Part shown: piece after piece, positions 1 to 64,000 of the stretch | Layout of the letters: each line of letters starts with the position of its first letter | How positions within the stretch are numbered: position 1 is the stretch's first letter | Source of the DNA: a virus | Taxonomy: Duplodnaviria; Caudoviricetes | Virus record (IMG/VR): IMGVR_UViG_3300033414_000001 | Location: 14,919-78,918 of that record | Length of the DNA: 64,000 nucleotides | Direction: 5' to 3' (one strand) | Notes under the pieces: generated by a model | Told to the model about the DNA's origin: nothing | The model's database searches: none | What the model saw: only the letters and a program-made list of their open reading frames with translations | Program-made: the position numbers and the translations under genes

Positions 1-1
1 G

Positions 2-202
2 GACTCCGGAGCGCGCTGCGCGATGTGCGGCGCCTCCAGACACCCCGATAATCGACTTCTGGAAGCCTATCTAGCACTTCTCGCGGCGGGCGAGCGCATC
101 GGCATCGCGGCTCGCGTCAGCCTCGCGCACGGCATCGCCGTCTTGACTGCCGAGCGGGACGTCGCGGTGTCGGAGTTGGCCGCAGCCAGGAGCGCCCGAT
201 GA
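2..202 (+). CDS. hypothetical protein, 5'-partial
   Basis: Open frame from the window edge (DSGARCAMCGASRHPDNRLL...AARSAR*). Its TGA overlaps the ATG at 199 (ATGA coupling). Confidence 0.5.
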   Translation, partial: DSGARCAMCGASRHPDNRLLEAYLALLAAGERIGIAARVSLAHGIAVLTAERDVAVSELAAARSAR

Positions 203-462
203 AATGCGCCGGCCCGAAGTGCAAGCGAGACGCGAAGCTCGGCAAGTTCTGCGGTGGACACTACCGGCAGCTCCGGAGGGCGGCGCAGAGGGGAGCGGAG
301 CGGCCGGAGAAGGAACTGAAACCTCTCCGGATCGGGAGAGGCGTGAAGCTCGCGGGCCTCACGGTGTCGGAGGCGTGCGCGAAGGCGCTGGCGGCGAGAG
401 GGCCGACGACGTACGAGGCGGCGAAGGGCGTGCTGGAGGCATGGGCGAGGAGGAAGACGTGA
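199..462 (+). CDS. small Cys/His (putative Zn-binding) basic protein
   Basis: C-x4-C...C-x2-H-Y motif; ATGA coupling at both ends. Confidence 0.65.
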   Translation: MKCAGPKCKRDAKLGKFCGGHYRQLRRAAQRGAERPEKELKPLRIGRGVKLAGLTVSEACAKALAARGPTTYEAAKGVLEAWARRKT

Positions 463-617
463 TGCGAATCCACAACGTGCGGCTCGGGCTGGCAACGAAT
501 AGTTCCAGCAGTCACTCAATCATTTTGGGGCGCGGGCTCAGCGACGTGACCCCGGAGTGCGGCCCGGAAGCGTATGGCTGGGACAACTTCGTCCTAGCCT
601 CCAAGGAAGCAAAGATG
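462..617 (+). pseudogene. 5' fragment of a TNSSS-motif phage protein, truncated by IS insertion
   Basis: MRIHNVRLGLATNSSSSHSIIL resembles the conserved phage N-terminal TNSSS(S/T)HS motif (often seen on radical-SAM-associated proteins). The frame runs into the IS terminal repeat at 618 and stops at 635. Confidence 0.6.
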
Positions 618-639
618 GGTAGTGGGTCAGTTTGAAAAT
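618..639 (+). repeat. IS terminal inverted repeat (left end)
   Basis: GGTAGTGGGTCAGTTTGAAAAT is recognised as the end sequence of IS1-like elements (reverse complement ...TTTCAAACTGACCCACTACC). No partner copy seen. Confidence 0.65.
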
Positions 640-694
640 CCCTGAGCCCCGGCCGCGCTAGCGCCGGGCGGTCCCGCCGTGCTACGCAAGGGCC

Positions 695-946
695 ATGCCT
701 AAGCGTTCAAGCAAGAAGAGACTACCAACCGACCCGAACCAACTGGCGGCGGCGATCGTCGCCCAGGCCACCGCCGAGCCGGTCACCCAGCCGACGGGCG
801 AGCCCGAGAAGAACCCCGCCGCCGTAGCCCTCGGCAAGTTGGGCGGGAAGAAGGGTGGACCGGCCCGCGCCAAGGCGCTCACCAAGAAGCGGCGCGCGGA
901 GATCGCGAAGAAGGCGGCGAAGGCGAGGTGGGGCGCCAAAACGTAG
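695..946 (+). CDS. small basic IS-passenger protein (KNPAAVALG..GG.KGG.ARA..L....R.EIA.KAA.ARW family)
   Basis: Clear match to this conserved small-protein motif, which is typically found next to IS1-like transposases. Confidence 0.85.
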   Translation: MPKRSSKKRLPTDPNQLAAAIVAQATAEPVTQPTGEPEKNPAAVALGKLGGKKGGPARAKALTKKRRAEIAKKAAKARWGAKT

Positions 947-1017
947 ACGTCACCTATGTTCAGGCACGCGCGGTCTGCGGACTTTCCGTAAAGCCGTACT
1001 GTTCGGCCCCCGCTAGG

Positions 1018-1067
1018 TTGACGAGTCTGCGGAGATTCGGTACTTAGTCTGCGTGACGACCGCAGAC
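1018..1067 (+). promoter_or_regulatory. sigma70-like promoter with operator repeats for a leaderless passenger gene
   Basis: TTGACG-17-TACTTA; the GTG at 1053 is 7 nt after the -10. GTCTGCG occurs at 973, 1025 and 1047, with an inverted copy at 1061-1067. Confidence 0.45.
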
Positions 1068-1466
1068 AGAGTTGCCAGGATCCGTTTTCTGGCTCGCCAT
1101 CTCGACGAATTGGAGGCCCAAGCCCAGGCCCTGGGCAACCAGATCACTGAGGCAGCCCAAGAGCTGGAAGCGCTCGCGGGGGCCTCTGTCCAGGCCCCTA
1201 AGCCATCCACTGCTGCGGGGGCCAGCGGGGAGTCTGGGCTTGCGCCAGGCACGGAGAGAGCGGAGCGGCAGAGCAAGGCTGCAACTGCCCTGGAAGCCAT
1301 TTCCAAGAACAACAAGCTCACCTACGCCGAGCTGTCTGTGTTGCTCTATGGAGACGACACAGATGACAACAAGAGCAAGGCGCGGAGCGTAATCTACTTC
1401 CTGACGAAGAAGGCCAATAAACTCCGCGGGGGGCCCGGAGCGTGGGAGATCACTAGAGATGGATAG
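1053..1466 (+). CDS. IS passenger: coiled coil plus putative winged-helix DNA-binding protein
   Basis: N-terminal heptads, an Ala/Pro linker and a C-terminal LTYAELSVLLYG...KARSVIYFL...GAWEIT wHTH-like pattern. Confidence 0.7.
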   Translation: MTTADRVARIRFLARHLDELEAQAQALGNQITEAAQELEALAGASVQAPKPSTAAGASGESGLAPGTERAERQSKAATALEAISKNNKLTYAELSVLLYGDDTDDNKSKARSVIYFLTKKANKLRGGPGAWEITRDG

Positions 1467-1469
1467 ACG

Positions 1470-1502
1470 AAGGGCCCCGGAGTCATGACCTCCGAGGCCC
1501 TT
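1470..1502. terminator. GC-rich hairpin after the passenger gene (terminator or processing site)
   Basis: AAGGGCC..CGGAG / CTCCG..GGCCCTT inverted repeat. Confidence 0.5.
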
Positions 1503-1512
1503 CAAGATAAGC

Positions 1513-1583
1513 GGGGCTAGCACGGTTGCCGGGACGGACTTTAGACACTGACCCGGGCGGTTCAACTCCGTCTAGTTCCACCA
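1513..1583 (+). ncRNA. 71-nt tRNA/tmRNA-TLD-like RNA
   Basis: Acceptor stem GGGGCTA/TAGTTCC followed by ACCA; T-arm GGCGG-TTCAACT-CCGTC; G3:U70 and A73. No canonical D-arm or anticodon stem. Confidence 0.55.
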
Positions 1584-1756
1584 GATTCGAGCGCCCAAAA
1601 GAGGACACCCGATCGCGCAACGATTCGGATCCTCTCACAATCTCGTGCGCGCCGTCAAGGTACGCGTGGCTGGGACGCGCCTTGGTGAGGAGGGTTCAGT
1701 GCGGAGTTCCGACCGCATACTAAGACGCTAGGGGCGCGAGATCGCCCCGCGATCAA

Positions 1757-1786
1757 CGGGCATCACGGGAGACCCCGTGATGCCCG
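1757..1786. repeat. perfect 13-bp inverted repeat
   Basis: CGGGCATCACGGG-AGAC-CCCGTGATGCCCG, just upstream of the transposase promoter. Confidence 0.8.
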
Positions 1787-1800
1787 AGTCTGCGCTGACT

Positions 1801-1833
1801 ATGCTTGACCGCTTAAGCATAAAGAGCGATACT
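1801..1833 (+). promoter_or_regulatory. leaderless transposase promoter
   Basis: TTGACC(1805)-17-GATACT(1828); ATG at 1840 is 7 nt downstream. An ATGCTT/AAGCAT inverted repeat overlaps the -35. Confidence 0.6.
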
Positions 1834-1839
1834 CCTGCC

Positions 1840-1941
1840 ATGAACAAGCTGACGAACGAGAAGCGGGTTGCGGTGGTGAAGGCGCTGGTGGAGGGGATGA
1901 GCATCCGCGCCACCGTCCGCATGACCGGCGTGGCGAAGAAC
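1840..1941 (+). pseudogene. IS1-like transposase N-terminal HTH stub (34 codons)
   Basis: MNKLTNEKRVAVVKALVEGMSIRATVRMTGVAKN, then an abrupt change to unrelated sequence; no DDE domain. Confidence 0.75.
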
Positions 1942-1992
1942 GATGGGTATGACGGAAGACATCCTGACTGCGTTCCAGGGGTTCGCCCGGCC

Positions 1993-2343
1993 ATGACCGA
2001 CGCGCAACTGGTCACAGTTCTCAGGCGGGGCGGGTTCGCGCCCCGGGGCGTGCGCGCTCTCATGGCCGCGAAGCGCGAGTTGGAGCAGGAGATAACGAGA
2101 TGCGCTGGGCGCGCCCACAATCGGGGCGAGCTCAGAGGACTGCGCTGGAGCGGGAGAGAGCTTCGTTGCGCAGGAGAACTGCTCACCCGCTACGCCATCC
2201 AGTACTCGCTGACTCAACTGTCCCCGCCCGAAGAGTTGGCCAAGAGGCTTGATGCCGGCGGCCACGCTCGGGCGGCCATGGTGTTGCGCCGGCTCGGGGA
2301 CGAAATGGGAGTCCCGGCTCTTCTGCTGGAGTCGACGAGATGA
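1993..2343 (+). CDS. hypothetical protein
   Basis: The ATG at 1993 overlaps the TGA of an orphan gene tail (MGMTEDILTAFQGFARP*). Coupled to the gene at 2340. Confidence 0.55.
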   Translation: MTDAQLVTVLRRGGFAPRGVRALMAAKRELEQEITRCAGRAHNRGELRGLRWSGRELRCAGELLTRYAIQYSLTQLSPPEELAKRLDAGGHARAAMVLRRLGDEMGVPALLLESTR

Positions 2344-2585
2344 CCGACGCGCTCCGCCGATACCTAGGCCAGGTCGCCCTGCTGGAGAACATCCGCCGGG
2401 CCCACTCGGGCGCAGAAAGCCCCGAGGAGGAGTCGCTGCTCGCCGAAATGGACGCCTCCTGGGATGAGCTGAACGCGACGGATCGAGGCGAGCTGCGCCG
2501 GTTCCGCTCAGACGAACATCTCGGTATCGATACCGACGTGTTGGCGTTTCCCGGCATACCGCCCCGCTGTCCGCCGATCGGATGA
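2340..2585 (+). CDS. hypothetical protein
   Basis: ORF track; ATGA coupling; helical acidic composition. Confidence 0.6.
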   Translation: MTDALRRYLGQVALLENIRRAHSGAESPEEESLLAEMDASWDELNATDRGELRRFRSDEHLGIDTDVLAFPGIPPRCPPIG

Positions 2586-2658
2586 CGGAGCTCTTTCGCG
2601 GCTAGGTGGCGCGTGACCGCGGGCCGTGGCACAGTATCGCCGCGGAGGCGCACGACGC

Positions 2659-4320
2659 ATGAGTTCAGGGACGATCGTTGAGCCGCAGGCGGCCCGGCAG
2701 GCAGCGATGACGGCCAGCGGCAAGTTCATCGACGGCATCGCCCGTCTCGGCCTATCTCCGCGACAGCAAGCGCTGAACGAGTTGTGGTCGTGGTACCGAT
2801 GCGTGCGCTACGACGCGCGAACAACCGACTGGGACGGGTCGAAGCATGTCGACGGCCTCGACGCGGAGGTCATTTCCCAGGCCGCGTTCATCCCCCCGGG
2901 CTTCTACGACGCGAGCGGCGGCCAGGTCCCGTTGAAGTTCCGGCGCCCCACCGCGCCGTACGCGCTGGGAAAGGTCATCCCGGATCGGTTCACTGGCTTG
3001 CTCTTCTCGGAGCGCCGCAGTCCGCGCATCAGCGTGGAGGGGGACGAGAAGACCCAGGACTACGTGAGCGCGATAGCCGAGGTCGGGCGTCTGTGGCCGA
3101 CCATGATCCAGGCCCGAACCTACGGCGGCGCGACCGGGACCGTGGCGCTCGGGTTCTCGTTCCACAAGGGTCGGCCGGTCTTCGAGGTTCATGACGCGCG
3201 TTGGTGCGTCCCGGACTTCAAGGATCGCTCCCAGCTCGTTCTTCGCTCGATCGAGAAGCGGTATCAGTACCCGGTCGAGCAGCGCAACATGATCACCGGG
3301 CGGTGGGAGGAGATCCCGCACTGGTATCGTCGCGTCATCGACGAGCAGCGCGATACGCTGTATTCGCCAATTCCGGTGCCTGACAACGGCGAAGAGCCGG
3401 ACTGGGAGGTACAGGAGGAGGCGCAACACGGATACGGGTTCTGCCCCGTGGTGTGGATTCAGAACCTCCCGGTGCAGGATTCAATCGACGGGGATCCGGA
3501 CTGTCACGGCATCTTCCCGATGATTGAGTCCATTGATGCGCTGATAGCGCAGGGTAACCGATCCACGATCTTCAACTGCGACCCCACGCTAGTAGTCAAC
3601 AGCGATGCTACAATGTCGGATGTTTCGAAGGGGTCCGGGCATGCTCTCAAGATCCCCGCCAACTCCGGCGCGAGGTACATGGAAATCTCCGGCACGGGGC
3701 CGAAGGCCGCCTTCGAGGCAGCCGACAAGCTCCGAGCCTACGCGCTGGAGGTGGCCCAATGCGTGCTCGACCATCCCGACTCCGTGCAGCGAACCGCGCA
3801 GGAGATCGAGCGCGTCTACTCCTCGATGCTCGCCAAGGCCGACATCCTCCGCGAGCAGTACGGTCAGAGAGGGGTGCTTCCGCTGCTCAACATGGTCGTG
3901 GAGGCAGTCCGAAAGCTCGGCACTCCCGTGGCGGCCGAGCCCCAGGGAGTTGTGGGCGCCGCGATCGTGCGTCGCGTCGTCGAGCTCCCGCCTCGCCTGA
4001 TTCCGCAGGCGGACGGGGAGCCGCCGAAGCTCGTGCCCAGAGAGCTTGGGCCGCGCGGCAGTACGCTCCAGCTCCAATGGGGGCCATACTTCGCGCCGTC
4101 CATCACGGATACGTCCAACTCGGTCACTGCGGCAGCAAAAGCGAAAGAGGCGGGGCTCATCGACCGGGAGCACGCCAGCCAGTTCGTCGCCTCCGACTTC
4201 CGGGTGGAGGACGTGGGGCACATGCTCGCCAAGATCGAGCAGGAGAAGCAGGACGAGCAGGCTAGGATCGAGCAAAGCCTGATGAGTGGCCTAGGCGGGC
4301 CGAGCGGGTTGGGCGCGTGA
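2659..4320 (+). CDS. portal protein
   Basis: ~553 aa, first large gene of the head block, GGAGG RBS. The mixed alpha/beta layout (CPVVWIQN...GDPDC) and C-terminal helices fit SPP1 gp6-like portals. Confidence 0.75.
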   Translation: MSSGTIVEPQAARQAAMTASGKFIDGIARLGLSPRQQALNELWSWYRCVRYDARTTDWDGSKHVDGLDAEVISQAAFIPPGFYDASGGQVPLKFRRPTAPYALGKVIPDRFTGLLFSERRSPRISVEGDEKTQDYVSAIAEVGRLWPTMIQARTYGGATGTVALGFSFHKGRPVFEVHDARWCVPDFKDRSQLVLRSIEKRYQYPVEQRNMITGRWEEIPHWYRRVIDEQRDTLYSPIPVPDNGEEPDWEVQEEAQHGYGFCPVVWIQNLPVQDSIDGDPDCHGIFPMIESIDALIAQGNRSTIFNCDPTLVVNSDATMSDVSKGSGHALKIPANSGARYMEISGTGPKAAFEAADKLRAYALEVAQCVLDHPDSVQRTAQEIERVYSSMLAKADILREQYGQRGVLPLLNMVVEAVRKLGTPVAAEPQGVVGAAIVRRVVELPPRLIPQADGEPPKLVPRELGPRGSTLQLQWGPYFAPSITDTSNSVTAAAKAKEAGLIDREHASQFVASDFRVEDVGHMLAKIEQEKQDEQARIEQSLMSGLGGPSGLGA

Positions 4321-4565
4321 GCCGAGCCTTTCCGGTCCCGTCAGTCGTCCGGTTCGTCATCGCCGCGCCGCCCATGTCGAGGGAATGGCTGCGCGAGAGC
4401 GAGGCATACGAGACGCACGGGTGGCTGACGCCGGTTCTGGTGGCGCGTTCGTATCACGCTGGCAGTTTGATGGTCTGGCGCGAAGAGCCGGCGGGGGAGA
4501 TCTGGCTCCGCCCCGTCGATTCGTGGCGTCAGTTGGCCGGCGACGCTGGGGTCGCCGAGAGCTGA
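4317..4565 (+). CDS. hypothetical protein
   Basis: GTGA overlap with the portal stop. Confidence 0.5.
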   Translation: MSRAFPVPSVVRFVIAAPPMSREWLRESEAYETHGWLTPVLVARSYHAGSLMVWREEPAGEIWLRPVDSWRQLAGDAGVAES

Positions 4566-4787
4566 ATGCCGCGCTGGAGCACCGCCGATGAGATCGAGGG
4601 CGCCTTCCCGTCCGTGACGCGAGATGTGCTCAATACCTGGAGGTCCGTGGGCATCGTTCACCCGCGACGCGAACCGGTGTACGGTAACGGGCGACTGGTA
4701 GGCGCGCTGGAGACGTACGACGCGTCGGAGATTGAGCAAGCGCTCGCGCATGAGTCGGCGCTACTGCTGACGGGAGATGACGAATGA
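4566..4787 (+). CDS. small protein, possibly MerR-like HTH
   Basis: WSTADEI...VTRDVLNTWRSVGIVHPRR...Y pattern. Confidence 0.5.
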   Translation: MPRWSTADEIEGAFPSVTRDVLNTWRSVGIVHPRREPVYGNGRLVGALETYDASEIEQALAHESALLLTGDDE

Positions 4788-6145
4788 CATGGATCTCTGG
4801 GCGATGCTGGTTGGTGGTTTTCACCGCGGCATCGATCTGTCTGGCGGTCCCAATTGCCTGGGCGCAAACCGCAAAAGTGCGCGCCTGCGACGCGACCGGG
4901 GCCAAGTGCGCGCTCGTACTGTCCAGAGATCCGGCCGCGGGAGAAAACGGGATCCTCGTTCGGCCGATCTCGCCCTACGATCAACTGTCGGCGGTAGGCA
5001 GACCGGTGACGGCAGAAGCGGAGCCGGTGGCGGCGCTCAGCTTCAACTACTCCATCAACCCGGCGCACGTTTCGTCGCTGATCGTCGACACCGGAGCAGT
5101 GACGCAGGCTTCGTCCATGGCGGTGCTGCAAACCGGCACCGGCGCGACCGGGTCTGCGCGTATTCGCTCGACGTCGGCCGCCCGCTACGTAGCGGGCACC
5201 GGAGTATACGCGAGCTTCAGCGCGCTTTTCACGGCAGGTGTCGCAAACAGCCGTCAGGAAATAGGGCTTGGCGACGAATCGGATGGGGTATTCTTTGGCT
5301 ATCAGGGCGCCACGTTCGGCGTGTTCTTGCGGTCCGGCGGGTCGGACACGTTCGTCGCTCAGTCGGCCTGGAATGGAGCCGACAAATTCGACGGAACCGG
5401 TCCCAGTGCGACAACGTTAGACAAAACCAAACTCAATCTATTCAAGGTCCAGTTCTCGTGGCACGGCGCAGGCACGATCCGTTACTACATATCGGACCCA
5501 ACGACCGGGCGATTCGCGCTGGTGCACCAGATCGTATATGAGAACACTGCCACCGTCCCGTCGTTCATGAATCCGACCCTGCCGCTGCACGCCAAGGTCG
5601 TGAACACCGGCAACGCAAGCAATGTGACGCTCAAAACGGCATCAATGGGCGCCTACGTGGAGGGGAACTCCGCGACCGGTCCAATCTTGATAGGGTGGCC
5701 TGGCGCGGACTATGGCATAACGACAGCGACCGGGACCGAAGCTGCGATCCTGACACTGAAAAACAAACCATCCAATGTTTTTGGTGGCATCAACGTCAAT
5801 CGAGTTCGAACGAAAATACTCCGCATTGGAATCGCGAACCCGAGTGGTGCAAAGGATATGCGATTCCTGGTGAAGCTCAATGCCACGCTGGGCGGGACGC
5901 CGAATTACGTCGACTCGGACACGACAACCAGCGTGATAGCCGTGGACAAATCAGGGACCACCGTCAGCGGGGGGCGTCTGCTTGGGGCGGTTCGTTTGGC
6001 GTCTGGAGCATCGGAGAATATCGACATGACGCCATACAACTTCACGCTCAACCCTGGCGACACCGCCACGTTCTCGGCGCAAAACGCAACAGACAACACG
6101 CCCCTCGACGCGGAACTGTCCGTATCGTGGCTGGAGATGTTCTAG
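4784..6145 (+). CDS. putative virion beta-sandwich (lectin/ConA-like) protein with N-terminal signal peptide
   Basis: RY.AG.G...QE.GLGD..DGVFFGY.G..FGV...Q..WN..DK.DGTGPS..LD.TK.N motif, known from phage structural proteins; hydrophobic leader ending AWA-Q. Confidence 0.6.
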   Translation: MTWISGRCWLVVFTAASICLAVPIAWAQTAKVRACDATGAKCALVLSRDPAAGENGILVRPISPYDQLSAVGRPVTAEAEPVAALSFNYSINPAHVSSLIVDTGAVTQASSMAVLQTGTGATGSARIRSTSAARYVAGTGVYASFSALFTAGVANSRQEIGLGDESDGVFFGYQGATFGVFLRSGGSDTFVAQSAWNGADKFDGTGPSATTLDKTKLNLFKVQFSWHGAGTIRYYISDPTTGRFALVHQIVYENTATVPSFMNPTLPLHAKVVNTGNASNVTLKTASMGAYVEGNSATGPILIGWPGADYGITTATGTEAAILTLKNKPSNVFGGINVNRVRTKILRIGIANPSGAKDMRFLVKLNATLGGTPNYVDSDTTTSVIAVDKSGTTVSGGRLLGAVRLASGASENIDMTPYNFTLNPGDTATFSAQNATDNTPLDAELSVSWLEMF

Positions 6146-6203
6146 GTTCGCGAATGGTAGTAGATTGCTGATGCCGAGAGATCAGGCAACACTGGGGGAC
6201 CAG

Positions 6204-7022
6204 ATGTGTACTCAGGCAATGCTTCGTTGTTTCCGGACCGTCGCTCTCTTTGCTGGGCCGCTCATGGCGTTCCCGGCTGCGGCGCAGCTCTCCAAGGTGC
6301 GCGTGTGCGATTCCTCCGGCGCCAACTGCGCTCTGGTGGACGCCGGCGGGACTCTCAAGGCGGGCGGAGCCGTCACAGGCACCGTTACAGCAAACCAGGG
6401 GACCGCCGGCGCAGGCGCATGGCCGGTCGATGCGAGCGGTGCGACCGTGCCCGTGTCGCTTGATCGGGTGGGCGGCACTGCGGTGCTTACTGGAGGCGTC
6501 GCCGGAGCCGTGGGTATCGGCGGTCTCGCGGCGGATGGCGCCGCAGTGACAGGGAATCCGGTGCTGATCGGCGGAACCGCCATCGCCGATGGAGCGGTGA
6601 CCGCCACCACGGCGGGCAATGTATATAGACTGCCAGAGGACACCCAGCGACGGCTCCTCGTGCGTGATTATCACCCGAATTTCGCGAGTTGGAGTACCGG
6701 CGCCGCGGCCGTGACCGCGAACACTCAAATCGCCGGTCTGTCTGGGGCGGGATTGTCCTACTACATCACCGATCTGATGATCTCCAACGTCGGGGCTAGC
6801 GGATCGGCGACGACCGCCGCAATCGTGTCCAGTACGACAGCGGGGAATGCGTGCGCGACGGCGCCGGCAAGCGTGCTCCCCCCGGTCGCATTCCCACTCA
6901 ACGGAACCGTCATGGCCGCGCTCAAGACGCCGATCAAGGTCGCATCGAATAGCGCTCTCTGCTGCGTGATCGACGCCGCCGCCACGTTCACATGTCAACT
7001 GTCCGGCTTCGTTGCGCCGTAG
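6204..7022 (+). CDS. Ala/Gly/Thr-rich putative virion protein with signal peptide
   Basis: Leader ending AAA-Q; shares the KVR.CD..GA.CALV module with 4784-6145. Confidence 0.65.
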   Translation: MCTQAMLRCFRTVALFAGPLMAFPAAAQLSKVRVCDSSGANCALVDAGGTLKAGGAVTGTVTANQGTAGAGAWPVDASGATVPVSLDRVGGTAVLTGGVAGAVGIGGLAADGAAVTGNPVLIGGTAIADGAVTATTAGNVYRLPEDTQRRLLVRDYHPNFASWSTGAAAVTANTQIAGLSGAGLSYYITDLMISNVGASGSATTAAIVSSTTAGNACATAPASVLPPVAFPLNGTVMAALKTPIKVASNSALCCVIDAAATFTCQLSGFVAP

Positions 7023-7031
7023 AGGAACCGC

Positions 7032-7382
7032 ATGGCCGACTATCTGAGCACCGGCATCCTTGTCGATTACGCCGCCACGCCCACCCCGGCTGGGGTGAAG
7101 ACGCTTGTCCTGCCTCTGGCCCTTGACCCCGTAACTACCAGGGTCGTCAAGGTGATCCTGGAAAACCAGGACGCGGCGAACGGCGCCATCCTGACGGTGG
7201 CGCCAACCGAAGGGGGCCTGGAGAACAAGGATGAGACGCTGTCCGCCACGGTGGGGCCGCTGAGCGAGGGCTCGGTGATCTTCTCGGAGCCGCTGCCCCC
7301 GAGACTGAATGTCTACACGACCGCGGCGGCGGGCGCCCCGCCCGTACGCATCAGGGTCAGGGGCGTAAGAAGGACCGTGTAG
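7032..7382 (+). CDS. beta-rich hypothetical (possible head decoration) protein
   Basis: GAGG RBS; V.LENQD...I.VA pattern. Confidence 0.6.
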   Translation: MADYLSTGILVDYAATPTPAGVKTLVLPLALDPVTTRVVKVILENQDAANGAILTVAPTEGGLENKDETLSATVGPLSEGSVIFSEPLPPRLNVYTTAAAGAPPVRIRVRGVRRTV

Positions 7383-7386
7383 GTCT

Positions 7387-7866
7387 ATGGTGTTCGCCGT
7401 GGACTTCGACGGAACGGTGGTCTCGGATGCTCGCCCCTATGCGGACACCGAGACGCCTCTCGTCTTCATCCCTGGAGCCCGAGAAGCACTGCTCGCGCTC
7501 AGGAGGGCGGGCCACACCCTGCTGCTGTGGTCGGCTCGAAGCAGCCCGGCGCTCATCGACGATCCGGCCCTGAATCCGCTCGTGCGCGTCGGCGCAGTTC
7601 CGGAGAGTCGAGCTCGGTGGGAGGCGATGCGTCATGTTCACTTGGCGCGGTTGGCGCAGATGCTTGCGTTCGTAGAGCGAGAGCTGCCCGAGGTGTTCGA
7701 CGCGATCGACGATGGCCGAGGCGGCAAGCCGGTCGGTGTGGACTTCTTCCTCGATGACAAGGCGCTGCGACTGGGGCGAGGCACAGGCGGTTTCGGGTGG
7801 GGAGAGATCGCGGAGATGTACGGCGAGCCGGATCACGGGAAACCGGTCGGGAGACTGTCGGCATGA
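7387..7866 (+). CDS. HAD-superfamily hydrolase
   Basis: Motif I VDFDGT, motif II LWSAR, motif IV FLDDKA. Confidence 0.8.
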   Translation: MVFAVDFDGTVVSDARPYADTETPLVFIPGAREALLALRRAGHTLLLWSARSSPALIDDPALNPLVRVGAVPESRARWEAMRHVHLARLAQMLAFVERELPEVFDAIDDGRGGKPVGVDFFLDDKALRLGRGTGGFGWGEIAEMYGEPDHGKPVGRLSA

Positions 7867-8249
7867 GCACCATCCATCGAAAGAAATTCGCAGACGGGCG
7901 AGAGTCACCGCAGGAAATGCATCAGCGTGTGGCTTGGCACGGGAAGCGGTGCCTCGGTTGCGGGGGTCCGCCAGCCATCCAGATCCGCGTGCTCGCTCCG
8001 ATCGCCGAGTTGACAAGGCTGGCGCCGGGCGTCATGGCGGCGATCGCCGCCAGCAATTCGGATCACCCCGGCGCGGTCCCGTCCGTCCCAACCAAGTACG
8101 GTGCGATGATGGTGACGAGCGAGACCTGCTACTGTCGGCTCTGCGCCTCGGCGGCGGAGAGAGCGGCGGCGCGCGGGCCGAGCTGGACGATCGTGGAGAT
8201 CGATCGAGGTCCTGACCCAAAGCAGCGGGTAACGGTGGGCATGACTTAA
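7863..8249 (+). CDS. Zn-binding hypothetical protein
   Basis: CLGCGG and CYCRLC; ATGA coupling. Confidence 0.7.
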   Translation: MSTIHRKKFADGRESPQEMHQRVAWHGKRCLGCGGPPAIQIRVLAPIAELTRLAPGVMAAIAASNSDHPGAVPSVPTKYGAMMVTSETCYCRLCASAAERAAARGPSWTIVEIDRGPDPKQRVTVGMT

Positions 8250-8264
8250 CGGAAGGAGCACCCC

Positions 8265-10022
8265 ATGGCGCGCACTCGCGTCACCAATTGGTCCGCGTCG
8301 CCGGTCACGATCCCGGGGTACGGACTCTATCTGCCCCCCGGGTCCGCCGTGGTGCTGGACGGGGATGTCGCGACCGTTCGCTCGGCCATGGGGGGAGGGA
8401 CGCTTGCCGGGCTCCGAGTCGAGTCGTCCTATAGCTCCGACGCCCCGACTCCGTTCCTGGCCCCTCAGGACTCCAGTCCTGCCGCCAAGACGACGGGGGC
8501 GCTGCGCATCATTTTCGTGAACCCCTCCAGCGGGTCCGACTCCAGCGATGGCTCTGAAAACTTCCCCCTTCTTCGGCTGTCGGAGGCCTTGCGGAGGATC
8601 CCGAGCAACGTTGGGCTTGATCGGTACGTGGTGTGCGTGATTGGCGCGTTCACGCCGTCGGCCGGCGTTGGCCTGGTCCCGCCCATCGTAACGCTTCCGG
8701 CGGCGCTACCGGAGTTCTCGGGGGCTCAGGAGTCTACCCCGAAATGGAGCGACGTGGCTGCGGCGTTGGGTGTGCCCATGTACAGTGATGACGTTCTCGG
8801 TCCGCTGCCGCCGGTCGTCATTGCTGCGCGACCGCGCGTAATCGCAAGCGTGAATAGCGCGCTCGGGGCGTGGGCGGCGGGGACGGTCAAATTCCACGCC
8901 GCGTACAGCAACGACGTGGCGGAACTCGCCCCCGATCAGTGGAGACAGATGGGGGTGTGCAAGCTGCAAACCTTCACGGCTTCGGTCGCGGCGGTCGCGG
9001 CCCCCCTCTACCCGATCCTGAACGATCGCCCCGAGCTCATCGACACGGCCGTGATGATCGCGGGGCGCACGACCCCGAATGCGATCGGGGCTGTCTTCGG
9101 CGCGCACAAGACAGACGCGGGGGCGACGTGGAAGCTCCATGCCTGCGTCGCGTCCGCAGTGACGATGCTTGGAGACGTCAGCGGCGGGGAAGTGCTACAG
9201 GCGCCCGTGGGTGCAGCGGAGATCTTTGACGTGTTGGAGCCCGGCGCCGTTCTGACCTCTGCCGCCAGCGCGTCTATCCCGTCCGGATACGGGTTCTACG
9301 GTATCTACTTCACGCCAGACACGATTCCTCCCACGCAGAGAGGGAACGGGGACTTCGTCCTTTGCTACGTGAATCGCATGGACGTACGAGACGGCGGCAT
9401 TGCGCGCTTCTTCGGCAGCGTCGTCGGCAGCCTGTTTGCGTCGAAGGGGACACTCTGGTGCGTGTCGTCCTGGGTGCACGACATCTCCGGCGACTCGGGC
9501 GGAAACTTCCGCTTCAAGGTTGCTGAGGGGTCGAGCGTCAACATGACGACGTGCTTCGTCGACTTTGACTTCTACACGTCGAACGAGGAATCCTCCTCGT
9601 CGCCGATTGACGCAAAGCAGTGCAGTTTGGGCACGGCCTGGCTCGTCGGAATCGCTACGCCCGGCAGGATCACGCTCAATCGATGCGACGTGAACGATGT
9701 CTGGTCGTTCACGCCGGGCTCAGTCATCTCGCTTCTGGGGTGCGGCACGCATTCGTTCGTGGCCATTCGGAACGGGGTGTCGGTCCACATTCTCCACGAC
9801 CCAGTCATCGGAGAGCTGCCGAGCGAGGTGCGGATCAACGGCACCTACGCGCTCGGCGCCGCCGACGCAGTGAAGGTGTTCACTCGCGCACAACTCATCA
9901 CCGCGCTCGGGCTCGGCGCCTCGGCGAACTACGCCAACGACAACGGCGTGGTGGTAAGCGTTTACGAAGTCGGCAACGAGAGTACGCTCGCCACGGTGGG
10001 CGAACGCACCAACATTGTGTAG
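8265..10022 (+). CDS. fibre/spike-like protein with probable beta-helix
   Basis: IFVNPSSGSDSSDGSENFPLLRLSEAL is a typical pectin-lyase-fold (DUF1565-like) start motif; the C-terminus is repetitive and beta-rich; strong RBS. Confidence 0.6.
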   Translation: MARTRVTNWSASPVTIPGYGLYLPPGSAVVLDGDVATVRSAMGGGTLAGLRVESSYSSDAPTPFLAPQDSSPAAKTTGALRIIFVNPSSGSDSSDGSENFPLLRLSEALRRIPSNVGLDRYVVCVIGAFTPSAGVGLVPPIVTLPAALPEFSGAQESTPKWSDVAAALGVPMYSDDVLGPLPPVVIAARPRVIASVNSALGAWAAGTVKFHAAYSNDVAELAPDQWRQMGVCKLQTFTASVAAVAAPLYPILNDRPELIDTAVMIAGRTTPNAIGAVFGAHKTDAGATWKLHACVASAVTMLGDVSGGEVLQAPVGAAEIFDVLEPGAVLTSAASASIPSGYGFYGIYFTPDTIPPTQRGNGDFVLCYVNRMDVRDGGIARFFGSVVGSLFASKGTLWCVSSWVHDISGDSGGNFRFKVAEGSSVNMTTCFVDFDFYTSNEESSSSPIDAKQCSLGTAWLVGIATPGRITLNRCDVNDVWSFTPGSVISLLGCGTHSFVAIRNGVSVHILHDPVIGELPSEVRINGTYALGAADAVKVFTRAQLITALGLGASANYANDNGVVVSVYEVGNESTLATVGERTNIV

Positions 10023-10038
10023 GCAAGGGGAGGATCTC

Positions 10039-10491
10039 GTGGGAGAGGCCGCCGCTAGATACATCAAGGCTCGCAATCGAGCGGGCAAAGCGGAGCAGCG
10101 CAAAAAGCGCTCCCCGGAGGACCGGCGCGCACTGGAGACGATGCGTCGCGAGGCGGATAAGCGTGGCGCAGAGCTGGAGAATGACGGCGAAGGTGGCCTC
10201 CCGGCGACGCTCGTCCTGGACGTGATGCGTCGGGACAAGTACACGTGCAAGCGATGCAACGGGAAGCGCGAGAAGCCGATCACCGTCCACCACAAGGGCG
10301 GCATCGTCGAATCGGAATGGCTCGACAAGAAGGGCCACAAGAGCGTGGCCAACAATCTCGTAGTGCTATGCACCGATTGCCACGACGACGTGCACAGTGA
10401 GGCGCGCGAGGAAGGCGTCGACTCCAGCCAGAGGACGCCGAGCGCCGACAAGGGCGATCCGAAGCATGACCCGGACGCACGAAAGGAATGA
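10039..10491 (+). CDS. HNH endonuclease
   Basis: RRDKYTCKRC...VHHK...NNLVVLCTDCHDDVH. Confidence 0.85.
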   Translation: MGEAAARYIKARNRAGKAEQRKKRSPEDRRALETMRREADKRGAELENDGEGGLPATLVLDVMRRDKYTCKRCNGKREKPITVHHKGGIVESEWLDKKGHKSVANNLVVLCTDCHDDVHSEAREEGVDSSQRTPSADKGDPKHDPDARKE

Positions 10492-10495
10492 GATC

Positions 10496-10948
10496 ATGGC
10501 CGACCCGAAGAAGCTGCGCGCGCTGCTCGACACGCAGGCCTATGCGTATCCCGGAACGGGAACCGACTACATGCGTGCCGTGCACGACATGACGAAGCAC
10601 GACGATCCCGCCGAGCCGCTCCCGTCCGACGACATGAGCGAGGAGGGACAGATTGCACGGAAGGTCGGCGCCGGGTACATGGAGATCCGGGAGGATGCCG
10701 GCGGGTTCTCCTGTGGCGCGTGCCGCTATGCGGCGCCCGGCCCGAGCGAAGAAGAGGCCAGCTGCATGCACGCGCAGATCCGCGCGCAGGTGAGCGCGAT
10801 GCACGGGTGCTGCAATCTCTTCTGGCCCCTGGAGGGCCCGGTGGTCTTCCCGGATGGCGCGATGCCACCCGAAGAGCGCGAGCCCGACTTCGAGGAGGAG
10901 GAAGAAGAAGAGGGAAGCGAGCAGGCGGAGGGCGCAGGAGAAGGGTGA
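10496..10948 (+). CDS. Cys-rich (HiPIP-like motif) acidic-tailed protein
   Basis: CGACRY...CMH...HGCCNLFWP; poly-Glu tail. Confidence 0.6.
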   Translation: MADPKKLRALLDTQAYAYPGTGTDYMRAVHDMTKHDDPAEPLPSDDMSEEGQIARKVGAGYMEIREDAGGFSCGACRYAAPGPSEEEASCMHAQIRAQVSAMHGCCNLFWPLEGPVVFPDGAMPPEEREPDFEEEEEEEGSEQAEGAGEG

Positions 10949-10949
10949 C

Positions 10950-11900
10950 ATGGCCCGTCGCAAGAGCTTGACCCCGCTCTACGAGGTCGTTGCCGAGCAT
11001 CGCAGACGGCTCGATCGCGTGGCGGAGCGACGAGCACTCCCGAGGCTCAAACGGCTGTACGACGAGGCGCACGCATCAATTGCGGACGCGTTGCGCCGAA
11101 GACTGAGAGCTGGCTTGGGCGACACTTTCACCGCGCAGCAGCAACGCGTGATGCTAGCGCAGCTCCGGATCGGGCAGGCTCGACTGGCAGGGATGTTGGC
11201 GGGCGAACTGTCCGATGCGACCGTGGAAGCGCAACTAGACACCGTCCGGTCGCTTGCCAAGGGGATTGCGAACCTGGAGCGCCACTTCACGGGCGCCGAA
11301 GTGAGTCTCCCAATCGAGGAGGCCTGGAAGCTGCGAGAGCTTGTGACCGCGCGCCGCCCCGAGCTCGACCTGATGCATCAGCGAAGCATGGCGCGTTGGG
11401 GGGCCCGGCTCTTCGCCGACGTGCACGAGCAGACTTCGCTTGCCCTCGTGACCGACGCAACAACGGAACAGGCCATCGAGATGATTCCGAAGACAGCCGC
11501 GGCTGAGTGGTGGCAGGGCGAGAGGATCGTCAGGACCGAGACCGCGTGGGCCACGAATTCCGCTGCGGCAGACGGAATCCGGGAAGCCGTCAAAACGCTT
11601 CCGGATCTGCGGAAGCGGTGGACGGAGCACGTCGACGATGAGACCGGGACGCCGTTCGACGATCGCGTGAGCCCCGACTCGCTCGTGATGCATGGCCAGG
11701 TGGCCGGCGAAGACGGGTTGTTCTGGTTCCCGTCGAATGCGCCGGGCATGGACGCTAGGGAGATTGAACGCATGCAGGAGAGGAGTCCCTGGGAGGAGCC
11801 GCCCAACCGCCCCAACGATCGAGCCTCCATCCAGCCCTGGCGGCCGGGGTGGGGGATCCCCGCGTGGGAACTGCGAGACGGAATGCGGGTGCAATTGTGA
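10950..11900 (+). CDS. head morphogenesis protein (SPP1 gp7 / MuF-like)
   Basis: RIVRTET...N, KRW, HGQV and PPNRPNDRA (a variant of HPNCRC). Confidence 0.8.
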   Translation: MARRKSLTPLYEVVAEHRRRLDRVAERRALPRLKRLYDEAHASIADALRRRLRAGLGDTFTAQQQRVMLAQLRIGQARLAGMLAGELSDATVEAQLDTVRSLAKGIANLERHFTGAEVSLPIEEAWKLRELVTARRPELDLMHQRSMARWGARLFADVHEQTSLALVTDATTEQAIEMIPKTAAAEWWQGERIVRTETAWATNSAAADGIREAVKTLPDLRKRWTEHVDDETGTPFDDRVSPDSLVMHGQVAGEDGLFWFPSNAPGMDAREIERMQERSPWEEPPNRPNDRASIQPWRPGWGIPAWELRDGMRVQL

Positions 11901-12124
11901 GTGCGTGCGCTAGGGTATTGCCCCCTCCGCCGCTCCGACCGCTCGCGTCCCCCGAGAGCGTGCCGACAGCAACGATCCCGTGGGATGTCGCATTCGTCGC
12001 CGCCAACCGGGAGCTGGACTGTCCGGAGTACGCTCGATGCCTGGACTACGCTGCGGCGCTATGCTGGCGCAGCTTCACGTGTACGCGATGCCAGTTGCGG
12101 CCTCGCGCCCCAACGAAAGGATGA
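11897..12124 (+). CDS. small Cys-rich protein
   Basis: C-x5-C...C...C-x2-C; GTGA coupling. Confidence 0.6.
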   Translation: MSACARVLPPPPLRPLASPESVPTATIPWDVAFVAANRELDCPEYARCLDYAAALCWRSFTCTRCQLRPRAPTKG

Positions 12125-12128
12125 CCCG

Positions 12129-12578
12129 ATGCCGCAGATCCCCGCAAAGAAGCTGAAGGCTCTCGCAGATCGCTACGGCCCGAAGAAGAAGCGCGACGAC
12201 GAAGAAGAGAGGGAGGCTGGCGAAGAGAAAGCAGACCGGCAGGAGGATGCCGGGGAGATCGACCCCGCCATCGTCTCGGAGGAGGGGGAGAAGATCAACG
12301 ACGGCAAGCAGGATGGCCAGCTCCGGAAGTTGATGCGCGACTTCGATCCCGAGGACAACCCGCCGGAATGGGTCCAGGACGAGGCGAAATGGGAGAAGGC
12401 CAAGGAGGCGGTGGACCCCGAGGGCGACGGAGGCGAGAAGTACGACGAGCCCTGGGCGGTTGTCGCGCACGTCTACAAGCGCATGGGCGGGAAGATCAAG
12501 GGCGGCGGAAACCCCGGGGGCGCTGGCGGCGGCGGCAGGCAATCGTTCGGCGGCAAGAGGGCCGGGGAGCGCGGTTGA
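12129..12578 (+). CDS. acidic protein with ChaB-like domain
   Basis: DEAKWEKAKEAV...Y..PWAVVAHVYKRMGG. Confidence 0.6.
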   Translation: MPQIPAKKLKALADRYGPKKKRDDEEEREAGEEKADRQEDAGEIDPAIVSEEGEKINDGKQDGQLRKLMRDFDPEDNPPEWVQDEAKWEKAKEAVDPEGDGGEKYDEPWAVVAHVYKRMGGKIKGGGNPGGAGGGGRQSFGGKRAGERG

Positions 12579-12581
12579 TTG

Positions 12582-12610
12582 TTGCGCGGCCCATGTCGCC
12601 CGTGTAGCGT
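12582..12610 (+). promoter_or_regulatory. putative sigma70-like promoter
   Basis: TTGCGC-17-TAGCGT, upstream of the small-gene cluster. Confidence 0.35.
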
Positions 12611-12621
12611 AAGCCGTAGCC

Positions 12622-12870
12622 ATGGGCGACAACCGTTCCAATCGATCGCTACTCCACTTCGGGCTCTGGGGGCCATCTGCCGAGCCGGAAATGCTGCGCC
12701 CGGGCGTTGCCTATCGGGAGGCAGATCTCCCGGGCAACGCGTATCGCTATGCAATCCCGCCGGAGCACCCGGAACGGACGGCAATGGGCGATCTCGGGTT
12801 TGCCGGCCTGGCGCCGCCCCGGAGCCTGTCGTTCGGCGGGCTGCCGTTTTCCAACCTGAGGAAGTACTAG
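12622..12870 (+). CDS. small Pro-rich hypothetical protein
   Basis: ORF track; ends LPFSNLRKY. Confidence 0.6.
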   Translation: MGDNRSNRSLLHFGLWGPSAEPEMLRPGVAYREADLPGNAYRYAIPPEHPERTAMGDLGFAGLAPPRSLSFGGLPFSNLRKY

Positions 12871-12878
12871 GGGCTCCC

Positions 12879-13103
12879 ATGTTCAAGGCGACTCCAGGGA
12901 CCGGTCCTCGCTCTCTTCGCCAGCGCGCGGAGGAGATGATCAACCCGTCGAACGTGACGGCGGTCTCGTCCTACTGTCCTCAATGCGGACATCCGCTCCA
13001 GGCGGACATTCCGCATGGCCACGGCGGTCAATCCGTGGCGCTTCCCCGGAGCGTCCCGCTCCCGACGAAGTCGACTCCGCCCTTCGTGCTCGGAGGTAAG
13101 TGA
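12879..13103 (+). CDS. small Zn-ribbon protein
   Basis: CPQCGH; ends TPPFVLGGK. Confidence 0.65.
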   Translation: MFKATPGTGPRSLRQRAEEMINPSNVTAVSSYCPQCGHPLQADIPHGHGGQSVALPRSVPLPTKSTPPFVLGGK

Positions 13104-13105
13104 TC

Positions 13106-13273
13106 GTGCCCGACATGCCGAATTGGCGAGAGTTCGAGAAGGCCGGCGCAGAGTCGCAGCGGGATGTGACCCGGGTCTACGACGACCGGTATGGGCATCC
13201 CTCCGACAAGATCGGGGAGACCAAGGAAAAGGCTCCCCCTGTCGTGAACCCTCACCCGCTCGCGCTGGAGTAA
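13106..13273 (+). CDS. 55-aa hypothetical protein (not in ORF track)
   Basis: GGAGGT RBS, GTG start; MPDMPNWREFEKAG...PPVVNPHPLALE. Confidence 0.6.
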   Translation: MPDMPNWREFEKAGAESQRDVTRVYDDRYGHPSDKIGETKEKAPPVVNPHPLALE

Positions 13274-13300
13274 CGCGAGGAAAGGCATCAGGAGACCCGG

Positions 13301-13513
13301 ATGAGCAATCCAAATTCGGAAAACTCGGTCGACGTGGGCCAGGGCAGGACGCACGTCGACGCGACGCAGAAGTACGATCAGCAGCACGGAACCGCTGCGG
13401 ACGTGTCGCACACGATCCCAACCGAAGACCGGCTGCCGACCGTCTGCTTCCCGCTGGCCTCGGAGGCCGCTCCGTTCGTGCTCGGCCCGCTCGCACCCGG
13501 GAAGCGAGAGTAA
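13301..13513 (+). CDS. small hypothetical protein
   Basis: AGGAG RBS; ends AAPFVLGPLAPGKRE. Confidence 0.65.
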   Translation: MSNPNSENSVDVGQGRTHVDATQKYDQQHGTAADVSHTIPTEDRLPTVCFPLASEAAPFVLGPLAPGKRE

Positions 13514-13516
13514 CGC

Positions 13517-13900
13517 ATGGGCGACTCCTTCTCGCTCCAGGGCAGCTACACCGTAGCTCCGCTCTCGCCTCCGTCGAGCGCGGACTTCGATGTGCTGGCC
13601 CAGATCGACGAGAAGCTGACGCTCGACGGGAAGCAGGCAGGTAGCCTCGATCTCACGGTGGACACGCCCGTCGTTGTGCCGTTCGGCGGCGTCGCGAACG
13701 CACACGTCGTCATCCTCAAGACGACGGTGGGCACGAAGGTGAAGGCCACCATCACCACCTCGGACGGAGCAGCTCAAGTCATCCCGTTCGAATCGCTGCT
13801 GATTCTGCTGAATTTCACCACCCCGGTCACCGCGATCTCGCTGACGCGATCGCCAGCCGTACTGAGCACCGTGAAGGTGCTGCTCGCCGAGAAGGCGTGA
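13517..13900 (+). CDS. beta-rich putative head decoration protein
   Basis: Position before the scaffold and capsid genes; all-beta composition. Confidence 0.6.
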   Translation: MGDSFSLQGSYTVAPLSPPSSADFDVLAQIDEKLTLDGKQAGSLDLTVDTPVVVPFGGVANAHVVILKTTVGTKVKATITTSDGAAQVIPFESLLILLNFTTPVTAISLTRSPAVLSTVKVLLAEKA

Positions 13901-13913
13901 GGAGAAGACCCCG

Positions 13914-14390
13914 ATGCCCACCACGACCAAGCCAAGCACTCTTGCCGCAGAGCTCGATCGCGCGTCACCTGGAGACGTGTCCGACGCGCTGCGCATGGTC
14001 GGTCTCGGTCGACTGCTTGACCCCGTCAAGGTCACGGTCGCCGGCCTGACGGCCGCCGCCGCGGTCGATGTCACGGCGATCCCCCGCGCCCTCGTCACCA
14101 TCAATCAGGGGCTCAAGGGCCTGGCGGCCGGGGAAGCTCTGCCGGCGATCCTGGCTGTCACGGCTCTCCGCGTGACGGCCGTGGGCGCTGGCGCCCTGGG
14201 CCCCCGCGTCGCGACCGATGTCGGCGGCACCCCCGGCGCGCCCGGAGCGACGGGCCCCGGCATCGCCACCATCTCCGACGACGGAAAAACTCTCACCTTC
14301 GAGGGGACCATCACCGGCTTCGTGCTGGAGTACATCCCTCGATCGAAGGTCGACTTCGCCACGGCGTTCGCGCCGGACCCGAAGCCGTAG
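13914..14390 (+). CDS. putative head decoration/auxiliary capsid protein
   Basis: AGGAG RBS; Ala/Gly/Thr-rich; position in the head block. Confidence 0.6.
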   Translation: MPTTTKPSTLAAELDRASPGDVSDALRMVGLGRLLDPVKVTVAGLTAAAAVDVTAIPRALVTINQGLKGLAAGEALPAILAVTALRVTAVGAGALGPRVATDVGGTPGAPGATGPGIATISDDGKTLTFEGTITGFVLEYIPRSKVDFATAFAPDPKP

Positions 14391-14525
14391 TTGCGAAAGG
14401 ACTGTCCCATCGTACCGGGGAGCGCTCCGCAAGGCGCAATCCGGGAATAACCAAAGCGGACCCCTTGCCGTGCACGCGCACGGCGGCGGTGAACCAGCCG
14501 GGAAGATCTGGGCGAGGAGAACGCA
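14391..14525 (+). promoter_or_regulatory. structured 5' leader of the scaffold gene
   Basis: GCAA-tetraloop hairpin at 14422-14437; GCCGTGC/GCACGGC stem at 14467-14484. Confidence 0.4.
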
Positions 14526-15431
14526 ATGGCAGAAGAGACCGCACCAGCAGCAGGAGGAGCCGCAGAAGCAGCAGCGGCGCAACGTGCCGGCGCGCAGGAC
14601 AATGGCGACGGGACGGTGACGCTCGCAAACGGAAAGGTGCAGGTCCTTTCCAGCGAGGCGTACAAGCGCATCAAGGAAGGAGCCAGAGCGCAGGGGCGCA
14701 AGGCGGCCCAGGCGGAGCTGGATGAGATCGCCAAGAGGTACGGGTTCGACTCAGCGGCCATAGCGCTGGCGTCGCTTCAAGCCAACGGCAACGGCAATGC
14801 TGCGCGGAACGTGCCAAGCAACGGCACCCAACGCCGAGACGATCGCCATCGCGAGGAGCGCCGAGACGATCGAGGCACTCGAAGCGGCGACGGAGAGCGA
14901 CGGGAAGCGGCGCCGGAGGCCCCTCGGCCGCCACGGCAAGGCGCCGACCGGAAATCGTGGGAGAGGTTCGAGCGTGCGCAGAAGCAATTCGAACGGGACC
15001 GCGACGCGTACCGGGAGCGTCTCAATCGAGCAACGGGCCGCTCGCGGGATCTACAGCGACAGCTCGACGCCCGCGAAGCCGAGATGGCTCTCCGCGAGAA
15101 CTTCGCCAAGGCGGGGGTGCAGGATCTCGACTACGTCGTCCACACGTTCAGTCGAGAGTTCAGCGGCAAGACCGAGGAGGAGCTCAAGGCGTTCGACGAG
15201 GCGAAGTGGATTGCCGATCTTCGCGCCAAGAAGCCGTACCTGTTCGGCGAGGTCGTCATCCCGGCCAACACCGGGGTGAACGGAGCGACTCCGCCTGCTC
15301 CGCAGCCCGGAGACGTGACTCGAACGATCGCCGCAGGCGAGCAGGTCGACGCGAGAAAGATGTCGTCGCAGCAGTTCGCACAGCACCTCAGAAGCAGAGG
15401 GATGAACCCGGACTCGATCCGAGTGGGGTAG
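14526..15431 (+). CDS. capsid scaffold protein
   Basis: Charged coiled coil, ...KPYLFG motif, directly upstream of the capsid gene. Confidence 0.8.
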   Translation: MAEETAPAAGGAAEAAAAQRAGAQDNGDGTVTLANGKVQVLSSEAYKRIKEGARAQGRKAAQAELDEIAKRYGFDSAAIALASLQANGNGNAARNVPSNGTQRRDDRHREERRDDRGTRSGDGERREAAPEAPRPPRQGADRKSWERFERAQKQFERDRDAYRERLNRATGRSRDLQRQLDAREAEMALRENFAKAGVQDLDYVVHTFSREFSGKTEEELKAFDEAKWIADLRAKKPYLFGEVVIPANTGVNGATPPAPQPGDVTRTIAAGEQVDARKMSSQQFAQHLRSRGMNPDSIRVG

Positions 15432-15512
15432 GACGGAATCCATTCGTCTCCTGCGATCGATCGATAGCCACATAGCCTCGCGCTGACGAGGCGATTTCAC
15501 AGGAGACCAGCG

Positions 15513-16907
15513 ATGGCCGATTTCAGTACCATTCTGCAAACGCCCCAGATCCGGGCGATCGTCCAGGAAAACATCCTGGAGCGCATGTTCCACGACGCGC
15601 TGTTCCCGAGACTGCTGTTCCGGGGCGAGGCGACGCCGGTCCTGTTCCCTGGCCACGTGGGCGACTCGATGGTCTTCACGGGACGGGGGCTCATCAAGCC
15701 GAAGACCGGCCCGCTGGTTCCCGGCACCGATCCGGTGCCCAGCGACTACCAGCGCGAGCAGTGGACGGCGACGATGCAGCTCTACGCCGACTCGATCGAC
15801 ACGAACATTCTCACGTCGATCTCTGCGATCGTCGACCTGTTCCTGGCCAATGCGGCGCAGATGGGACTGTCGGCCGGGCAGTCGCTCAACCGCGTGATCC
15901 GAAACCGCCTGTATGCCGCTGGCCTCAGCGGCAACACCGTGACCACCACGGCAAACGCGGGTCCTGCGTCGACTGCTCTGCCCGTGGCGCGCCTCAACGG
16001 GTTCACCAAGGCGCGCAACCCGAACCTGGCGGGTGGCTCCCCGGTGCAGTTTGCACCCGTGAGCAGCGCGAACCCGCTCGCAATCACGGTCGGGGCTGCA
16101 ACGGCCGCCGTGGTCATCGGGTTCACTCCTGCCGCGCCCGGCGATGAGGTCGGCCCAGGCACGCTGACGCTCCAGGCCGGCATCACCTGGGCCAATCGAG
16201 ATCGCGTCGTGGCTGCGGACGCCAGCGCGATCCAGCGCGTGGGCGGTGGCGCCACCATCGACGCGCTCACGACCGCGAACATCCTGACGTTCGCCGACAT
16301 CCGGTCGGTCGTGTCCAGGTTCCGGCAGAACAATGTCGACCCTCAGCCGGACAAGCGCTACCACCTGCACCTGTCGCCGAATGCCGAGGCCGAACTGTCG
16401 GCCGATGTCGAGTTCCGGCAGCTCAACACCGCCCTGCCGGACTACTACATGTACCGGGATTTCGCGATCGGCGAGATCCTGGGGTGTCTCATCTACCGCA
16501 ACTCCGAGTGCCCGATCGCGGACACCGTGAGCGGCGGCCCGACGGCATCCTACGATCCGCAGGATGCGTTCGCTGGCGAGCTGTTCGTGGGCGGCGTCCC
16601 GACCGGCGCGCCGGTCTACCACACGCTGCTCGTGGGTCAGGGCGCGATCTACGAGTACTACCAGGATCTCGATGCCCTGGTGACTGAGGCCGGCATCACC
16701 GGGCGAATCGGCCAGGCGAAGGTCACCAACAACGGCGTCGAGATCAACGTCGATCGGGTCCAGCTTGTTCTGCGCTCGCCGCTCGATCGGCTCCAGCACC
16801 TGGTCCCGGTGAGCTATCAGTTCGTCGGTGACTGGCCCACGCGCACCGACGCTACCACCGGCAGCGCCGCTCGGTTCAAGCGGATCGGCGTCATCGAGCA
16901 CGCCTAG
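15513..16907 (+). CDS. major capsid protein
   Basis: 464 aa after the scaffold, strong AGGAG RBS; HK97-like order of elements (E-loop EQWTATMQLYADS, YHLHLSP...L, GEILGC). Confidence 0.85.
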   Translation: MADFSTILQTPQIRAIVQENILERMFHDALFPRLLFRGEATPVLFPGHVGDSMVFTGRGLIKPKTGPLVPGTDPVPSDYQREQWTATMQLYADSIDTNILTSISAIVDLFLANAAQMGLSAGQSLNRVIRNRLYAAGLSGNTVTTTANAGPASTALPVARLNGFTKARNPNLAGGSPVQFAPVSSANPLAITVGAATAAVVIGFTPAAPGDEVGPGTLTLQAGITWANRDRVVAADASAIQRVGGGATIDALTTANILTFADIRSVVSRFRQNNVDPQPDKRYHLHLSPNAEAELSADVEFRQLNTALPDYYMYRDFAIGEILGCLIYRNSECPIADTVSGGPTASYDPQDAFAGELFVGGVPTGAPVYHTLLVGQGAIYEYYQDLDALVTEAGITGRIGQAKVTNNGVEINVDRVQLVLRSPLDRLQHLVPVSYQFVGDWPTRTDATTGSAARFKRIGVIEHA

Positions 16908-17420
16908 CCCGACGATGCGGTCGTGGCTGCACAGACTTGGGGAAACGTCGATCGGCAGATCGGCGTTTCCCCTCCCCGCGCCCGCCTCGTGCGGGCTCAC
17001 CGGAGATCTTCGGATCTCCATTCCAGGGACGCACGATCGACAGATCGTTTCCGGTCTGGCTGACACCGTGACCGGGCATCCCACCGACCCCTGCCTATCT
17101 CGCGATGGGCGTGTCAGGGGGTCGGCTCATGTCGGAGCTGACGGGATCTTGCGGTCCCGATGCGCTCCGCTTACCGGCGAGCAACCCACGGCTCTTGCCG
17201 TTGAACCGCTCGCCATCAATGGTGGCCTCGCCTCGCGGCAGCATTGCGCTGCCATTCACGGCGATGACATCCCGGACGGCTTGGTTCTTCGGACCCATCG
17301 CGCCATCCACGTAGGGCTCGTCGCATCGGAAGCATGCACACCCCACGGCGGGGGCTTCCGCCGGTTAACGTGCGCGCATCTCGCGACGAGCCCTGCCACC
17401 GCTTTCTGACTCACTACGAA
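16908..17420 (+). ncRNA. large structured ncRNA candidate (~510 nt)
   Basis: No coupled ORF. Many helices, two C(UUCG)G and two GNRA tetraloops, an 11-bp long-range stem (17314-24/17383-93) and a closing stem (17221-26/17395-400). Confidence 0.6.
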
Positions 17421-17428
17421 GGAGCGTC

Positions 17429-17746
17429 ATGGCCGGACCAGTCTCCCCGCAGCAGTCAGCCCAGAAGAAGCGCGATCCGCTGGCGGCGGCAATCGTCTCG
17501 CAGCCCGGGCAGCAGGAGCTTGCTCCTCCGACGCCGGTCAGGGCCGCGGAACCGGATCTGATCCCGCCCGCTCCGCCGGCCTGCCTGCCCGAAGAGAGGC
17601 GGTTCCGGGTCCGGTCCTCCAAGATCGTCAACGTCGGCGGCTCCATGACGACACTCGCCGCGGGTTCCATCGTCAGCGCCAGAACCCATGACCTGGCAGC
17701 CCTCAGGACCCATGGAGTCGAGCTGGAACCCGAGCAGAGCAACTAG
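17429..17746 (+). CDS. small head-associated protein
   Basis: AAGGAG RBS; Pro-rich N-terminus plus a small beta domain; typical post-capsid position. Confidence 0.7.
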   Translation: MAGPVSPQQSAQKKRDPLAAAIVSQPGQQELAPPTPVRAAEPDLIPPAPPACLPEERRFRVRSSKIVNVGGSMTTLAAGSIVSARTHDLAALRTHGVELEPEQSN

Positions 17747-17760
17747 CGCCGTGAACCCGA

Positions 17761-18171
17761 ATGGCCCTCAACGACAGCGAAAGGGAGCGAACCAGATACC
17801 ACCTCGGGTATCTGTCTGTCGGGACGGCCGCTGCCCTTTCGTTCGGTGAGCCGCGCCCGATCCAGACCCTGTTCCTGGTGGACCTGGCGATGGATCGCCT
17901 GCTGGTCGCGTCGGAGGACCGAGTCAGGCGCATCCTTGGGGTGATGGACGGGATTGAAGAAAAGCTCATTGCCGCCCAAGACCGACTCGCCGCCGACAAG
18001 CTCGACGAGCTTGTTCTCCGGAAGACGGAGCCAGAGGAGCTGGAGACGGAGTATGTGCGCTGGGGAGGACGGCTTGCTGACATCCTGGGGGCGCCGTTCT
18101 ACCACTACAGCACCCGCTACAAGGGCCGATCAGGCGGAGTCTTTGCCGGCTCCATACCGGTGAGGAACTAG
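17761..18171 (+). CDS. head-tail adaptor
   Basis: ERERTRYHLGY; helical; neck position. Confidence 0.65.
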   Translation: MALNDSERERTRYHLGYLSVGTAAALSFGEPRPIQTLFLVDLAMDRLLVASEDRVRRILGVMDGIEEKLIAAQDRLAADKLDELVLRKTEPEELETEYVRWGGRLADILGAPFYHYSTRYKGRSGGVFAGSIPVRN

Positions 18172-18174
18172 CCC

Positions 18175-18711
18175 GTGGCCTCGCCGCACAGATTCACAAA
18201 CCTGTCGGGGGTCGATCTATCCAACACGCTGGCACGCAGGCTCGTACCGGTCGCCGATGCCCTCCGCGATCTGCGCACCACGTTCGGGATGCGTCCGTAC
18301 GAGGTCCACATCATCCGCACCGCGTGGAGCGGCGGGGAGCGCGGCGTCGGCGAGGAGTACGTCACCTCGGATCTCGTCATCCTTCCAACTCCTCGGATCG
18401 TCGATCTGTCGACGTTGTCTGCCATCGCTCAGCCGGTGGGCCTGGATGAGGTCGGCCTCGTAATGCTGGATGAGATCAGCGGGCGCTACACCGATGACCA
18501 GCTTCGCGGGCATCGCGACGACGGCTCGCCGCCGTCCCCTGAGGAGAACATTTTCTACGAGGTCGTCTTCCCGCTACCGGACGGGAGAGAAGGGACCGCC
18601 CCGCGACGGCGCTTCTTCCCTGCGTCCGCCCCCTACTACACTGCCGGGAAGTTCGAGTGGGTGATCCGTTTGGAGCGCGCGCGCCCCGACCGGCAGGCTG
18701 GGGGCTTCTGA
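18175..18711 (+). CDS. head-closure/stopper protein
   Basis: Beta-rich; synteny. Confidence 0.6.
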   Translation: MASPHRFTNLSGVDLSNTLARRLVPVADALRDLRTTFGMRPYEVHIIRTAWSGGERGVGEEYVTSDLVILPTPRIVDLSTLSAIAQPVGLDEVGLVMLDEISGRYTDDQLRGHRDDGSPPSPEENIFYEVVFPLPDGREGTAPRRRFFPASAPYYTAGKFEWVIRLERARPDRQAGGF

Positions 18712-19220
18712 TGGCGGACCTACACTTCAAGCTCGCGGACTACGGGCCCTATCTCCGGAAGCTCGCGAAAAGCGAGATCCCCGCGGCCATGGATCGGGCC
18801 ATGCTCTCGGCGGCGCTGCGATGCGTCCCCATCATGCAGACGCGCACGCGTCGCGCCCCAGCGTCGAATCCGTCAGGAATCAGCGTGGGCGGCGCGTTCA
18901 ACTACGGTGACTATTTGCGTGCGTGGAAGGCGGTCCCGATTCCCCGCGGGGCTCGACTGCTGAACGACAGACGATACGCCTCGGTCATCGAAGAAGGGCG
19001 TCGGCCTGGCGCCACGCGTCCCCCGATCCTTGCGCTGACGCACTGGGCGCAGCGGCGGTTGGGTGTTTCGGCGGAGGACGCGAAGAAGATCGCCTTCGCC
19101 GTCGCAAACAGCATCAAGAGCCGCGGACTGCTGCCTCGCCGAGTGCTGGGAAGCGCGATGCCGGAGCTATGGGCGGCGGCGAACGCGGAGATCGTGCGCG
19201 AGCTCCGGAGGGTACTCTGA
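18711..19220 (+). CDS. tail completion protein (HK97 gp10 / Mu gpG-like)
   Basis: G.Y.RAW...N...YA.VIEEGRRPG...PP..AL..W..RR motif. Confidence 0.75.
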   Translation: MADLHFKLADYGPYLRKLAKSEIPAAMDRAMLSAALRCVPIMQTRTRRAPASNPSGISVGGAFNYGDYLRAWKAVPIPRGARLLNDRRYASVIEEGRRPGATRPPILALTHWAQRRLGVSAEDAKKIAFAVANSIKSRGLLPRRVLGSAMPELWAAANAEIVRELRRVL

Positions 19221-19930
19221 TGCCGACGCCCCTCATCCCGAAGCCGCTGGGGAAGACCCGCCCGATCTTGCAATCCGCGGATCCGGAGCATCTCACGCTC
19301 CATCAAGAGACGGACGCGCGCACGGCCATCTGTCGTGGACTCAAGGAGTACGTCGAGCAGTTGAGCTTCCAATCCAACGGCGGTCGGCTGCTCCGCTTCG
19401 CGGCCGTCTACGACACCTGGGCTGAACCGGAAGATCAGGCGCAGTTCCCGGCCGCCGCAGTGGAGGGCATCGGAGAGGGGAGCTACGACGCTTCGCGCTT
19501 CACGCCTGGAGCAATCGCTACCGATGTGCCGGGGCAGGCCCTGGTTCTGCTGTCCGAGTTCACGATGGATGTCAGGCTCGACGTGTGGGCCACCGACAGC
19601 AAGGAGCGGATGTTCCTGATGGCGATGCTTGAACGCGCCCTGGCTCCATCCAACGACACGTACAGCTTCGCCCTGGAGCTGCCGCACTACTTCAACGCGC
19701 GCGCCATATACTCGTTGTCCAAGGGATCGTACGACGACAGCGATCTCAACGCGATCAGGAAGTATCGGCGCGCCTACCCTGTGCTCCAGGCAACGCTCCC
19801 GGTCATGCGCCCTGCGTCCGTTCCGACTCTGCGGCCGGGGCAGCCTCAGGTATCGCTGGAGGTCGTGGAGCCCCCGGCCGTTCTGGATCCCACGCTGGGC
19901 CAGGTGTTCTTCGGAATGGTGGATCCATGA
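19220..19930 (+). CDS. tail terminator/sheath stabiliser
   Basis: Synteny before the sheath gene; alpha/beta pattern (RLDVWA...ER). Confidence 0.6.
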   Translation: MPTPLIPKPLGKTRPILQSADPEHLTLHQETDARTAICRGLKEYVEQLSFQSNGGRLLRFAAVYDTWAEPEDQAQFPAAAVEGIGEGSYDASRFTPGAIATDVPGQALVLLSEFTMDVRLDVWATDSKERMFLMAMLERALAPSNDTYSFALELPHYFNARAIYSLSKGSYDDSDLNAIRKYRRAYPVLQATLPVMRPASVPTLRPGQPQVSLEVVEPPAVLDPTLGQVFFGMVDP

Positions 19931-20817
19931 GCCGGTTCTTCGCGCGCCCACCCACTGCGAATGAGGTGCGTCGACTGGAGGGAGGCGCCGCGTCCGAGCA
20001 CGCAATGGCAAGCGCCAACCCCCCGCCGATGGACGCGGCCGGACGCCCGTTCATCCCCTCGCCTCCTCCCGCCGCGGCGATTTCCGCCCTCATGGACGAG
20101 TTCCGACTTACGACAGTGAGTGCGGCTCACCCGGGCACAATAGGGATCGGCAACGATCCGGATCTGGTTACCGGCTTCCTGTATATCGAGGGAACCGGGC
20201 TGTCGACGGCTGCGCGAGTCGACGTGTTCCCGGTCAGTCCGGGAGATCCGAACGCTCCAGAAACGATCAACGTCCCGTTTCTTGTAGTTGGAGATTCCGA
20301 ACTGAGGATTCAGGGCATCGGAATCACGACTACCCACGGCCCTCCCCCAATCACGATCCCGAGCGGTGCATACCGGGTACGGGTCACCCTGGCCGACTCG
20401 ACCGTGCTCGTTTCCGGCGCGACGTGGAACTTCAACCTCACCGATATCGCAATCACGCGGCTTCACCTGCTCGGGGATACGCCGCATGAGCTTGACGTGA
20501 CCCCGTCTACTCCCGGAACGCTGCACTTGGCTGCGGGATCGGGAGATCTGAGGATCTACGGAGCTTTGCTCGGGACCGGGCTCATCGTGTCTGTTGACTT
20601 CATTCCGGTTACGCCAGGAGATCCGAATTCCCCACTGCTGCTGGGTGTTCCGCTTTCGATCGATCTCGCGAACTATACACTCCTGGTTACCTGGGCCGAT
20701 GCGGTGGCGGCGCGCAATCTGGCGGGAGGCAACAGCTCGTGCCTCTACTACGTCCAGGTCAACTCCAGCTACAGCACCGTGGACTCCTCGACGTGGGGCG
20801 TCGTCAATATTCAATGA
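19927..20817 (+). CDS. Ig/IPT-like repeat protein
   Basis: Two internal repeats of L.I.G.GL....VD..PV.PGDPN.P. Confidence 0.55.
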   Translation: MSRFFARPPTANEVRRLEGGAASEHAMASANPPPMDAAGRPFIPSPPPAAAISALMDEFRLTTVSAAHPGTIGIGNDPDLVTGFLYIEGTGLSTAARVDVFPVSPGDPNAPETINVPFLVVGDSELRIQGIGITTTHGPPPITIPSGAYRVRVTLADSTVLVSGATWNFNLTDIAITRLHLLGDTPHELDVTPSTPGTLHLAAGSGDLRIYGALLGTGLIVSVDFIPVTPGDPNSPLLLGVPLSIDLANYTLLVTWADAVAARNLAGGNSSCLYYVQVNSSYSTVDSSTWGVVNIQ

Positions 20818-20829
20818 ATTGAGGACCAA

Positions 20830-22812
20830 ATGAGCGGATTCATTCGTCGATTCGGATTCTTCCCTGGCGTAGAGGTAATCACGCAGATCGAAGGCGCCGT
20901 AGTCATCGACCAGCCGCCCCCCAGCGCAATCCAGGGCGTCGGCACTGGAGTTGTCGGCATCGTGGGCGAATTCTCTGACATGACGTTCGCCGTGCAGGTC
21001 GACGGATCCGGTAATGTCTCCAGCAAGCCGCAGCCCGTCGAAATCCTGTCCGCCAAGGACCTGACCGACAAGCTCGGCGGCTGGGACGAGACCATCGGGG
21101 AGTTCGGAGTTTCGGGCGGGAACGGGTTCGCAGCGCTTCGAAACAAGCGCTTCTCGCGACTCGTTGCCGTGCCCGTGAACCTGGCATCGAGTAAGGGGAT
21201 CCGCGTTTTCCGTCAGCTTCCCACCAACGCGTCGGCAACCAGCGCGACCCCGATCGTGCCGATGCAGGCGGGCTCAGTCGTGGCTGGGCGCGAATTCAAG
21301 TCTGGAGCAAATCGAGTCCGGGTCGCGGCGCGCGTCGACTTCACGTCCGATCTCCACTACGACTCGGGGATCGATGGCGCCGTGACAGCAGCAGGCGCGC
21401 CGGCCGCGACGCAAAGCTTCTCCAGCGCGGGCGGCGACTTCGTCAACAAGGGCGTCCGCGCGGGCGATCTGCTCGTTCTCGGAGTCATCGGCGGAGCGCT
21501 GGGGCTGGGCTCGAATGCGGCGACGTACCGGGTCAACGCGGTGACGAGTGCCACCGCTCTCGTTCTGGAGAAGCTCGACGGCTCGTCCTTCGACTGGGTC
21601 ACCACGGTGGCGATGCCGTGGCGATTGCATGCGGGCGTGGCCGGCGATTCGGCCAGCCCCGGGTTCGCCATCACGGCGGCGGGAGGAGCGACGATTCCAG
21701 CTCGACCTCTCGATATCACGGTGGTGGGCTCCACGGCCCTCATCCCGTCAGTGGTGCCTGCTGCGCCTACCGCGACATCCTGGGATCCGCTGTCCGGGCT
21801 CGGAGCCGTTACCAGCCCCGGCACGCCGGCCGGCGATCTCGTCTACACCGCGGCGGTGCAGGCGCCGAATGCCGTCTCCAGCGCGTCCTTCGATGCGCTG
21901 TACCAGGCCTGCCTTCAGGCGCTCTTGGCCGACGCCTACCCAGCGAGAGACGTGGTTATCGCATGGTGCGCTCGCACTAGCGCGACGATCCGGTCGCTGC
22001 TCAAGACGCATGCCTTGACCGCCTCCGAGCAGTCTGGACGCGTCGCGGTCGTGTCGCCAGAGATCAGCCAGTTCACCGAATCCACGGTGGTGGGCGACGC
22101 CAGCCCGGGAGTCGGAGCGACTCGCGACGAGCGCGTATTCTACGAGTGGCCCGGAGCTCTCAACTTCGTCCCGGAGGCCGTCGGGTTCCTCGTGAAGACG
22201 GCGCTGGGGGGCACGACGGCAGACGGCATGCTGGACGACCGATGCGATGGATGGCTGGCCTCCGTGCTCTCCAATCTGCCGCCCGAGCAGAACCCGGGGC
22301 AAAGCGGAGAGCCGATCGCCACCGTGATGTCGCCCATCCAGGGCTTCCAACGTGGCGTCGGGCCGTTCGCGCTTGCCGACTACATCCTGTTCAAGCAGCG
22401 CGGGATCGCCGCGCTTCGCCTGGATCAGGACGCGGGACCGATCTTCCAGAGCGGCATCACGTCCTCGCTGACCTCTGGTCAAAAGAACATCTCGCGACGA
22501 CGGATGGCCGACTTCATTCAGGATTCCCTGGCGCGAGGGATGAACAAGTTCGCGAAGAAGCTGATGACCCCGGCCCTCAAGGACGACGTGGTAGTGGAGG
22601 TGCAGTCCTTCCTGGAGGGTCTGCTGTCCCCGAACAATCCGCCGGCTCAGCGAATCGGCGCCTTCTCTCTCGACTCGAAGAGCGGGAATACGCCGGATCT
22701 GGAAGCGCGAGGGATCTTCGTGGTGATTTCGCGCGTTCGGACGCTGGCCAGCGCCGACGACATTGTGGCTCAAACCGAGATCGGAGAGAACGTCAACGTC
22801 ACGGTTGCGTAG
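20830..22812 (+). CDS. tail sheath protein
   Basis: FFPGVEV...IE N-terminus; C-terminal GI..LR....G.....G...RRMADFI...FL..L. Confidence 0.9.
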   Translation: MSGFIRRFGFFPGVEVITQIEGAVVIDQPPPSAIQGVGTGVVGIVGEFSDMTFAVQVDGSGNVSSKPQPVEILSAKDLTDKLGGWDETIGEFGVSGGNGFAALRNKRFSRLVAVPVNLASSKGIRVFRQLPTNASATSATPIVPMQAGSVVAGREFKSGANRVRVAARVDFTSDLHYDSGIDGAVTAAGAPAATQSFSSAGGDFVNKGVRAGDLLVLGVIGGALGLGSNAATYRVNAVTSATALVLEKLDGSSFDWVTTVAMPWRLHAGVAGDSASPGFAITAAGGATIPARPLDITVVGSTALIPSVVPAAPTATSWDPLSGLGAVTSPGTPAGDLVYTAAVQAPNAVSSASFDALYQACLQALLADAYPARDVVIAWCARTSATIRSLLKTHALTASEQSGRVAVVSPEISQFTESTVVGDASPGVGATRDERVFYEWPGALNFVPEAVGFLVKTALGGTTADGMLDDRCDGWLASVLSNLPPEQNPGQSGEPIATVMSPIQGFQRGVGPFALADYILFKQRGIAALRLDQDAGPIFQSGITSSLTSGQKNISRRRMADFIQDSLARGMNKFAKKLMTPALKDDVVVEVQSFLEGLLSPNNPPAQRIGAFSLDSKSGNTPDLEARGIFVVISRVRTLASADDIVAQTEIGENVNVTVA

Positions 22813-22866
22813 TTAGGGCAAGCGGCGTAGCATCTGCCCGTCGCCGCACCGTGTCCGCCGCACGGA

Positions 22867-22905
22867 ATAGGGCGGGTCGTTCTCTCCAGAGACGACCCGC
22901 CCTAT
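22867..22905 (+). terminator. hairpin between sheath and tube genes
   Basis: 14-bp perfect IR ATAGGGCGGGTCGT/ACGACCCGCCCTAT followed by CTGTTTT. Confidence 0.6.
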
Positions 22906-22929
22906 CTGTTTTCGAAAAGGACGAAAGTC

Positions 22930-23364
22930 ATGGCACAGAGGATCAAAGGTCAGGAAGTATCACTGTCCGTCATCATCGACGGAAGAGCTCTTGAGGCGGC
23001 GGCCGACTTCAGGAGCTTCGAGGTCGCCCCGAAGCTGGATAAGAAGGAAGAGGGGTACCTCGGCGAAACCACGAATCGGTACGACGAGATCTTCAACGGT
23101 GTCCGAGGGCGGGCCGAACTGCATTTCGAGAGTCAGGAGATCTTCACGCTCATGCAGGCGGTGATCGATCGGGCTACTCGGAGGACGCCGGGGGTGCAGG
23201 TCAACATCAAGGCGACGCTGCAATTCCCCAACGGGCAACGTCTCCGCGTCGCGCTCCGGGACGTGGTCTTCGGGGAGATGCCCATCAACTTCGGCAGCCG
23301 CGCGGATTACGGCGCCATGACGCTCGATTTCGAGTGCTCGAACATCGCCGTCATCACGGCATAG
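22930..23364 (+). CDS. tail tube protein
   Basis: 144 aa, beta-rich, directly after the sheath gene. Confidence 0.8.
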   Translation: MAQRIKGQEVSLSVIIDGRALEAAADFRSFEVAPKLDKKEEGYLGETTNRYDEIFNGVRGRAELHFESQEIFTLMQAVIDRATRRTPGVQVNIKATLQFPNGQRLRVALRDVVFGEMPINFGSRADYGAMTLDFECSNIAVITA

Positions 23365-23374
23365 GAGAAACAGC

Positions 23375-23746
23375 ATGGGAGCATTGGAGACTCATCTCGA
23401 CGCGCAGAAGCGGGCGCGAGCCATCTACGCGTACGTCGTCCCTGAGAGCATCCCGGGCGAAATCAAGACGGTGGAGTTGACGGAACTGACGGCCGAGGAG
23501 GAACTGCAGGCCATCAGGCGAGCCAACGACAACGCCATGAAGGCCGGGTATGAGGCGCTGAAGCAGGCGCTCGTCTCGGTCAACGGGAACAGGGTGACGG
23601 TCGCGGACGGCTCGGCCGATCTCGCGTTCGACTCCATGCACCCGAAGCTGCGCAATCTGCTGATGGCTGAGTACGCCGATCTGACTCATCCGTCAGAGGA
23701 GAACATGAAGGATTTTCGCGGGAGCCGCACCGTCAAGGTCGGGTGA
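23375..23746 (+). CDS. tail assembly chaperone
   Basis: V.L.ELT..EEL.A pattern; lies between the tube and tape measure genes. Confidence 0.75.
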   Translation: MGALETHLDAQKRARAIYAYVVPESIPGEIKTVELTELTAEEELQAIRRANDNAMKAGYEALKQALVSVNGNRVTVADGSADLAFDSMHPKLRNLLMAEYADLTHPSEENMKDFRGSRTVKVG

Positions 23747-23952
23747 CGTTCGCGGCGTTCCTGCTCGCACGCAGCAAGTCGGATCGCGAGCGGGACATCT
23801 GGCGTCTCGTCGCCTTCCTTGGGAGGTACGCCCATCAGCCGGCTGACGCAATTCTGCAACGCCCGCTGAGCGAACTGCGCAGACTGGCGGACGCTACCGG
23901 TACGCTACTGGAAGAAGAGGGCGAAGCGATGGCGAGAGCGAGCTCGACTTGA
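23743..23952 (+). CDS. tail assembly chaperone, second ORF
   Basis: Lies in the -1 frame overlapping the previous stop; RLVAFLGRY.HQP...L..PLSEL. Confidence 0.65.
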   Translation: MTFAAFLLARSKSDRERDIWRLVAFLGRYAHQPADAILQRPLSELRRLADATGTLLEEEGEAMARASST

Positions 23953-23960
23953 GGTGATGC

Positions 23961-25661
23961 GTGGCGCATGAGGTCCAGGCAGACTTCAAGGTCAACGCGG
24001 CCCCCGGGCTCGCCGCGATCGAGCGCCTATCTGCCGGGTTCGATCGCATCTCGCGAACGGTGGGGACGCTGGCCGCGGTTGGTGGTTCGCTTGCCGGCGC
24101 CTTCTCGTTGCAGAAGATCGTCGAGACCACGAAAGAGCACTACGGTGCGGTGAAGCGCCTCTCGCAACTCACCGGGCTCTCGACTGAGAAGGCGGACGGG
24201 CTGACCGAGGCGTTCGGGAAGGTGGGAATCGGAATCGGAGAGGCAGAGCAAATCCTGCTTGGGATGAGCCGACGCGCCAGCATGATGGATCTGAGCATGC
24301 AGGGCGTGATGCGCAGCGGAGGCGGGACGAAGGCGTTGTTCCGAGCGCTGGGCGTAGACATCCGGAAGGGCCCAGAGGAGGCCCTGATTCGACTCTCTGC
24401 ACTCTATCGCGCAGGCAAGGTCGACGTGACGCAGCTCGGGGCCGCATTCGGGGTCCCGCGAACGGCCGCGCTCGACTTCGCGAATCTGCTCCGTCGCGGC
24501 CCGGAATATCTAAAAGAAACGATCGCGGAAGCCAAGAAGTTCGGCATTCGAGAAGATCAGATGAAGGCGTTCAGCCGGATGAAGCTGGCGGGCGCGGAAG
24601 CCGCCGAGGCGTTCGAGCAGATGCAGGTGGTGATCGGCGGGGAGTTGCTGCCGATCCTCGCCGAACTGATGGAATCCGCCACCGCGAAAATCAAGGAATG
24701 GATGCCTCATGTCAGGGCATTCGGCGCCTTCCTGAGAGACAATCTGTCGGCTGCCTTGCGCACCGTCGTCACCATCGGCAAGGCGATGATCGCCAATTAC
24801 GCTATCATGAAGGCGACGGCGGCGCTCCAGTTGAAAGCGGTGGGGGCCGCACCCGGAGCGCCAGGGGGGTTCGGGGTCTCCGGCCTTCTGGGGCATCTCA
24901 AGAAATTCGCACTGGGTGGAGCAGCTCCAGGCTATGGGGCTATCGCACGCACCGGAAACGTGCTGGGTAGAGTGCCCGGCCTTGCCGGCACGTTTGGCGG
25001 TTTCGCAGGCATGGGGAACGTCACCATGCTGTTGCGAGTGTTTTCGGCGGTGGGCAGGCTGACGCTCATCGGCGCAGCAGCGATGATCGCCTGGAAGGCC
25101 TTCGGAGCTATCCGGGACAACGCGCTCGGCGTGCGAGATCGGCTACTGGAATTCTGGAATCGTCTCAAGGGACACTTCGCGGTCATCGCCAAACTGTTCG
25201 CTCCAGTTGGGAAGCTGTTCGGTAAGGACGGCGCGGTGGGGAAGTTCTTCACCGTGATCGTGGTGGGCGCAATCGATGCCCTGATGATGGCCGTGGATGG
25301 CCTGATGCAGTTCATCGAGATGATGGTCATCTTCTGGAAGAGGGTGATTGACGAGCCAAGCCGATTACTGCACCCAATCGACACGCTCGGCGACGCGGCG
25401 ATCGAAGCTGCGAAAATGCATCGAGATGCGATGAAGGCGCAGGAGTCGGAGCGTCTAGCGACGCGCGCCACGGATCTCAAGACGCCCGCAGAGCGCGGGG
25501 GAACAAGTTTCAATTTCCCAAACGCTCGCTTCGACATCGTACAGAAATTCGAAGAGGGGTACGATCCCGACAGGATTGCGGTCGCCTTTGCGAACGACAT
25601 CGCGGCCCTAGGCGAAAGAAGACTCCAGTCCGGATTCAGCCCGCTGTACGCCGTTCGGTGA
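23961..25661 (+). CDS. tape measure protein
   Basis: 566 aa, Ala/Gly-rich helical with hydrophobic segments; synteny. Confidence 0.85.
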   Translation: MAHEVQADFKVNAAPGLAAIERLSAGFDRISRTVGTLAAVGGSLAGAFSLQKIVETTKEHYGAVKRLSQLTGLSTEKADGLTEAFGKVGIGIGEAEQILLGMSRRASMMDLSMQGVMRSGGGTKALFRALGVDIRKGPEEALIRLSALYRAGKVDVTQLGAAFGVPRTAALDFANLLRRGPEYLKETIAEAKKFGIREDQMKAFSRMKLAGAEAAEAFEQMQVVIGGELLPILAELMESATAKIKEWMPHVRAFGAFLRDNLSAALRTVVTIGKAMIANYAIMKATAALQLKAVGAAPGAPGGFGVSGLLGHLKKFALGGAAPGYGAIARTGNVLGRVPGLAGTFGGFAGMGNVTMLLRVFSAVGRLTLIGAAAMIAWKAFGAIRDNALGVRDRLLEFWNRLKGHFAVIAKLFAPVGKLFGKDGAVGKFFTVIVVGAIDALMMAVDGLMQFIEMMVIFWKRVIDEPSRLLHPIDTLGDAAIEAAKMHRDAMKAQESERLATRATDLKTPAERGGTSFNFPNARFDIVQKFEEGYDPDRIAVAFANDIAALGERRLQSGFSPLYAVR

Positions 25662-25665
25662 TCGC

Positions 25666-26775
25666 GTGGCTCAGCTCTTCACTTCCGATCTGTCGCCGGC
25701 AAGCGGCTTCATCATTGAGGAGCTGTCCGGGAACAAGCGGACCATTCTGCTCACGGATCGCGCGCTCCCTTACCGGCCGCTATCTCTGTCCGGAACCATG
25801 CGCGTCCAGATCACACGCTACGCCGGGAACCCGGTGGCCACCTCGCAAGTTCTCGGCGCCCAAGAAGAGCCAACATCCATCACGGGCTTCTGGAAAGACC
25901 GCTTCCTCCAGGGCTCGACCTTCGCGCAGATCGACAATGTCCCTGTCGCCAACGTCCGCGAGCTGGTGACGATCGTCGACGACGTGCGACGCAAGGGGCA
26001 ACTCGTAGAGGTGCGCTGGGACGAGCAGACGAGACAAGGCCAACTGGTAAGGTTTGACCAGAAGTGGCACAACCCGCACGACGTGGAATGGGAGATCCAG
26101 TTCGAGTGGATTTCGCAAGGGGAAGCCAACCCGCCGCCCGCCGGAAATCTGCCAGACTTGTCGGACTTGGCGGCCGAACTGATCGCCGTTTCGCAGACGA
26201 CCGCCTCCGTAAGCCCGCCTTCACTACTGGATCGTGTAGCCCAATTCGCGGTCGACATGCAGGTACTTCAGGAGGCCATCATCGCCACCGCCGACGAGGC
26301 GCGGCAGGTGGTCATCAACACCGTGAATGCCGTGTCACCCCCGTTGACCGCCGCGAGTCGTACGCTGGCCGTCCTGGACACCGCGCGACGCGAGGCGCAA
26401 GGCCTCATGGACTTCGCGCAGCAAGACGTGAGCCGGAGCATTGTGCAACAGCCGGCAGCGGATGTGTCGTTCGGGAAAACGCTGGCCTGCTCGCTGTATC
26501 TGGCGCGTGCGCGGCAAGCAGCGAAGGCGACGCGCGCCACTGCGGTGAATCGAGGAGTCGATCTCCAGGCGACAACCGGGGCGCGGTCGTCTGTCATCAG
26601 CGTCCGAGTGCGCGACGGCGAGAATCTCCGCTCCATTTCCACGCGGGTCTACGGCAACCAGGACGGGTGGAGACGAATCGCGCAATTCAACGGGCTCGTT
26701 ACGTCTGACGTGCCGGCGGGGACGCTCGTCCTTGTCCCGCAGACATCGCCGGCCCAAGCGCAGGGGGCAGCCTGA
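25666..26775 (+). CDS. tail tube initiator/baseplate protein with C-terminal LysM
   Basis: VRVRDGENLRSISTRVYGNQDGWRRIAQFNGL. Confidence 0.8.
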   Translation: MAQLFTSDLSPASGFIIEELSGNKRTILLTDRALPYRPLSLSGTMRVQITRYAGNPVATSQVLGAQEEPTSITGFWKDRFLQGSTFAQIDNVPVANVRELVTIVDDVRRKGQLVEVRWDEQTRQGQLVRFDQKWHNPHDVEWEIQFEWISQGEANPPPAGNLPDLSDLAAELIAVSQTTASVSPPSLLDRVAQFAVDMQVLQEAIIATADEARQVVINTVNAVSPPLTAASRTLAVLDTARREAQGLMDFAQQDVSRSIVQQPAADVSFGKTLACSLYLARARQAAKATRATAVNRGVDLQATTGARSSVISVRVRDGENLRSISTRVYGNQDGWRRIAQFNGLVTSDVPAGTLVLVPQTSPAQAQGAA

Positions 26776-28655
26776 TGCCAGTCATCAATCCGGATCAGGC
26801 CCAGTTCTTCCCGTCTTGCGTGGTCAATCTGCGCGTGCGATTCGACGAGTCACTGAAGGTTTCGAATCGAGATCTGCCCGGCCCTCTCACGCTGGCGGAT
26901 CCGCTTGTCCAGCGCAGGGCCGCGTTCCCGTCACTCGATCAGGTCATGGCAGACGTGGGTCGCCCACTGGTGATGGGCGCACCGCAGGACGACATGTCGT
27001 ACATCCTCAACCGGCTGCCGAAGGAGGCGAGCGTCGATCTCTCCGGTTACCGGCAGGCCGGGAAGTGGAGTCTGACGTTCGACTATCGAGACTTCCCAAT
27101 CGACCCTCGCGCGGTGCGATCTATGGCCGTGGAGATCCACCTGGGGGCCGTGCCGCCGGCCGACTTCGCTGAAGGCATGGTGCGAATCGATCCGAGAGTG
27201 GGGAGACGATCCGTGCTCCAGACGCGCGTCAACGGAGTCATGCGCGAGGACACGCTGCTTGTCATGGGGACCGCCGACAGCATCCACAGCGAGTGGGCGA
27301 GCCAGGGATCCTGGGTGAAGATGGAGGGCCGAGATCTGCGCGGCATCTTCCTCGACGCCGCCGCGCGGCCGGATCTGCTCAGCAAGCTGGACCTGCGTCG
27401 ACCAATCGATCAGGTAGTGGAGCAGATCCTCAGCCAACACGCGTTCGGCGGTTCCGTGCGGGTCGTCGTGAACGAAGATGACTGGCCCGATCGAAAGGTG
27501 CCGAGCCCCGGGGAAGCCCAGGACATGACGCGCGTGAACATGGGGGCAGCCGGGAGTGCGCCCAACATGCGCCCGCAGGGGGACCCGCACAAGTTGTCGG
27601 TCTGGGACATCATCACGAGCTACTGCTATCTGGTCGGAGCGATCCCGTACTTCGTCGGGCAACGTCTCCGAGTTCGCCCAGCACGCTCACTGTACGACTA
27701 CCAGAAAAAGGCAGGATTCGACCCAGGCGTCCCGACTCCGTTCGCGGGAGGGAAGCAGCGCACCGTAGATACCGAGCAGGGGCCAAGGCGGATCAATCTT
27801 CGACAGATGGTCTTTGGTCGCAACATCGAAAGGCTGGAGTTCGAGCGCAAGCTCGCTGGGACCAAGGTTCCCGTCGTCGAGGTCGTGAGCCTAGACACAT
27901 CCAGCGAGACGCGGGGGCGCGGGAAGCTGCTCATCGTTCGTTACCCACCGCCGGACCCAAGCGACACGCCGTCCGTCGGAGAAATGCCGGCCTCCGAGCC
28001 GGTGCCCGCGAGCAACGAGGAGGCGGGCCAGTCGTCCGCCGGGGCCGCGAACACGAGCGTCGCCCCATCAGGCGGCGCAGTGGATCGGCAGGTCATCCGG
28101 ATCCCGGTGGCCGGCATCCGCTCCAAGGAGCGGCTCCGCCGCATCGCTCAGGACATCTACGAGGAAATCGGGCGAGGCGAAATGGGCGGGAAGATCCAGA
28201 CCAAGTCGCTCGCGAGCTTCGGCGGCGGGAACTCCGATCCCGACCTGTTGTTCCTGCGGCCCGGAGACCCGATCGAACTTCTCTTCGATGCGCGCTCCCT
28301 GCAATCGTCCCCGCCGCTTGCCAGCGACATCACGGACGTTGAGGCTCGTCTTCCCTTCGATGAGGCCGTTCGACAACTCACGGAGCGTCTAGGGGACGCG
28401 AACCTCGCTCGCGTCTTGGTCGCTACGTCTCGCGGGCAAGTGGACAAGCTCCAGAGCTTCTTTCGTGTCGCCAATGTTCACTTCGGGTTCTCTGCGGATT
28501 CCGGAGTAGATATCGCCTTCGACTTCCAGAACTACGTGGAATCCAGATACAACGTCACGAAGCAGGAGGAGAACAAGGCAGCGCCACGCACTACCGTGGT
28601 TCGCACCGTCGCATCCCGTCAGCCGGCCGCAGCGTCGTTCCTTCCGAGTCACTGA
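26775..28655 (+). CDS. baseplate hub protein (gpD/gp27-like)
   Basis: MEGRDLRGIFLD; size and synteny. Confidence 0.75.
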   Translation: MPVINPDQAQFFPSCVVNLRVRFDESLKVSNRDLPGPLTLADPLVQRRAAFPSLDQVMADVGRPLVMGAPQDDMSYILNRLPKEASVDLSGYRQAGKWSLTFDYRDFPIDPRAVRSMAVEIHLGAVPPADFAEGMVRIDPRVGRRSVLQTRVNGVMREDTLLVMGTADSIHSEWASQGSWVKMEGRDLRGIFLDAAARPDLLSKLDLRRPIDQVVEQILSQHAFGGSVRVVVNEDDWPDRKVPSPGEAQDMTRVNMGAAGSAPNMRPQGDPHKLSVWDIITSYCYLVGAIPYFVGQRLRVRPARSLYDYQKKAGFDPGVPTPFAGGKQRTVDTEQGPRRINLRQMVFGRNIERLEFERKLAGTKVPVVEVVSLDTSSETRGRGKLLIVRYPPPDPSDTPSVGEMPASEPVPASNEEAGQSSAGAANTSVAPSGGAVDRQVIRIPVAGIRSKERLRRIAQDIYEEIGRGEMGGKIQTKSLASFGGGNSDPDLLFLRPGDPIELLFDARSLQSSPPLASDITDVEARLPFDEAVRQLTERLGDANLARVLVATSRGQVDKLQSFFRVANVHFGFSADSGVDIAFDFQNYVESRYNVTKQEENKAAPRTTVVRTVASRQPAAASFLPSH

Positions 28656-28656
28656 G

Positions 28657-29280
28657 ATGCTATCCCGAACGCGAGTCTCCGGATCGATAGACGCGGCGCG
28701 ACTGGCCGCGCTGGTCTCTCGTCCCGGAATCGACCCGAGGATCTGGGCCAGCATCGGCATCGTGACCGCCGTACTCGTGGAGACGGAAGGCGTGTTCGCC
28801 GACGTAACTCTGGTCCCCTCGCAACTGGAGACGACCGCGCGCGTGGCGTCCATCTACGCTGGCCCCGGGTTCGGTCTCTACGTTCCAGTAGAGATCGACG
28901 ATGAGGTCCAGGTGACGTGCCCGAGCGGTGATCCTGCCGAGGGGCTCGTCATCCTGCCGCGCCTCTGGTCGAGGTCCGATTCCGTCCCGCCCGCGGCCGT
29001 GGCGCATCAGGCTGACCTAGTTCTGGTTGTCAGGGATGGCCGCAATCTGCGCATCGACGTATCAGGAGGCGGAACGGTCCAGTTCAACGGAGACTCGGAT
29101 GCGCTGGCGCTGGCGTCGAAGGTCAGGGCCAATCTCGATCGATTGCAGCAGAGCTTCGACGCCCACACCCATCCGTTTGTGGCGCAGGCAGGGCCAAACG
29201 CGCTGATCACGGCGGTTACGGCGACGCCGGTGGGCGCGCTGCCCGGCACCGGGTCGACGATCGTCAAGGCGGGAGCGTAG
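28657..29280 (+). CDS. baseplate central spike (gpV/gp45-like)
   Basis: OB-fold N-terminus (GPGFG...P...DDEV.V) and C-terminal HTH(P) metal-binding tip. Confidence 0.8.
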   Translation: MLSRTRVSGSIDAARLAALVSRPGIDPRIWASIGIVTAVLVETEGVFADVTLVPSQLETTARVASIYAGPGFGLYVPVEIDDEVQVTCPSGDPAEGLVILPRLWSRSDSVPPAAVAHQADLVLVVRDGRNLRIDVSGGGTVQFNGDSDALALASKVRANLDRLQQSFDAHTHPFVAQAGPNALITAVTATPVGALPGTGSTIVKAGA

Positions 29281-29283
29281 ACG

Positions 29284-30042
29284 ATGCCCATTTCCTTCGC
29301 GTCCGCTGCGCCCCTCGACGCCAAGACGACCCGAGTCATCCTGACCGGAGCTCCGCTTGCGCTCTCGAAGGCGCAGAGCGGCGACGCGCTCAATCCGGAA
29401 ACATGGGCAGTGACCTCAGTTGGGCCGCTCCAGCCTGGCGCGGCGTTGCACGTGCTTGCCGCGACGCTTTCGGGCGCGGCCCAGGTGGACGTGAGCACAT
29501 CCGAGGATCTGCTACCGTACCCCAGCATACTGCGCATCGCGGCCCCGACTTTGCGCGATTCGACTGGAGCTGTCATCGTCGCTCCCACATCCAGTGACTT
29601 CCCGGGGCTGGCTCCCTCCGGCGCTCGCCCGTCCGCGACGAACCCGCAGGCTGGTCCGGTCGATCTCCGGAATCTTCAAGCTCCGTCCGACAGCTACGGC
29701 GGCACGCTGGTGATGACGCCGGCCGGCGACTACGCGATCGAGTCAGGTTCCTCGCTCGTCAAGAAGCTCATGCTGCGGCGTCTGCTCACCGACCCGGGCG
29801 GCTTCTTCCACCTGCCGAACTACGGCGTGGGATTGCGCGAAAAGCGCCTGTATACAGCGTCGCGGCTGGTCCAGGTCAAGAAGGAGGTCGAGCGCCAGAT
29901 GCTGTTGGAGCCGGAGGTCGAGGCGGTGTCGGCAACCGTAACCCTGGATCCGAACGGCATTCTCACCATTCAGTTGCGCGCTCGACTCCGCTCGTCAGGC
30001 GTGCCGCTTGAAGCGACCGCGCGAGTGCCGCTGATGCTGTAG
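29284..30042 (+). CDS. baseplate wedge (gp25/gpW-like C-terminus)
   Basis: RRLLT.PG...HLP.YGVGL...Q...EPEV. Confidence 0.8.
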   Translation: MPISFASAAPLDAKTTRVILTGAPLALSKAQSGDALNPETWAVTSVGPLQPGAALHVLAATLSGAAQVDVSTSEDLLPYPSILRIAAPTLRDSTGAVIVAPTSSDFPGLAPSGARPSATNPQAGPVDLRNLQAPSDSYGGTLVMTPAGDYAIESGSSLVKKLMLRRLLTDPGGFFHLPNYGVGLREKRLYTASRLVQVKKEVERQMLLEPEVEAVSATVTLDPNGILTIQLRARLRSSGVPLEATARVPLML

Positions 30043-30052
30043 GAGCCCGCCA

Positions 30053-31189
30053 ATGCCAGATCTGCCGTCATTCCAGGACCTGTTTCGCGCCGCTCGCGAC
30101 GAGGCAATGTCGCGCAACCCGCTGCTGACTCTGGATGCCATCCAGCGCGACGGGTCCGACGCCAACGTGCTTGTAGCGTCGGCCGCTGGCATGGGCGACG
30201 AGGTGATGGCGCAGCTCGCGCAGTCGCTTGCGAGCCTATTCCTGGACTCGGCTGCCGGCGACGATCTGGATCGGCTGGTGTTCGATCGTTACGGCCTTGT
30301 TCGCAAGGCGGCAAGCCCGGCCGTTGTCACGATTCGCTTCACGACTACCGCCCCAACGCCAGGCCCATTCACGATCGCGCAGGGAACGTTGCTGCAAACC
30401 GCGTCTGGCGTGCAGTTCATCACCACGAGCCCCAGCACGGTATTCCCTGGCGGCGGGACCGGGCCGGTTGATCTTGCGGCGCGATCGACGCTGGCCGGCT
30501 CATCGCAGCAAACGCAGATCGGGACCATCACCAGTATCGTTTCGGTCGTCCCAGGATCGCCATCCGATCTTCGGGCGACGAACCCGCTGGCATCCGCTGG
30601 CGCCGGAGACGCGGAGAGCGATGACTCACTGCGGGATCGAGCGCGCCGCTTCTTCTCGACGGTGCGCCGCGGCACGGCGTCCGCGCTGATCGCGGGTGCG
30701 CTGGCAACCCCGGGCGTCGTCCGTGCGTCCGTGTTCGAGTCCGTCGGTTCCGTGGAGCTCGTGATCGCGGACGCGTACACCGACACGCTGGCGCAACTCG
30801 CGACGGTTCCGCCGAGCTATCAGACGCAGGCAGTGGCATTGTCGACGGCGGTGGACGCGACGCTGGTGGACTATCGGGCAGCCGGGATCCGCGTCACCGT
30901 GACGGTGGCGCAGGTTGTGATGCAGCCGATCCAGATCCTTCTGACGTTTTTCGCCGGGGCCGACGTGGTGACGGTGGCCAAGGCCGCGCGAGACGCAATG
31001 GTGGCGTATACCAACGGCCTTGCTCCCGGGCAGCCCTGGGTGGTCGCTGACGCCATCGCTGCCCTTCGCTCGGTCGGAGGTCTCGTGGTCTCCGGCTCTG
31101 ACGTGCTTTCGCCGGTTGGAGACGTGTCGCCGACTGGGCTTCAGGTGATTCGGACAAGCCCCAACCTGGTGGTGGCGGCGACTCCATGA
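30053..31189 (+). CDS. baseplate J-like protein
   Basis: A.G.DLDRL...YGL.R; G.D.ESD..LR.R. Confidence 0.9.
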   Translation: MPDLPSFQDLFRAARDEAMSRNPLLTLDAIQRDGSDANVLVASAAGMGDEVMAQLAQSLASLFLDSAAGDDLDRLVFDRYGLVRKAASPAVVTIRFTTTAPTPGPFTIAQGTLLQTASGVQFITTSPSTVFPGGGTGPVDLAARSTLAGSSQQTQIGTITSIVSVVPGSPSDLRATNPLASAGAGDAESDDSLRDRARRFFSTVRRGTASALIAGALATPGVVRASVFESVGSVELVIADAYTDTLAQLATVPPSYQTQAVALSTAVDATLVDYRAAGIRVTVTVAQVVMQPIQILLTFFAGADVVTVAKAARDAMVAYTNGLAPGQPWVVADAIAALRSVGGLVVSGSDVLSPVGDVSPTGLQVIRTSPNLVVAATP

Positions 31190-32370
31190 TCGGCTACGAG
31201 GAGACCAACAAGCCGGCGGTGGACGCGGAGCGGCAACTCCAAGCGCACTATCTCTCCGTGTTGGACAGGCTCCTGCCTCGGGCCTATCTCGACTCACTCA
31301 AGAGCCCCGGCCCCGGTTACGAGCAGCTCCAGGGATTTGCCAAGCTATGCGAGCGACTATCCCTTGCTGTGGCCCACTACAAGGTGGGCGGCATCATCGG
31401 AACGTCGGCAGGCCCGCAACGATCTCGCTGCCATGTGGCTCTGTCGAGATCGGCTCCCGGGACGCTGGCGGTGACCGTCAAGGCTGGGTCGATCGTCCGA
31501 GCATCCAAGGGCAATCGGGATTTCGTTCTGCTAGGGGACGTGGTCTTCGCGGCGCTCGACGTGGGCCCACACAACGTCATCGTCGAGGCGGTTGCGGCCG
31601 GGTACGAGTGGAACATCCCGGGGCCCGTGACGCTGCCGGGCGGCGTCGTGTTGCCCGGGGAGATCGACACGGCGTTCAGCGTCATCCAGGACCCGCCATA
31701 CACGGACGCATCGATCGTGGTCGCCCAAGTCGACGACGCGACCGGTGGGCAGGACGCCGTGCTGGACGAGCACGCCATCGACCGCGGGCTGCGTCGATCC
31801 GGGGGCGAGACGGACCCGGCGCTCCAATTGCGCATCACAACGCTTCCCGACACGGTGAGCCCGGGGGCGTTCAATCGGTTGCTGCACGCACTGCTCGACC
31901 CTTTGGGAGCCACGTTCGAACTCATCGAGGTGTGGGACCAAAGGTTCCAGACCTGCTGGAATGGCCCGAACACCGTCTTCCCAGCGCCAAGCACGTACGC
32001 GCCCAATCTGTTTGCCTACAACGATCCGCGACCGCCGCCGGCCGCTCCGACGCCGTTCAGCTTCTACGGTCGCTGGATGAGCGGAATTGTCGGCGTGATC
32101 GTGGTCGTCCCGGTGATCGGTGTCCTGGATCTGGGAATGGCGTACAACGACACAGCAGCGACTCCGGCGGGCTTCAAGACTGGGCCACTGCTCAATGGGT
32201 TGCGAGCTTACGGGGCCTGGAATGTTCCGGCCTCATTCGCGGCTGGAGCTCAAGGCGCCTACAACGGCTTCGACGTGGGCGTCGCGTCGCTGTACAAGAG
32301 CATCTACGATAGCCTGCAAGCCATCAAGGCGGCCGGCGTTCCGGTAACTGTCGAACTTGCGGGGCAATAG
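31186..32370 (+). CDS. second baseplate wedge protein (J-like/gpI-like)
   Basis: LD....DRGL.R..GETD..L..RI motif. Confidence 0.7.
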   Translation: MIGYEETNKPAVDAERQLQAHYLSVLDRLLPRAYLDSLKSPGPGYEQLQGFAKLCERLSLAVAHYKVGGIIGTSAGPQRSRCHVALSRSAPGTLAVTVKAGSIVRASKGNRDFVLLGDVVFAALDVGPHNVIVEAVAAGYEWNIPGPVTLPGGVVLPGEIDTAFSVIQDPPYTDASIVVAQVDDATGGQDAVLDEHAIDRGLRRSGGETDPALQLRITTLPDTVSPGAFNRLLHALLDPLGATFELIEVWDQRFQTCWNGPNTVFPAPSTYAPNLFAYNDPRPPPAAPTPFSFYGRWMSGIVGVIVVVPVIGVLDLGMAYNDTAATPAGFKTGPLLNGLRAYGAWNVPASFAAGAQGAYNGFDVGVASLYKSIYDSLQAIKAAGVPVTVELAGQ

Positions 32371-32378
32371 GAGCAATC

Positions 32379-33776
32379 ATGGCGAACCAGGCATTTGATC
32401 GCGAAATCATCCACCCGCTGGAGCGCCCGCTCGCGGACGACATCGACCAAGCGCAAAGCCAGATCGATCGCTCCCTGCGAGATCTGCTCCGTCGCCTGTT
32501 CTCCGACGCGGCCGGGACGATCTACAGCGGCTTCGTCGCGAATGGTCTCCTGGTGGCGCCATCCTCGCCGGCAGCAATGAGCGTGGTCGTTACCGCTGGG
32601 CTCGGGTTCCAGGACCTGCCGGCCGACGTGCCGTCAAGCATTGGCGGAGTCGTTGGCCTGGACGATCTCAGCCCGTACAAGCCGCTGGTTCTCTCGGCCG
32701 ACCAGACCATCGCGATCGACGCCTCCCCCGCCCCCGGCCAGAATCGGATCGACATCATCGAGGTGAAGACCGACCGACGCGCAGAGAATCCGAGCACGCG
32801 CGACATCCTGAACCCCGGAACCGGGCTGTTTGTTCCCGGCTCGGTCAACAAGACGCTCGCCTTCGACTTGCTCGGCCGCAACGCCAGAGTCGTCAGCCCA
32901 GCCAACAGCACGACCGGCATCGGATACAAGGTCGGCGTGGCGGCCGTTGCCGGTTCCGAGGTCGCCCCGGCGACGACCGCGGGCTACCTCAAGCTCTGCG
33001 AGATCCACGTGATCGGCGGAGTGACAACGATCACCGCGGGTGCGCTCACGGATTTTCGATCCAGCCTCTCCGCCATCACGTCAGCTCTGGCAAGCCTGCT
33101 GGCTACCGCACACACGTGGTCGGCGCTCCAGACGTTTTCGGCCGGCATCAAGGCATCGAACACCACGGCGGCGCGAGCGATCGTGGCTCTTGCTGGAACC
33201 GCAACGGAACCCGCGCAGCCTGCCGGGACGGCGCTGGTGGGCGTCGGAGACGCGGCGGGCCCTGGCGTGTCTGGTGTCGGTGGCCCTACCGCAGGGCCGG
33301 GAGTGAGCGGGGTGGGTGGGGCGTCGAGCGGCCCCGGGATGAGCGGTGTGGGTGGGGCCCCGAACGGCGCCGGGTACACCGGCACCGGAACTGGCACCGG
33401 GCCGGGCGTCCTCGGAACCGGTGGAGCGGGGGGCGGTAACGGCCTAGAAGGCGTGGGCGTTGGCGCTGGCAGGGGAGTGACTGGAACGTCGGCGGGGGCC
33501 AATGCTGCGGTTGAAGGAACCGGAAGCGCCGTCGCCTCAAGTGCAGGAGTTGCAGGCACCGGAAAAATCGGCCTGCGAGGGGTCGGCGTAGACGGCACGG
33601 CGCAGGCACTTCGAGTGAGCGCGACATCCGGAACCCTGGGATCTCACATCTGGTTCGAAAACTCCGTTACCGATCCGTCGTCAGGAATTGGAGCCGGGTC
33701 CGCCGCCATGTACTTCGACGGTACGAATCTCAAGCTCAAGATCGGCGCCGTCGTATACACGATCACCATGGTGTGA
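32379..33776 (+). CDS. tail fibre protein
   Basis: Baseplate-docking N-terminus (RIDII.V); Gly-rich G-V-x-G repeats at ~33260-33600. Confidence 0.8.
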   Translation: MANQAFDREIIHPLERPLADDIDQAQSQIDRSLRDLLRRLFSDAAGTIYSGFVANGLLVAPSSPAAMSVVVTAGLGFQDLPADVPSSIGGVVGLDDLSPYKPLVLSADQTIAIDASPAPGQNRIDIIEVKTDRRAENPSTRDILNPGTGLFVPGSVNKTLAFDLLGRNARVVSPANSTTGIGYKVGVAAVAGSEVAPATTAGYLKLCEIHVIGGVTTITAGALTDFRSSLSAITSALASLLATAHTWSALQTFSAGIKASNTTAARAIVALAGTATEPAQPAGTALVGVGDAAGPGVSGVGGPTAGPGVSGVGGASSGPGMSGVGGAPNGAGYTGTGTGTGPGVLGTGGAGGGNGLEGVGVGAGRGVTGTSAGANAAVEGTGSAVASSAGVAGTGKIGLRGVGVDGTAQALRVSATSGTLGSHIWFENSVTDPSSGIGAGSAAMYFDGTNLKLKIGAVVYTITMV

Positions 33777-33786
33777 GGATCTAGCC

Positions 33787-34215
33787 GTGATCGTCTCGCT
33801 CACCGGAGTCCTGTGGGATCAGCCGACGCCTGCCGCTGGCGTGCCGGTCAACCCGCGCACAGCGCTCACCTTCCCGCTCGGCAACGATGTCGCGGTGAAT
33901 CTGCGCGTCGTGAAAGCCAGCGGGCCTCCAGTGACGGTCGATCTTTCCGCCCCTGGCGTCTCGCTGAAACTCACCGTGAAGCGCACTCCGCTTGACTCGA
34001 ACGAGATGCTGTCGATCTTGGCGACCGCCGGAGCGGGGCTCGGGAACTACGTCATCGTCATCCCTGCGGCGCTGCAACGCGCGCGGCAACTTGGCCCCGG
34101 ACGCTACTTCTACGACGTGCTGCTGACGCAGGTAGCTGGCGCGACCGTCACGCGCGATTCCGTGATCCCTGCTTCTCCGCTGATCGTAGAGCCCGGCATC
34201 GCCAACAACCCATGA
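33787..34215 (+). CDS. BppU-like Ig-fold fibre-associated protein
   Basis: L.LTVK...G.Y.YDV.L motif. Confidence 0.6.
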   Translation: MIVSLTGVLWDQPTPAAGVPVNPRTALTFPLGNDVAVNLRVVKASGPPVTVDLSAPGVSLKLTVKRTPLDSNEMLSILATAGAGLGNYVIVIPAALQRARQLGPGRYFYDVLLTQVAGATVTRDSVIPASPLIVEPGIANNP

Positions 34216-34225
34216 GGTCAACTCA

Positions 34226-34696
34226 ATGGACATGCCCGCCGACATCTCCGCTCACTTCTCCGCCGTCGAAGTGGTCACCACGGCTCAGCGCGATCTCGTT
34301 CCGGAGCAGATGCGCATCTGGAATGGCACGCTTGCGATCCGGACGAACGCGAAGCGCCACGCCATCCTCATGGAGAAGATTCGCAACGTGCTCGGAGTTC
34401 CGCTACACGTCAACTCCTGGTATCGTTGCCCGACGCTGAATGCGCGCGTGGGCGGCGTCACGAACAGTCGTCACATGCTGGCGCTGGCCACCGATTTCGT
34501 TCCGATCGGCATGACGCTCGACGATGCAATGCGACGGATCTCTTCTGCGGTACGTCGGGGCGAGTTGCCAGAGCTGGACAAAATCATCATCGAGTGTGGT
34601 GCCTGGATCCACGTACAGAGCGCGCTTGACGGAACGGGACCGAGGCTGCTGTGCCTCAAGTCGGAGGACGGAGAGCGCTTCGAGCGCTACGTCTAG
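34226..34696 (+). CDS. endolysin, peptidase M15A family
   Basis: SWYRCP.LN..VGG...SRHM..LA.D and WIHV Zn ligands. Confidence 0.9.
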   Translation: MDMPADISAHFSAVEVVTTAQRDLVPEQMRIWNGTLAIRTNAKRHAILMEKIRNVLGVPLHVNSWYRCPTLNARVGGVTNSRHMLALATDFVPIGMTLDDAMRRISSAVRRGELPELDKIIIECGAWIHVQSALDGTGPRLLCLKSEDGERFERYV

Positions 34697-34698
34697 AG

Positions 34699-35061
34699 AT
34701 GCCGTCGCGCGCACTCATTCTTCTGGGGAGCTTCGCTGTCGCGCTGGCCGCCGCGCACGCGGTCGCTGATCCCGGCGCCGCCGCACTCCCTGCGGTCGAT
34801 GCGCTTGGACCGCTCAAGGCGGTGGCGGCGTTCCTCCAGACCTTCGGGTCGCTCGGGTTTGCTGTCGTGGCCGGCTGGTGGGGTCTCAAGAAGGACAAGG
34901 AGACCAAGGATCTCACTGTACGTTACGAGGCTCAATCCCAGGCTACGTACAATCAGGCGGTGGGGTTGGTGAAGACCATGACGGAGGCGTTGGTGAAGAT
35001 GGAGGCCACCGTTTCGGCGCTCCGCGGCGTGATCGAATCCATGGAGCGAAGGCTGGAGTGA
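34699..35061 (+). CDS. holin-like membrane protein
   Basis: Signal/TM segment, a second TM ending WW..KK, then a coiled coil. Confidence 0.65.
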   Translation: MPSRALILLGSFAVALAAAHAVADPGAAALPAVDALGPLKAVAAFLQTFGSLGFAVVAGWWGLKKDKETKDLTVRYEAQSQATYNQAVGLVKTMTEALVKMEATVSALRGVIESMERRLE

Positions 35062-35068
35062 GACGGTC

Positions 35069-35416
35069 ATGAATCTCTCTCGCCATCGATCGCCGCATGT
35101 CAGTATCGGCGATCTCCTTGTGGAGCTGGGACTCATCACGCAGGAGCAGTTGATTCGGGCAATCGAGACGAAGTTGCGGTCGACGCCAGGGCAACTCATC
35201 GGGGAAGTCCTGATCGCACAGGGCGCCGTCACCCGATCTCAACTGGAACGCGCGCTGTCGCAGCAGAGACGAGATAGCCCACCAGTCGAGGAGCTCCATC
35301 GCAAGACGCGAGATCTGCTTGCGAAGGCGAGCGATAGCGCGGAAACTTTGCATCGGCAGATCGACAACCTCACGTTACGCATGCAACACATGGTTTCGGT
35401 ATCGGACAGGCAGTAG
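35069..35416 (+). CDS. MshEN (GSPII_N)-like domain protein with coiled coil
   Basis: Tandem motifs SIGDLLVELGLITQEQLIRAIETK and LIGEVLIAQGAVTRSQLERALSQQ. Confidence 0.8.
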   Translation: MNLSRHRSPHVSIGDLLVELGLITQEQLIRAIETKLRSTPGQLIGEVLIAQGAVTRSQLERALSQQRRDSPPVEELHRKTRDLLAKASDSAETLHRQIDNLTLRMQHMVSVSDRQ

Positions 35417-35438
35417 ACACACACAGGAGAAACAAACA

Positions 35439-36275
35439 GTGAAGACATTCTCGCTTCGCATTGGGCTCATCGCGGCAGGGCTGCTCGTCCTTCTCTTCGG
35501 CGCCGTGGCGCTGGCGCAGGCGACCGGCGCGCCGCCTGCGGACCCGCTCTCCCTCATCTCCATTCTCGTTTCCGCGGCCCAGGGTCATCAGTGGGGCATC
35601 GTCGCGGGGGTGGCGCTGTCCGGGCTGACGTACGTTCTGCGGGCATGGGTGATGCCCGGCTGGAAGTGGGCGCAGACCGATCGCGGAGGCGTTGCCCTGG
35701 CGCTCGCGGTTTCCGTCGCCGGCACCGTCTCCACGGCGCTTCTGTCCGGCACAACCTCCTGGTCCGTGCTCCTCGATGCGGTCGCGGCGTTGCTCCTGTC
35801 GTCCGGCGCCTATTCGGTCGTCAAGAAGACGGTGGCCCCGTCCGATGTCGCGAAGGGTCTTCTCGTGTTCGTCTTGCTGATCGGCGCCGACTCCGCTCGC
35901 GCTGACGGTCTCGTTGCGCCGGCCTTCGGCGGCTGCAGGGACACGACCTGCTACGGCCCTTCGGTCTCGCTGTCCGTGCTCGCGATCTCGCTCAAGGATG
36001 GCTCCGTGTCGACGCTCGCGCTCCCGGGCCTCGGTTACGGAGCGACCTGGCGAGCCGACAAGTGGTACCGGTACGGCGTCAGCTCGCACTTCTCGCTGCG
36101 GAGCACCTCGGACGGACAGCGCCCGCAGGTAGCGATCGTCGGCTCCTTTGCCGAGTACCTGCGCTTCGGGCTCGCCCAAGTGGTAGGAGGAGGCGGAACG
36201 ACTCGGGAGCGGACCTCGATCCTGGTGTCGTTCGGAGCCGACTTCGGCGGATCTCCCGCCGCTTCGAGTCCGTAA
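35439..36275 (+). CDS. holin-like multi-pass protein fused to a predicted beta-barrel domain
   Basis: AGGAG RBS with GTG start; signal peptide, ~4 TMs, a second signal-like segment (SARA-D) and an amphipathic beta-strand C-terminal half. Confidence 0.65.
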   Translation: MKTFSLRIGLIAAGLLVLLFGAVALAQATGAPPADPLSLISILVSAAQGHQWGIVAGVALSGLTYVLRAWVMPGWKWAQTDRGGVALALAVSVAGTVSTALLSGTTSWSVLLDAVAALLLSSGAYSVVKKTVAPSDVAKGLLVFVLLIGADSARADGLVAPAFGGCRDTTCYGPSVSLSVLAISLKDGSVSTLALPGLGYGATWRADKWYRYGVSSHFSLRSTSDGQRPQVAIVGSFAEYLRFGLAQVVGGGGTTRERTSILVSFGADFGGSPAASSP

Positions 36276-36279
36276 GCTC

Positions 36280-36660
36280 ATGATCGCTCTTCTCGTTGGT
36301 CTCGCCTTGGCTCTGGCCGCCAGCAGTATCGCGGCCGGGGTCCAGGCGGTCCGAGCGGCATCTCTCGCGGCAGACCTGAAATTGGCAACGGCCAGAGCCA
36401 ATGAACTGACGCAGGCCGTTTCCGATGCCGCAGAAGAGCGACTCGTTCTCGTGCATCGATACGAGGCCGCAGTCGCCGACCTCAAGCAAAGCGTTGTGGA
36501 GCTGGAGGGCCTGATCGATGCGCACGCTGATCCCGAGCTTGTTCGCGCTCGCCTGCGCGAGCTGCTGTCCGGTGAAGCCTCTTCCGGAGCCACGCCCAAT
36601 CCAGGAGTGCCTGGTGCCTCCTCCTCCGCCACGGCCGCTCATCCTCGGATCGGGGCCTGA
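36280..36660 (+). CDS. i-spanin (Rz-like)
   Basis: Single N-terminal TM plus coiled coil; overlapped by a lipoprotein gene. Confidence 0.75.
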   Translation: MIALLVGLALALAASSIAAGVQAVRAASLAADLKLATARANELTQAVSDAAEERLVLVHRYEAAVADLKQSVVELEGLIDAHADPELVRARLRELLSGEASSGATPNPGVPGASSSATAAHPRIGA

Positions 36661-36790
36661 CGCAGGGTGCCCAGCGCCATTCACCATCTGCTACAGCGCT
36701 TCCGAGTCCATCGCGCTCGCCAGATACATCGCGGCCATGCAGCGGTGGAGCTCGGAGGCGGCAGCGCGTTGCGGGGCGATCCCGAAATAG
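36518..36790 (+). CDS. o-spanin (Rz1-like) lipoprotein
   Basis: Lipobox-like LACAS-C, Pro-rich, overlapping the i-spanin in another frame. Confidence 0.75.
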   Translation: MRTLIPSLFALACASCCPVKPLPEPRPIQECLVPPPPPRPLILGSGPDAGCPAPFTICYSASESIALARYIAAMQRWSSEAAARCGAIPK

Positions 36791-36791
36791 G

Positions 36792-37190
36792 CTAGCGATT
36801 CGCCATTCGCAGCAGCTCCGCCGCCACAAGCGCCTTCTGCATCTCGGGATCGTGTTTCGCCTGACGCAAAATCGCAATCGCGTCGCTTCTGCCTCGGATA
36901 ACTTTCACCCACTCACGCACCCAGTGCGTGTTGCAGGCTCGTAGCACCATGACGCCTTCCGAGATGCAATCCCGGGCAGCTCGGGCCCCGATCAGCCTCC
37001 AGCCGCGCCGCCGGAAGTCGTTCGGATCTATCCGGTGGTATGGCCCACGCTTGAAGGGCATCCCGATGGGAGCATCGTGATAGGGGGGAGCATCATAGAG
37101 GGGAGCATTGCCGGAGAGTTGACCTTCGAAGATCGGACGACCGCACGCCGGGCAGATCGGCAAATGCGGAGGAATCGGAGTGGATCGCAC
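36792..37190 (-). CDS. hypothetical protein
   Basis: ORF track; CPAC; converges with the lysis cassette. Confidence 0.55.
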   Translation of the reverse strand: MRSTPIPPHLPICPACGRPIFEGQLSGNAPLYDAPPYHDAPIGMPFKRGPYHRIDPNDFRRRGWRLIGARAARDCISEGVMVLRACNTHWVREWVKVIRGRSDAIAILRQAKHDPEMQKALVAAELLRMANR

Positions 37191-37193
37191 GCG

Positions 37194-37667
37194 TCACCTG
37201 CCCGGCGCGGGAGTCGTCCCGCCGGAAGGCGGCTCCTCCACGCACTTCGCCGCGAGTCGCTCGTCCCGCCATAGCGGGTTCTCGTGCCCCGCGTCCCCGA
37301 TGACGATGTGACCGAATTCGTGGGCCAGAACCGCAGCGGGACACGCTCCGCCTATCTCGATGCTCATCCGGTAGTCGTCCTGACATCCGATCGAGCCCGG
37401 GTGGCCGCAGGCTCCTCGGAAGTCGATCGGTTCGACGCGCACGAGATAGCCGCGGATATCGTCCGGGGATCCACCGAACACCGCGACGCCGATGGCGATG
37501 GCGTGCCGCGAGTCGTCTCGCGACAGTTCTCCGCCATCCAGGACGAAACAGGCGCCGTACTCGACATAGGAGCATGTCGAGGGGTCGCCATCCCAAGCCG
37601 GAGAAACTCCGCAGCCAGCAAGAACCATCAGAAGCACCGTCGCGACAGGCGATAGTTGACGTCTCAC
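37194..37667 (-). CDS. lipoprotein zincin metallopeptidase
   Basis: Lipobox LAG-C; HEFGH-x7-H motif. Confidence 0.75.
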   Translation of the reverse strand: MRRQLSPVATVLLMVLAGCGVSPAWDGDPSTCSYVEYGACFVLDGGELSRDDSRHAIAIGVAVFGGSPDDIRGYLVRVEPIDFRGACGHPGSIGCQDDYRMSIEIGGACPAAVLAHEFGHIVIGDAGHENPLWRDERLAAKCVEEPPSGGTTPAPGR

Positions 37668-37908
37668 GTGATTCCCTCCGGGGATGCCAGCAGGCTCGCC
37701 GCTTCTCCTGCTAGTTGCTCCTCGTTGTGTTCCTGTTCGCCCAATCGGCCCTCTCGGGAAAGAGGCCTTGCACCATCAGATACCACCCTGGCCCTCGGCT
37801 GGCGGTGCTCAAAGAAGGGAATCGGGGGGGGGCGCGACAATCGCGAGCTGCGACGCGTCGCGTTCGTCCAACCATCGGATCTCGAATCGCATCCACAGAA
37901 GCGAAGGG

Positions 37909-38241
37909 TCACAGGGCATCGCCGGACCCAAAAGGCAGCCAACGTTGAGGCAAGAGCTTGCCGTCGCTCCAAGTCCACAGAGTCGCCTCCTCTCGGCTCC
38001 ATGCTCCACGGTCTACCCCGTCGCACCATCCCTCAAGGCGGTCATGACGCGGCTTGTCGATGTCCGTGTTGTGAGGGCCCAATTTGATCACGCTGCCGGG
38101 GCGCTCACTCGCAACGTTCCGCCCGCACAGAACGCATAGCCAGGTGGTAGTCTTGTATTCGACCACGTGCCTCAGGGTGCCGCCCGCGAGCAGAACGGCT
38201 GCGACTCTGGCGTCTCGCGTCTCCTGGTCTTCGCCGATCAT
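37909..38241 (-). CDS. small Zn-ribbon protein (paralogue of 38238-38513)
   Basis: DQETRDARVAAVLLAGG...CVLCG; ATGA coupling. Confidence 0.55.
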   Translation of the reverse strand: MIGEDQETRDARVAAVLLAGGTLRHVVEYKTTTWLCVLCGRNVASERPGSVIKLGPHNTDIDKPRHDRLEGWCDGVDRGAWSREEATLWTWSDGKLLPQRWLPFGSGDAL

Positions 38242-38513
38242 CGCGCGCCGCCGGTTGTTCCAGGAGACCCGGAGTCGGAGCCATCGCAATAGCACCATCC
38301 GGCAAGGTCGAACATCGAAGTCAGCACGGCTGGGTTGGCATTGCTGAGCCAGGCATTCTGGCTCCTGATAGTGGCTTCGGTGCCGCACCTCACGCACAGC
38401 GGCGACTCCCGGGTGCGCGCGTGAATCACAAACCCGCCTCCCAGGATCGTCGCTGCAACGACGGCGTCGCGTCGCTCCTGCTCGGTGTCGGTCGTGATGA
38501 GAGTCGCGTCCAC
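38238..38513 (-). CDS. small Zn-ribbon protein
   Basis: EQERRDAVVAATILGGG...CVRCG...CYC. Confidence 0.6.
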   Translation of the reverse strand: MDATLITTDTEQERRDAVVAATILGGGFVIHARTRESPLCVRCGTEATIRSQNAWLSNANPAVLTSMFDLAGWCYCDGSDSGSPGTTGGAR

Positions 38514-39782
38514 TCACTCCTCCATCTCAATGATCTCGCCCCAGTTCGCTGGATTCCGCCGATGCTCGCCGACCAGCAGCCAGATCGTTCGCATACCCAG
38601 CGGAGGATCGGCCGGGCACGCGCCGTCGCCGTCCGTCACAAACAGGAGAACCTGCGGGCGAGGCCTCATCTTCTGCGCTGCCGCGAAGGCTGGGCCGAAG
38701 TCGGTTCCCCCTCCTCCCTTGAGCAGCGGAAGAACCTCCTGCCAGGTCCTCACCTTGCGCATCTCATGCACGGCCGCGTCAGCGGCGGCGAAGGTGACGT
38801 GCGCGGAGGTCTTGGTGAGCACGCCCTTCACCTCGCGCAAGCCGATTGTCAGATCGTCCTTGCCCATGGATCCGCTCGTGTCGACGATCACCAAGACCTC
38901 CGGCTTCGGCGCCATGAGCGCCGGAAGAATGGGACGCCCGGGCCCACATCCTACTCCTCCCTGCCGACGCGAGGGTCGTCCGTATCGGTAGTCGACGGCG
39001 CCCTGGGCCCACTCGACGGAGCTGCGGACGATCTTCGAGAGCTTCGTCTGCCACGGGATTTTCGGCGGGTCGAGCTGCGTGTCGGCCCAGACCACCCAGC
39101 CGCCCGGGGTGGAGCCTCTGCCCTTGCTGGTCTCGGTCTTGACCGCTTCGGCGACGGTTCTGCGCACTCGCTCAAGCTCCGCTGGCGTGCGCCCTTTCCC
39201 GTCCGGATCCGGTTCGCCCGGGAGGGGGCATCCCGCGCCAGAACCGCACCAGCCCGGCCCTGGCCTGTTCGATCCCGCAAGCCCGGACGGCTTGAGGCGC
39301 TTCCTCAGTTCGGCGTAGTACCCCTCGGCGAGGTGCCCGTTTGGCATGCCTCCCGGGTCACCAACGACGGTGAACAGCGACGCCGGCAGAACCGGTGGAG
39401 CACGCGATCCGTCGACGCCCGTCTCAGGGAACCTCCATACGCCCTCCTGCGGGATGTCGTCGTTGATCTCGGCGTCGGCTGCGACGTTCCAAAGCCGCGC
39501 TTCGGTTTGCCCTGTTGCCCTGGCGACTTCCGCGCGGCCCGCGTGTCGGCGCAGCACGTGCCACGCCTCATGGAGCAGAACCGTTGCGCCCTGCCTAACG
39601 GTCCAGGGCCCGCGCAGATCCGGATCGTAAAACAGCCTCCCGTCCGCCGTGACTCCCATGGTCCCGAGCCCTGGGATTTCTCGGGGCACGAGCGCTAGAA
39701 GCACGGCCGTCATGCACGGAGCGTGTCGTCTTGCGTACAGACGGCACGCACTGAGCCACGCAGCGCCAGTCGAAAAGGACAT
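38514..39782 (-). CDS. DUF2201-type metallopeptidase plus VWA-like domain protein
   Basis: LLHEAWHV...WN.A.D.EIN; VIVDTSGSM MIDAS; GGGGTDF; TDG.G. Confidence 0.9.
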   Translation of the reverse strand: MSFSTGAAWLSACRLYARRHAPCMTAVLLALVPREIPGLGTMGVTADGRLFYDPDLRGPWTVRQGATVLLHEAWHVLRRHAGRAEVARATGQTEARLWNVAADAEINDDIPQEGVWRFPETGVDGSRAPPVLPASLFTVVGDPGGMPNGHLAEGYYAELRKRLKPSGLAGSNRPGPGWCGSGAGCPLPGEPDPDGKGRTPAELERVRRTVAEAVKTETSKGRGSTPGGWVVWADTQLDPPKIPWQTKLSKIVRSSVEWAQGAVDYRYGRPSRRQGGVGCGPGRPILPALMAPKPEVLVIVDTSGSMGKDDLTIGLREVKGVLTKTSAHVTFAAADAAVHEMRKVRTWQEVLPLLKGGGGTDFGPAFAAAQKMRPRPQVLLFVTDGDGACPADPPLGMRTIWLLVGEHRRNPANWGEIIEMEE

Positions 39783-39789
39783 GCGCGTC

Positions 39790-40947
39790 TCAGGCGTGGG
39801 CCATCTTCAAGGTGGGCGCCATCCTGGCGAGCACTGGTCTGGCCTCTCGGATCGTCTCCCCAAGTCCCGCCTTCACCAGCGCGACCGCGGCGGGCTCTAC
39901 GATATCGACGGCGCTCTGCGCGACGCCGCCCATGATGATCCACAGACGAATCGCTCGTCTGTCGCGCTGCTCGGCTTGCGGTGGGACGACCATCGCGGCG
40001 CATGCGCCGAGCACTGCTGCTGTGCGGTCCAGACGATCAGGGTCGTGCTCGAATGGCTCTCTCCCGTCCAGCACCGCGATCGGGTCCGGCAGCCTCGCGG
40101 CGGAGAGCCAGGTGGCGTACTGCTGAGCGGCAGGCGCCCCGACGAAACCAGCGAGTAGCTCATCCGTGTCGCTTTCGTCGAGCCGATGGATTGAGGCTCC
40201 AGCGAGCGCCCGCAATCCCAGTTCCCAAGATCGTGGAGATGGCCACGCGCGGCCACGCGCTGGGTTGCCTTCGGGTGGCTGTCGACACAGCAGATCCGGG
40301 AACGATCGCAGGAACGCCGTCACGCGTCCGGTCGCCACAGCCAAGGCTTCGGGCCATGCCACCATGACGCGGGCCTCTTCTGCGGCGGCGCTCAGGGGCG
40401 CGGCGTCTCCGGAGCCATTGCAGCCCGAGATCGCCCAGGCTCCCCATTCCTCGGCGCTCGGGGTGGGCCAGTCTAGATGCCCCATGCGATTCGCCTCGGC
40501 GGGGTCCATCTCGTAGACCCCGGGCGCGGTCTCGACCGGGTTCGCCGCCGCCACGACGCGCACGTGGCCGCCCAGATAGCTCGACCCGATCTGGAGCTCG
40601 TTCACCAGCCCCAGCAGCGGGGGCTGGATGGCCGGCGCAGCACGATTGATCTCGTCCACGAAAACGATGCCGCGGGCGCCGTCCCGAAAGTGCTCGACCC
40701 AGTCAGGCGGCGGATAGAGCAGCCGGGAGCCGTCCGCGGTCGGCATCGGCACGACACCGAATGCGCCCTCCCCGCGAGAGCCAGGGCTCAGCGTCTCGAC
40801 GTGGCCGAACCCAAACTCCTTGGCCGCGTGCTCGATGACCGTGGTCTTGCCGACCCCAGGCCCTCCCCACCAGCAGACCGGGAGACCCCAGCGACCGCGC
40901 CGGCCGGGAGTGAACCAGAGGACCCTGAGAACTCGCTTGATATCCAT
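39790..40947 (-). CDS. MoxR-type AAA+ ATPase
   Basis: Walker A GGPGVGKT, Walker B VFVDEINRA, VVAAANP, PSPRSW. Confidence 0.9.
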   Translation of the reverse strand: MDIKRVLRVLWFTPGRRGRWGLPVCWWGGPGVGKTTVIEHAAKEFGFGHVETLSPGSRGEGAFGVVPMPTADGSRLLYPPPDWVEHFRDGARGIVFVDEINRAAPAIQPPLLGLVNELQIGSSYLGGHVRVVAAANPVETAPGVYEMDPAEANRMGHLDWPTPSAEEWGAWAISGCNGSGDAAPLSAAAEEARVMVAWPEALAVATGRVTAFLRSFPDLLCRQPPEGNPARGRAWPSPRSWELGLRALAGASIHRLDESDTDELLAGFVGAPAAQQYATWLSAARLPDPIAVLDGREPFEHDPDRLDRTAAVLGACAAMVVPPQAEQRDRRAIRLWIIMGGVAQSAVDIVEPAAVALVKAGLGETIREARPVLARMAPTLKMAHA

Positions 40948-40992
40948 CGCCCTGTCGCCTCTCCTTGGCGCAAACGGATACGCCTGGTGCCA

Positions 40993-41021
40993 CTCATATG
41001 CTCTATAGGCCCACGAGTCAA
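40993..41021 (-). promoter_or_regulatory. leftward sigma70-like promoter
   Basis: TTGACT-17-TATGAG(TG); same -10 region as the promoter at 56010-56038. Confidence 0.6.
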
Positions 41022-41071
41022 TTGGCGCGCACTGGGCCTAGTAGGTGGACGAGGCGAGCTAGGCGACGTAT

Positions 41072-41329
41072 ATGGAGGCGATGACATCTCCGTCGCAGAC
41101 CGAGATCATGGCCTCAAAGGGATACATGCTCGCCGCCAAAGCGGCCAAAAGGATCGGCTACGCTCCATCGAGCATGTACAAGCTGATCGGGGCCGGGCAG
41201 GTGAGAGAGCTTCGGATCGGTCGCTTCCGGTACGTCCTGATCTCCAGCCTGGTGTCGTACCTAGGAGAGGAGGCCGCCGCCATCCTGGGGCTGACATCGG
41301 GAAGCGGCGAGCCTAGTGGTCAGGAATAA
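41072..41329 (+). CDS. excisionase-like HTH protein
   Basis: YMLAAKAAKRIGYAPSSMYKLIGAGQV...RIGRFRYV. Confidence 0.75.
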   Translation: MEAMTSPSQTEIMASKGYMLAAKAAKRIGYAPSSMYKLIGAGQVRELRIGRFRYVLISSLVSYLGEEAAAILGLTSGSGEPSGQE

Positions 41330-41729
41330 CGGCCGTTGAGTTGATTCGAACCATGAGATCGATGTTGCCGGGCGACGTTCCGGTCATCATCGCTGCGGCC
41401 TCGCGCGCCAGAAACGGCTCGATAGCCTGCCTCCACACGTGGGTCACGGGGCTCAGCAGTCTCATGGTGCTCCGGAGATGCGAGCACTCGACGAACACCG
41501 TGTCACCCCAGCATCCCATCAGGACAGGCACCACTAGGCCGTCGTTGGCTTGGGCTAGCAGACGATCCACCATCAGCAGGTGAGCATCCATCGCCGGGAT
41601 CCCGATACCTTTCCCTGATTTGCTGATCATCTGGCCTAGGCTGAGCCCATCCAAACCTTCGGCCGCCTCCCCGATAGGTACCCATGTCGCGAGCTTACGG
41701 GCGCAGCCGATGCACGCCGATTCCGTCAC
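41313..41729 (-). CDS. hypothetical protein
   Basis: ORF track; atypical codon usage; CIGC. Confidence 0.55.
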   Translation of the reverse strand: MTESACIGCARKLATWVPIGEAAEGLDGLSLGQMISKSGKGIGIPAMDAHLLMVDRLLAQANDGLVVPVLMGCWGDTVFVECSHLRSTMRLLSPVTHVWRQAIEPFLAREAAAMMTGTSPGNIDLMVRINSTAVIPDH

Positions 41730-41732
41730 TCG

Positions 41733-41927
41733 CTACTCCCGGGGCTGAACCTCGCCGCACTCGTTGCATCGCTCCATCGCCCCAATTGGAGCGCAGGGCC
41801 GGTCGCACCGGTAACACCATGCGACATGCGCGAGCAGGGCCAGGGGGCGCTCGACAGGGATCTCCGCCGTCTGGGACGGAACGGGAAGCGGAGGCATCTG
41901 TCGGCGGACGGAACGCATGGCGAGCAC
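41733..41927 (-). CDS. small Zn-ribbon protein
   Basis: CYRCD...CNECG; start uncertain. Confidence 0.45.
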   Translation of the reverse strand: MLAMRSVRRQMPPLPVPSQTAEIPVERPLALLAHVAWCYRCDRPCAPIGAMERCNECGEVQPRE

Positions 41928-42009
41928 GCGGACACACTAGCACACCGGGCGGATTGGTCAATTGCGGCGCGCATGTGCGCAGATTCAGCGGCGAGCCGAG
42001 CCGGCATGG

Positions 42010-42426
42010 CTACCCCCTGCCCCGACGCGAGGCGGAGCCGAGAGCGGCCTCCTGCATCCGGGCGTAGCACCGCGGCGCCTTGCCGGTCGGCGCCTCCTCT
42101 CGGTAGAGCGCCTCCAGCTCGCCCCAGACCTCCACCAGCGGCGCCCACCTCGGGTAGCGGAGAGCCACCTCTGGCATCCTGGATCGCCAGGCCGGGAATC
42201 GGTCCAGCAGACGGACGCATCGGCCGAGGTCGTCAGGATCGTGTGGCGTATCATACCACCCGTACGACCCGGGAAAGCCGGTCATCACCGACCAGATCGT
42301 GGCGCTGGAGACCCCCGTGTCGCCGCTGGCGAGCCATGCCTGCTCAGCGGAGATCCGACTTCGTTCGGCGCGGACCACCTCCTCCCGCTCTCCCAGGGTC
42401 ATCGGCCCAGAGGACGCGTCACGCAT
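42010..42426 (-). CDS. conserved phage protein
   Basis: WL.SGDTG.SS.TIW...P.DPDD.GRC..LL...P.W motif. Confidence 0.75.
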   Translation of the reverse strand: MRDASSGPMTLGEREEVVRAERSRISAEQAWLASGDTGVSSATIWSVMTGFPGSYGWYDTPHDPDDLGRCVRLLDRFPAWRSRMPEVALRYPRWAPLVEVWGELEALYREEAPTGKAPRCYARMQEAALGSASRRGRG

Positions 42427-42739
42427 GGCTACCTCCCGTCCCCCCGTGATCGTCCATTTGCCCGCACGTCGGGCGCTTAGGCTTCCGGGCCTTACTGATC
42501 CGCTCCTGGATGGCCTCGGCATCCCTCCGGCGCAAAGAGGCGCGCCAGAGGTGTTCGCCCCCCGCGGCCTCGATCTGCGCCGCCTCGGCGCGCAGATCGT
42601 CGCGCTCCGCCTCCATGGCCGAGATCCTCTCTTGCTGCGTCCCGAGCGCCTCCCACGCGGCTAGCCCCGCATCCTTCGCTCGCCGCAGATCGCGCATCAG
42701 TTGTGCGTACTCCAGCGCCTTCTCTCGTTCGGTCCCCAT
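42419..42739 (-). CDS. coiled-coil hypothetical protein
   Basis: Coupled start and stop; helical. Confidence 0.6.
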   Translation of the reverse strand: MGTEREKALEYAQLMRDLRRAKDAGLAAWEALGTQQERISAMEAERDDLRAEAAQIEAAGGEHLWRASLRRRDAEAIQERISKARKPKRPTCGQMDDHGGTGGSHA

Positions 42740-44001
42740 TACCCCTCCTCGGGCTTTCCGCCCTGAGTGAGCGCGGTGCGCGCGGCCTCTTGGGCTGCGT
42801 TCAGGCGCTCCAGCGCGACGCGGTGGGCGGCCTCGGCCTCGTTGATGGGCTTCATGTCGGCGGCGCACTGCTCGTCGATCCGCCGCTGCTCGTCTGGCGG
42901 AAGGGACGACATCAGCACGGCGTTTCGGGACATTCGCTGGGGAGCAGGGCCCCATTCCCGGGACTTCTTCGCTCGCACTCGCGCTGCGTTCTTGGCCTCC
43001 GCTCGCTCGACTCGCAGCGCGTCGGCCCATTCCCGCAGCGCCTCCCGGAGACGGTCACGCTCGGTCTCGGCTGCGGTGGCGCGATCCAGCAACGTCACAA
43101 CGCGGGCCCGCGCCTCCGGATACGGGAGCCCGACCTGTCCGGCTTCGTCGAGCGCCGCGACCAGAGGGTAGACGTGCTCGCTCCAGTTCACCTTCTGTGA
43201 TCCGATGATGCTATTCCGGATCGCGTTGATCTTGGCCAGCGCCGCCCCGGCCTTCTCGGCGCGCGCCTCCGCCTCGTCCAAGAGGTGGTGCGCGTGAACC
43301 AGATTGACCACCGTGCAGTGGCAGTGGTCGTACCAGGCCGCGCAGTCGCCGGGATCGTGATGCGGCGCGCCGACCAGGTAGGCGCGCCCCGCTATCTCCG
43401 TCTGCTCGGCCATGGCAGTGGCGCGCGCCTCGGCCTTTGTGCCGCGCTCCATCCACTCGGCGCCCTTGATCTCGGCGGCAACGCGGCGATCCTCCTCGGC
43501 GGCGAGCAGCTCGCGCTCCTTGGCGACCGCCGCAACGGCTTGGTCGCGGGCCGCGCGCACCCCGGCGGCGGCCGCCTCGGCCTTCTCGGCGCGGTCCTTC
43601 GCCGCCCTGGCCGAGGACCGGGTCAGGGAGAGCTGCTCTACGAGCTCCTCCACGTCGTCCAGGAGGGCCGGTATTGCGGCCGGCGCCTCTTCGATCAGCT
43701 TGGCATCGGGGTGGTCGAGCAGCCGGAACCAATCCTCGTGGTGCTCTCGGCCGGGGGCGAGCGCGGTCAACTCCTGCACGTGGGCCATGACGCCGATGCG
43801 GCCATCACGGACTGCGAATTGGGGCGCTGCTCCGCCCATTCCCCAGCGCACGAAACGCATCACCGTGAGATCGAATCGCGGGATGCCGCCGCACAGCTTC
43901 ACCTCCTTGGATTTGAGGCTGACCTCCCAGCGCCACGGGCCCTTGGTCGCCGCTTCAAGCAGCGCCCGCCACTTCGCCCTCTGCTCTGCTGTCGTATTCA
44001 C
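42739..44001 (-). CDS. Ead/Ea22-like mosaic phage protein
   Basis: AATKGPWRW...DA.LI..AP..IPALLD.VE; coiled coils. Confidence 0.75.
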   Translation of the reverse strand: MNTTAEQRAKWRALLEAATKGPWRWEVSLKSKEVKLCGGIPRFDLTVMRFVRWGMGGAAPQFAVRDGRIGVMAHVQELTALAPGREHHEDWFRLLDHPDAKLIEEAPAAIPALLDDVEELVEQLSLTRSSARAAKDRAEKAEAAAAGVRAARDQAVAAVAKERELLAAEEDRRVAAEIKGAEWMERGTKAEARATAMAEQTEIAGRAYLVGAPHHDPGDCAAWYDHCHCTVVNLVHAHHLLDEAEARAEKAGAALAKINAIRNSIIGSQKVNWSEHVYPLVAALDEAGQVGLPYPEARARVVTLLDRATAAETERDRLREALREWADALRVERAEAKNAARVRAKKSREWGPAPQRMSRNAVLMSSLPPDEQRRIDEQCAADMKPINEAEAAHRVALERLNAAQEAARTALTQGGKPEEG

Positions 44002-44558
44002 GGTGAGTCCTCCGCATCCTCGACTTCGGCGGCGCCTTCGCTACCCTGCTCAACCGCACTACTGAACGCCGCGTCGAAAAGCCGATGGATTGGCGTCGTG
44101 CCCTGCTCGTCCTCGTCGTTGAGCGCCCGAACCACGTCGCGCGCAAACGCAACGGCGTTGGTCACCTTCCAGCCATCGGTAGGGATGCACCCGAGGTCGA
44201 CTCCTGCCCGGTAAGCCTTCGGGATGTTCACGACGGGGAGACGGATAACGATGCTCCCCTGCTCGATGCTGGCCTCAGCGCTGCGCTTCTGCGTGCTCCG
44301 CGGGCCGCCCCTCCGCCCGTCGCCCGACGACGCAGCATCCAGGCGAGCGAGAGCGCGCGTCAGATTTCCGGTGGCCGGGTCGGCGTCGGTCTTGCGCGCC
44401 TCCCTCGCCACGGCCCGCAGGCCGTCCAGCTCGGCCTCGGCGATCCGGAGTATCTGGAGGTCCCCGGCCTTGCGCCGCGTCGGCAGGGGACGCTCGGCCA
44501 GATCTCGAAGATCGGACAGGAGGGCCGTCAGCACGGGCGCCTCCTTGCGCCGCCTCAT
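43998..44558 (-). CDS. hypothetical protein
   Basis: ATGA/GTGA coupling; TP.H..FD.AF..A.E.G motif. Confidence 0.6.
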   Translation of the reverse strand: MRRRKEAPVLTALLSDLRDLAERPLPTRRKAGDLQILRIAEAELDGLRAVAREARKTDADPATGNLTRALARLDAASSGDGRRGGPRSTQKRSAEASIEQGSIVIRLPVVNIPKAYRAGVDLGCIPTDGWKVTNAVAFARDVVRALNDEDEQGTTPIHRLFDAAFSSAVEQGSEGAAEVEDAEDSP

Positions 44559-45559
44559 CTCGCCTCCCCCGGCATCTCGCGGACGCGCAGATCCTCGGGC
44601 CACTCGGCGGGATCGCCACCCTTGCGGTCGCGCAGGCGCTGAGAGACCAGCGGCGCGGCCTCATCGGGGACGCGCAGCGAGTGCCCAGCGAGGCCGTTGG
44701 GCGGGTCCATCGCCGCCGCTCCGAGCTGCTTCACGAAGCACGGAACCTGAGCCTCTCGGCACTGGCGGACGATCGAGCGGATCCACGCCAGGTCGCACGG
44801 CCTCGCGCCGGGGCCGCTCTCTCCGCCGACGATGACCCAGCCGATCCCGGTCAGGTCGATTTCCCCGAGGTCTTCGAGCAGCGGCTCAAGGGACAAGAAT
44901 CGCAGCGCGGCCGGAGTCGCGCGCAGGTGGTCCAGCCTGGCAAGCGCGGCGCGGTTCTCGATGGAGGAGCCCAGCCAAACGTTCGGGAGCGGCCAGCCGA
45001 AACCGGACAGATCGTCGCCCTCGTCGACCTCCTCGGGCACGAGATCGCGAGCAAGCGCGGATTCTGCCTCGCCCACCGTCTGACAGGCGTACCAGTGAGC
45101 GTCCGGCTGCTGCGGCATCCCGTCCGCGACGTACTGCGCCTGGAGCGTCGCGACGAAGCGTGCCTGCCGCGCGAACCACGCGGCCATCCGCTCCGGGCGC
45201 TTGGTGAGCACCTGGAACGTGTGCTGCGGGCAAACGGCCATCACCCCGAAGACCGCGGAGATGAACTTGTCCGGAACCTCCGGATGGAAAAGGTCACTCA
45301 TCGAATTGACGAAGATCCGCCGCGGCTTCCGCCACCGCATCGGCAGATCGAGCGCCTCGGGAACCAGCCGCAGATCGCCGGTCCAGCGCGGGCCGTCCTT
45401 CGTCGGCCGCGTCAGGCCCTCGAAGGGCATTCCCTTGCCGGAGAAGCGGTGCGCCATGCGCTCGGCGTAGCAGCCGCCGCAGCCTAGCGAGACCCGGCTA
45501 CAGCCCCGCGTCACGGTCCAGGTGGCATCGGTCCATTGGATCTTGGTGCCGTCGCTCAT
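44555..45559 (-). CDS. phage Gp37/Gp68 (DUF5131) family protein
   Basis: TKIQWTDATW..TRGC..VS.GC..CYA; IFVNSMSDLFH; FLSLEPLL; WVIVGGESG. Confidence 0.92.
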   Translation of the reverse strand: MSDGTKIQWTDATWTVTRGCSRVSLGCGGCYAERMAHRFSGKGMPFEGLTRPTKDGPRWTGDLRLVPEALDLPMRWRKPRRIFVNSMSDLFHPEVPDKFISAVFGVMAVCPQHTFQVLTKRPERMAAWFARQARFVATLQAQYVADGMPQQPDAHWYACQTVGEAESALARDLVPEEVDEGDDLSGFGWPLPNVWLGSSIENRAALARLDHLRATPAALRFLSLEPLLEDLGEIDLTGIGWVIVGGESGPGARPCDLAWIRSIVRQCREAQVPCFVKQLGAAAMDPPNGLAGHSLRVPDEAAPLVSQRLRDRKGGDPAEWPEDLRVREMPGEAR

Positions 45560-45924
45560 GGGCGACCCCTACGCAGCGGCGCCAGCAGGTCGCGCAGCGC
45601 GGTCAGTGTCTCTATCGATGCCGAGTCCAATTTCGCGCGGTCCAGATTGCCTGCGGACGTCCAGACCTCGACAGCTAGCCGTCGCTTGGCAGTCAGGGCT
45701 TCGATCTCCGGCGTCCAGGGCTCCAGCCTAGCGTAGCCACACTCTCCGCCGCTAGAAAACAGCAGATGCGGGGCGCACCGCACACGCAGGCGTCCGCCGG
45801 CAGTGATCTTGCCCACCGCGGACTTGTCGTAGGTGATGTACGGTCCGTAGTCGGCGATCACCACCGCTACCTCGTCACCAACCTTGAGCGTCGCCACCCA
45901 TGCCTTCCGCTCTTCTGGCGTCAT
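45556..45924 (-). CDS. hypothetical protein
   Basis: W...LKVGDEV (SH3-like); coupled. Confidence 0.65.
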   Translation of the reverse strand: MTPEERKAWVATLKVGDEVAVVIADYGPYITYDKSAVGKITAGGRLRVRCAPHLLFSSGGECGYARLEPWTPEIEALTAKRRLAVEVWTSAGNLDRAKLDSASIETLTALRDLLAPLRRGRP

Positions 45925-46154
45925 GCTTCCCTCCGTGAATCTGCGGTCATCGCCACGTACTGCGCCCAGTGCTCGTCACACGCCCACGTCTCATGGGCGA
46001 CGACCTTCATCTGCGCGCCGGCCAGCGACGCGAAGTGGCTTCCCGCCAACCTCATCGTTGCCGGCGCTCGACAGGTGTACGGGGTCTTGCCGTCGAGGGC
46101 CCAATGGCAGGGATGCGGGCCGTCTCCTGCGTGACCGCAGCGGCAAGGGATCAT
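45921..46154 (-). CDS. small Cys/His protein
   Basis: CRCGH...HPCH...C...CDEH. Confidence 0.6.
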   Translation of the reverse strand: MIPCRCGHAGDGPHPCHWALDGKTPYTCRAPATMRLAGSHFASLAGAQMKVVAHETWACDEHWAQYVAMTADSRREA

Positions 46155-46399
46155 GCGCCACCCCGGTCGCGTCGGTCGCGGTGGTCGGGATGGGAGAACT
46201 CGTATTCGCGGCGCTCCCTTCGGAGCCACCCAGGGAGCCAGCCCGGATCGTCCATCTCGATCGCCGTCAGCATCGACCCCTCTAGCGTCTGGGGCCAGCA
46301 GACGCACTCCCACGACTCTCCGCTGACGATGAAATACCCGGACCCATTGCACTCGTCGCACGGACCCATTCTGCTCTCGAAGTCCTCTTGGGTTTCCAT
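46151..46399 (-). CDS. small Zn-finger protein
   Basis: CDECNGSG...C.C. Confidence 0.55.
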   Translation of the reverse strand: METQEDFESRMGPCDECNGSGYFIVSGESWECVCWPQTLEGSMLTAIEMDDPGWLPGWLRRERREYEFSHPDHRDRRDRGGA

Positions 46400-46464
46400 G
46401 TGTCGCTCCGACGCCCCGCCTCGCACAGCCCCCTGCGACTGCGCGAGGCGGGGATAGGGTTGGA

Positions 46465-46809
46465 CTACTGGAGCGCCCTGGCGATGGCCAGGAAGAGCGC
46501 GTCCTTCCGCTTCTGCTCCTCGGGCAGTTCGTCGTACGGCACGAAGCAGGGATGCTCCTTCTTCTCCGGGTCCTTGACCGGCCCGTACTTCCAGCCGGCG
46601 GCCTCCTTCTCGGCCAGCCACGAGTTGTGCGAATCGGCCGGCGTGGCGCCTGGATTGGCCCAGGCGTGCTCGACGCCGTGGATGGCGCTGTCGCGCTGCC
46701 AGACCGAAGCGGCCCCCCAAGGAGGCTGGGGCGTGTCGCCCAGCGTCTGACAGTACGCTCGGTTCGCCTCGTGACAGACCTTGGCTACCTCGATTGCGTG
46801 TGCGTACAT
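46465..46809 (-). CDS. RyR-domain phage protein
   Basis: CHEANRAYC...H.SW...K...GWKYGPVKD...KEHPCFVPYDELPEEQK.KD.LF. Confidence 0.9.
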   Translation of the reverse strand: MYAHAIEVAKVCHEANRAYCQTLGDTPQPPWGAASVWQRDSAIHGVEHAWANPGATPADSHNSWLAEKEAAGWKYGPVKDPEKKEHPCFVPYDELPEEQKRKDALFLAIARALQ

Positions 46810-46817
46810 GCTGGCTC

Positions 46818-47024
46818 CTACGAGAGCAGCGACACCGCCGAGATCGACAGCGCCTTCGCCAGCATCTCCAGCGTGTCGAGCGGAGGAGAGCGCTCCCCGC
46901 GCTCAAGCATGGAAATATACGAAACAGACAGCCCCGCCTTCTGCGCGAGCGCCTCCTGAGAGAGCTTCCGGCGGAGACGTTCGTTGCGGAAATTCGTCGC
47001 GAACTTGTCAGCGAGTGATGCCAT
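46818..47024 (-). CDS. XRE-family HTH regulator
   Basis: LSQEALAQKAGLSVSYISMLERGERSP.L.TL..LA.AL. Confidence 0.9.
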   Translation of the reverse strand: MASLADKFATNFRNERLRRKLSQEALAQKAGLSVSYISMLERGERSPPLDTLEMLAKALSISAVSLLS

Positions 47025-47063
47025 GGGTGTCCCTCCTGTTGCGTGGAACTTCGAGCCCCCGGA

Positions 47064-47092
47064 ACCGTATGCTATCTGTCCGCGTACGTCAA
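47064..47092 (-). promoter_or_regulatory. promoter of the XRE gene
   Basis: TTGACG-17-TACGGT. Confidence 0.5.
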
Positions 47093-47101
47093 GTGCGGTG
47101 A

Positions 47102-47281
47102 CTACGAGAACGGCGGCGCGTCTCTTGATTCGAGCGCGCGGATCGCCTCGTTGCCCACGCGCATCGGCGCAGCGATCGATTCGAGTTGAGAGCGCAGCAG
47201 CGAGCATTCGCAGCAGACGCCGGCCGCAGTCTCCATCGTGTCCAGCGGCACCTCGCAATCCGGGCAGCACTCGGTCGTCAT
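47102..47281 (-). CDS. 59-aa Zn-ribbon protein (not in ORF track)
   Basis: MTTECCPDCEVP...CCEC; ATGA coupling. Confidence 0.6.
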   Translation of the reverse strand: MTTECCPDCEVPLDTMETAAGVCCECSLLRSQLESIAAPMRVGNEAIRALESRDAPPFS

Positions 47282-47673
47282 GGCTCGACCCCCGCGGCGC
47301 GATAGACGCGCGTTTCGGCGTCATCGACCCAGCGCAGCAACCGCACAAGGTTGGACGACAGATCGTGCCCCACGGGCAGATCTCCGCGCAGGGCCAGCGC
47401 CACGCATCGGCCGCCCGCGGCGAACCACGGCTCGGCCTCCGCTCGGCATACCCTCGCGTAGCATCTGGCCAGTCCGCGCAGCACCTCGGCCCACGAGGCT
47501 CCGCTGACGTGAGTACCGATCCCTAGATGTGCGTACCCATGCAGGGAGCCGACACTGGCGTCGACATGGATCTCCCCGGTGGGGGCCTTCAGCGTGCGGG
47601 CCTGAACATTCGGCCCTCCGACGAAGCGAGCCGCAGCGAGCACCTGCTCTTGCGTTACGTCTCCCATGGTCAT
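47278..47673 (-). CDS. hypothetical protein
   Basis: MTMGDVTQEQVLAAARF...; coupled. Confidence 0.6.
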   Translation of the reverse strand: MTMGDVTQEQVLAAARFVGGPNVQARTLKAPTGEIHVDASVGSLHGYAHLGIGTHVSGASWAEVLRGLARCYARVCRAEAEPWFAAGGRCVALALRGDLPVGHDLSSNLVRLLRWVDDAETRVYRAAGVEP

Positions 47674-48020
47674 TCCTTCCCGTCCACGCCCGGAGCCCGA
47701 GCGCGCCACGGCACGCTGATGGCGACATAGATGGTGCCGGCGTGGTCCATGAAGCAGCGCGGATCCAGCGCGCCCATGTGGTTGCGCAGCAGAGTGATAT
47801 CGTGCCAGTCGCGCTTGCACTTATCGCACGCGTTGAGCATGCGTTCGCCATGCTCGCACACGGCAAACTCGTACGCCTTCGCCCGCGCCTCCGCCAACGC
47901 CGCGTGCATGATCGCGGACTTCTCGTCCGGATACACCGCCACATCCCAGTCAAGTCGATCGGAATGGTCCCCGGTTGAGGCTGCGACTACCCAAACCGTG
48001 GCCGGCGTTCGCTTGGTCAC
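47670..48020 (-). CDS. hypothetical protein
   Basis: VWVV...TG..SD...W.VAVY; coupled. Confidence 0.6.
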   Translation of the reverse strand: MTKRTPATVWVVAASTGDHSDRLDWDVAVYPDEKSAIMHAALAEARAKAYEFAVCEHGERMLNACDKCKRDWHDITLLRNHMGALDPRCFMDHAGTIYVAISVPWRARAPGVDGKE

Positions 48021-48278
48021 GCCCATGAGCATCTCTGTTGGTGCAGCTCGCAGATCGCCTCCGCCCACTTCTCCGCCGTGCGCACGTCACGCACCGGGAT
48101 CCCGATCCGCCCCGCCTCGGCGATCTCCGCCCTCATGCCGCCGGAATCCTCCGAACGCCACGGCGGAAGGGCGGCCCACAGCGCATCGCACGTGGCGAGC
48201 ATGCGCAGGCCGATCCGCACGCCGGCCGCGCGGCGCTTCGGCCAGCGGTGACGCCAGGTAGATGAGCGGGCGCTTCAT
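48017..48278 (-). pseudogene. nucleoside-deoxyribosyltransferase-like (DUF4406/DUF1937-type) gene with internal deletion and frameshift
   Basis: The N-terminus MKRPLIYLASPL and the C-terminal LATCDAL...W..S.G...E...A...GIPV lie in different frames and the middle is missing. Confidence 0.6.
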
Positions 48279-49033
48279 GGCTTGAGCGTCCAACCGCCCG
48301 GAGGAGGGCACCGCGCGGCCTCCACGGTAGTGAGATGGGCGTGGAGCGGAGCGCGGCAGACGCGCTCGCACGTGTGCGTGTGGGTCTCGCCTTCTCGTGG
48401 GCGCTCCAGGATAGGGCCGCCGCAATAGGCACAATCGCCAAGCTTGGCGGGCTCCTTCTCCCTGCGCTCTCTCTCGGCGAGCATGGCGGTGGCGCAGTCG
48501 TAGGCCGTCACCGGAACGTTGAGAGTCTGGAAGTTCGGATCCGCGCACAACCCTTGCATCGCCATCGCGGCGAGCTGATGCAGCGACGGAGGAGGCTCTG
48601 GGAGGCGGCGATCGGGATGCTCGGAACACCACCAGTCCTCGGCGTGGTGGCCTCCGCGCGCCCCTCGGCATTCCCCATCCGGCTTCTCGCCGGAGACTTG
48701 ATGCCGCTCGCGGACCCACCATGGACACGTCGAACATGTCGCGGGCACGCTCACGCCTTCACCCCTTTCCCGGATCGGATGCCTTTGAAGGATCTTTTCC
48801 TGCGCCTGATCTCTCGCGATGGCCTGCTCCAGGGTCTCGCCCGGGAGCATTCGGACGGGAGTTACCTCGGGGCACTGGGCAGCCAACGCCTCGACCCAGA
48901 GGACCGACTCGTCCGGCGCGTTACCGGTCCGCATCGCGTGCGCGATCTCGCGACATGCCGCCGTCCAGCCGGCCTTGACGCCGGCCGCAATGGCACCCTC
49001 AATCGCCTTCCGCTGCTTGGCTTCGTCGTTCAT
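48275..49033 (-). CDS. mosaic hypothetical protein
   Basis: C..CPWW...C...WWCSEH; A..AMQGL.A...AY..A.AML.ER module. Confidence 0.65.
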   Translation of the reverse strand: MNDEAKQRKAIEGAIAAGVKAGWTAACREIAHAMRTGNAPDESVLWVEALAAQCPEVTPVRMLPGETLEQAIARDQAQEKILQRHPIRERGEGVSVPATCSTCPWWVRERHQVSGEKPDGECRGARGGHHAEDWWCSEHPDRRLPEPPPSLHQLAAMAMQGLCADPNFQTLNVPVTAYDCATAMLAERERREKEPAKLGDCAYCGGPILERPREGETHTHTCERVCRAPLHAHLTTVEAARCPPPGGWTLKP

Positions 49034-49035
49034 GG

Positions 49036-50325
49036 TCAGCCGATCCCTTCCTCGATTGCGATCCCCGCCTCTCCCTCTCGAACAATCTCCAGCACGACCC
49101 GTGCGCCCGCTTCGGCGGCCATCTCGTGGATGATCGTCCGCGCCTGCCGATCGAGCAGTGAGGCGTTTCGGCATCCCACGATTTTCAGCTCGCCACCCCT
49201 GGACAGAGCCACGCCCATCGAGACCCGCAGGCGTTGCGCGTCGGACGCCTGCGAGAAAGGCTGCCCTTCGTAGACGATCCCGCCCTCCGGCGAGAACGAG
49301 AGCCCGGGGACCGGAAACGTGGCGCCCGCGAGCAGATCGGTGCGGGCCAGATCGATGCGCTCGATCTCGGCGGTGAGTCGCGCCTGCTCTGCCATGCGCT
49401 CGGACAGCTCGCGACCCACGCGGGCGCGCTCGCGATTGGCCCGGACGGCGGCGTTGGTCGCCTCGAGCTGGCGCATCTGCGCCGGGATCTCGCCGAGATC
49501 GGGATCGGAGAGCGCGGCGACCTCGGCCGCCAGATCCTTGCCCTCGGTCTCCAGCCTGTCGCGATTCTCGGCCAGTTGCTGCGCCCGCGCCCGCGCCTCG
49601 GTCAGCGCCACCTCCAGGGCTTCCGCCTCACGTGCAGCCTCTGCGGCGCTGGACTTGATCGACGCGTAGGCGGCGCGCTGGCGCGCCAACTCTGCCCGCC
49701 TGGACTCGTTCGCCGCCTTCGCCTCGCTCCGGCGCTGCTGCTCGGCCATCAGGTCGGCCGCGCTCACCTCGTCATCCGGCGCCTCTACGGCAGGCATGCC
49801 GGCGAGCTGGCCGGTGAGCCGCGTCACGTCTCGTCCCACCGCGGTGCGCGAATCGTAGGTGGCCTTGCGCGCGGCATCCAACGGCGCGAAGTCCAGACCC
49901 ACGATCTGCCGGAGCTGCTCGGCCTGCTCCTTTTCCGGGAGCAATAGAAACCCCACCGGATCGATGGAGGACGAATTCAGGAGAGCATCGAGCATCGCCT
50001 GCGGAGAATCGTAGCGAGCTCCATCCTTCGCCGTCACTTCCAGGCGCGTGCCCTTTGCCGTGATCCTGCGCTTCACGGTAAGCCCGGTATTCAGCTCGGC
50101 CACGATCTCGGCTGCGCTGGAACCGTCGCGAATCGGCTTCTCGGGGGCCGCCTTGCCGCCCCGGAACAGGAACTCGATGGCCCGGAGCACGCTCGACTTG
50201 CCGACCGCGTTGGGCCCGCACAGGCGCGTCACCGGGTCATCCCCGAAAGGAATCTCCAGCGCCTCGATCGCCATGAAGTCATCGATCTTGAGCCGCACCA
50301 GGCGGCACTTCTCGTGGTTGCCCAT
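49036..50325 (-). CDS. SMC/Rad50-like AAA ATPase
   Basis: Walker A GPNAVGKS, long coiled coil, degenerate signature (QAS.AQ). Confidence 0.85.
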   Translation of the reverse strand: MGNHEKCRLVRLKIDDFMAIEALEIPFGDDPVTRLCGPNAVGKSSVLRAIEFLFRGGKAAPEKPIRDGSSAAEIVAELNTGLTVKRRITAKGTRLEVTAKDGARYDSPQAMLDALLNSSSIDPVGFLLLPEKEQAEQLRQIVGLDFAPLDAARKATYDSRTAVGRDVTRLTGQLAGMPAVEAPDDEVSAADLMAEQQRRSEAKAANESRRAELARQRAAYASIKSSAAEAAREAEALEVALTEARARAQQLAENRDRLETEGKDLAAEVAALSDPDLGEIPAQMRQLEATNAAVRANRERARVGRELSERMAEQARLTAEIERIDLARTDLLAGATFPVPGLSFSPEGGIVYEGQPFSQASDAQRLRVSMGVALSRGGELKIVGCRNASLLDRQARTIIHEMAAEAGARVVLEIVREGEAGIAIEEGIG

Positions 50326-50327
50326 GG

Positions 50328-51248
50328 TCAGCCCTCCTGCCCGGGTTCGCGGTCCATTGCTGCCGGATCGGAGCCCGGCTCCAGCGTGCGATCTTCCTGC
50401 GGAGCGTCCTGGGTCTGGCCGGCCGCTGCCTTGATGCGGTCCTTGAGGGCGGGCCGATCGGCGGCCGAAGGCGTCACGTCGATCGCCGCTTCCGCCCGAT
50501 CGTGCTCGTCTTCGTCGGCTAGGGCGGCTCGCGCATCGGAGATCTCGGGCGTCTTGGGGAGCAGGTTGTACAGGCGCCGAAGGGCTGTCTTCTTGGCCAT
50601 TGCCTCCCAGTCGTCGTTCCATGGGCCGCCGCCATCCCGGGCACTCTTGGAACGTGCCTTGATGGCGTTGATTTCGTCGAGAGGCAGGTAGGCCGCCTGC
50701 GCCTCCCCGTTGCGCAGCTTGACGATGGCGTATGCGCCCTTGATGACGCCCCGCTCTCCTTCTGCGCGCTGGTGGCGCAAATGCACCAGCGTGGCGCCGG
50801 AGGCGTCAATCCAGTATTCCCAAACGTCTACTTCACGGCGCACGTCAGCGTGTACCGCCAGCACCTCACCCGAGCGACGGGCGATGTCGATGAGGCCGCG
50901 GTAGTCGGTGATGCCCACCAGGTCCGTGGTGCCAGCTTTCTTGTTTCGGAACGGGACGAGCCACCGGCCGCCCTCCACCCCGGGTTCCAAGCCGAGCCGG
51001 GCGCAGGTCATCAACTCCGAGACCACGGAGAGCTGGGAGCACTCCCGGATTGCCGGGACGCGCGACACCATCACCAGCGCCAGCTTCACCAACCGCTCTG
51101 GCGTCAGGTACCTGGTGGCCACCTCTCGGAAGCTCGGAAGCTTCTCCTGGATCGTCTGCTCCAGCGTCTTCGTCGGCACGGTCGGCCGGGCCTGCGGCTT
51201 CTGAATCGAGGCGGGCTTCCCGGTCGACTTCTCGTCGCCCATATTCAC
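50328..51248 (-). CDS. recT: RecT-family recombinase
   Basis: LTPERL...C...S....L.TCA.LGLEP...WLVPF...YRGLIDIARRSG...W..MAKKT.LRRL...LP. Confidence 0.92.
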   Translation of the reverse strand: MNMGDEKSTGKPASIQKPQARPTVPTKTLEQTIQEKLPSFREVATRYLTPERLVKLALVMVSRVPAIRECSQLSVVSELMTCARLGLEPGVEGGRWLVPFRNKKAGTTDLVGITDYRGLIDIARRSGEVLAVHADVRREVDVWEYWIDASGATLVHLRHQRAEGERGVIKGAYAIVKLRNGEAQAAYLPLDEINAIKARSKSARDGGGPWNDDWEAMAKKTALRRLYNLLPKTPEISDARAALADEDEHDRAEAAIDVTPSAADRPALKDRIKAAAGQTQDAPQEDRTLEPGSDPAAMDREPGQEG

Positions 51249-52144
51249 TTCTCCTTGGCAAGCCGGAGCACTCGGCTCGGCTCGCGCGTCACGGTGTAGG
51301 TGGATCCTGCCTGGAGTCGATAGGTACACAGCCCGTCAACGCCGTCCGCCTCACCGATGGCGGCGCGGAGTTGATTGCCGATGAGATCCTCCGCCTCCTT
51401 GGCTACCTTCGTCGCGGCCTTGGCGGCGCGAAGGCTCGCGACCAACTCGCGCAATTCCGGCGTGGCCGGGATGGGCGGCGCGACGGCGGCCGGGTAGCGC
51501 TTTCGTAGGTACTCGGAGTAGGCGCCCGTTCCGTCGACCGGGCACGGCAACCCCTGGACGACGTGGTCGCCCCACCACTTTTCGGCGAATTGGACGAGAT
51601 CGCCGCCCATCTCCCGATCGCGCGTGAGCGGGTACTCGCGCGGATCGTTGCCGCCGATGAGCACAACCACGGTGCAGGCGTCGAGCCCCGCCACTTCCAT
51701 CTGCGTCTGCGCCTGGACCACGAAGGTCTCGGGGAGCGCGGCGCCCTCCTGGCCCGACTCGCCGAAGCTGCCGACATTCCAGGCCGACGTGTTCTTGCAC
51801 TCCAGCAGGCGAATCCAGTCGGCACGCTCGTAGCGGCCGGCCGGCACCACGACGCGGTCAGGCGACGCGAACAGGATCTTGCTGGACGGGTGCGGAATCT
51901 TCGGCGGCGTGAAGATCTCGACGCCCTCGGCCGCGTGATCCTCCAACCACCCTTGAGCGATGGCTGCCTCCAGGAGGGTCCCGCAACGAGTGAAGCGATT
52001 GCCCTCGAACGGTGGCAGAATCCCCCGCTTCACGTCAGCGAGTTCCTGCGCCGCCTGAAACCGCGACAAGCCAAGGGCGATCGGCACCTCTGAGGCGCCG
52101 AGACCCTTTCGGCGCTCGGCTTGCTGCTCGGGCGTGAAGCTCAC
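51245..52144 (-). CDS. YqaJ-like (lambda-exonuclease family) nuclease
   Basis: RRKGLGASE...G..LE..I...ASPDR...LLECK...Q.Q.QM.V. Confidence 0.9.
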   Translation of the reverse strand: MSFTPEQQAERRKGLGASEVPIALGLSRFQAAQELADVKRGILPPFEGNRFTRCGTLLEAAIAQGWLEDHAAEGVEIFTPPKIPHPSSKILFASPDRVVVPAGRYERADWIRLLECKNTSAWNVGSFGESGQEGAALPETFVVQAQTQMEVAGLDACTVVVLIGGNDPREYPLTRDREMGGDLVQFAEKWWGDHVVQGLPCPVDGTGAYSEYLRKRYPAAVAPPIPATPELRELVASLRAAKAATKVAKEAEDLIGNQLRAAIGEADGVDGLCTYRLQAGSTYTVTREPSRVLRLAKEK

Positions 52145-52440
52145 AGTTCCTCCAGGTAGTCGAGCGCCTGCGATCTTGCGGCGCACGCGCTCATGTCGTT
52201 GCTCGGGGCGATGAGATGGCGAACCAGAGACCGCACCAGCAGCCGCGCCCGCTCGATCTCGGACCGGAGCATGATTTCCATCGCGTCCCCGCCTCCGAGG
52301 CTTTCGTAGGCCACGGGAATCATGTCTTCGAGACGTGTGCCTCTCAGGCGGTCCACGCCGCACTCTGCCAACGCCTCGATGGCGTCCCTCAGCTCATGTT
52401 CCGAGGGGTCTCGATCTACGTTCGCGGGAAGCATCTTCAT
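52141..52440 (-). CDS. hypothetical protein
   Basis: ORF track; coupled. Confidence 0.65.
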   Translation of the reverse strand: MKMLPANVDRDPSEHELRDAIEALAECGVDRLRGTRLEDMIPVAYESLGGGDAMEIMLRSEIERARLLVRSLVRHLIAPSNDMSACAARSQALDYLEEL

Positions 52441-53051
52441 GGCTGGCCCTCCGTAGAGAAATCACCCGCCCCGGTCGCTCGCCCGCAGCCTGACGACTGC
52501 GGAACCGGGACGGGCACCCCGGGAGGATTCCCAGGGAGTTGACAGCGCGCGTGCTCTTCGGCGGCTTGACGAGCGGCCTCTTCGGTGGCGGCATACCCAA
52601 AGTGCGATTGCGCTCGGTCGCTGCGGCCGTGCTCTTCCGCCCACCAGAAGTAGGCATCCCCGCCGCCGCAAGCGGCCAGGGCAACCCCATAGACGACTCC
52701 ACTCTGGGAAATGCCCGCCACGGACTGCCCGACGCGGGGCAGCGACCACCGGATCTCGGGCTCCTCGCACTTCGGGCACCGCCCGCCCGTCGTCGTCGGT
52801 ACAAGAGCCTCCTTGATCGCGGCGAGCGCCTCGTGGGCCTTCGCCGCCGCCTCGCACACGTCAGGCGCGTAGCCGGCGCAGGCGGGCTTGCACTGGCAAT
52901 CGTGCGGCGTCGAACACCCCTCCGCGATGCCGGAGTCGTGCGGGTGGTCGACCTCGCGGCAATCGGTATCGCCACACACCTGCACGCAGCCGCACGTGAG
53001 CGACTCGATGGCTTCGCGGGCCAGCAGCAGGGCTCGAAGGGCGTCACTCAT
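52437..53051 (-). CDS. Cys-rich hypothetical protein
   Basis: MSDALRALL...; ATGA coupling. Confidence 0.55.
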   Translation of the reverse strand: MSDALRALLLAREAIESLTCGCVQVCGDTDCREVDHPHDSGIAEGCSTPHDCQCKPACAGYAPDVCEAAAKAHEALAAIKEALVPTTTGGRCPKCEEPEIRWSLPRVGQSVAGISQSGVVYGVALAACGGGDAYFWWAEEHGRSDRAQSHFGYAATEEAARQAAEEHARCQLPGNPPGVPVPVPQSSGCGRATGAGDFSTEGQP

Positions 53052-53551
53052 GGCTTCACCGCGACGCCGCTTGGCGAATACTCCACCCATTCCAGTTCGC
53101 TGCCGCAGACCTCGTGACGTTCCTGGAAGGTCACCTGGTCCCACGCAAGAGCATCCTTGCACTCCGGGCACCACCAAACGCCGGACCGAACGCCGGTCAT
53201 CGTCGGCGGGGGCAAAAGGCCCTTCCCGGGAGGAGAGGCACCCCCTTCCGTGTCCGCTGGCGCCTCGCTCCGCCAGACCTGGCCCTTCCGGTCCGGTGGC
53301 GCCACGGACCGAGCGATCCCGGGGTGCGGAGGGAACGTGCCGCGCAGGGCGCGCGCCTCGCGCCAGAGCTCCGCCGCGCCTTCCTCGGTCCGTCGCAAAT
53401 TCTCACGCAGGCGCGCGGCGTCGGACTCGTAGCGCTCCACCAGTTCGGGCGCCAACCAGCGTGCAAGACGGACACGGCGCCACATGGTGCGCTCTGCCAG
53501 GCGGGAGCGGAGCATCAAGTAGCGGCGACGGATGCGGTCACGGATGGTCAC
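53048..53551 (-). CDS. hypothetical protein with C-terminal Zn ribbon
   Basis: WWCPEC...RHEVCGS. Confidence 0.6.
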   Translation of the reverse strand: MTIRDRIRRRYLMLRSRLAERTMWRRVRLARWLAPELVERYESDAARLRENLRRTEEGAAELWREARALRGTFPPHPGIARSVAPPDRKGQVWRSEAPADTEGGASPPGKGLLPPPTMTGVRSGVWWCPECKDALAWDQVTFQERHEVCGSELEWVEYSPSGVAVKP

Positions 53552-54539
53552 TTGTCGTCTCCTTGGCGGTGGCCTTGGCAATCGCGGCGAAACATCGGGC
53601 CTCAATGTGGCCTCGCTTCTGTGCGCACCACTCTGCCCATGCGCGCGCCCGTCGTCCGTCCTCGTCGTTGCCCATGTACACTTCCAATGGCTGTGACTTG
53701 CCGGGGCGGAGCATTCCGGTGTCCCGGTAGAAGTCGTCCGCGAGTCGCTCGAAGGTGTCGTTGGCGTCCTCGCCCGGCAGCCGCATCGTCCAGCCCGTCA
53801 GCTCGCGCAGCGCCGCCAGCAGCTCCGGTGCAGCTTCCCGGACGGGGTCCGGAGGCTGGCCGGAAAGGGTTCGGATGCGTGCCGCGAGTGAGCGAGCGGT
53901 GGACGCCGCGCCGGCCAGCGCCCCGGATGCCGCAGCGTGCTCCACCGGGAGCGCCGGAGGCGTGGCCGCGCAGGCGTCGCAGACGCGCGCAGCCTCTTCA
54001 AGACCTTCGCGTCGGCCGGCGGCGCGGGAGGCGTCCCGCTCGTCAGCCAACATCTTCACGGCGTGCGCCAGATCGATACAGGCCGCGTCGCCGATCTCGG
54101 GGCCCGCGGCTACGAGCGCCCGGAACGTCGCGTTCGTGACTCCGCGAAGGTTCTCCTCCCTGCCGGCGCCCTTGCGGATCTCTTCGGCCCTTCTGCTGGC
54201 AGCCTTGAGCCGTCGCGCGGCCTCCTCCACGATGTCAGCGTGGTCAGCGTCACCCGGGCAGTTCGGCATCGCCGCCCGTAGCCGATCCATGATCCCGGAG
54301 ACCTGCTCCGTCCATCGACGGCACGTGTCGAGCACCTCGGCGGACGTGTACACCGATTCGGCGTCCAGGCGGGAGAGCAACTCGGCCGCAAAGGCGCGCG
54401 AGTGACCAAGGCCGGAGCGAGCTGCGACGCCAGCCCCCGGATAGTGAGCCTCCGCATCCTCCGCGGCGACACGCATGGTCTCCGCGTGTTCCGCCCATCG
54501 CGTCGCCATCTCCCGCAGGTCTGCGATCAGGTCAGCCAT
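53538..54539 (-). CDS. mosaic phage protein
   Basis: GLEEAARVCD and AAPELLAAL modules. Confidence 0.65.
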   Translation of the reverse strand: MADLIADLREMATRWAEHAETMRVAAEDAEAHYPGAGVAARSGLGHSRAFAAELLSRLDAESVYTSAEVLDTCRRWTEQVSGIMDRLRAAMPNCPGDADHADIVEEAARRLKAASRRAEEIRKGAGREENLRGVTNATFRALVAAGPEIGDAACIDLAHAVKMLADERDASRAAGRREGLEEAARVCDACAATPPALPVEHAAASGALAGAASTARSLAARIRTLSGQPPDPVREAAPELLAALRELTGWTMRLPGEDANDTFERLADDFYRDTGMLRPGKSQPLEVYMGNDEDGRRARAWAEWCAQKRGHIEARCFAAIAKATAKETTSDHP

Positions 54540-54828
54540 TGTCGACTCCCTGTCCCGGCGTCGCATTCGTCGGCTCGATGCGCTTGTGCCCGGCAATGTC
54601 GAATTGCCACATCGCATCTGCCGGGGAGGCGCCAATTCCCACGACTCCGTCATGGGGGTTGTCCCCGTACAGAGCCACCCACCTGTCTCCGTCAAGAGAC
54701 AGCTTGGGCCTGTAGATGACGGACGGGAGGTCGTACCCGCTTATCACGGCTTCCAGTTGGCGTCTTACCAGCTCCGCCGCGTCTTGCACCGCTTGTCCTG
54801 CTAGATACGCCGCTCTGTCCGCGCTCAT
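54532..54828 (-). CDS. conserved phage protein
   Basis: PSV.YRP.L..DGD.W.ALYG.N...GV.G.G.SP..AM..FD motif. Confidence 0.75.
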   Translation of the reverse strand: MSADRAAYLAGQAVQDAAELVRRQLEAVISGYDLPSVIYRPKLSLDGDRWVALYGDNPHDGVVGIGASPADAMWQFDIAGHKRIEPTNATPGQGVDNG

Positions 54829-55289
54829 GCGCCGCCCCCCTCTGGTGTCGAATCCCGCTCCGCGAGGCGCCGGCATTCTCCGGCCGCGGCCTCGTAGACG
54901 TTCCGTGCCGCCGTGAGCATCCGCGCGCCCGACTTGGTGCCCCGCTCCAGCACCTCTCGATGGTCGAGCGCCGCCAGCGCGCACGGCATGCACAGCAGGT
55001 CGATCCCGCCCTGGCGCGATGGCAACTCGCAGGCGTCACCGGGATCGAGCGAGGCGCCGCACTCGGGGTTGGCGCACTCGACCGGCCCCCGCGGGGACGA
55101 GAACGCGATCCCGCTCCCAGGTTCTCCGGCCCGGGGCGGCGGGGCCAGGTCCGGACGCCTGACGGCGCTGGCCAGATCCAGGACGTACCGGCGCTCCCCC
55201 GGGCTGAGTCGGCCCGCCTCGGCCACCAGATCGACGTCTAGGCCCGTTCGGCGAGCGGCCTCCCGGAAGCGCTCGGATAGTCCGCTCAT
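54825..55289 (-). CDS. Zn-binding hypothetical protein
   Basis: CANPEC...C...CMPC. Confidence 0.6.
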   Translation of the reverse strand: MSGLSERFREAARRTGLDVDLVAEAGRLSPGERRYVLDLASAVRRPDLAPPPRAGEPGSGIAFSSPRGPVECANPECGASLDPGDACELPSRQGGIDLLCMPCALAALDHREVLERGTKSGARMLTAARNVYEAAAGECRRLAERDSTPEGGGA

Positions 55290-55651
55290 CGGCTGCCCTC
55301 CTCGTCGTCCGGCCCGAGCGCTGCGCGAGCGTCGGCCAGACATTCCGCCACCGTGGAGCGCTGGAGATCGTAGGTGTTTCGAGCCATCAGCGAGTCGAGC
55401 CGGCCGGGGCCGTCCCATGCCACGTCGATGAATACTCCGGCCGCTTCCAGTCCGCACGCGGCCTTCCGCAGTTCCTCGCGCAGCCGCTCCACTTCGGCGC
55501 GCAGGACGATCGCGCAGCATCCGACAGCATCCTCCGCGTACACGCCGCGCGGGAGGTCCGCGCCAGCCAGGCCGCCTACCCCGGCCGCCCGCAGGTACTC
55601 CAGGGCAACGCACGTTTCCTCTGCGGTGGGGGCCCGATCGAACTGGTCCAT
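55286..55651 (-). CDS. hypothetical protein
   Basis: ORF track; coupled. Confidence 0.6.
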   Translation of the reverse strand: MDQFDRAPTAEETCVALEYLRAAGVGGLAGADLPRGVYAEDAVGCCAIVLRAEVERLREELRKAACGLEAAGVFIDVAWDGPGRLDSLMARNTYDLQRSTVAECLADARAALGPDDEEGSR

Positions 55652-55653
55652 GG

Positions 55654-55980
55654 CTAGCGGCCCTCCGCCTGCGCGATCGCGGAGGTCGCCTTGCTGGTTC
55701 CGACATAGCCAGTGATGTCAGCACCATCGGAGATCGCCCGCTCAACATCGGCTACAATCTCGCGCAGCGCCTGAAGCAACCGCGGGGAGGCGGCGTAGAG
55801 GCGCGCGTCGGCCCGAGATCGAGAGTCGCTGGCCGGCCCGCAAAGGGCGGTCGCGTCTCCTCGCGCGTCTACCACCGCAACGTGCTCCGTGCCGGCCCGG
55901 AACAATTCCGCCTGCTTCGGCGCGAGCGTTACCACCATCGCCTCCAGCGGCCCCGGCGTATGCTCTTTTCGTGACTCCAT
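55654..55980 (-). CDS. HTPGP-family phage early protein
   Basis: KEHTPGP...ADARL.AASP.LL.AL. Confidence 0.7.
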   Translation of the reverse strand: MESRKEHTPGPLEAMVVTLAPKQAELFRAGTEHVAVVDARGDATALCGPASDSRSRADARLYAASPRLLQALREIVADVERAISDGADITGYVGTSKATSAIAQAEGR

Positions 55981-56009
55981 CGTGCTCCCCCCCCCAATCG
56001 TTGTCAGCA

Positions 56010-56078
56010 CTCATAGCGCGGTTGCATTCGGATGTCAACTCGTCGCGGTTGACTACCGCACGACACATGCGATAGGGT
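56010..56078. promoter_or_regulatory. back-to-back divergent promoters (early switch)
   Basis: Leftward TTGACA-17-TATGAG (56038-56010); rightward TTGACT-18-TAGGGT (56049-56078); the two -35s form a GTCAAC/GTTGAC inverted repeat. Confidence 0.6.
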
Positions 56079-56086
56079 GCAGCCCA

Positions 56087-56347
56087 ATGGCACGGAGAAC
56101 GACTCGCCCTACTACTCCTCTCGGACGACAGATCGCGGCCCAGTGCAAGGCGCTGAAGATGACCCCGTCGCAAGTCGCGCGTCGCTGCGGGGTGACGCGG
56201 CAGGCGATCAGTCAGGCACGCAAGCGTGGGCGCTGCTCTGACGCACTACTGAGCGATCTGTCTCGCGTCCTAGAGATAGATCTGAGGGCGCGACTTCGTA
56301 TCCCGAAGCGGGTCGCGGTCAGGCCCAAGCCCTGGAGCTCCAGATGA
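56087..56347 (+). CDS. Cro-like HTH regulator
   Basis: MTPSQVARRCGVTRQAISQ; first gene of the rightward operon, probably leaderless. Confidence 0.75.
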   Translation: MARRTTRPTTPLGRQIAAQCKALKMTPSQVARRCGVTRQAISQARKRGRCSDALLSDLSRVLEIDLRARLRIPKRVAVRPKPWSSR

Positions 56348-56353
56348 TGGTGC

Positions 56354-56370
56354 TCGTGTACGAGACGATC
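56354..56370. promoter_or_regulatory. 17-bp repeated operator-like site, copy 1
   Basis: TCGTGTACGAGACGATC, identical to 59665-59681. Confidence 0.65.
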
Positions 56371-56416
56371 ACTCGTACCTTTTGCGTCTGTCGACCGGCG
56401 CGATGGAGGCATCCGA

Positions 56417-57127
56417 ATGAGTGAGCCCGGTATTCACCACGAGTTACCCAAGGGGACGCCAGCGGATGGCGGGCACCCGAAAGTCGACGCCGCGCGGGCA
56501 AACGCGGCCACGCCGGGAGGAAGCGACCCGGCATCTCGGGACGGCGGAGGCGTCGCCGCGGTAACGATCTCCGCGGGGGTGGACGTCGCCGGGCGCCGCC
56601 TGCTGGAGGAGATCGGGCGCGCCGAGATCCCGCCGCCCGTGCGGCTGCTGCGGACCGGCGCGCCCGCGGGCGGCGTGGACAAGAGCGGGTTGGCGTTCGC
56701 GCCGCCGCAGCACCCGACCCGTGACGATCGACGCGCCGAGCGCAACGAGCGGATGGCGACGTTGCGACGCCTGGTGATCGCCCGAGCTCGCGGGCGGTGC
56801 GAATTCGACTGCGGCACAGGCGAACCGACGCAGGCCCACCATGTGCTCGGCGGCGCTGACCGGCGCGCCCTGGAGAGCGAGTACACGCTCGCCGGGATCT
56901 GCGAGGAGTGCCACGGCCGGTGCAACGAGTCGCCCGCCTGGGCGCGCGAGAAGGCGATCGCGTGGGCGAGATTCCGGATGGAGATGGCCGCCCTCGTGGT
57001 GCCGCTCGTCCCGGCCGAAGCGCGGAACCGAGACGGGTTCGCCGCGACATTGGAACGCCTGGAGGCTCGCGCCGCACTGGCCGCGGCCCAGACGCCCAGG
57101 CCCACGGGAGCGTACGATGGACGGTGA
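56417..57127 (+). CDS. HNH endonuclease with low-complexity N-terminus
   Basis: RARGRCE..C...AHH...L..ICEECH. Confidence 0.75.
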   Translation: MSEPGIHHELPKGTPADGGHPKVDAARANAATPGGSDPASRDGGGVAAVTISAGVDVAGRRLLEEIGRAEIPPPVRLLRTGAPAGGVDKSGLAFAPPQHPTRDDRRAERNERMATLRRLVIARARGRCEFDCGTGEPTQAHHVLGGADRRALESEYTLAGICEECHGRCNESPAWAREKAIAWARFRMEMAALVVPLVPAEARNRDGFAATLERLEARAALAAAQTPRPTGAYDGR

Positions 57128-57668
57128 CGAGCGCGTGGACCTGACGGACGAATCCGGCGCCGTCGTGCTCAGCCTGGAGGTGGCGCGCCGGTTGCGCCAC
57201 TTCGCCGCCAGCAGGGCCAAGTGCGACCACAAGCGCACCCGCATAGATCCCGACGAAGCTGAGATGGCGTGCCTGGATTGCGGAGTGCGTCTCAACCCGA
57301 CGGAATGGATCATCCGTCTCGCGGAGCACTGGAAGCATTATCGGTCTCTAATAGACAACGCCCGCGAGGAGGCGCGCAGGCTGGAGACGAAGCGGAGGGT
57401 GAAGTGCGATTGCGGCAAGATGATCGCCTTGCACGGCTTGAGCGCGGACGAGCGGCGAGTGCGTGAGACACGAGAACGCCGGCTATCGGACGCCCTGGAG
57501 CAAATCCGGCTTCTCGTTCCGGCCTCCGCCGCTACGTACGCGGCGGAAATTGCTCGGAAGGCACTGGCGGCGCGCGATCCATCGCCTGCTCCGTACGGTC
57601 AACTCACGCTGGTCAAATCGGAGTCGGACCCTGGACCCACCGTCAACAACCAGCCGAGGGACGCATGA
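57117..57668 (+). CDS. Zn-binding phage protein
   Basis: C.H.....D.....ACLDCG..LNP...I.RLA; KCDCG. Confidence 0.7.
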   Translation: MDGDERVDLTDESGAVVLSLEVARRLRHFAASRAKCDHKRTRIDPDEAEMACLDCGVRLNPTEWIIRLAEHWKHYRSLIDNAREEARRLETKRRVKCDCGKMIALHGLSADERRVRETRERRLSDALEQIRLLVPASAATYAAEIARKALAARDPSPAPYGQLTLVKSESDPGPTVNNQPRDA

Positions 57669-57841
57669 CCCTGCCGAACGGCTACGTCGACTCCGCCCAG
57701 GAGAGCGATGGCGTGTGGTGCGTCACGCTGCGGAGGCGCACCGGGAAACACGTGTGGTGCTTCGGCAAGACGATCGACGGGGCCATGGCTGAGGCGATCC
57801 GGGTGGCAGGGGCGGCGCGCTCCGCGGAGGGCCGCTCGTGA
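57665..57841 (+). CDS. 58-aa hypothetical protein (not in ORF track)
   Basis: MTLPNGYVDS...WCFGKTIDGAMAEA; coupled at both ends. Confidence 0.55.
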   Translation: MTLPNGYVDSAQESDGVWCVTLRRRTGKHVWCFGKTIDGAMAEAIRVAGAARSAEGRS

Positions 57842-57948
57842 TCCGCGGCTCGGTGGTGGACAACTTCGCGGGCGGTGGCGGGGCGTCGCTCGAGGGCGAC
57901 GCGCGGGCGGTGCTGGCGACGTTTCCGGCGGAGAGGGGTGCCGCATGA
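57838..57948 (+). pseudogene. internally deleted C5-cytosine methyltransferase remnant (36 aa)
   Basis: VVDNFAGGGGAS is motif I of phage Dcm-like MTases, joined directly to a C-terminal-like tail. Confidence 0.7.
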
Positions 57949-58656
57949 AGCATGAACGCCCCCGCGCCGTGCCGCGCCGGGTTCGCGAGCGCGACCCGAA
58001 CTCGGAGACCAACTCGCGCCGGAAGCGGCGATTCGGCGACCCGAAGGACACTGGGCTTCCCGGGCGCGGAGCCGGAGCGTCGTCCCTCCTCGCCGCGCCC
58101 CGTCCGCCGGTGATCTGCTTTCTCTACCCGGATCTGGTCGACGCCAGCGAGCTCGCGACACCGGCGGCGGTATTCGGCCAGTACCCGCGGCGCCTGATTT
58201 CGCAGCTCCTGCCCCTGCTCCGGTGCGAGCGGCGCGACATCCTGCATGTTTGCTCGGGCTCGCTGCCCCGCGGCGAGGGGATCCGCGTCGACCTCCGGCC
58301 TGAGGCGCGCCCGGACATCCTCGCGGACGGGCGCCACCTGCCGTTCGCCGACGGTTCAGTCGCGGCCGTGCTGATTGACCCTCCGTACACTGAGCACTAC
58401 GCGCGCGACTTGTACGGTGTCGACTACCCGCGGCCGTCGCACCTGCTGCGCGAAGCCGCGCGCGTCGTCCGTCCCTGCGGGCGCATCGGCTTCGTCCACT
58501 ACCTCGTCCCCAATCCCCCCCCCCAATTGCAGGGTGGTGCAGGTGTTCGGGCTGTCCACCGGGTTCGGGTTCCCGATGCGCGCGGTGACGATCTTCGAGC
58601 GAGAGCAGGCCGGGTTGGCGCTCCCTCCGCTCCTCAACGTCGGAGGTGCGCGGTGA
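57945..58656 (+). pseudogene. amino-type (DPPY) DNA methyltransferase, frameshifted at a C10 tract (58515-58524)
   Basis: LHVCSG, VLIDPPY, LLREAARVV. The conserved-looking C-terminus (GLSTGFG..MRAVTIFERE) continues in the other frame and would be restored with C9. Confidence 0.75.
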
Positions 58657-59042
58657 GCGACCGCACGGCGTCCCTCAAGGAGGTGCGCAGGGCGGCTCGG
58701 GCGGAGGCGTCCGATCCGGAGCTCCCGGCGCTGCTCGCGGAGGCCGAGGAGCTCCGCCCGCACACGCGAGCCGGCTGCGTCGACGGCCCGCGGCCGTGCC
58801 CCTGGCTCTCCTGCCGGTACCACCTCGGGATCAACGCGACGTCGGCGGGTGGGCTCCAGGTGCGCGACCCGGAGACGCTGCGGGAGAGCTGCGCGCTCGA
58901 CGTCGCCGATCGGGACGGCGTCACCCTGGAGGAGGTGGGCGGAATCATGGGGGTTACTCGCGAACGCATCCGCCAAATCGAAAGGGCGGCACTGCGCAGG
59001 CTCAATTCCGCGCTGCTCACCGAGACGCCGAGGGCCGAATGA
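58653..59042 (+). CDS. sigma70 region-4 HTH protein, myxobacterial type
   Basis: RP.TR..C..GPRPCP..SCRYHL...SCALDVA...G.TLEEVG.IM..TRERIRQIE. Confidence 0.85.
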   Translation: MSDRTASLKEVRRAARAEASDPELPALLAEAEELRPHTRAGCVDGPRPCPWLSCRYHLGINATSAGGLQVRDPETLRESCALDVADRDGVTLEEVGGIMGVTRERIRQIERAALRRLNSALLTETPRAE

Positions 59043-59605
59043 CCAGCTCGCTCGAAGCCCTCGCCCTGCGCCGCGCCTCCGAGGAGCGACCGGAACTGCT
59101 GTTGATCCCGGACCTGGACGAGGGAATCCCGGACGACAGAACCACGCTCCGCGGCTACGAGCTGGCCAAGCTGGCGCGCAGGCTGACGGGGCTGCGAGCT
59201 CGCGGGAGGGCCTGCTACCGCTGCGCGGTGGTGTTCGAGGTGGGCCAATCGCGGTGCCCTGTCCATGGCGAAACTCGGCCGCCGGCGATGGCCCGCGGGA
59301 GGCTCCGCGTTCTGCCATCCGTCTCCAGGCGCGAAACTGCGGCTCTGCGACGCGAGGCGATAGGCAGGGTGCTGGTGCGCCTCAGGGCGTCCCGTGGCTG
59401 GTCGCAGGAGGAGGCGGCAGACCACGGGAGAGTCCACCCCAACTCGCTGAGAGGCTGGGAGCTGGGGCGAGTTGAGCCCAGGGCCGTGACGCTCCATCGG
59501 CTGCTACTGGAGTGGGGCGAGGACGACACGGCGTTCTGGGATGCATGGGCGGCAGAGATAGACTCCAGTATGGCCGACGGTCGGGCGCGGACGGTGTCGG
59601 CATGA
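59039..59605 (+). CDS. Zn-ribbon plus XRE HTH protein
   Basis: CYRC...CPVHG; GWSQEEAA...VHPNSLRGWELG. Confidence 0.8.
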   Translation: MTSSLEALALRRASEERPELLLIPDLDEGIPDDRTTLRGYELAKLARRLTGLRARGRACYRCAVVFEVGQSRCPVHGETRPPAMARGRLRVLPSVSRRETAALRREAIGRVLVRLRASRGWSQEEAADHGRVHPNSLRGWELGRVEPRAVTLHRLLLEWGEDDTAFWDAWAAEIDSSMADGRARTVSA

Positions 59606-59623
59606 CTACCACACGCACCCGAC

Positions 59624-59681
59624 TTGACGGTCCACGCCCCGCGCTAATAGCATTGGACGCATGATCGTGTACGAGACGATC
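59624..59681 (+). promoter_or_regulatory. promoter plus operator copy 2 before the replication genes
   Basis: TTGACG-18-TAGCAT; palindromic GATCGT-N7-ACGATC at 59663-59681. Confidence 0.6.
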
Positions 59682-59788
59682 GGTAATTTCACTGTACCCG
59701 GCGGGTTTCTCCCGCTGGAGCGGCCGATGGCCGACAGACGCGCGAGCTCGTACCTCTTGCGTCTGTCGGCCGCCGCGATCTGGGGCTC

Positions 59789-60082
59789 GTGATGGCGTTC
59801 GCTCAGCGCGTAGGAGCCCTGTGGCGCTGCGATGGGTGCGGGATTGTCGCCGCCTGGGGCCAGGAGTGGCGGACTTTCGGATCGCACGCCGAGTACGATG
59901 AGGGCATAATCCGGTGGGTGTCATGCTCGGAAGCATGCGCCGACAAGATCCCGCCCCGACTGCGCGATCTGCCGAGCGGCCCTCAGGATCTCAGTACGCC
60001 CGGAATGCGCTCCCGGCTGCGGGAGAGCATCGAACGCCTGCGGCTTGAGGCTGAACTTGATCGGCTGCGGGAGCCATCCTGA
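59789..60082 (+). CDS. Zn-binding hypothetical protein
   Basis: CDGCG...CSEAC; coupled to the rep gene. Confidence 0.6.
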   Translation: MMAFAQRVGALWRCDGCGIVAAWGQEWRTFGSHAEYDEGIIRWVSCSEACADKIPPRLRDLPSGPQDLSTPGMRSRLRESIERLRLEAELDRLREPS

Positions 60083-61464
60083 TGGCCAGACAACGCACCC
60101 TCAAGCCGGGGTTTTTCACCAACGAGGACCTCGGCGCCTGCTCTCCGCTCGCGCGCCTCTTGTTCGCCGGCATGTGGTGTTGGGCGGATCGCCTAGGGCG
60201 AACCTTGGATCGCCCTAGGCGTTTGAAGGCCGAGATCCTCCCCTACGACGCCGCCGATGGAGAGGCTTTGGTGTCGGAATTGGCCCGCGCAGGGATGATC
60301 CGGCGCTATTCGGTGGGCGAAACGGCCATCATCCAGATCGTCAAGTTCTTGGAGCACCAGGACCCCCATCCAAGGGAAACCCCAAGCATTCTGCCGAACG
60401 AGGCTGGTGAATTCCCATCCCAAGGTCAGCCTAAGGCCAACCCTAGGGGCGCCAAGGTACCGCCAAGGTCACCTAGTCCTTCTAGGCCTTCTGGATCCGA
60501 GGAAGAAGAAGCCTGCTCGGAGCTGGCAGAAGCGCCAGCGTCCGAGCCCGACGAAGCACCGAGCCGAGAGGAGAGCCATGGAGCAGGAGCTGAAATACGG
60601 CATCGACGAGAAAACATCGAAGCAACTCGCGGAGGCATTCAAGCACCACCCCCCGTTCGGCGACCAGTCGGGGCGCTACATGCTGATCCGGGAGGGGGCG
60701 GCGAGGCTGGCGCGGACAATCTGCGGCCTCGCGCCGGCAAGCCGGGAACGGTCTCTCGCCCTGACGAACCTGGAGCAGGCGGTGATGTGGGCCAACTCCG
60801 CGATCGCTCGGAACGAGACCCAGGAGAACCCAGAGACCACGTAGCCCAGCCTGATCCGTGCGAGGATTCTCAGGGCAGCACAGCGGCGCCCGTCACCCCG
60901 ACTCACGTCGAGGAGGACTCCGATGCCCCTAGCGCCGGTGACGAACCGGCCGAATCTCCCGCCCAGGCCTCGCCCGAGGCCTCATCGCCGCGTGCGGGCG
61001 CGGCGCCCACCAGCGCCAGGGGAGCGGAGTCGCCCACGCTCGACCCCCCGCGAGCGAGCACCGCTCCACTGGCGCATTCTCCTCCGGCGCTGGAACTCGT
61101 TGCGCCTAGCCGCGCCAAGGCCAAGCCGAAACCCGAGCCCCCCGACCCACGCAAGGCCGCGCTCCGGGAAATCTGGGAGGCTGAATTCCTGACCGCCATC
61201 GGCGGCGCGTACCGGTGGCTAGGGGCGAAGGATGCGTGCGCGATCCGGTCCCTCGTTGCCGTGGACCCGGCCGAGTTTCGGGCGCGCGCCAGGAAGGCCC
61301 TCCGCATCGTCGGCTACGGCCGATGCACTACCGTCGCCCAGCTCAACATGCGCTGGAACGATCTCGCCGGACCGGGCGGCCCAGGCCCACCCACGAAGCC
61401 GCGCGTCATCGCCGCTCCATCGAACTTCAAAGACCCCGCCGTTCGTAACTATAAGTTCACATGA
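60082..61464 (+). CDS. phage replication initiator
   Basis: MAR.R.LKP.FF.NEDL..CS..ARLLF.G.W..AD..GR..D.P..LKAEI.PYD N-domain, long linker, C-terminal helical domain; followed by a DnaC-like gene. Confidence 0.85.
   Translation: MARQRTLKPGFFTNEDLGACSPLARLLFAGMWCWADRLGRTLDRPRRLKAEILPYDAADGEALVSELARAGMIRRYSVGETAIIQIVKFLEHQDPHPRETPSILPNEAGEFPSQGQPKANPRGAKVPPRSPSPSRPSGSEEEEACSELAEAPASEPDEAPSREESHGAGAEIRHRRENIEATRGGIQAPPPVRRPVGALHADPGGGGEAGADNLRPRAGKPGTVSRPDEPGAGGDVGQLRDRSERDPGEPRDHVAQPDPCEDSQGSTAAPVTPTHVEEDSDAPSAGDEPAESPAQASPEASSPRAGAAPTSARGAESPTLDPPRASTAPLAHSPPALELVAPSRAKAKPKPEPPDPRKAALREIWEAEFLTAIGGAYRWLGAKDACAIRSLVAVDPAEFRARARKALRIVGYGRCTTVAQLNMRWNDLAGPGGPGPPTKPRVIAAPSNFKDPAVRNYKFT
60190..60486. 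repeat. replication origin candidate: phased CCWWGG-like iterons and a 12-bp inverted repeat
   Basis: IR CGCCTAGGGCGA/TCGCCCTAGGCG at 60190-60221; CCAAGG/CCTAGG-like units at 60420, 60430, 60442, 60452, 60463, 60472 and 60481. Confidence 0.6.
60578..60844 (+). CDS. Acb2/Tad1-like cyclic-nucleotide sponge, nested in the +1 frame of rep
   Basis: GAGGAG RBS; F.HHPP..DQ..RY..IR.....LA..I....P.SRERSLALTNLEQAVMWAN.AIAR. Confidence 0.75.
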   Translation: MEQELKYGIDEKTSKQLAEAFKHHPPFGDQSGRYMLIREGAARLARTICGLAPASRERSLALTNLEQAVMWANSAIARNETQENPETT

Positions 61465-62135
61465 ACCCTCGAATTGCCGAAATCATCGAACGCTGCAAGG
61501 CCACCGCCGACTCGCCCGAGTTCAAGGCGAACGCTGCGAAGCTGGCCGAACTGGATCGCGAGATCGAAGCGTATGGGCGCGACTCCCGGCGGCGACATGC
61601 CGGCATCCCTGCGGAGCACGTCCCGCATCTCAGCGATCCGCGGGAGACGGTAGCCATGGAGTCGGCGCGATCCTGGGTGGAGTCGCAGCGCCGGAGCGGG
61701 CCACCGTTCCACCTCGCGCCGCAGCCGTTCTTGATCCTGGGGGGAGATCTCGGCGTAGGGAAGAGCCACGCAGCGGCCTGGTGCGTGGATCAGCTCGGCG
61801 GTCTGTTCATCCCGATGGCCGACGTGGCGGCGCGCAAATTCGAGGGCGAATTCGAGAGCGAGTTGATTCGGGCGCGCTGCCTGGCGCTCGACGACTTCGG
61901 GACGGAGCCGCTCGACGCGGGCGGGTGGCAGGAGGCGCACCTGGAGAGGGTGTTGCGCGGGCGCTACTCGGAGCAGCGGCCTACGCTCATCACGACGAAC
62001 GTGTGGGCGGAGGAGCTCAAGGAGCGCATCGGGCCGCGCGTCTGGGATCGCGTGATGGCTGGCGGGCCGGAATCGCTGGTGCTGTGCGAGGGAGAGAACC
62101 TTCGGCGCCATTGGGCGGAGACGGATCATGGGTAG
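61461..62135 (+). CDS. DnaC/IstB-like helicase loader ATPase
   Basis: Walker A GDLGVGKS, Walker B LALDDFG, R.....PT.ITTN, G.RV.DR. Confidence 0.9.
   Translation: MNPRIAEIIERCKATADSPEFKANAAKLAELDREIEAYGRDSRRRHAGIPAEHVPHLSDPRETVAMESARSWVESQRRSGPPFHLAPQPFLILGGDLGVGKSHAAAWCVDQLGGLFIPMADVAARKFEGEFESELIRARCLALDDFGTEPLDAGGWQEAHLERVLRGRYSEQRPTLITTNVWAEELKERIGPRVWDRVMAGGPESLVLCEGENLRRHWAETDHG
61536..61659 (+). repeat. direct repeat copy 1 (at least 124 bp)
   Basis: Identical to 63877-64000. Confidence 0.95.
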
Positions 62136-62490
62136 ATCACCGAAAGGAATCAGGGCGATGATCATTCACGGGGCGAAGCTGGGGCGATGCGCTCGCTGCG
62201 GTGCGAAGCTGGAGTCGGGCCGGCTGCACATGTGCGATTCCCTGCACCGCAAATTACGGTGGGCGAGATGTCTCCCGTATCTGGCGCTCGCCATGACGGT
62301 AGCGTTTGCCTACAGCGTAGGGGTGGAGCTGAACGTTCCGCTTCTGGTGGCTGCGGGGATCGGGCTCGTGACGTTCGAGCTGATCCCCGCCATCAAGATG
62401 CGACCCGGCCGAAGGCTCGCGGCGATGGGTGTCGGTGCGGCAGCATGGATCGCGTGCATGGCGTGGGTGGCGGGCAGGTGGGCGCGATGA
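62128..62490 (+). CDS. Zn-ribbon plus membrane protein
   Basis: CARCG...HMC, then ~3 TM segments. Confidence 0.65.
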   Translation: MGRSPKGIRAMIIHGAKLGRCARCGAKLESGRLHMCDSLHRKLRWARCLPYLALAMTVAFAYSVGVELNVPLLVAAGIGLVTFELIPAIKMRPGRRLAAMGVGAAAWIACMAWVAGRWAR

Positions 62491-62515
62491 AGAGGCGTTC
62501 CAGGGAGAGGATGGT

Positions 62516-62764
62516 ATGACGCGCTTCGCAGCGGCGGTGCTTGCATTCCTGGGCGTGTTCATGCTGGGAGTCGGGATCGGGTTCGACGCTGGCCGGAAAC
62601 AGCGCGAGGACGCGCCAGCGCCAGAACGGGTAGAGCAGGCCCGCGTCATTCAGGTCGAGTTCACCGGATGTCTCATATGGCTGGAGCGCGCCGACAAGGA
62701 GCCGATGCGACCGGTGGTGTTCCGGGTGCCGCTGGAGATGGCGCGCCAGCAAAAGGATCGGTGA
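62516..62764 (+). CDS. small membrane-anchored protein
   Basis: N-terminal TM; coupled. Confidence 0.55.
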   Translation: MTRFAAAVLAFLGVFMLGVGIGFDAGRKQREDAPAPERVEQARVIQVEFTGCLIWLERADKEPMRPVVFRVPLEMARQQKDR

Positions 62765-62985
62765 TGGCGAAGAGGCCTTGCAGCACGCTCCGGTGGTACG
62801 TGGAGCAAATGGATCCGTCGCCCTACTTCCCCCATCAGGTCGCGGACGCACAGCAGATCCGCGCCGAGTTGCGCGCGCTGCTGCGGCTCTACTCCGCCAG
62901 CGATGTCCCGCAGACGGGCCGCGCGGATCGGGTCGAGAAGGCCCGCGCCAGCGTGGCGCGCGTCAGCAAGAAAGCGAGGCGGTGA
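62764..62985 (+). CDS. hypothetical protein
   Basis: TGATG coupling. Confidence 0.55.
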   Translation: MAKRPCSTLRWYVEQMDPSPYFPHQVADAQQIRAELRALLRLYSASDVPQTGRADRVEKARASVARVSKKARR

Positions 62986-63257
62986 TGTTACCCGGGGATA
63001 GCCTCCTGGCGGCAACGGTAAGTAATAGTGGCGACCGACTGTTTCTGCTGTGGAGCGTACGGGAAGATCTGGATCTGCTTATCTATGGCGACAGCGTGCT
63101 ATCGGATGGCGTGCTGGATGTGGAGCGAGAGATCCGGTGGTGCAACGAGCGCGGGCGCCCCGTCGCGCGGACCACCGCGCTCGAAGAACTCGCGGAGACT
63201 CGACCCGAGCTTGCGGGCGCAGCGCGCGAGCAAGCCGAAACGCTGGAGGACTCGTGA
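62985..63257 (+). CDS. hypothetical protein
   Basis: TGATG coupling. Confidence 0.5.
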   Translation: MLPGDSLLAATVSNSGDRLFLLWSVREDLDLLIYGDSVLSDGVLDVEREIRWCNERGRPVARTTALEELAETRPELAGAAREQAETLEDS

Positions 63258-63439
63258 TGTGGTGTCGATCGACGAAGCAACGAAGGGCGGCGGTGCGGCG
63301 ACGCGAAGAGCAGTGGCGCAGCACTCCGGAATACCAGGAGGAGGCAGATCAAGACCTCCGGAGACGGCTGCGGTCGGCCCAGGAACACGTGGTGGCGATC
63401 GGGTGGGTGTTGGATGATTTGGGGCCGATATGGCCGTGA
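63257..63439 (+). CDS. hypothetical protein
   Basis: TGATG coupling; 60 aa. Confidence 0.5.
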   Translation: MWCRSTKQRRAAVRRREEQWRSTPEYQEEADQDLRRRLRSAQEHVVAIGWVLDDLGPIWP

Positions 63440-64000
63440 ACCATTCGGAAACTCCGAAGAGTTGCGCCGGCCCCGTTCTCTTCGTCGTCCCCGTCGCTCC
63501 AGTCGGCGTGAACGCATCGTACGTGCGTCGCTCGATGACCGGTGGTGGCCCGGGCCTGCGAAAGACCGACGCAGCGAAGGCCTACCGGGACGCGATCATG
63601 ATGGCTGGCTACGCCGCGATGCGCGGGCGGCGCCCGTTTGATGGCCCGGTCGCCGTGAGCCTGCTGTTCGTATTCCCATCGAGACGCTCGGATCTCGATG
63701 GGCCGATCAAGAGCACGCTCGACGCGCTTCAGTCGGCGACCAGGGCGCGTTATCGCGGCGCCGGAGTCATAATCAACGACAACCAGGTCGAGGAGCTCCA
63801 GGTGCGCCGAATCATCGATCCCGAGAAACCCCGCGTCGAGATCGAAGTGATTGATACGAGATCGTTAGCGGAATTGGCGAAGCTGGCCGAACTGGATCGC
63901 GAGATCGAAGCGTATGGGCGCGACTCCCGGCGGCGACATGCCGGCATCCCTGCGGAGCACGTCCCGCATCTCAGCGATCCGCGGGAGACGGTAGCCATGG
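63436..64000 (+). CDS. rusA: RusA-family Holliday junction resolvase (no stop in window; runs into the duplicated segment)
   Basis: PV..N..Y...K.Y...GPVAV.L.F.FP..R.DLDG.IK..LDAL...I.NDNQV..L.V.R..D...PRVEIEV. Confidence 0.85.
   Translation, partial: MNHSETPKSCAGPVLFVVPVAPVGVNASYVRRSMTGGGPGLRKTDAAKAYRDAIMMAGYAAMRGRRPFDGPVAVSLLFVFPSRRSDLDGPIKSTLDALQSATRARYRGAGVIINDNQVEELQVRRIIDPEKPRVEIEVIDTRSLAELAKLAELDREIEAYGRDSRRRHAGIPAEHVPHLSDPRETVAM
63877..64000 (+). repeat. direct repeat copy 2 (truncated by window edge)
   Basis: Identical to 61536-61659. Confidence 0.95.

Follow-up and report, generated by a model that had tools for sequence, protein, structure and literature searches.

The window analyzed here (64,000 nucleotides, bases 14,919 to 78,918 of a complete 78,918-bp IMG/VR virus record) carries at positions 1513-1583, on the plus strand, a tRNA-shaped gene that is structured and conserved, has alanine identity elements and lies directly upstream of the transposase in a dead insertion sequence (IS). 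The explanation best fitting the sequence evidence, to which we give a probability of about 55%, is that this is a genuine non-canonical compact tRNA gene, alanine-accepting and possibly an ochre suppressor, borne on an IS1-family element. Acceptance of alanine by the RNA is most likely, while suppression of ochre codons is possible.

The gene comprises 68 nt followed by CCA and was delimited by its geometry, a constrained fold and a family covariance model. As read from the sequence, the acceptor stem (1513-1519 with 1573-1579, GGGGCUA/UAGUUCC) is paired at seven of seven positions, G3:U70 and G4:U69 included, with the discriminator A73 at 1580 and an encoded CCA at 1581-1583. The T arm (1556-1572, GGCGG/UUCAACU/CCGUC) has all five pairs and a 7-nt loop, UUCAACU, and adjoins the 7-bp acceptor stem. 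The alanine identity elements reported at first pass were present, and the set read from the sequence (G3:U70, A73, G1:C72 and G2:C71) is also found in phage tRNA-Ala genes that ARAGORN calls. The acceptor strands lie 53 nt apart, and the gap is filled by a D hairpin, one arm and the T arm. The first-pass annotation had stated that there is no proper D-stem; while a canonical D arm is indeed missing, a 3-bp D-like hairpin with GG in its 4-nt loop (1520-1529, GCA-CGGU-UGC) begins at nucleotide 8, straight after the acceptor stem, and recurs in relatives. The long arm (1530-1555) had been described as imperfect around a CUUUAGA loop, and this description holds: it is a two-part structure, GGG-A-CGG ... 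CUG-A-CCC, with 4 + 3 bp, an A.A mismatch and a loop of 10 nt in the constrained fold. The loop core (CUUUAGA, 1539-1545), which is without a standard closing pair, can be read as C32-U33-UUA-G37-A38, and this places the proposed anticodon-like triplet UUA at 1541-1543. The variable loop is absent and is replaced by a 0-1-nt linker. The unconstrained minimum free energy (MFE) fold of the element alone was unremarkable (z = -1.6), and support for the gene comes from its tRNA-specific geometry and its relatives, not from this fold.

Chance occurrence was assessed in 200 dinucleotide-shuffled genomes, searched on both strands for a fully paired 7-bp acceptor stem beside a T stem of 5 bp, also fully paired, that closes a TTCRANN loop. 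Such sites occurred at 0.15 per shuffled genome, and at 0.005 when NCCA came directly after them, while in the pattern scan of the 78.9-kb phage genome the element at 1513-1583 was the sole perfect site. That the element is real and tRNA-like is therefore borne out by its complete acceptor stem, T arm, A73 and CCA, by this low chance expectation and by the relatives described below.

Standard detectors did not recognize the gene. ARAGORN made no call on it at default, relaxed or mitochondrial settings, and called no tRNA or tmRNA anywhere in the phage genome. No Rfam family matched it at gathering threshold, and the tRNA model RF00005, which has a curated threshold of 29 bits, gave nothing at E<=10 on either a 501-nt slice or the whole genome. 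The tmRNA model (RF00023) and ARAGORN in tmRNA mode were likewise without a match in the whole genome. The only Rfam match was a weak one to mascRNA (17 bits and E about 1, with a threshold of 42.5). The proposed check with ARAGORN and Rfam thus produced no call by either. The element has the canonical 7-bp acceptor stem, 5-bp T stem and 7-nt loop of the T-psi-C type, but departs from the canonical D arm (3-4 bp with a 7-11-nt loop after nucleotides 8-9), the 5-bp anticodon stem with a 7-nt loop, and the 4-5-nt variable loop. An exact 28-mer of the element had no match in IMG/VR, and positions 900-2700 had no DNA match in the phages collection.

The phage genome has a G+C content of 66% and a 127-bp terminal repeat, and the portal gene (2626-4320), followed by head genes, lies downstream of the element. 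No tyrosine or serine recombinase, integrase or resolvase was found in the genome, so that from its gene content it looks like a lytic tailed phage; no SmpB gene was found either. The genome reads normally in translation table 11, with 89 long open reading frames (ORFs) ending in TGA (53), TAG (28) or TAA (8), and TTA was the rarest codon checked, at 0.44 per thousand. Related phages, picked by their portal protein (50-61% identity), had no equivalent element upstream of the portal gene. By these comparisons the compact tRNA belongs to the IS and not to the phage lineage. A tRNA in a similar position in one phage (L002) was considered and set aside as ordinary and not homologous to the element.

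The first-pass annotation had placed the element inside IS cargo, and this placement was upheld, as it lies with two ORFs beside it between a left terminal inverted repeat (IRL) and a transposase remnant. The order on the plus strand is IRL, passenger genes, hairpin, tRNA, putative transposase promoter and transposase, with a cargo region from 616 to 1840. The IRL (616-637) is of IS1-family type and its exact core, GGTAGTGGGTCAGTTTGAA, was found in 108 IMG/VR stretches. In three of the loci compared (L018, L019 and L020), 19-22 nt of the IRL recur as the right inverted repeat (IR) just past the transposase stop, and in two others the sequence forms both IRs (L017, with an 8-bp target duplication ATCTACTT, and L021). 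The first passenger ORF (695-946) encodes a small basic protein of 83 aa with a C-terminal KKGG-ARAKALT-RRAEIAKKAA-ARW motif. Its homologues, about 80-90 aa in length, number more than 7,700; the best, 84% identical, is the ORF directly after an exact IRL in L225, and a 77-aa passenger in an IR-bounded element (L065) is 48% identical (E 3e-15). The second passenger ORF (1053-1466, 137 aa) is an orphan, as a homology search returned only the protein itself, Pfam, PHROG and NCBIfam gave no match, and no similarity to the 266-aa passenger of L065 was detectable. The slot it occupies is variable, holding 170 aa in L225, 121 aa in L226 and 137 aa in a set of contigs designated P0004.

Between the stop codon of the second passenger gene and the tRNA lies a strong hairpin (1469-1503) with 13 of 14 bp paired and a UCAUGAC loop. 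It has no U tract after it, and the 70 nt upstream of the tRNA fold to -25.4 kcal/mol. Most compact relatives, and the regular tRNAs borne on IS elements, have a comparable hairpin at 5-25 nt on their upstream side, and the contig of L225 stops 9 nt past its hairpin, exactly at the expected tRNA start. Downstream of the tRNA, the region at 1793-1839 carries the conserved motif ATGCTTGAC, kept upstream of the ATG in L017, L019, L150, L186, L144 and L165, and it probably functions as the transposase promoter. With respect to a second, internal IRL between tRNA and transposase, there was a poor match only, at -151.

The transposase itself is reduced to its first 34 codons (1840-1941), which are fused in frame to unrelated sequence in an ORF running to 2343. 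Over residues 1-34 the identity is 80-91% to the N-terminal ends of 259 proteins, each about 275-290 aa long; many of these carry PF03400 or go by the name IS1 family transposase. This similarity spans just 20% of the ORF, in which Pfam and NCBIfam gave no match, PF03400 included, and no right IR or other second copy of the IRL was found anywhere in the phage genome. Judged by these features, the IS in the phage is a truncated, non-autonomous IS1-family remnant from which the right end and most of the transposase are gone. It would have landed as an IS1-family element in a lytic 79-kb phage and suffered these losses later. The P0004 contigs, in which proteins of 84 and 137 aa are followed by a 430-nt gap and a 287-aa transposase, are likely intact counterparts. 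In a second independent DNA study, short contigs matched parts of the IS cargo and of the flanking phage at full identity, with the tRNA itself uncovered, and next to none of the window was present in two metatranscriptome runs of the source study.

To place the element among its relatives, IS copies were sampled by the IR core alone (the 108 IMG/VR stretches). Four of 30 sampled transposase starts had a tRNA on the same strand within 400 nt upstream, at 98-130 nt, compared with an expected rate of 0.5% per window (P about 2e-5). Further cases outside this sample were L019, L050 and L226. In L050 a compact G3:U70 tRNA precedes an IS1 transposase by 145 nt, both on one strand, and L226 has the same order as the phage IS (IR, 84-aa protein, second small protein, hairpins, tRNA, promoter motif, transposase) with a regular 73-nt tRNA of anticodon UGU. 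A compact G3:U70 tRNA was also found inside the 1.8-kb element of L065, which is bounded by IR variants, and L130 consists of a 200-bp IR-tRNA(Asp)-IR element with a target duplication. The tRNA of L175 is compact (68 nt) and has glycine-like features. Alanine identity is not general at this position, since copies sampled by IR or by protein (L150, L186, L144, L165, L226 and L175) carry other tRNAs without G3:U70. The hairpin just 5' of the tRNA and the ATGCTTGAC motif 3' of it are common to the different IS-borne tRNA types. Taken from these sampled loci, a tRNA gene is a recurrent part of these IS elements, and several kinds occur there, among them the alanine-type compact tRNA. The idea that the tRNA serves translation of its own transposase was unsupported, as cognate codons were not enriched and the transposase of L150 has no CCG codons at all. 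Literature searches returned nothing specific on IS1-family elements carrying tRNA genes.

Thirteen further elements with the same 67-69-nt layout were found in IMG/VR and one metagenome, giving 14 members with the phage element. L019 and L020 were reached by transposase homology, and the other members came from two IMG/VR pattern scans, which returned 98 elements with a perfect acceptor stem. Among the 98, those of 71 nt were ordinary phage tRNA-Ala and those of 67-70 nt were mixed, some being compact tRNA-Ala with real Ala anticodons, part of them within phage tRNA arrays; about a dozen were uncalled by the finders and had non-Ala loops. The family layout consists of a 7-bp acceptor stem, a 5-bp T arm, a mini D hairpin after the acceptor (2-5 bp, GG within a 3-5-nt loop), a long arm and no variable loop. 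In the long arm a small internal loop separates the outer from the inner stem, and the latter ends in a loop of 7 nt, sometimes 9-10 nt. The 68-nt element of L019/L020 has geometry identical to that of the phage element and lies 240 nt upstream of the transposase, with an ordinary tRNA-Ser after it; its acceptor stem, GGGGCCA/UGGCUCC, includes G3:U70, its middle part spans 36 nt, and a T arm and A73 are present. No compact member reached the Rfam tRNA threshold (0 of 14). In L028 and L069, where no mRNA lies upstream, compact tRNAs stand in tandem after promoters of their own (TTGAC-17-TATGAT/TATAGT).

The loops of the family are diverse but keep the form of an anticodon loop. The triplet is UUA in the phage element (CUUUAGA) and in L028a, where GUUUAGA stands on a perfect 8-bp stem; UGA in L084 (CUUGAGA); CUA in L069b and L109 (CUCUAGA); UAA in L028b, L069a and L026 (CUUAAAA); UUC in L065 (CUUUCCA); UAC in L050 (CUUACCA); UGG in L105 (CUUGGAA); and UUG in L019 (GGUUGGA), while L027 and L061 have no clear 7-nt loop and give no anticodon reading. 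The signature Y-U-NNN-R-A is kept, with U33 in about 12 of the 14 members, A38 in 13 and mostly a purine at 37. This diversity of anticodons could mean that the triplet is unused.

In the covariance-model alignment of the 14 members, 87.9% of cells paired compared with 70.5% in shuffled alignments (0 of 500 reached the observed value) and both-sided changes were seen in 16 of 23 pairs, although pair counts are inflated by filtering for perfect acceptor and T stems and by fitting the alignment to the model. The covariation score was 0.474, against 0.18 for shuffled alignments and at most 0.10 for slid partners. In the helices that had not been selected, double-sided changes occurred in 2 of 2 pairs of the D hairpin, 5 of 5 of the outer stem and 3 of 4 of the inner stem. 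G3:U70 and A73 were imposed by the search patterns in 12 of the 14 members. The phage element scored 67.9 bits with the family model R1 over positions 1-68, in the middle of the family range, a value which is partly by construction as the element is among the 14 training sequences. Independent family support for it comes from the shared layout and from compensatory changes relative to its closest relative, L084, which has an identical D hairpin (GCACGGUUGC) and T loop. The long arms of the two differ by compensatory changes in both parts, CGGG/CCCG and CGG/CUG in the phage element versus AGGUG/CGCCU and GAG/CUU in L084, and L084 likewise has an enlarged loop around a 7-nt core. The check for conservation and covariation suggested at first pass was thus answered in favor of the element, by the layout in 13 further elements, the compensatory changes and the recurrence of a tRNA in the IS lineage. 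Compact G3:U70 tRNAs with true Ala anticodons in phage tRNA arrays (L025, L031 and L083) scored 40-51 bits with the same model.

For the phage element to act as a tRNA, the RNA would be transcribed with or after the passenger genes and, by analogy with mascRNA, cut by RNase P just 3' of the protective hairpin. The RNA would then be charged with alanine by alanyl-tRNA synthetase (AlaRS), since this enzyme recognizes G3:U70 and makes no use of the anticodon. Provided that the arm can work on the ribosome, alanine would be inserted at UAA, and possibly at UAG, with the RNA acting as an ochre suppressor. Decoding is the most doubtful step, because the arm at 1530-1555 is the weakest and least regular among the 14 members. 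The D/anticodon stack of 11-12 layers is longer than that of a canonical tRNA and may not fit the ribosome. A decoding role is favored by the anticodon-loop signature, by the compact members with Ala anticodons in phage arrays and by the reported insertion of alanine by irregular G3:U70 tRNAs; it is disfavored by the irregular arm and the diverse anticodons. As the IS is dead, with its transposase truncated and no right IR, selection on the cargo may also be relaxed.

With respect to known tRNAs, the element shares with bacterial and phage tRNA-Ala the acceptor GGGGCUA/UAG(C/U)UCC, G3:U70, A73 and the T arm consensus GGUUCRAnUCC. The G4:U69 variant is also present in bona fide phage tRNA-Ala (L035, L038, L049, L083 and L099), and phage arrays contain compact tRNA-Ala of 68-70 nt with a real UGC anticodon (L025, L031 and L083). 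In contrast to tRNA-Ala, the element has the triplet UUA and not NGC, a 3-bp D hairpin from nucleotide 8, a 4 + 3-bp arm with a 10-nt loop and no variable loop, and it falls below the Rfam tRNA threshold. The tRNA-like domain of tmRNA likewise has a G3:U70 acceptor end and a UUCAACU T arm, its D region is reduced, and a long helix stands where the anticodon stem would be. The tmRNA-like reading of the first-pass annotation nevertheless did not survive, as the tmRNA searches were empty, pseudoknots and an SmpB gene are absent, and the D hairpin and anticodon-type loop are present. Unlike tmRNA, the element is one continuous 68-nt RNA with no mRNA-like domain and, as had been noted before, no tag reading frame. 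The mascRNA/menRNA family (RF01684) is alike in being small and tRNA-like, with a mini D hairpin after the acceptor and a position just 3' of a structured RNA end; it differs in being a eukaryotic nuclear RNA with neither alanine identity nor an anticodon-type loop signature. Suppressor tRNAs of stop-codon-recoded phages are similar in being borne on mobile elements with an anticodon matching a stop codon, but in those phages TAG or TGA is recoded genome-wide and the tRNAs are canonical, whereas in this phage the tRNA came on an IS and table 11 reads normally.

The nearest precedent is the group of allo-tRNAs and irregular tRNAs of soil bacteria (Mukai et al. 2017, PMC5389517), which are non-canonical cloverleaves missed by standard tools. 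These irregular tRNAs have highly diverse anticodons, nonsense anticodons included, occur in polycistrons of odd tRNAs and are linked to transposable elements or transposon-related genes and to toxin-antitoxin loci; those with G3:U70 are reported to insert alanine in E. coli (PMC5389517). The compact family resembles this group in its odd anticodons and transposon links, and alanine identity is occasional in the latter. What defines allo-tRNAs is an acceptor/T configuration of 8/4 or 9/3 together with a long D stem and a long variable arm (PMC5389517). In the compact family the configuration is 7/5, the D arm is a mini hairpin, the variable arm is missing and the overall length falls below that of a normal tRNA; the phage element accordingly has neither the 8/4 or 9/3 stems nor the long variable arm of an allo-tRNA. 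A compact 7/5 class or a recurrent tRNA in IS1 elements was not described in the literature searched, a review of non-canonical tRNAs (PMC7609411) included.

Alternatively, the element may be needed only for RNA processing, as a boundary at which RNase P (with RNase Z or the CCA-adding enzyme) leaves the passenger mRNA with a 3' end protected by the hairpin and sets transcription from upstream apart from the transposase gene, and charging and decoding would be irrelevant. The tRNA-like portion of mascRNA does such processing for MALAT1. We regard this explanation as the main rival, though an unlikely one. It would account for the strong hairpin lacking a U tract 5-25 nt upstream of the phage element and most relatives, other tRNA types included, for the separate conserved promoter-like motif of the downstream transposase and for the unrelated tRNA identities and very diverse anticodons at this position. 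The single Rfam match, though weak, being to mascRNA and the absence of enrichment for cognate codons in the transposase genes point the same way. Processing, however, needs the acceptor/T minihelix alone, and yet the D hairpin with its GG, both parts of the long arm and U33/R37/A38 are kept with covariation. The tandem compact tRNAs of L028 and L069, on their own promoters, have no upstream mRNA, and the 200-bp element of L130 moves a tRNA with nothing to process.

It is also unlikely that the element is an inert relic, that is, a decaying pseudogene in a dead IS whose family is perhaps functional elsewhere. The transposase cut after 34 codons, the missing right IR and the least regular arm of the 14 are what would be expected of a relic, as are the phage relatives without the element and the lack of any other tRNA in the phage. 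Against decay, no damage is seen in the acceptor stem, T arm, D hairpin, A73 or CCA, and the score with the family model is mid-range. L084 shares the enlarged loop and differs by compensatory and not random changes, so that the odd arm looks like a subfamily trait. The contigs identical to cargo and flank in the second study also argue against a relic, though none of them spans the tRNA.

An off-ribosome tRNA mimic, acting as a decoy for anticodon nucleases, SmpB/tmRNA or EF-Tu, or as an Ala-tRNA donor for a non-ribosomal reaction, is improbable. Alanine identity is joined to non-Ala loops in RNAs carried by mobile elements and phages, in which tRNA-based counter-defence is known, and the acceptor end of the element resembles that of tmRNA, which we take to be of the GGGGCU.../...CUCCACCA type. 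On the other hand, there is no tmRNA signature and no SmpB gene, no nuclease or defence gene was consistently linked in the loci examined, and the loops vary widely and are not copies of one target tRNA. A chance look-alike, or a fragment of host tRNA-Ala or ssrA kept as an attachment site or merely degraded, as the earlier annotation had allowed, would fit with rejection by the tRNA finders and Rfam but is effectively refuted by the chance expectation of 0.005 per genome, the covarying family, the lack of an integrase or resolvase, the presence of both acceptor strands (attP fragments lack this), the absence of any host tRNA or tmRNA sharing the 3' end in 185,579 species genomes, and the non-tRNA, chance nature of the one match of the 3'-end pattern in the genome_contigs collection.

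If the compact tRNAs are both charged and decoding, mobile elements would carry Ala-inserting nonsense or missense suppressors that are invisible to ARAGORN and the Rfam tRNA model, and this would bear on the reading of stop and rare codons in metagenomic sequences of phages and bacteria. The 7/5 shortened cloverleaf would widen the set of architectures seen in working tRNAs. Independently of decoding, a recurrent tRNA before an IS1-family transposase, the 200-bp IR-tRNA-IR element included, represents a route, little noted so far, by which tRNA genes pass from one genome to another, and gives a concrete case in which to ask what benefit a transposon draws from a tRNA. A wider proposition, which we hold as tentative, is that an IS1-family lineage routinely carries a tRNA, that one version is an unrecognized compact alanine-accepting class with anticodons matching stop codons (UUA, CUA) or the rarest sense codons of the host, and that IS elements and phages spread Ala-inserting suppressor or missense tRNAs, in effect a recoding module borne on transposons and hidden from present tRNA finders. 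The consequence for this phage is probably modest, its sole tRNA-like gene being the passenger of a dead IS, and the compact family and its tie to the IS lineage are the part worth following. The family's anticodons tend to correspond to codons seldom used at the G+C content of the locus; this is a pattern only, and such matching would limit the harm from a mischarging tRNA.

In three tRNA-bearing copies of the IS (that of the window and those of loci L165 and L144) the transposase was cut to its first 34-51 codons. The regions concerned are window 1840-1941, L165:9511-9824, where the transposase fragment abuts an inverted repeat (IR), and L144:9660-10018; non-autonomous IS derivatives which retain cargo and tRNA may be common. 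At the transposase start of the window (1793-1842) and in the homologous regions of L017, L165 and L186, -10-like hexamers were found only a few bases ahead of the ATG and a Shine-Dalgarno sequence was not evident before it; as judged from these sequence features, the transposase mRNAs of all four may therefore be leaderless.

In locus L130, a miniature element of 200 bp (L130:6963-7162) consisted solely of the pair of inverted repeats of the IS1 lineage, a gene for tRNA-Asp(GUC) and one short hairpin, and was flanked by a duplication of (G)ATCAAGG. This element looks MITE-like and appears to mobilise a tRNA gene. Regular tRNAs were also encountered near IS cargo elsewhere: in L019 the compact tRNA is followed by a tRNA-Ser ahead of the transposase, and in L065 (region 7078-7266) the insertion site of the IR-bounded cargo element lies 117 nt before a normal phage tRNA gene, which scored 64 bits with Rfam.

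Within the phage of the window, an ORF upstream of the IS (204-635) extends into the left IR and terminates there at a TGA (633-635), in line with disruption of a phage gene by insertion of the IS. The first ORF behind this IR (695-946) encodes an 83-aa passenger with the C-terminal motif KKGG-ARAKALT-RRAEIAKKAA-ARW. It belongs to a very large, uncharacterised family of ~80-90 aa proteins (>7,700 matches), members of which were found repeatedly right behind the left IR of IS1-lineage elements.

Other tRNA-shaped elements were also observed. In L002, the closest phage relative, a second such element of 83 nt (5590-5672, plus strand) lies ~330 nt upstream of the portal gene, with 6/7 acceptor pairs and a perfect T arm; it was called by neither ARAGORN nor Rfam, and scored 25.7 bits with R1, the covariance model of the compact tRNA family (14 members). 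A tRNA called as Ile(TAT) at 4187-4259 of L002 had an irregular anticodon stem. An 87-nt tRNA-like sequence (L188:4794-4880, plus strand), which lies 300 nt inward from an exact left IR of the IS1 lineage, resembles allo-tRNAs in its apparent 8-bp acceptor stem and long extra arm.

Compact G3:U70 tRNAs occurred as tandem pairs at L028:3238-3382 (UUA and UAA) and L069:12201-12348 (UAA and CUA), both on the minus strand and preceded by TTGAC-17-TATGAT/TATAGT promoters. Next to each pair are a tyrosine-integrase-like ORF and a conserved protein of 227/228 aa, so both pairs may be situated at the edge of an island or prophage.

Follow-up and report, generated by a model that had tools for sequence, protein, structure and literature searches.

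A family of large, pseudoknotted structured RNAs downstream of the major head gene in uncultured tailed phages

Large structured RNAs are carried by some phages, and two of them, ROOL and GOLLD, are usually found near tRNA genes. A smaller element, the Mu-gpT-DE motif, reportedly described by Weinberg et al. in 2017, is said to be a conserved RNA motif downstream of the major head genes of Mu-like phages. Late operons also contain terminators or attenuators made of simple hairpins of 20 to 40 nt, located at the operon head or past the major capsid gene, such as T-phi, which follows gene 10 of phage T7, and the lambda PR'-6S RNA-tR' arrangement with its Q-mediated antitermination. Among regulatory leaders, T-box RNAs share the core UGGNACCGCG. 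ROOL and GOLLD are both Rfam families, and cryo-EM structures of them are available (bioRxiv 10.1101/2024.12.08.627333). The leader pseudoknot of T4 gene 32, cited in PMC10690425, is a classical H-type mRNA pseudoknot.

The window analyzed here, a stretch of 64,000 nt, comes from an IMG/VR virus record of 78.9 kb that is complete, carries direct terminal repeats and has a G+C content of approximately 66%. Its major head gene is separated from the gene for a 105-aa protein, p105, by 521 nt (16908-17428), as measured for a gap that an original prediction had put at about 520 nt and had proposed to encode a novel, structured noncoding RNA. That proposal was borne out, as the region encodes a conserved and covarying plus-strand RNA, is not a protein gene and belongs to no Rfam family. 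The segment 16908-17428 is a member of an uncatalogued family of large (~450 to 520 nt) structured RNAs in uncultured tailed phages, and we consider it almost certain that a new, conserved, pseudoknotted plus-strand RNA family exists. The features of the locus are the following.

14526-15431: scaffold-like gene, which precedes the major head gene.
15513 to 16907, plus strand: major head (capsid) protein gene (phrog_1357 major head protein, E = 1.8e-15), the upstream neighbor of the RNA.
16939 to 16972, plus strand: H1, a 15-bp hairpin (16939/16964), an inverted repeat just 3' of the capsid stop codon.
16980-96, plus strand: H2, with 97% of alignment cells paired and 5 pairs changed on both sides (5 sequences).
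17002-19, plus strand: H3, a hairpin with a cUUCGg loop, with 83% of cells paired and 3 pairs changed on both sides (5 sequences).
17026 to 17082, plus strand: H4 domain, with closing stem 17026-29 with 17079-82, H4a at 17033-48, and H4b at 17051-56 with 17070-75.
17060-66 with 17111-17, plus strand: pseudoknot PK1, CTGACAC with GTGTCAG, joining the H4b loop to the H5 bulge.
17084 to 17125, plus strand: H5, with outer stem 17084-93 with 17115-25, inner hairpin 17094-17109 and a 3' bulge; two helices of the five-sequence structure.
17133 to 17169, plus strand: H6, with stem 17133-38 with 17164-69 and inner hairpin 17143-58, from the minimum free energy (MFE) fold and an alignment of 26 5' regions.
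17176 to 17214, plus strand: module 2, with outer stem 17176-82 with 17208-14.
17221 to 17400, plus strand: 3' domain, with closing helix Ha (17221-26 with 17395-17400) enclosing the three arms Hb, Hc and Hd.
17228-64, plus strand: Hb arm.
17274-17308, plus strand: Hc arm with a cUUCGg hairpin (17287-92).
17313-24 with 17383-94, plus strand: Hd, a long arm that contains He (17328-39 with 17370-81) and Hf.
17341 to 17363, plus strand: Hf hairpin (stem 17346-51 with 17358-63, loop 17352-57) and pseudoknot PK2.
17401 to 17428, plus strand: U-rich tract (UUUCU, 17403-07), then the Shine-Dalgarno sequence AGGAG of p105 (17420-24).
17429 to 17746, plus strand: p105 gene (105 aa), whose own Shine-Dalgarno sequence and ATG lie 3' of the RNA.

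The RNA resembles ROOL and GOLLD in being phage-borne and several hundred nt long, in its many helices and pseudoknots, and in having a conserved core and a variable periphery. It differs in that no ROOL or GOLLD model matched it at any threshold, that it is fixed between the capsid gene and a small head gene, and that it ends in a U-tract beside a ribosome-binding site. With Mu-gpT-DE it shares a conserved RNA structure placed immediately 3' of the major head gene of a phage, but that motif is small, is in Rfam, where it gave no match here, and goes with another capsid family and another architecture.

The order of elements recalls riboswitches and T-box leaders, in which a large conserved fold is followed by a helix and a U-tract and then by the ribosome-binding site of the gene under control. 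In module 2, the 3' half, UGGAACCGC, also resembles the T-box core given above, but here the UGG is base paired rather than placed in a bulge and there is no specifier-type stem I. In contrast to both leader types, this RNA has no Rfam match and no known ligand, and the gene that would be regulated lies in the virion region. PK2 is comparable to the H-type pseudoknot of T4 gene 32, with a stem 1 of 3 to 4 bp, a loop 1 of 1 to 3 nt, a stem 2 of 6 bp, no loop 2 and a loop 3 of 2 to 4 nt; however, it caps a long arm of a much larger RNA instead of forming a free-standing leader element. As with T7 T-phi and lambda tR', the setting is a late structural operon, after the most abundant product, with a GC-rich helix and a U-rich tract upstream of the next genes, and the expected effect would be on the ratio of capsid to downstream protein. 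In our case, though, the helix is a pseudoknot-capped arm of ~85 nt inside a fold of ~500 nt, and termination is putative.

Known classes were searched for with Rfam 15, which takes in ROOL, GOLLD, group I and II introns, tmRNA, RNase P, T-box, riboswitches, small ribozymes and Mu-gpT-DE. The whole window gave no match at the gathering score, and eight homologous loci gave none at E values up to 1; a permissive search of 16700-17600 returned nothing beyond miRNA and sRNA entries at chance level (E > 1). The original prediction had been unable to match the RNA to ROOL, GOLLD or phi29 pRNA, and the Rfam scan of the window and the eight loci agrees with it; its comparison with these three RNAs thus finds no match among the models and holds by analogy only. 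ARAGORN detected no tRNA or tmRNA in the window, which sets the RNA apart from tmRNA and tRNA-like molecules. A group I intron was considered and rejected, since the capsid protein ends at the same conserved C terminus in relatives with and without the element and p105 has its own translation signals.

The helices listed in the original prediction were all present at their positions. Both cUUCGg loops are real, and the perfect stem described as 11 bp long, now Hd, is in fact a perfect 12-bp stem. In contrast, the GGCA loop had been wrongly called a GNRA loop: GGCA and GACA are GNNA loops because their third base is C, a pyrimidine. A folding z-score, proposed at the time as a check, placed the plus strand far beyond shuffled controls, with an MFE of -265.9 kcal/mol versus -220.3 ± 7.5 kcal/mol for 100 dinucleotide shuffles (z = -6.06). 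The z-score of the minus strand was -6.52. Both strands fold about equally well, as is to be expected of a set of inverted repeats.

Approximately 110 distinct related loci were fetched for comparison. The nearest, L003, L008/L210, L212 and L005, have capsid proteins 65 to 67% identical to that of the window, and the same gap, ~470 to 520 nt long, can be aligned with the window over its whole length. Covariation was assessed by counts with shuffle and slide controls, not by R-scape, and two of the alignments were fitted to a model structure. For the five full-length sequences we used a structure-blind MAFFT alignment and an RNAalifold structure of 117 pairs, from which 11 doubtful long-range pairs had been dropped. 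In that structure 88.7% of cells were paired, versus 73.3% with shuffled partners and at most 45.5% when the partners were slid, and 61 of the 117 pairs had changed on both sides. The helices of the H4 domain covary in this alignment.

The 3' domain was followed further with a covariance model, R1, and a second model, R2, built from the R1 hits. Together they gave plus-strand matches in 36 distinct loci, located 220 to 380 nt past the capsid stop codon or past an inserted gene. In a 16-sequence alignment of this domain (A7), 89.2% of cells pair, compared with 61.5% after shuffling, and 48 of 55 pairs show compensated change on both sides; these values lean towards structure because A7 was fitted to the model, a bias from which the MAFFT alignments are free. 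The most conserved motif of the family is module 2, which lies just 5' of the 3' domain and of which the window has a slightly divergent copy. Its outer stem encloses an internal loop rich in A residues, two C-G pairs and a C.U mismatch, which is conserved, as well as a stem-loop of 4 to 6 bp, which varies. In a structure-blind MAFFT alignment of 36 sequences (A10), 88.9% of its cells were paired, versus 65.3% after shuffling, and its covariation score was 0.547, versus 0.132 when shuffled and at most 0.145 when slid. Compensatory change thus went beyond both the shuffle and the slide controls, as it should in a structured RNA, and the covariation that had been named as a check on the prediction proved to be heavy across homologous regions of more than 40 uncultured phage contigs.

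Two pseudoknots are part of this pattern. PK1, whose 5' strand lies in the 13-nt loop of H4b, had been noted in the original prediction as a possible competing or pseudoknotted pairing, and compensated variants of it were found in distant homologues when judged by eye: CUGACAC/GUGUCAG in the window corresponds to UGGCGU/ACGCCA, UGGUGUG/CACACCA and GGCGC/GCGCC in relatives. PK1 was not found, also by eye, in the L229-type subgroup. PK2 is formed by the first three bases of the Hf loop (GGG, 17352-54), which pair with CCC of the 5' internal loop within 17341-44. A perfect 3-nt complement is present in 32 of 33 non-redundant sequences, whereas shuffled internal loops give 13.2 ± 2.5 and at most 21 (2000 trials). 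Where the loop is other than GGG, the partner has changed to match in 13 of 14 sequences. Six compensated types occur (CCG/CGG, CUG/CAG, CGC/GCG, UCC/GGA, CCCA/UGGG and CGG/CCG), and even the close relatives L307 and L328 carry CGG/CCG and CCG/CGG, respectively. Both its geometry and its covarying pairing make PK2 an H-type pseudoknot.

Outside this core, peripheral hairpins come and go among members. H1 has a terminator-like position, but it is variable, relatives carry unrelated hairpins there, and the copy in the window has no U-tract. The inner hairpin of H6 has a conserved YUCGGUC-type loop in most relatives, and H6 is absent from the L229-type subgroup. A pairing between the G/U-rich linker after H5 and the AAACCC of module 2 was inconsistent across members and was dropped.

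G-U and U-G pairs outnumber A-C and C-A pairs by 44 to 13, and therefore the folded molecule is the plus-strand RNA, in the sense of the capsid message. This bears on the possibility that the conserved entity is a DNA-level element, i.e., a packaging site, a replication origin or cruciform-forming repeats. The similar folding of both strands (z of -6.1 and -6.5) would fit such an element, as it would any set of inverted repeats. Besides the bias in wobble pairs, however, two pseudoknots and conserved single-stranded loops would be meaningless in duplex DNA, and the direct terminal repeats of the genome lie elsewhere. The real matches of R1 and R2 are all on the plus strand, the sole minus-strand match being a weak one on the near-palindromic Hd arm. 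We consequently regard a DNA-level function as extremely improbable.

The region might also be a protein-coding gene, given that a plus-strand open reading frame (ORF) of 164 aa (16915-17409) spans the gap. One frame stays open for 116 to 164 codons in all five close sequences (the window, L003, L008, L212 and L005) and starts 8 to 17 nt after the capsid stop codon; in L005 the gene caller placed a 116-aa gene there, and in three relatives an AGGAG overlaps the capsid stop codon. In the lower-GC L212 and L005, the other two frames contain 6 to 9 stop codons. Against a coding function, the GC contents of the three codon positions are flat in the ORF of the window (0.68/0.61/0.69, versus 0.65/0.48/0.87 in the capsid gene), and in L003 the third-position value is 0.79 in the ORF versus 0.99 in the capsid gene. 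Mismatches between L003 and L210 are spread evenly over the codon phases of the ORF (32/34/26) as opposed to those of the capsid gene (33/23/91), and the same two loci differ by indels of 1, 1, 3, 1 and 1 nt in the ORF region and by none in the capsid gene. The ORF translations share 35 to 38% amino-acid identity at 64 to 68% DNA identity, about as much as untranslated DNA gives. Across the best-conserved nucleotide block, the frame of the window differs from that of L003 and L008, and therefore the conservation of the DNA there does not extend to the "protein". The comparable "ORFs" of more distant relatives bear no relation to one another, and their GC contents are just as flat.

Translations of the plus- and minus-strand ORFs had no match in Pfam or PHROG. 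The minus-strand ORF at 17095-17346, which had been put forward as a possible conserved protein that would overturn the RNA prediction, showed no conserved translation (best E value, 0.42). An extension of the capsid protein by frameshifting or read-through was rejected because the frame of the ORF relative to that of the capsid gene is 0, +1 or +2 among relatives. The region thus has neither a codon-phase bias nor a restriction of indels to multiples of three nor a conserved translation, and a protein-coding gene on either strand is highly unlikely. The open frame has no explanation besides chance and GC-rich helices, and it yields false gene calls, such as that in L005.

The distribution of the RNA was examined with an exact-pattern scan for module 2, which matched 44 IMG/VR contigs. 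In each of the 41 contigs for which the fetched DNA included a homologue of this capsid, the match followed it on the same strand at a distance of 170 to 850 nt; these capsid proteins are 41 to 65% identical over near full-length matches. The other three comprise two contigs that start too close to the match to show a capsid gene and one apparent chance match (L300). Wherever the fetched DNA extends far enough, the match is also upstream of the gene for a 136-aa protein. Using a loose core pattern on genome contigs, we obtained more than 120 matches, in GC-rich genomes, and judged them to be chance from the looseness of the pattern.

Among 106 distinct loci of the capsid family for which 700 nt or more of sequence past the capsid gene was available, 38 or 39 contain the RNA. 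Contigs with the RNA come from samples of freshwater sediment, wetland and soil. It is present in 33 of the 58 loci whose capsid protein is at least 55% identical to that of the window and in 5 of the 48 below that value. Approximately 60% of related phages have no detectable copy, and the RNA is therefore dispensable. In relatives without it, p105 comes directly after the capsid gene. In one of these, L002, whose capsid protein is 59% identical, the translation of L002:5840-6100, between the capsid gene and the 136-aa gene, contains an HNH endonuclease-like motif; because of this stretch, the region downstream of the capsid gene may be a preferred site for inserts that are optional or mobile.

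A gene of the p105 family follows the RNA at 10 to 50 nt in nearly every locus checked. Two loci, L216 and L295, have another gene between the capsid gene and the RNA, and there the RNA still adjoins p105. Since this adjacency holds despite the inserted gene, the RNA is tied more tightly to p105 than to the capsid gene. The insert in L216 (3906-4526) is a 206-aa gene with Cys-rich motifs and coding-type GC contents at the three codon positions (0.64/0.49/0.79). L293 and L295-type contigs have ~750 to 790 nt from the capsid gene to the RNA.

The p105 protein has a disordered N-terminal half rich in P and A and a conserved small C-terminal beta domain of ~50 aa, for which the structure model has pLDDT values above 90 (residues 60 to 100). 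Some homologues start with a basic N terminus of the MGRRRKE type; the P/A-rich linker and the beta domain are common to all. Sequence searches of p105 against Pfam, PHROG and PDB gave no match, nor did a fold search with its predicted model. Two conserved genes, coding for 136 and 178 aa, lie downstream of p105. Homologues of the capsid protein number more than 800 in metagenomes. Among cultured phages the best capsid match, at only 30% identity, is Streptomyces phage Kromp, and no DNA match was found in cultured phages. A search for prophages and hosts yielded four MAG contigs, each of them binned to a different phylum.

At the 3' end, every member has a U-rich stretch 0 to 3 nt past the closing helix of the 3' domain. 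At least 4 T residues in the 8 nt right after that helix occur in 78% of 37 members, compared with 7.9% of background positions. The U-tract is followed by the Shine-Dalgarno sequence and the start codon of the p105-family gene, 10 to 50 nt on. In L307 and L328 the order is the long arm, 3 nt, U8 and the Shine-Dalgarno sequence. The tract of the window is weak, and the helix next to it, Ha, closes a multi-branch domain rather than a simple hairpin; a simple terminator scan called nothing in the window. Canonical terminator-like hairpins with U-tracts are present 8 to 35 nt after the capsid stop codon, upstream of the RNA core, in L214 (3918-3949) and L258 (2407-2435). A sigma-70-only scan of the window and three relatives predicted no sigma-70-like promoter before the RNA.

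In this layout, a large conserved fold, a GC-rich arm and a U-tract precede the ribosome-binding site of the following gene, in a late operon whose first product is required in great excess. It leads us to favor, tentatively, a cis-acting attenuator or leader that would gate read-through from the capsid gene to p105 and beyond. The RNA would be read from the plus strand within the late transcript of the head genes and would adopt a three-part fold, consisting of a 5' domain in which PK1 joins H4 and H5, the central internal-loop module and the 3' multi-branch domain with its PK2-capped arm. Closing of the 3' domain may allow the GC-rich arm and the U-tract to stop or pause RNA polymerase, or may else limit initiation at p105. 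The abundant capsid message would thereby be largely uncoupled from the low-copy head-completion and tail genes. The conserved pseudoknots and loops may bind a factor or ligand, or set the folding kinetics, and so tune read-through. An earlier suggestion that the RNA sets capsid stoichiometry would agree with an attenuator; the accompanying ideas of virion association and of a packaging role are hypothetical. The weak U-tract beside a multi-branch closing helix and the lack of a called canonical terminator or promoter in the window argue against it, as does the absence of a detectable copy from ~60% of related phages. Besides, a plain attenuator needs neither ~500 nt nor two pseudoknots nor invariant loops, which points to ligand or protein binding, catalysis or assembly; its size and its invariant unpaired nucleotides suggest that it does more than form a passive barrier.

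These same properties bring the RNA closer to large functional RNAs than to regulatory hairpins. It is possible, albeit somewhat doubtful, that it is a stable, autonomous large RNA acting in trans, made from the late transcript or from its own promoter, in which case its position before p105 would reflect co-expression only. It could then be part of a ribonucleoprotein, a self-assembling ornate RNA like ROOL and GOLLD, or a decoy against host defense. A variable periphery around a retained core is in keeping with such a role, the terminator-like hairpins between the capsid stop codon and the core in some relatives would fit a separate transcription unit, and the U-tract past the last helix could be its own 3' end. 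The sigma-70 scan provided no promoter-like site for it, however, the ROOL and GOLLD models do not match, and the tight, conserved spacing to the ribosome-binding site of p105 would sooner be expected of a cis element. Alternatively, the late message could be processed between the capsid gene and p105 by a catalytic, for instance self-cleaving, RNA, so that a structured 3' end would protect the capsid mRNA. Catalysis would account for invariant unpaired nucleotides in a pseudoknotted core (the A before Hf, the G after Hf and the A-rich loops of module 2), which are typical of active sites, and processing would suit a position between genes whose products are needed in very different amounts. 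Such a ribozyme is improbable, as no similarity to the ribozymes of Rfam 15 was detected even at permissive thresholds and no conserved candidate cleavage site was identified.

To our knowledge, large RNAs with a complex conserved tertiary architecture are rare, and nearly all of the solved classes that we know of are ribozymes, riboswitches or ribonucleoprotein cores. The family described here has a size of ~500 nt, at least two covarying pseudoknots, invariant loops, more than 40 members and a fixed place in the head module, and is absent from Rfam. Its fold makes clear structural predictions, which compensatory mutants of PK1, PK2, Ha and Hd would address. It is conceivable, if rather unlikely, that it represents a new class of large functional RNA, confined to a widespread clade of uncultured phages from soil, sediment and freshwater: either a switch that responds to a ligand or protein, is far beyond the size of known riboswitches and would time the hand-over from capsid to head-completion and tail proteins, or a new ribozyme or self-assembling RNA. 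If the RNA acts in trans, it would be a new member of the small set of unexplained large phage RNAs; if it is an attenuator that controls read-through past the capsid gene, it would be an uncommonly intricate way to set unequal protein amounts from one late operon.

Follow-up and report, generated by a model that had tools for sequence, protein, structure and literature searches.

Among c-di-GMP receptor modules, MshEN is one of the two most widely distributed, and it is known from cellular ATPases, glycosyltransferases and regulators. What, then, is a protein with two MshEN-type motifs doing among the lysis genes of a phage, and does it still bind the nucleotide? The protein is encoded in a 64,000-nucleotide stretch of DNA (the window) from the complete genome (78,918 bp, direct terminal repeats, 66% GC) of an uncultured phage. 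A first-pass annotation had described a 115-aa open reading frame with two tandem 24-residue motifs and a C-terminal coiled coil, had placed it in a lysis cassette between two holin-like genes, and had proposed that it could tie lysis timing to host c-di-GMP or developmental state, or could interfere with pilus and secretion motors. The open reading frame exists as described, on the plus strand, and starts 7 nt past the stop codon of the gene upstream. The features of the region are as follows:

34226..34696, plus strand: endolysin (Peptidase_M15_3); Pfam PF08291, E 2.4e-12; phrog_894 endolysin, E 2.3e-22
34699..35061, plus strand: partner gene 'TMcc', 120 aa from ATG; candidate holin-like or lysis-regulator membrane subunit
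35069..35416, plus strand: 115-aa stand-alone MshEN_N-like protein with a long C-terminal helix, judged by HMM, profile and fold tests
35102..35173, plus strand: motif I (residues 12-35, S-I-G...K), from alignments with MshE and PilF
35195..35266, plus strand: motif II (residues 43-66, L-I-G...Q), from alignments with MshE and PilF
35285..35410, plus strand: long amphipathic C-terminal helix (residues 73-114) predicted by AlphaFold2; candidate coiled-coil contact for the partner tail
35439..36275, plus strand: 278-aa protein, second holin candidate; 4-5 hydrophobic helices and a beta-rich C-terminal part (hydropathy scan)
36280..36660, plus strand: i-spanin-like gene; TM at residues 1-19, coiled coil; weak match to phrog_2466 Rz-like spanin (E 0.0064)
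36518..36790, plus strand: o-spanin-like ORF, Pro-rich, in another frame and overlapping the end of the i-spanin gene; assigned by architecture only

All of these genes lie on the plus strand in the order M15 endolysin, TMcc partner, 115-aa gene, 278-aa multi-TM gene and spanin-like pair, and the set is a lysis cassette of a phage of a diderm host, as implied by the spanin-like genes in the window. The lysis-cassette position given in the first-pass annotation is correct, with the M15 endolysin on one side of the 115-aa gene and the spanin-like pair on the other. Its flanking holin-like genes do encode membrane proteins, with one hydrophobic helix upstream and 4-5 downstream, but neither product matched a holin family. 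A hydropathy scan found no hydrophobic segment or signal peptide in the endolysin. Promoter and terminator signals scanned for in the cassette stayed at chance level, and none stood out. The annotation had also brought up myxobacteria, a link that found no support: an IMG/VR pattern scan and scans of species genomes returned no relatives and no prophage host.

The 278-aa protein had no family match in Pfam, PHROG or NCBIfam, and its gene is not kept beside the gene pair in the other loci that we compared (named L and a number below). After its 4-5 hydrophobic helices come a second signal-like segment and then the beta-rich part. The sole similarity of its N-terminal part is a weak one (E 0.03) to a 183-aa signal-plus-TM protein (L099:2489-3040), which likewise stands in a lysis-like row. 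The o-spanin-like assignment of 36518-36790 uses position and Pro-richness only; this ORF had no NCBIfam match, and of the Cys residues after its hydrophobic leader (LFALACASCC) none is in a canonical lipobox.

Residues 12-66 of the 115-aa protein are, by profile matches and predicted fold, a true MshEN_N domain. Specifically, NCBIfam NF053729, a curated 53-position model named 'cyclic di-GMP-binding domain-containing protein, MshE-related' (c-di-GMP_motif), matched residues 13-66 along model positions 2-53 of 53 (E 1.5e-14; 53.5 bits vs a cut-off of 38). A phmmer search against all PDB chains returned only the N-termini of PilF (2.2e-9), MshE (5HTL N-domain; 4.5e-5) and PilB (5ZFR; 2.5e-4), and a profile of the family N-domain reached PilF at 2.1e-15 and PilB 5zfr at 1.3e-10. 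The tandem motifs noted earlier are thus borne out by NF053729, by the PDB profile and by the fold matches described below; they occupy residues 12-35 and 43-66 and are separated by a spacer of 7 residues. Within them, the glycines G14, G21, G45 and G52 are kept at the positions of MshE G11, G18, G40 and G47, and the hydrophobic residues I13, L28, I32, I44, L59 and L63 are kept at MshE L10, L25, L29, L39, L54 and L58; most of these glycine and hydrophobic positions are invariant or nearly so in the family. The leading Arg is replaced in both motifs, by S12 in motif I and L43 in motif II, as the annotation had recorded. It had missed the Lys (K35) that stands in place of the closing Gln of motif I, and the spacer length of 7 instead of 5 residues; motif II keeps its closing Gln (Q66).

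AlphaFold2 predicted helices at residues 13-19, 25-37, 40/44-50 and 56-69, followed by a long helix at 73-114. Residues 1-72, folded with ten orthologues, gave a predicted compact four-helix bundle (pLDDT 84.9), and the full-length model reached pLDDT 81, with about 80 for helix 73-114. For the N-domain model, the best 8 PDB matches in Foldseek were all c-di-GMP-bound MshE or PilF GSPII-B (rmsd 1.1-1.7 Å). VIA-align superposed the same model on 5HTL (MshE with c-di-GMP) with Z 10.5 and 1.7 Å over 60 residues; the scores were about 10 for PilF GSPII-B, 8.0 for the XpsE N-domain, 7.0 for that of X. citri PilB, and at most 5.3 for unrelated chains. These MshE and PilF matches appear only when the N-domain is folded alone. 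With the full-length model, Foldseek found nothing in PDB or BFVD, and a wide VIA search gave generic coiled coils only, from the tail helix (Z ≤5.9).

The first-pass annotation had proposed an HMM search for MshEN/T2SSE_N, and the outcome was divided: NF053729 scored above its cut-off, and Pfam PF05157 (MshEN/T2SSE_N) had no match to the protein at E up to 1, nor any in the whole phage genome. Beyond residue 69 the full-length model is a single helix without strands, so that the α/β subdomain is absent. Since PF05157 is not matched and nothing but one helix follows residue 69, the 115-aa protein is, as modelled, the MshEN_N subdomain alone plus a tail helix. A full MshEN/GSPII domain is ruled out by the same two observations. 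DUF4388/PatA_N (PF14332) was also rejected as an identity, at 20.2 bits vs a gathering threshold of 25 and with a match covering motif II only. The protein has no hydrophobic segment. Its predicted tail helix is 42 residues long and amphipathic; the C-terminal coiled coil of the annotation therefore stands as a long amphipathic helix, with only partial heptad periodicity.

An exhaustive HMMER search of 1.84 billion representatives returned 1,576 matches at E <1e-3, most of them cellular proteins that carry several repeats of the MshEN type. Alignment along the whole of the 115-aa protein was seen for about a dozen proteins (110-146 aa), and a profile search enlarged this rare family to about 24 clusters, all on high-GC phage-like contigs. 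NF053729 matches 24/24 family members. The family carries its own version of the motifs. The first residue of motif I is S, T or N and never R in all 23 members that include motif I, and its last residue is an invariant K in every member aligned there. Motif II begins with L except in the P0134/P0157/P0160 subclade, where R is found, and closes with an invariant Q. The 7-residue spacer is present in every member, and a basic N-terminal tail ahead of the domain is conserved.

These features were compared with 611 motifs from the 137 nearest non-family proteins. Among the related motifs the first residue is R in 29%, P in 20%, K in 18%, L in 16% and S or T in 4%, and the last is Q in 80% and K in 2%; the spacer between related motif pairs is 5 residues in 44% and 7 residues in 12%. 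Because of these frequencies, the L of motif II and the 7-residue spacer are, in sequence terms, ordinary variants, and the S/T…K form of motif I is rare but fixed in the family.

A distant member, P0163 (L099:776-1446; 58% GC), is likewise encoded in a pair, whose genes overlap by 4 nt. The gene upstream of it encodes a short N-terminus, one hydrophobic helix and a helical tail, and lies beyond HMM detection. The module may be much wider than the about 24 clusters found by sequence, since the L099 pair is kept even though its membrane partner can no longer be recognised by HMM.

With regard to the neighbouring gene, the partner (34699..35061) begins with a signal-like segment, which is followed by one hydrophobic helix that ends in WWGLKKDKE and by a helical tail of ~55 aa. 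A homologue of it lies directly upstream of the homologue of the 115-aa gene in 10/10 independent loci (blastp 1e-13 to 1e-23); L002, in which the gene call of the partner is merely truncated, is counted among the ten. The contigs of these loci are phage- or prophage-like and of 66-74% GC. Intergenic gaps are -4, -4 and -4 (an ATGA overlap), 1, 3, 5, 7, 20 and 22 nt. As a negative control, the partner gene was found in 0/80 metagenome loci with generic MshEN-motif genes, and its absence from all 80 makes the linkage specific to the phage family. The pairwise divergences of the two proteins are correlated (Mantel r 0.67, p 0.0016), with equal means of 0.60. The correlated divergence is compatible with co-evolution, but would be expected of any co-inherited neighbouring genes.

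The partner had no family match in Pfam, PHROG, NCBIfam or PADLOC. In the ESM Atlas, the named cluster closest to it is the BhlA holin family, at 0.85; a score under 0.9 serves as a lead only. Like members of the BhlA family (PF10960), the partner is small, with one hydrophobic helix and a charged helical C-terminal tail; unlike them, it has no match to the family HMM, and BhlA comes from Bacillota whereas the partner comes from phages of 66-74% GC, with spanin-like genes in the window. In several homologues the hydrophobic helix is marginal by Kyte-Doolittle. The predicted topology has the N-terminus outside and the C-terminus inside, because the Lys/Asp-rich cluster and the tail come after the hydrophobic helix. 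No charge complementarity was seen between the tail helices of the partner and of the 115-aa protein. The gene 3' of the pair is not conserved and often encodes a small single-TM protein.

How regularly does the pair lie among lysis genes? Seven loci were informative (the window, L001, L003, L007, L009, L011/L013 and L015). Four of them have a wall hydrolase no more than about 1.1 kb away, and in two it is directly adjacent. Outside the window, the adjacent gene in L001 encodes a 282-aa protein that has a hydrophobic stretch at its N-terminus, carries a GLMQID motif and matches SLT below threshold (E 1.5e-3); in L009, an SLT gene (E 1.2e-9) follows 1.1 kb, or three genes, downstream of the pair; and L011 and L013 have a DUF5675 gene (E 7e-17) two genes upstream. 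DUF5675 has been grouped structurally with C82-like peptidases among candidate lysins (bioRxiv 10.64898/2026.04.11.717860). No wall hydrolase could be clearly recognised within ~1.5 kb of the pair in L003, L007 and L015. Lysis genes thus accompany the pair often, but not always. The first-pass annotation had suggested a synteny check in related lysis cassettes, and its outcome differs between the two kinds of neighbour: the partner was found in every one of the ten loci, and a wall hydrolase near the pair in the four named above, out of seven that were informative.

Lysis-like genes also precede the pair in L011 (4053-5655) and L013 (2761-4363), where the row consists of a 2-TM gene, a 1-TM gene, the DUF5675 gene, a 174-aa N-terminally anchored gene and then the pair. 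The phage of these loci is temperate, with integrase, Gam, Rad52-like and ParA genes and a ParE/RHH toxin pair. Since other holin-like genes precede the lysin in L011, the pair may here be accessory, and not itself the holin, in a lysis set that otherwise looks complete.

From this evidence we propose, with confidence that is evenly balanced, that the 115-aa protein is the cytoplasmic partner in a two-gene lysis-control module. It would form the soluble cytoplasmic half, and the predicted one-pass membrane protein encoded just upstream, whose long helical tail would face the cytoplasm, would form the other. The four-helix MshEN_N head (residues 12-69) would derive from the N-terminus of a PilB/MshE-type ATPase. 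The 42-residue tail helix would pair with the cytoplasmic helix of the partner, and this pairing would tether the head at the inner membrane face. There the head could influence whether, and at what time, the partner or the adjacent multi-TM protein makes the membrane permeable to the signal-less M15 endolysin, so that the 115-aa protein would act as a holin cofactor or a cytoplasmic antiholin. That the two proteins interact physically, that they affect lysis and in which direction they do so are inferences.

Several observations bear on the antiholin class. The gene stands in a lysis cassette beside a gene for a holin-like membrane protein, as genes of that class do. Gene linkage and co-divergence are compatible with holin binding or gating, and the obligate, often overlapping linkage to the partner in every related locus gives indirect support to an antiholin-like role. 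Searches of Pfam, PHROG and NCBIfam showed no sequence similarity of the pair to known holin or antiholin families, and PADLOC had no match for the pair and hence no sign of a defence system. LydB of phage P1 is one example of a cytoplasmic antiholin. Another, and the nearest functional precedent, is T4 RIII (PMC8385771). T4 RIII resembles the 115-aa protein in being a small soluble helical protein that is encoded with lysis genes and is thought to act on the cytoplasmic part of a lysis protein (PMC8385771); it differs in acting on the short N-terminal cytoplasmic segment of the holin T, and the two share no sequence or known fold relation.

It is possible, though doubtful, that the protein is also a true c-di-GMP sensor, with a head that binds the ligand as MshE does, a ligand that alters its action on the membrane partner, and lysis that tracks host c-di-GMP. 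Much of the binding site is kept. Eleven of 14 ligand-contact positions are the same as in MshE or conservatively replaced: I13, G14, D15, L28, I32, I44, G45, E46, L59, L63 and Q66, equivalent to MshE L10, G11, D12, L25, L29, L39, G40, D41, L54, L58 and Q61. Among them are Q66, the six hydrophobic positions without exception, and the two glycines that contact the guanine edge through their backbone NH groups. The three altered contacts are S12, K35 and L43, in place of MshE R9, Q32 and R38. Changes of MshE Arg9, Asp12 or Gln32 cost at most about a fivefold loss of affinity, and a change of any conserved hydrophobic residue costs more than tenfold (Wang et al., PMC5013675). The caution about ligand binding in the first-pass annotation was justified, but its reason, the lost Arg residues, was incomplete, since affinity depends more on the Gly and Leu positions (PMC5013675), and those are retained in the phage protein. 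XpsE, a non-binder, has changes at many more positions, G11V, G40L and L54H among them (PMC5013675). In addition, PilF GSPII-C binds although its spacer has 7 residues and its second Arg is replaced by Pro. A phosphate could still be within reach of K35, and the conserved basic N-terminal tail resembles the Lys5/Arg7/Lys8 patch of MshE. The model also lies nearer to ligand-bound binders (1.5-1.7 Å) than to the N-domains of XpsE and X. citri PilB (2.6-2.8 Å).

Against a sensor, both stacking Arg residues and one Gln are lost, and the loss is fixed family-wide (apart from the R retained at motif II in one subclade); an S or T in first place and a K in last occur in just 4% and 2% of the related motifs. 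Ser, Thr and Asn are classic helix N-cap residues. Position 12 with its S, T or N lies immediately before the predicted helix 13-19, and its side chain would engage the backbone NH groups of G14 and D15, whose MshE counterparts contact guanine, as judged from the DSSP string only. A precedent exists in PilF GSPII-A, a non-binder with Ser at a leading-Arg position and non-Gln closers (PMC12002112). When the consensus was put back in GSPII-A, the domain still did not bind, as its site is blocked by an extended, N-capped helix α1 (PMC12002112). Furthermore, the α/β subdomain that supplies Asp108 is absent, helix 3 is predicted from residue 40 in the full-length model, one turn ahead of G45, and the phage encodes no GGDEF domain. 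The phage protein thus mixes features of PilF binders and non-binders, and sequence alone cannot decide between them; c-di-GMP binding by the MshEN_N-like head is, from alignment and model, less likely than not. K35, R56 and R61 are invariant in the family and exposed hydrophobic residues are conserved, which suggests that the groove binds something, be it a nucleotide or a partner helix.

The more specific combination of the two ideas, a nucleotide-gated antiholin in which the head would bind c-di-GMP or a related dinucleotide and the tail helix would lock or release the cytoplasmic coiled-coil tail of a new one-pass holin, seems to us unlikely. If it were true, burst timing would follow the sessile (high c-di-GMP) or motile (low c-di-GMP) state of the host, and the system would be the first of its kind and widespread in high-GC environmental phages.

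Two further readings can be considered, both much less probable. Proteins that target PilB are made by other phages. The 115-aa protein could accordingly be a membrane-tethered mimic of the PilB/MshE N-terminus that interferes with type IV pilus or type II secretion motors, for instance to exclude superinfection or to halt the pili once infection is advanced. The decoy idea was already raised in the first-pass annotation, and we regard it as having a slim chance of being right. Of single domains in the PDB, the one matched best is indeed the PilB N-terminus 5zfr (i-E 3.4e-10), which likewise has a 7-residue spacer. However, the gene lies among late and lysis genes rather than at early or moron positions, the family signature departs from PilB at exactly the conserved ligand positions, and a decoy would need no obligate membrane partner.

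It is equally improbable that the pair has nothing to do with lysis and is a late membrane module (for virion assembly, DNA ejection or immunity) that stands in the cassette by accident. Some of the loci would fit such a module: in L015 the pair is directly followed by Laminin_G_3 tail-fibre-like genes, in L009 it is preceded by a gene with a weak tape-measure match, and a recognisable hydrolase nearby is missing from L003, where a PG_binding_1 gene lies 4.4 kb away, and from L007, where nothing lysis-like was recognisable near the pair. The wall hydrolases close to the pair in four of the seven informative loci (within about 1.1 kb, and directly adjacent in two) argue for lysis, as does the window itself, in which the pair occupies the usual holin/antiholin place between endolysin and spanin-like pair. 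Even in L015, the gene fragment that opens the contig weakly matches endolysin PHROGs (E 2.5e-4). A nucleotide sponge (Acb2/Tad-like) was set aside, since a sponge needs neither a dedicated membrane partner nor a position in a lysis cassette.

Returning to the proposed two-gene lysis-control module, its soluble half is a known domain in a new architecture and context, as comparison with the cellular proteins illustrates. With MshE of Vibrio cholerae (5HTL, PMC5013675) it shares the tandem 24-residue motifs, the 4-helix bundle and the Gly/Leu framework, at 33-38% identity. It differs in being stand-alone and phage-encoded, without the α/β MshEN_C subdomain or an ATPase, in its spacer of 7 rather than 5 residues, in its added long C-terminal helix, and in the obligate linkage of its gene to that of a membrane protein. 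PilF of Thermus thermophilus (6F8L, 8PDK; PMC12002112, PMC11731258) is the best PDB sequence match. The likeness extends to GSPII-C, a c-di-GMP binder whose spacer is equally long and whose motif II likewise does not start with Arg, and to GSPII-A, a non-binder with Ser at one of its leading-Arg positions and closers other than Gln; the PilF domains, unlike the phage protein, are full GSPII domains inside a hexameric ATPase.

Full-text searches of the literature on MshEN in phages or holins and on antiholins and c-di-GMP found no paper describing such a protein or an antiholin with a second-messenger domain. What we describe is a cut-down MshEN that occurs alone in phages, with its gene tied to that of a membrane protein in lysis cassettes. 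Should the pair control lysis, it would represent a new system of the holin/antiholin type; should the head still bind a nucleotide, phages would here, for the first time, be seen to time lysis directly by a second messenger of the host. The fixed S/T/N…K and L…Q signature also offers a natural experiment on which MshEN contacts are dispensable, and the module is small (two genes, about 235 codons) and therefore easy to test.

Other small genes recur around the pair. A family of small, very basic, Cys-containing proteins is encoded directly upstream of the partner in four loci (L001:447-716, L002:3-347, L003:4211-4699 and L007:5276-5638), and a second basic family 1-2 kb downstream in three (L001:3092, L003:6392 and L007:8146); no gene of these families was seen in the window. 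At one further locus (L097:6001-6602) the partner is intact and the MshEN-like gene has an internal deletion, with its first ~25 residues fused in frame to the next gene. The fusion target is the usual downstream neighbour (compare L011 6313-6513); genes for a resolvase and a Fic protein are found nearby, and the locus looks like a decaying prophage remnant.
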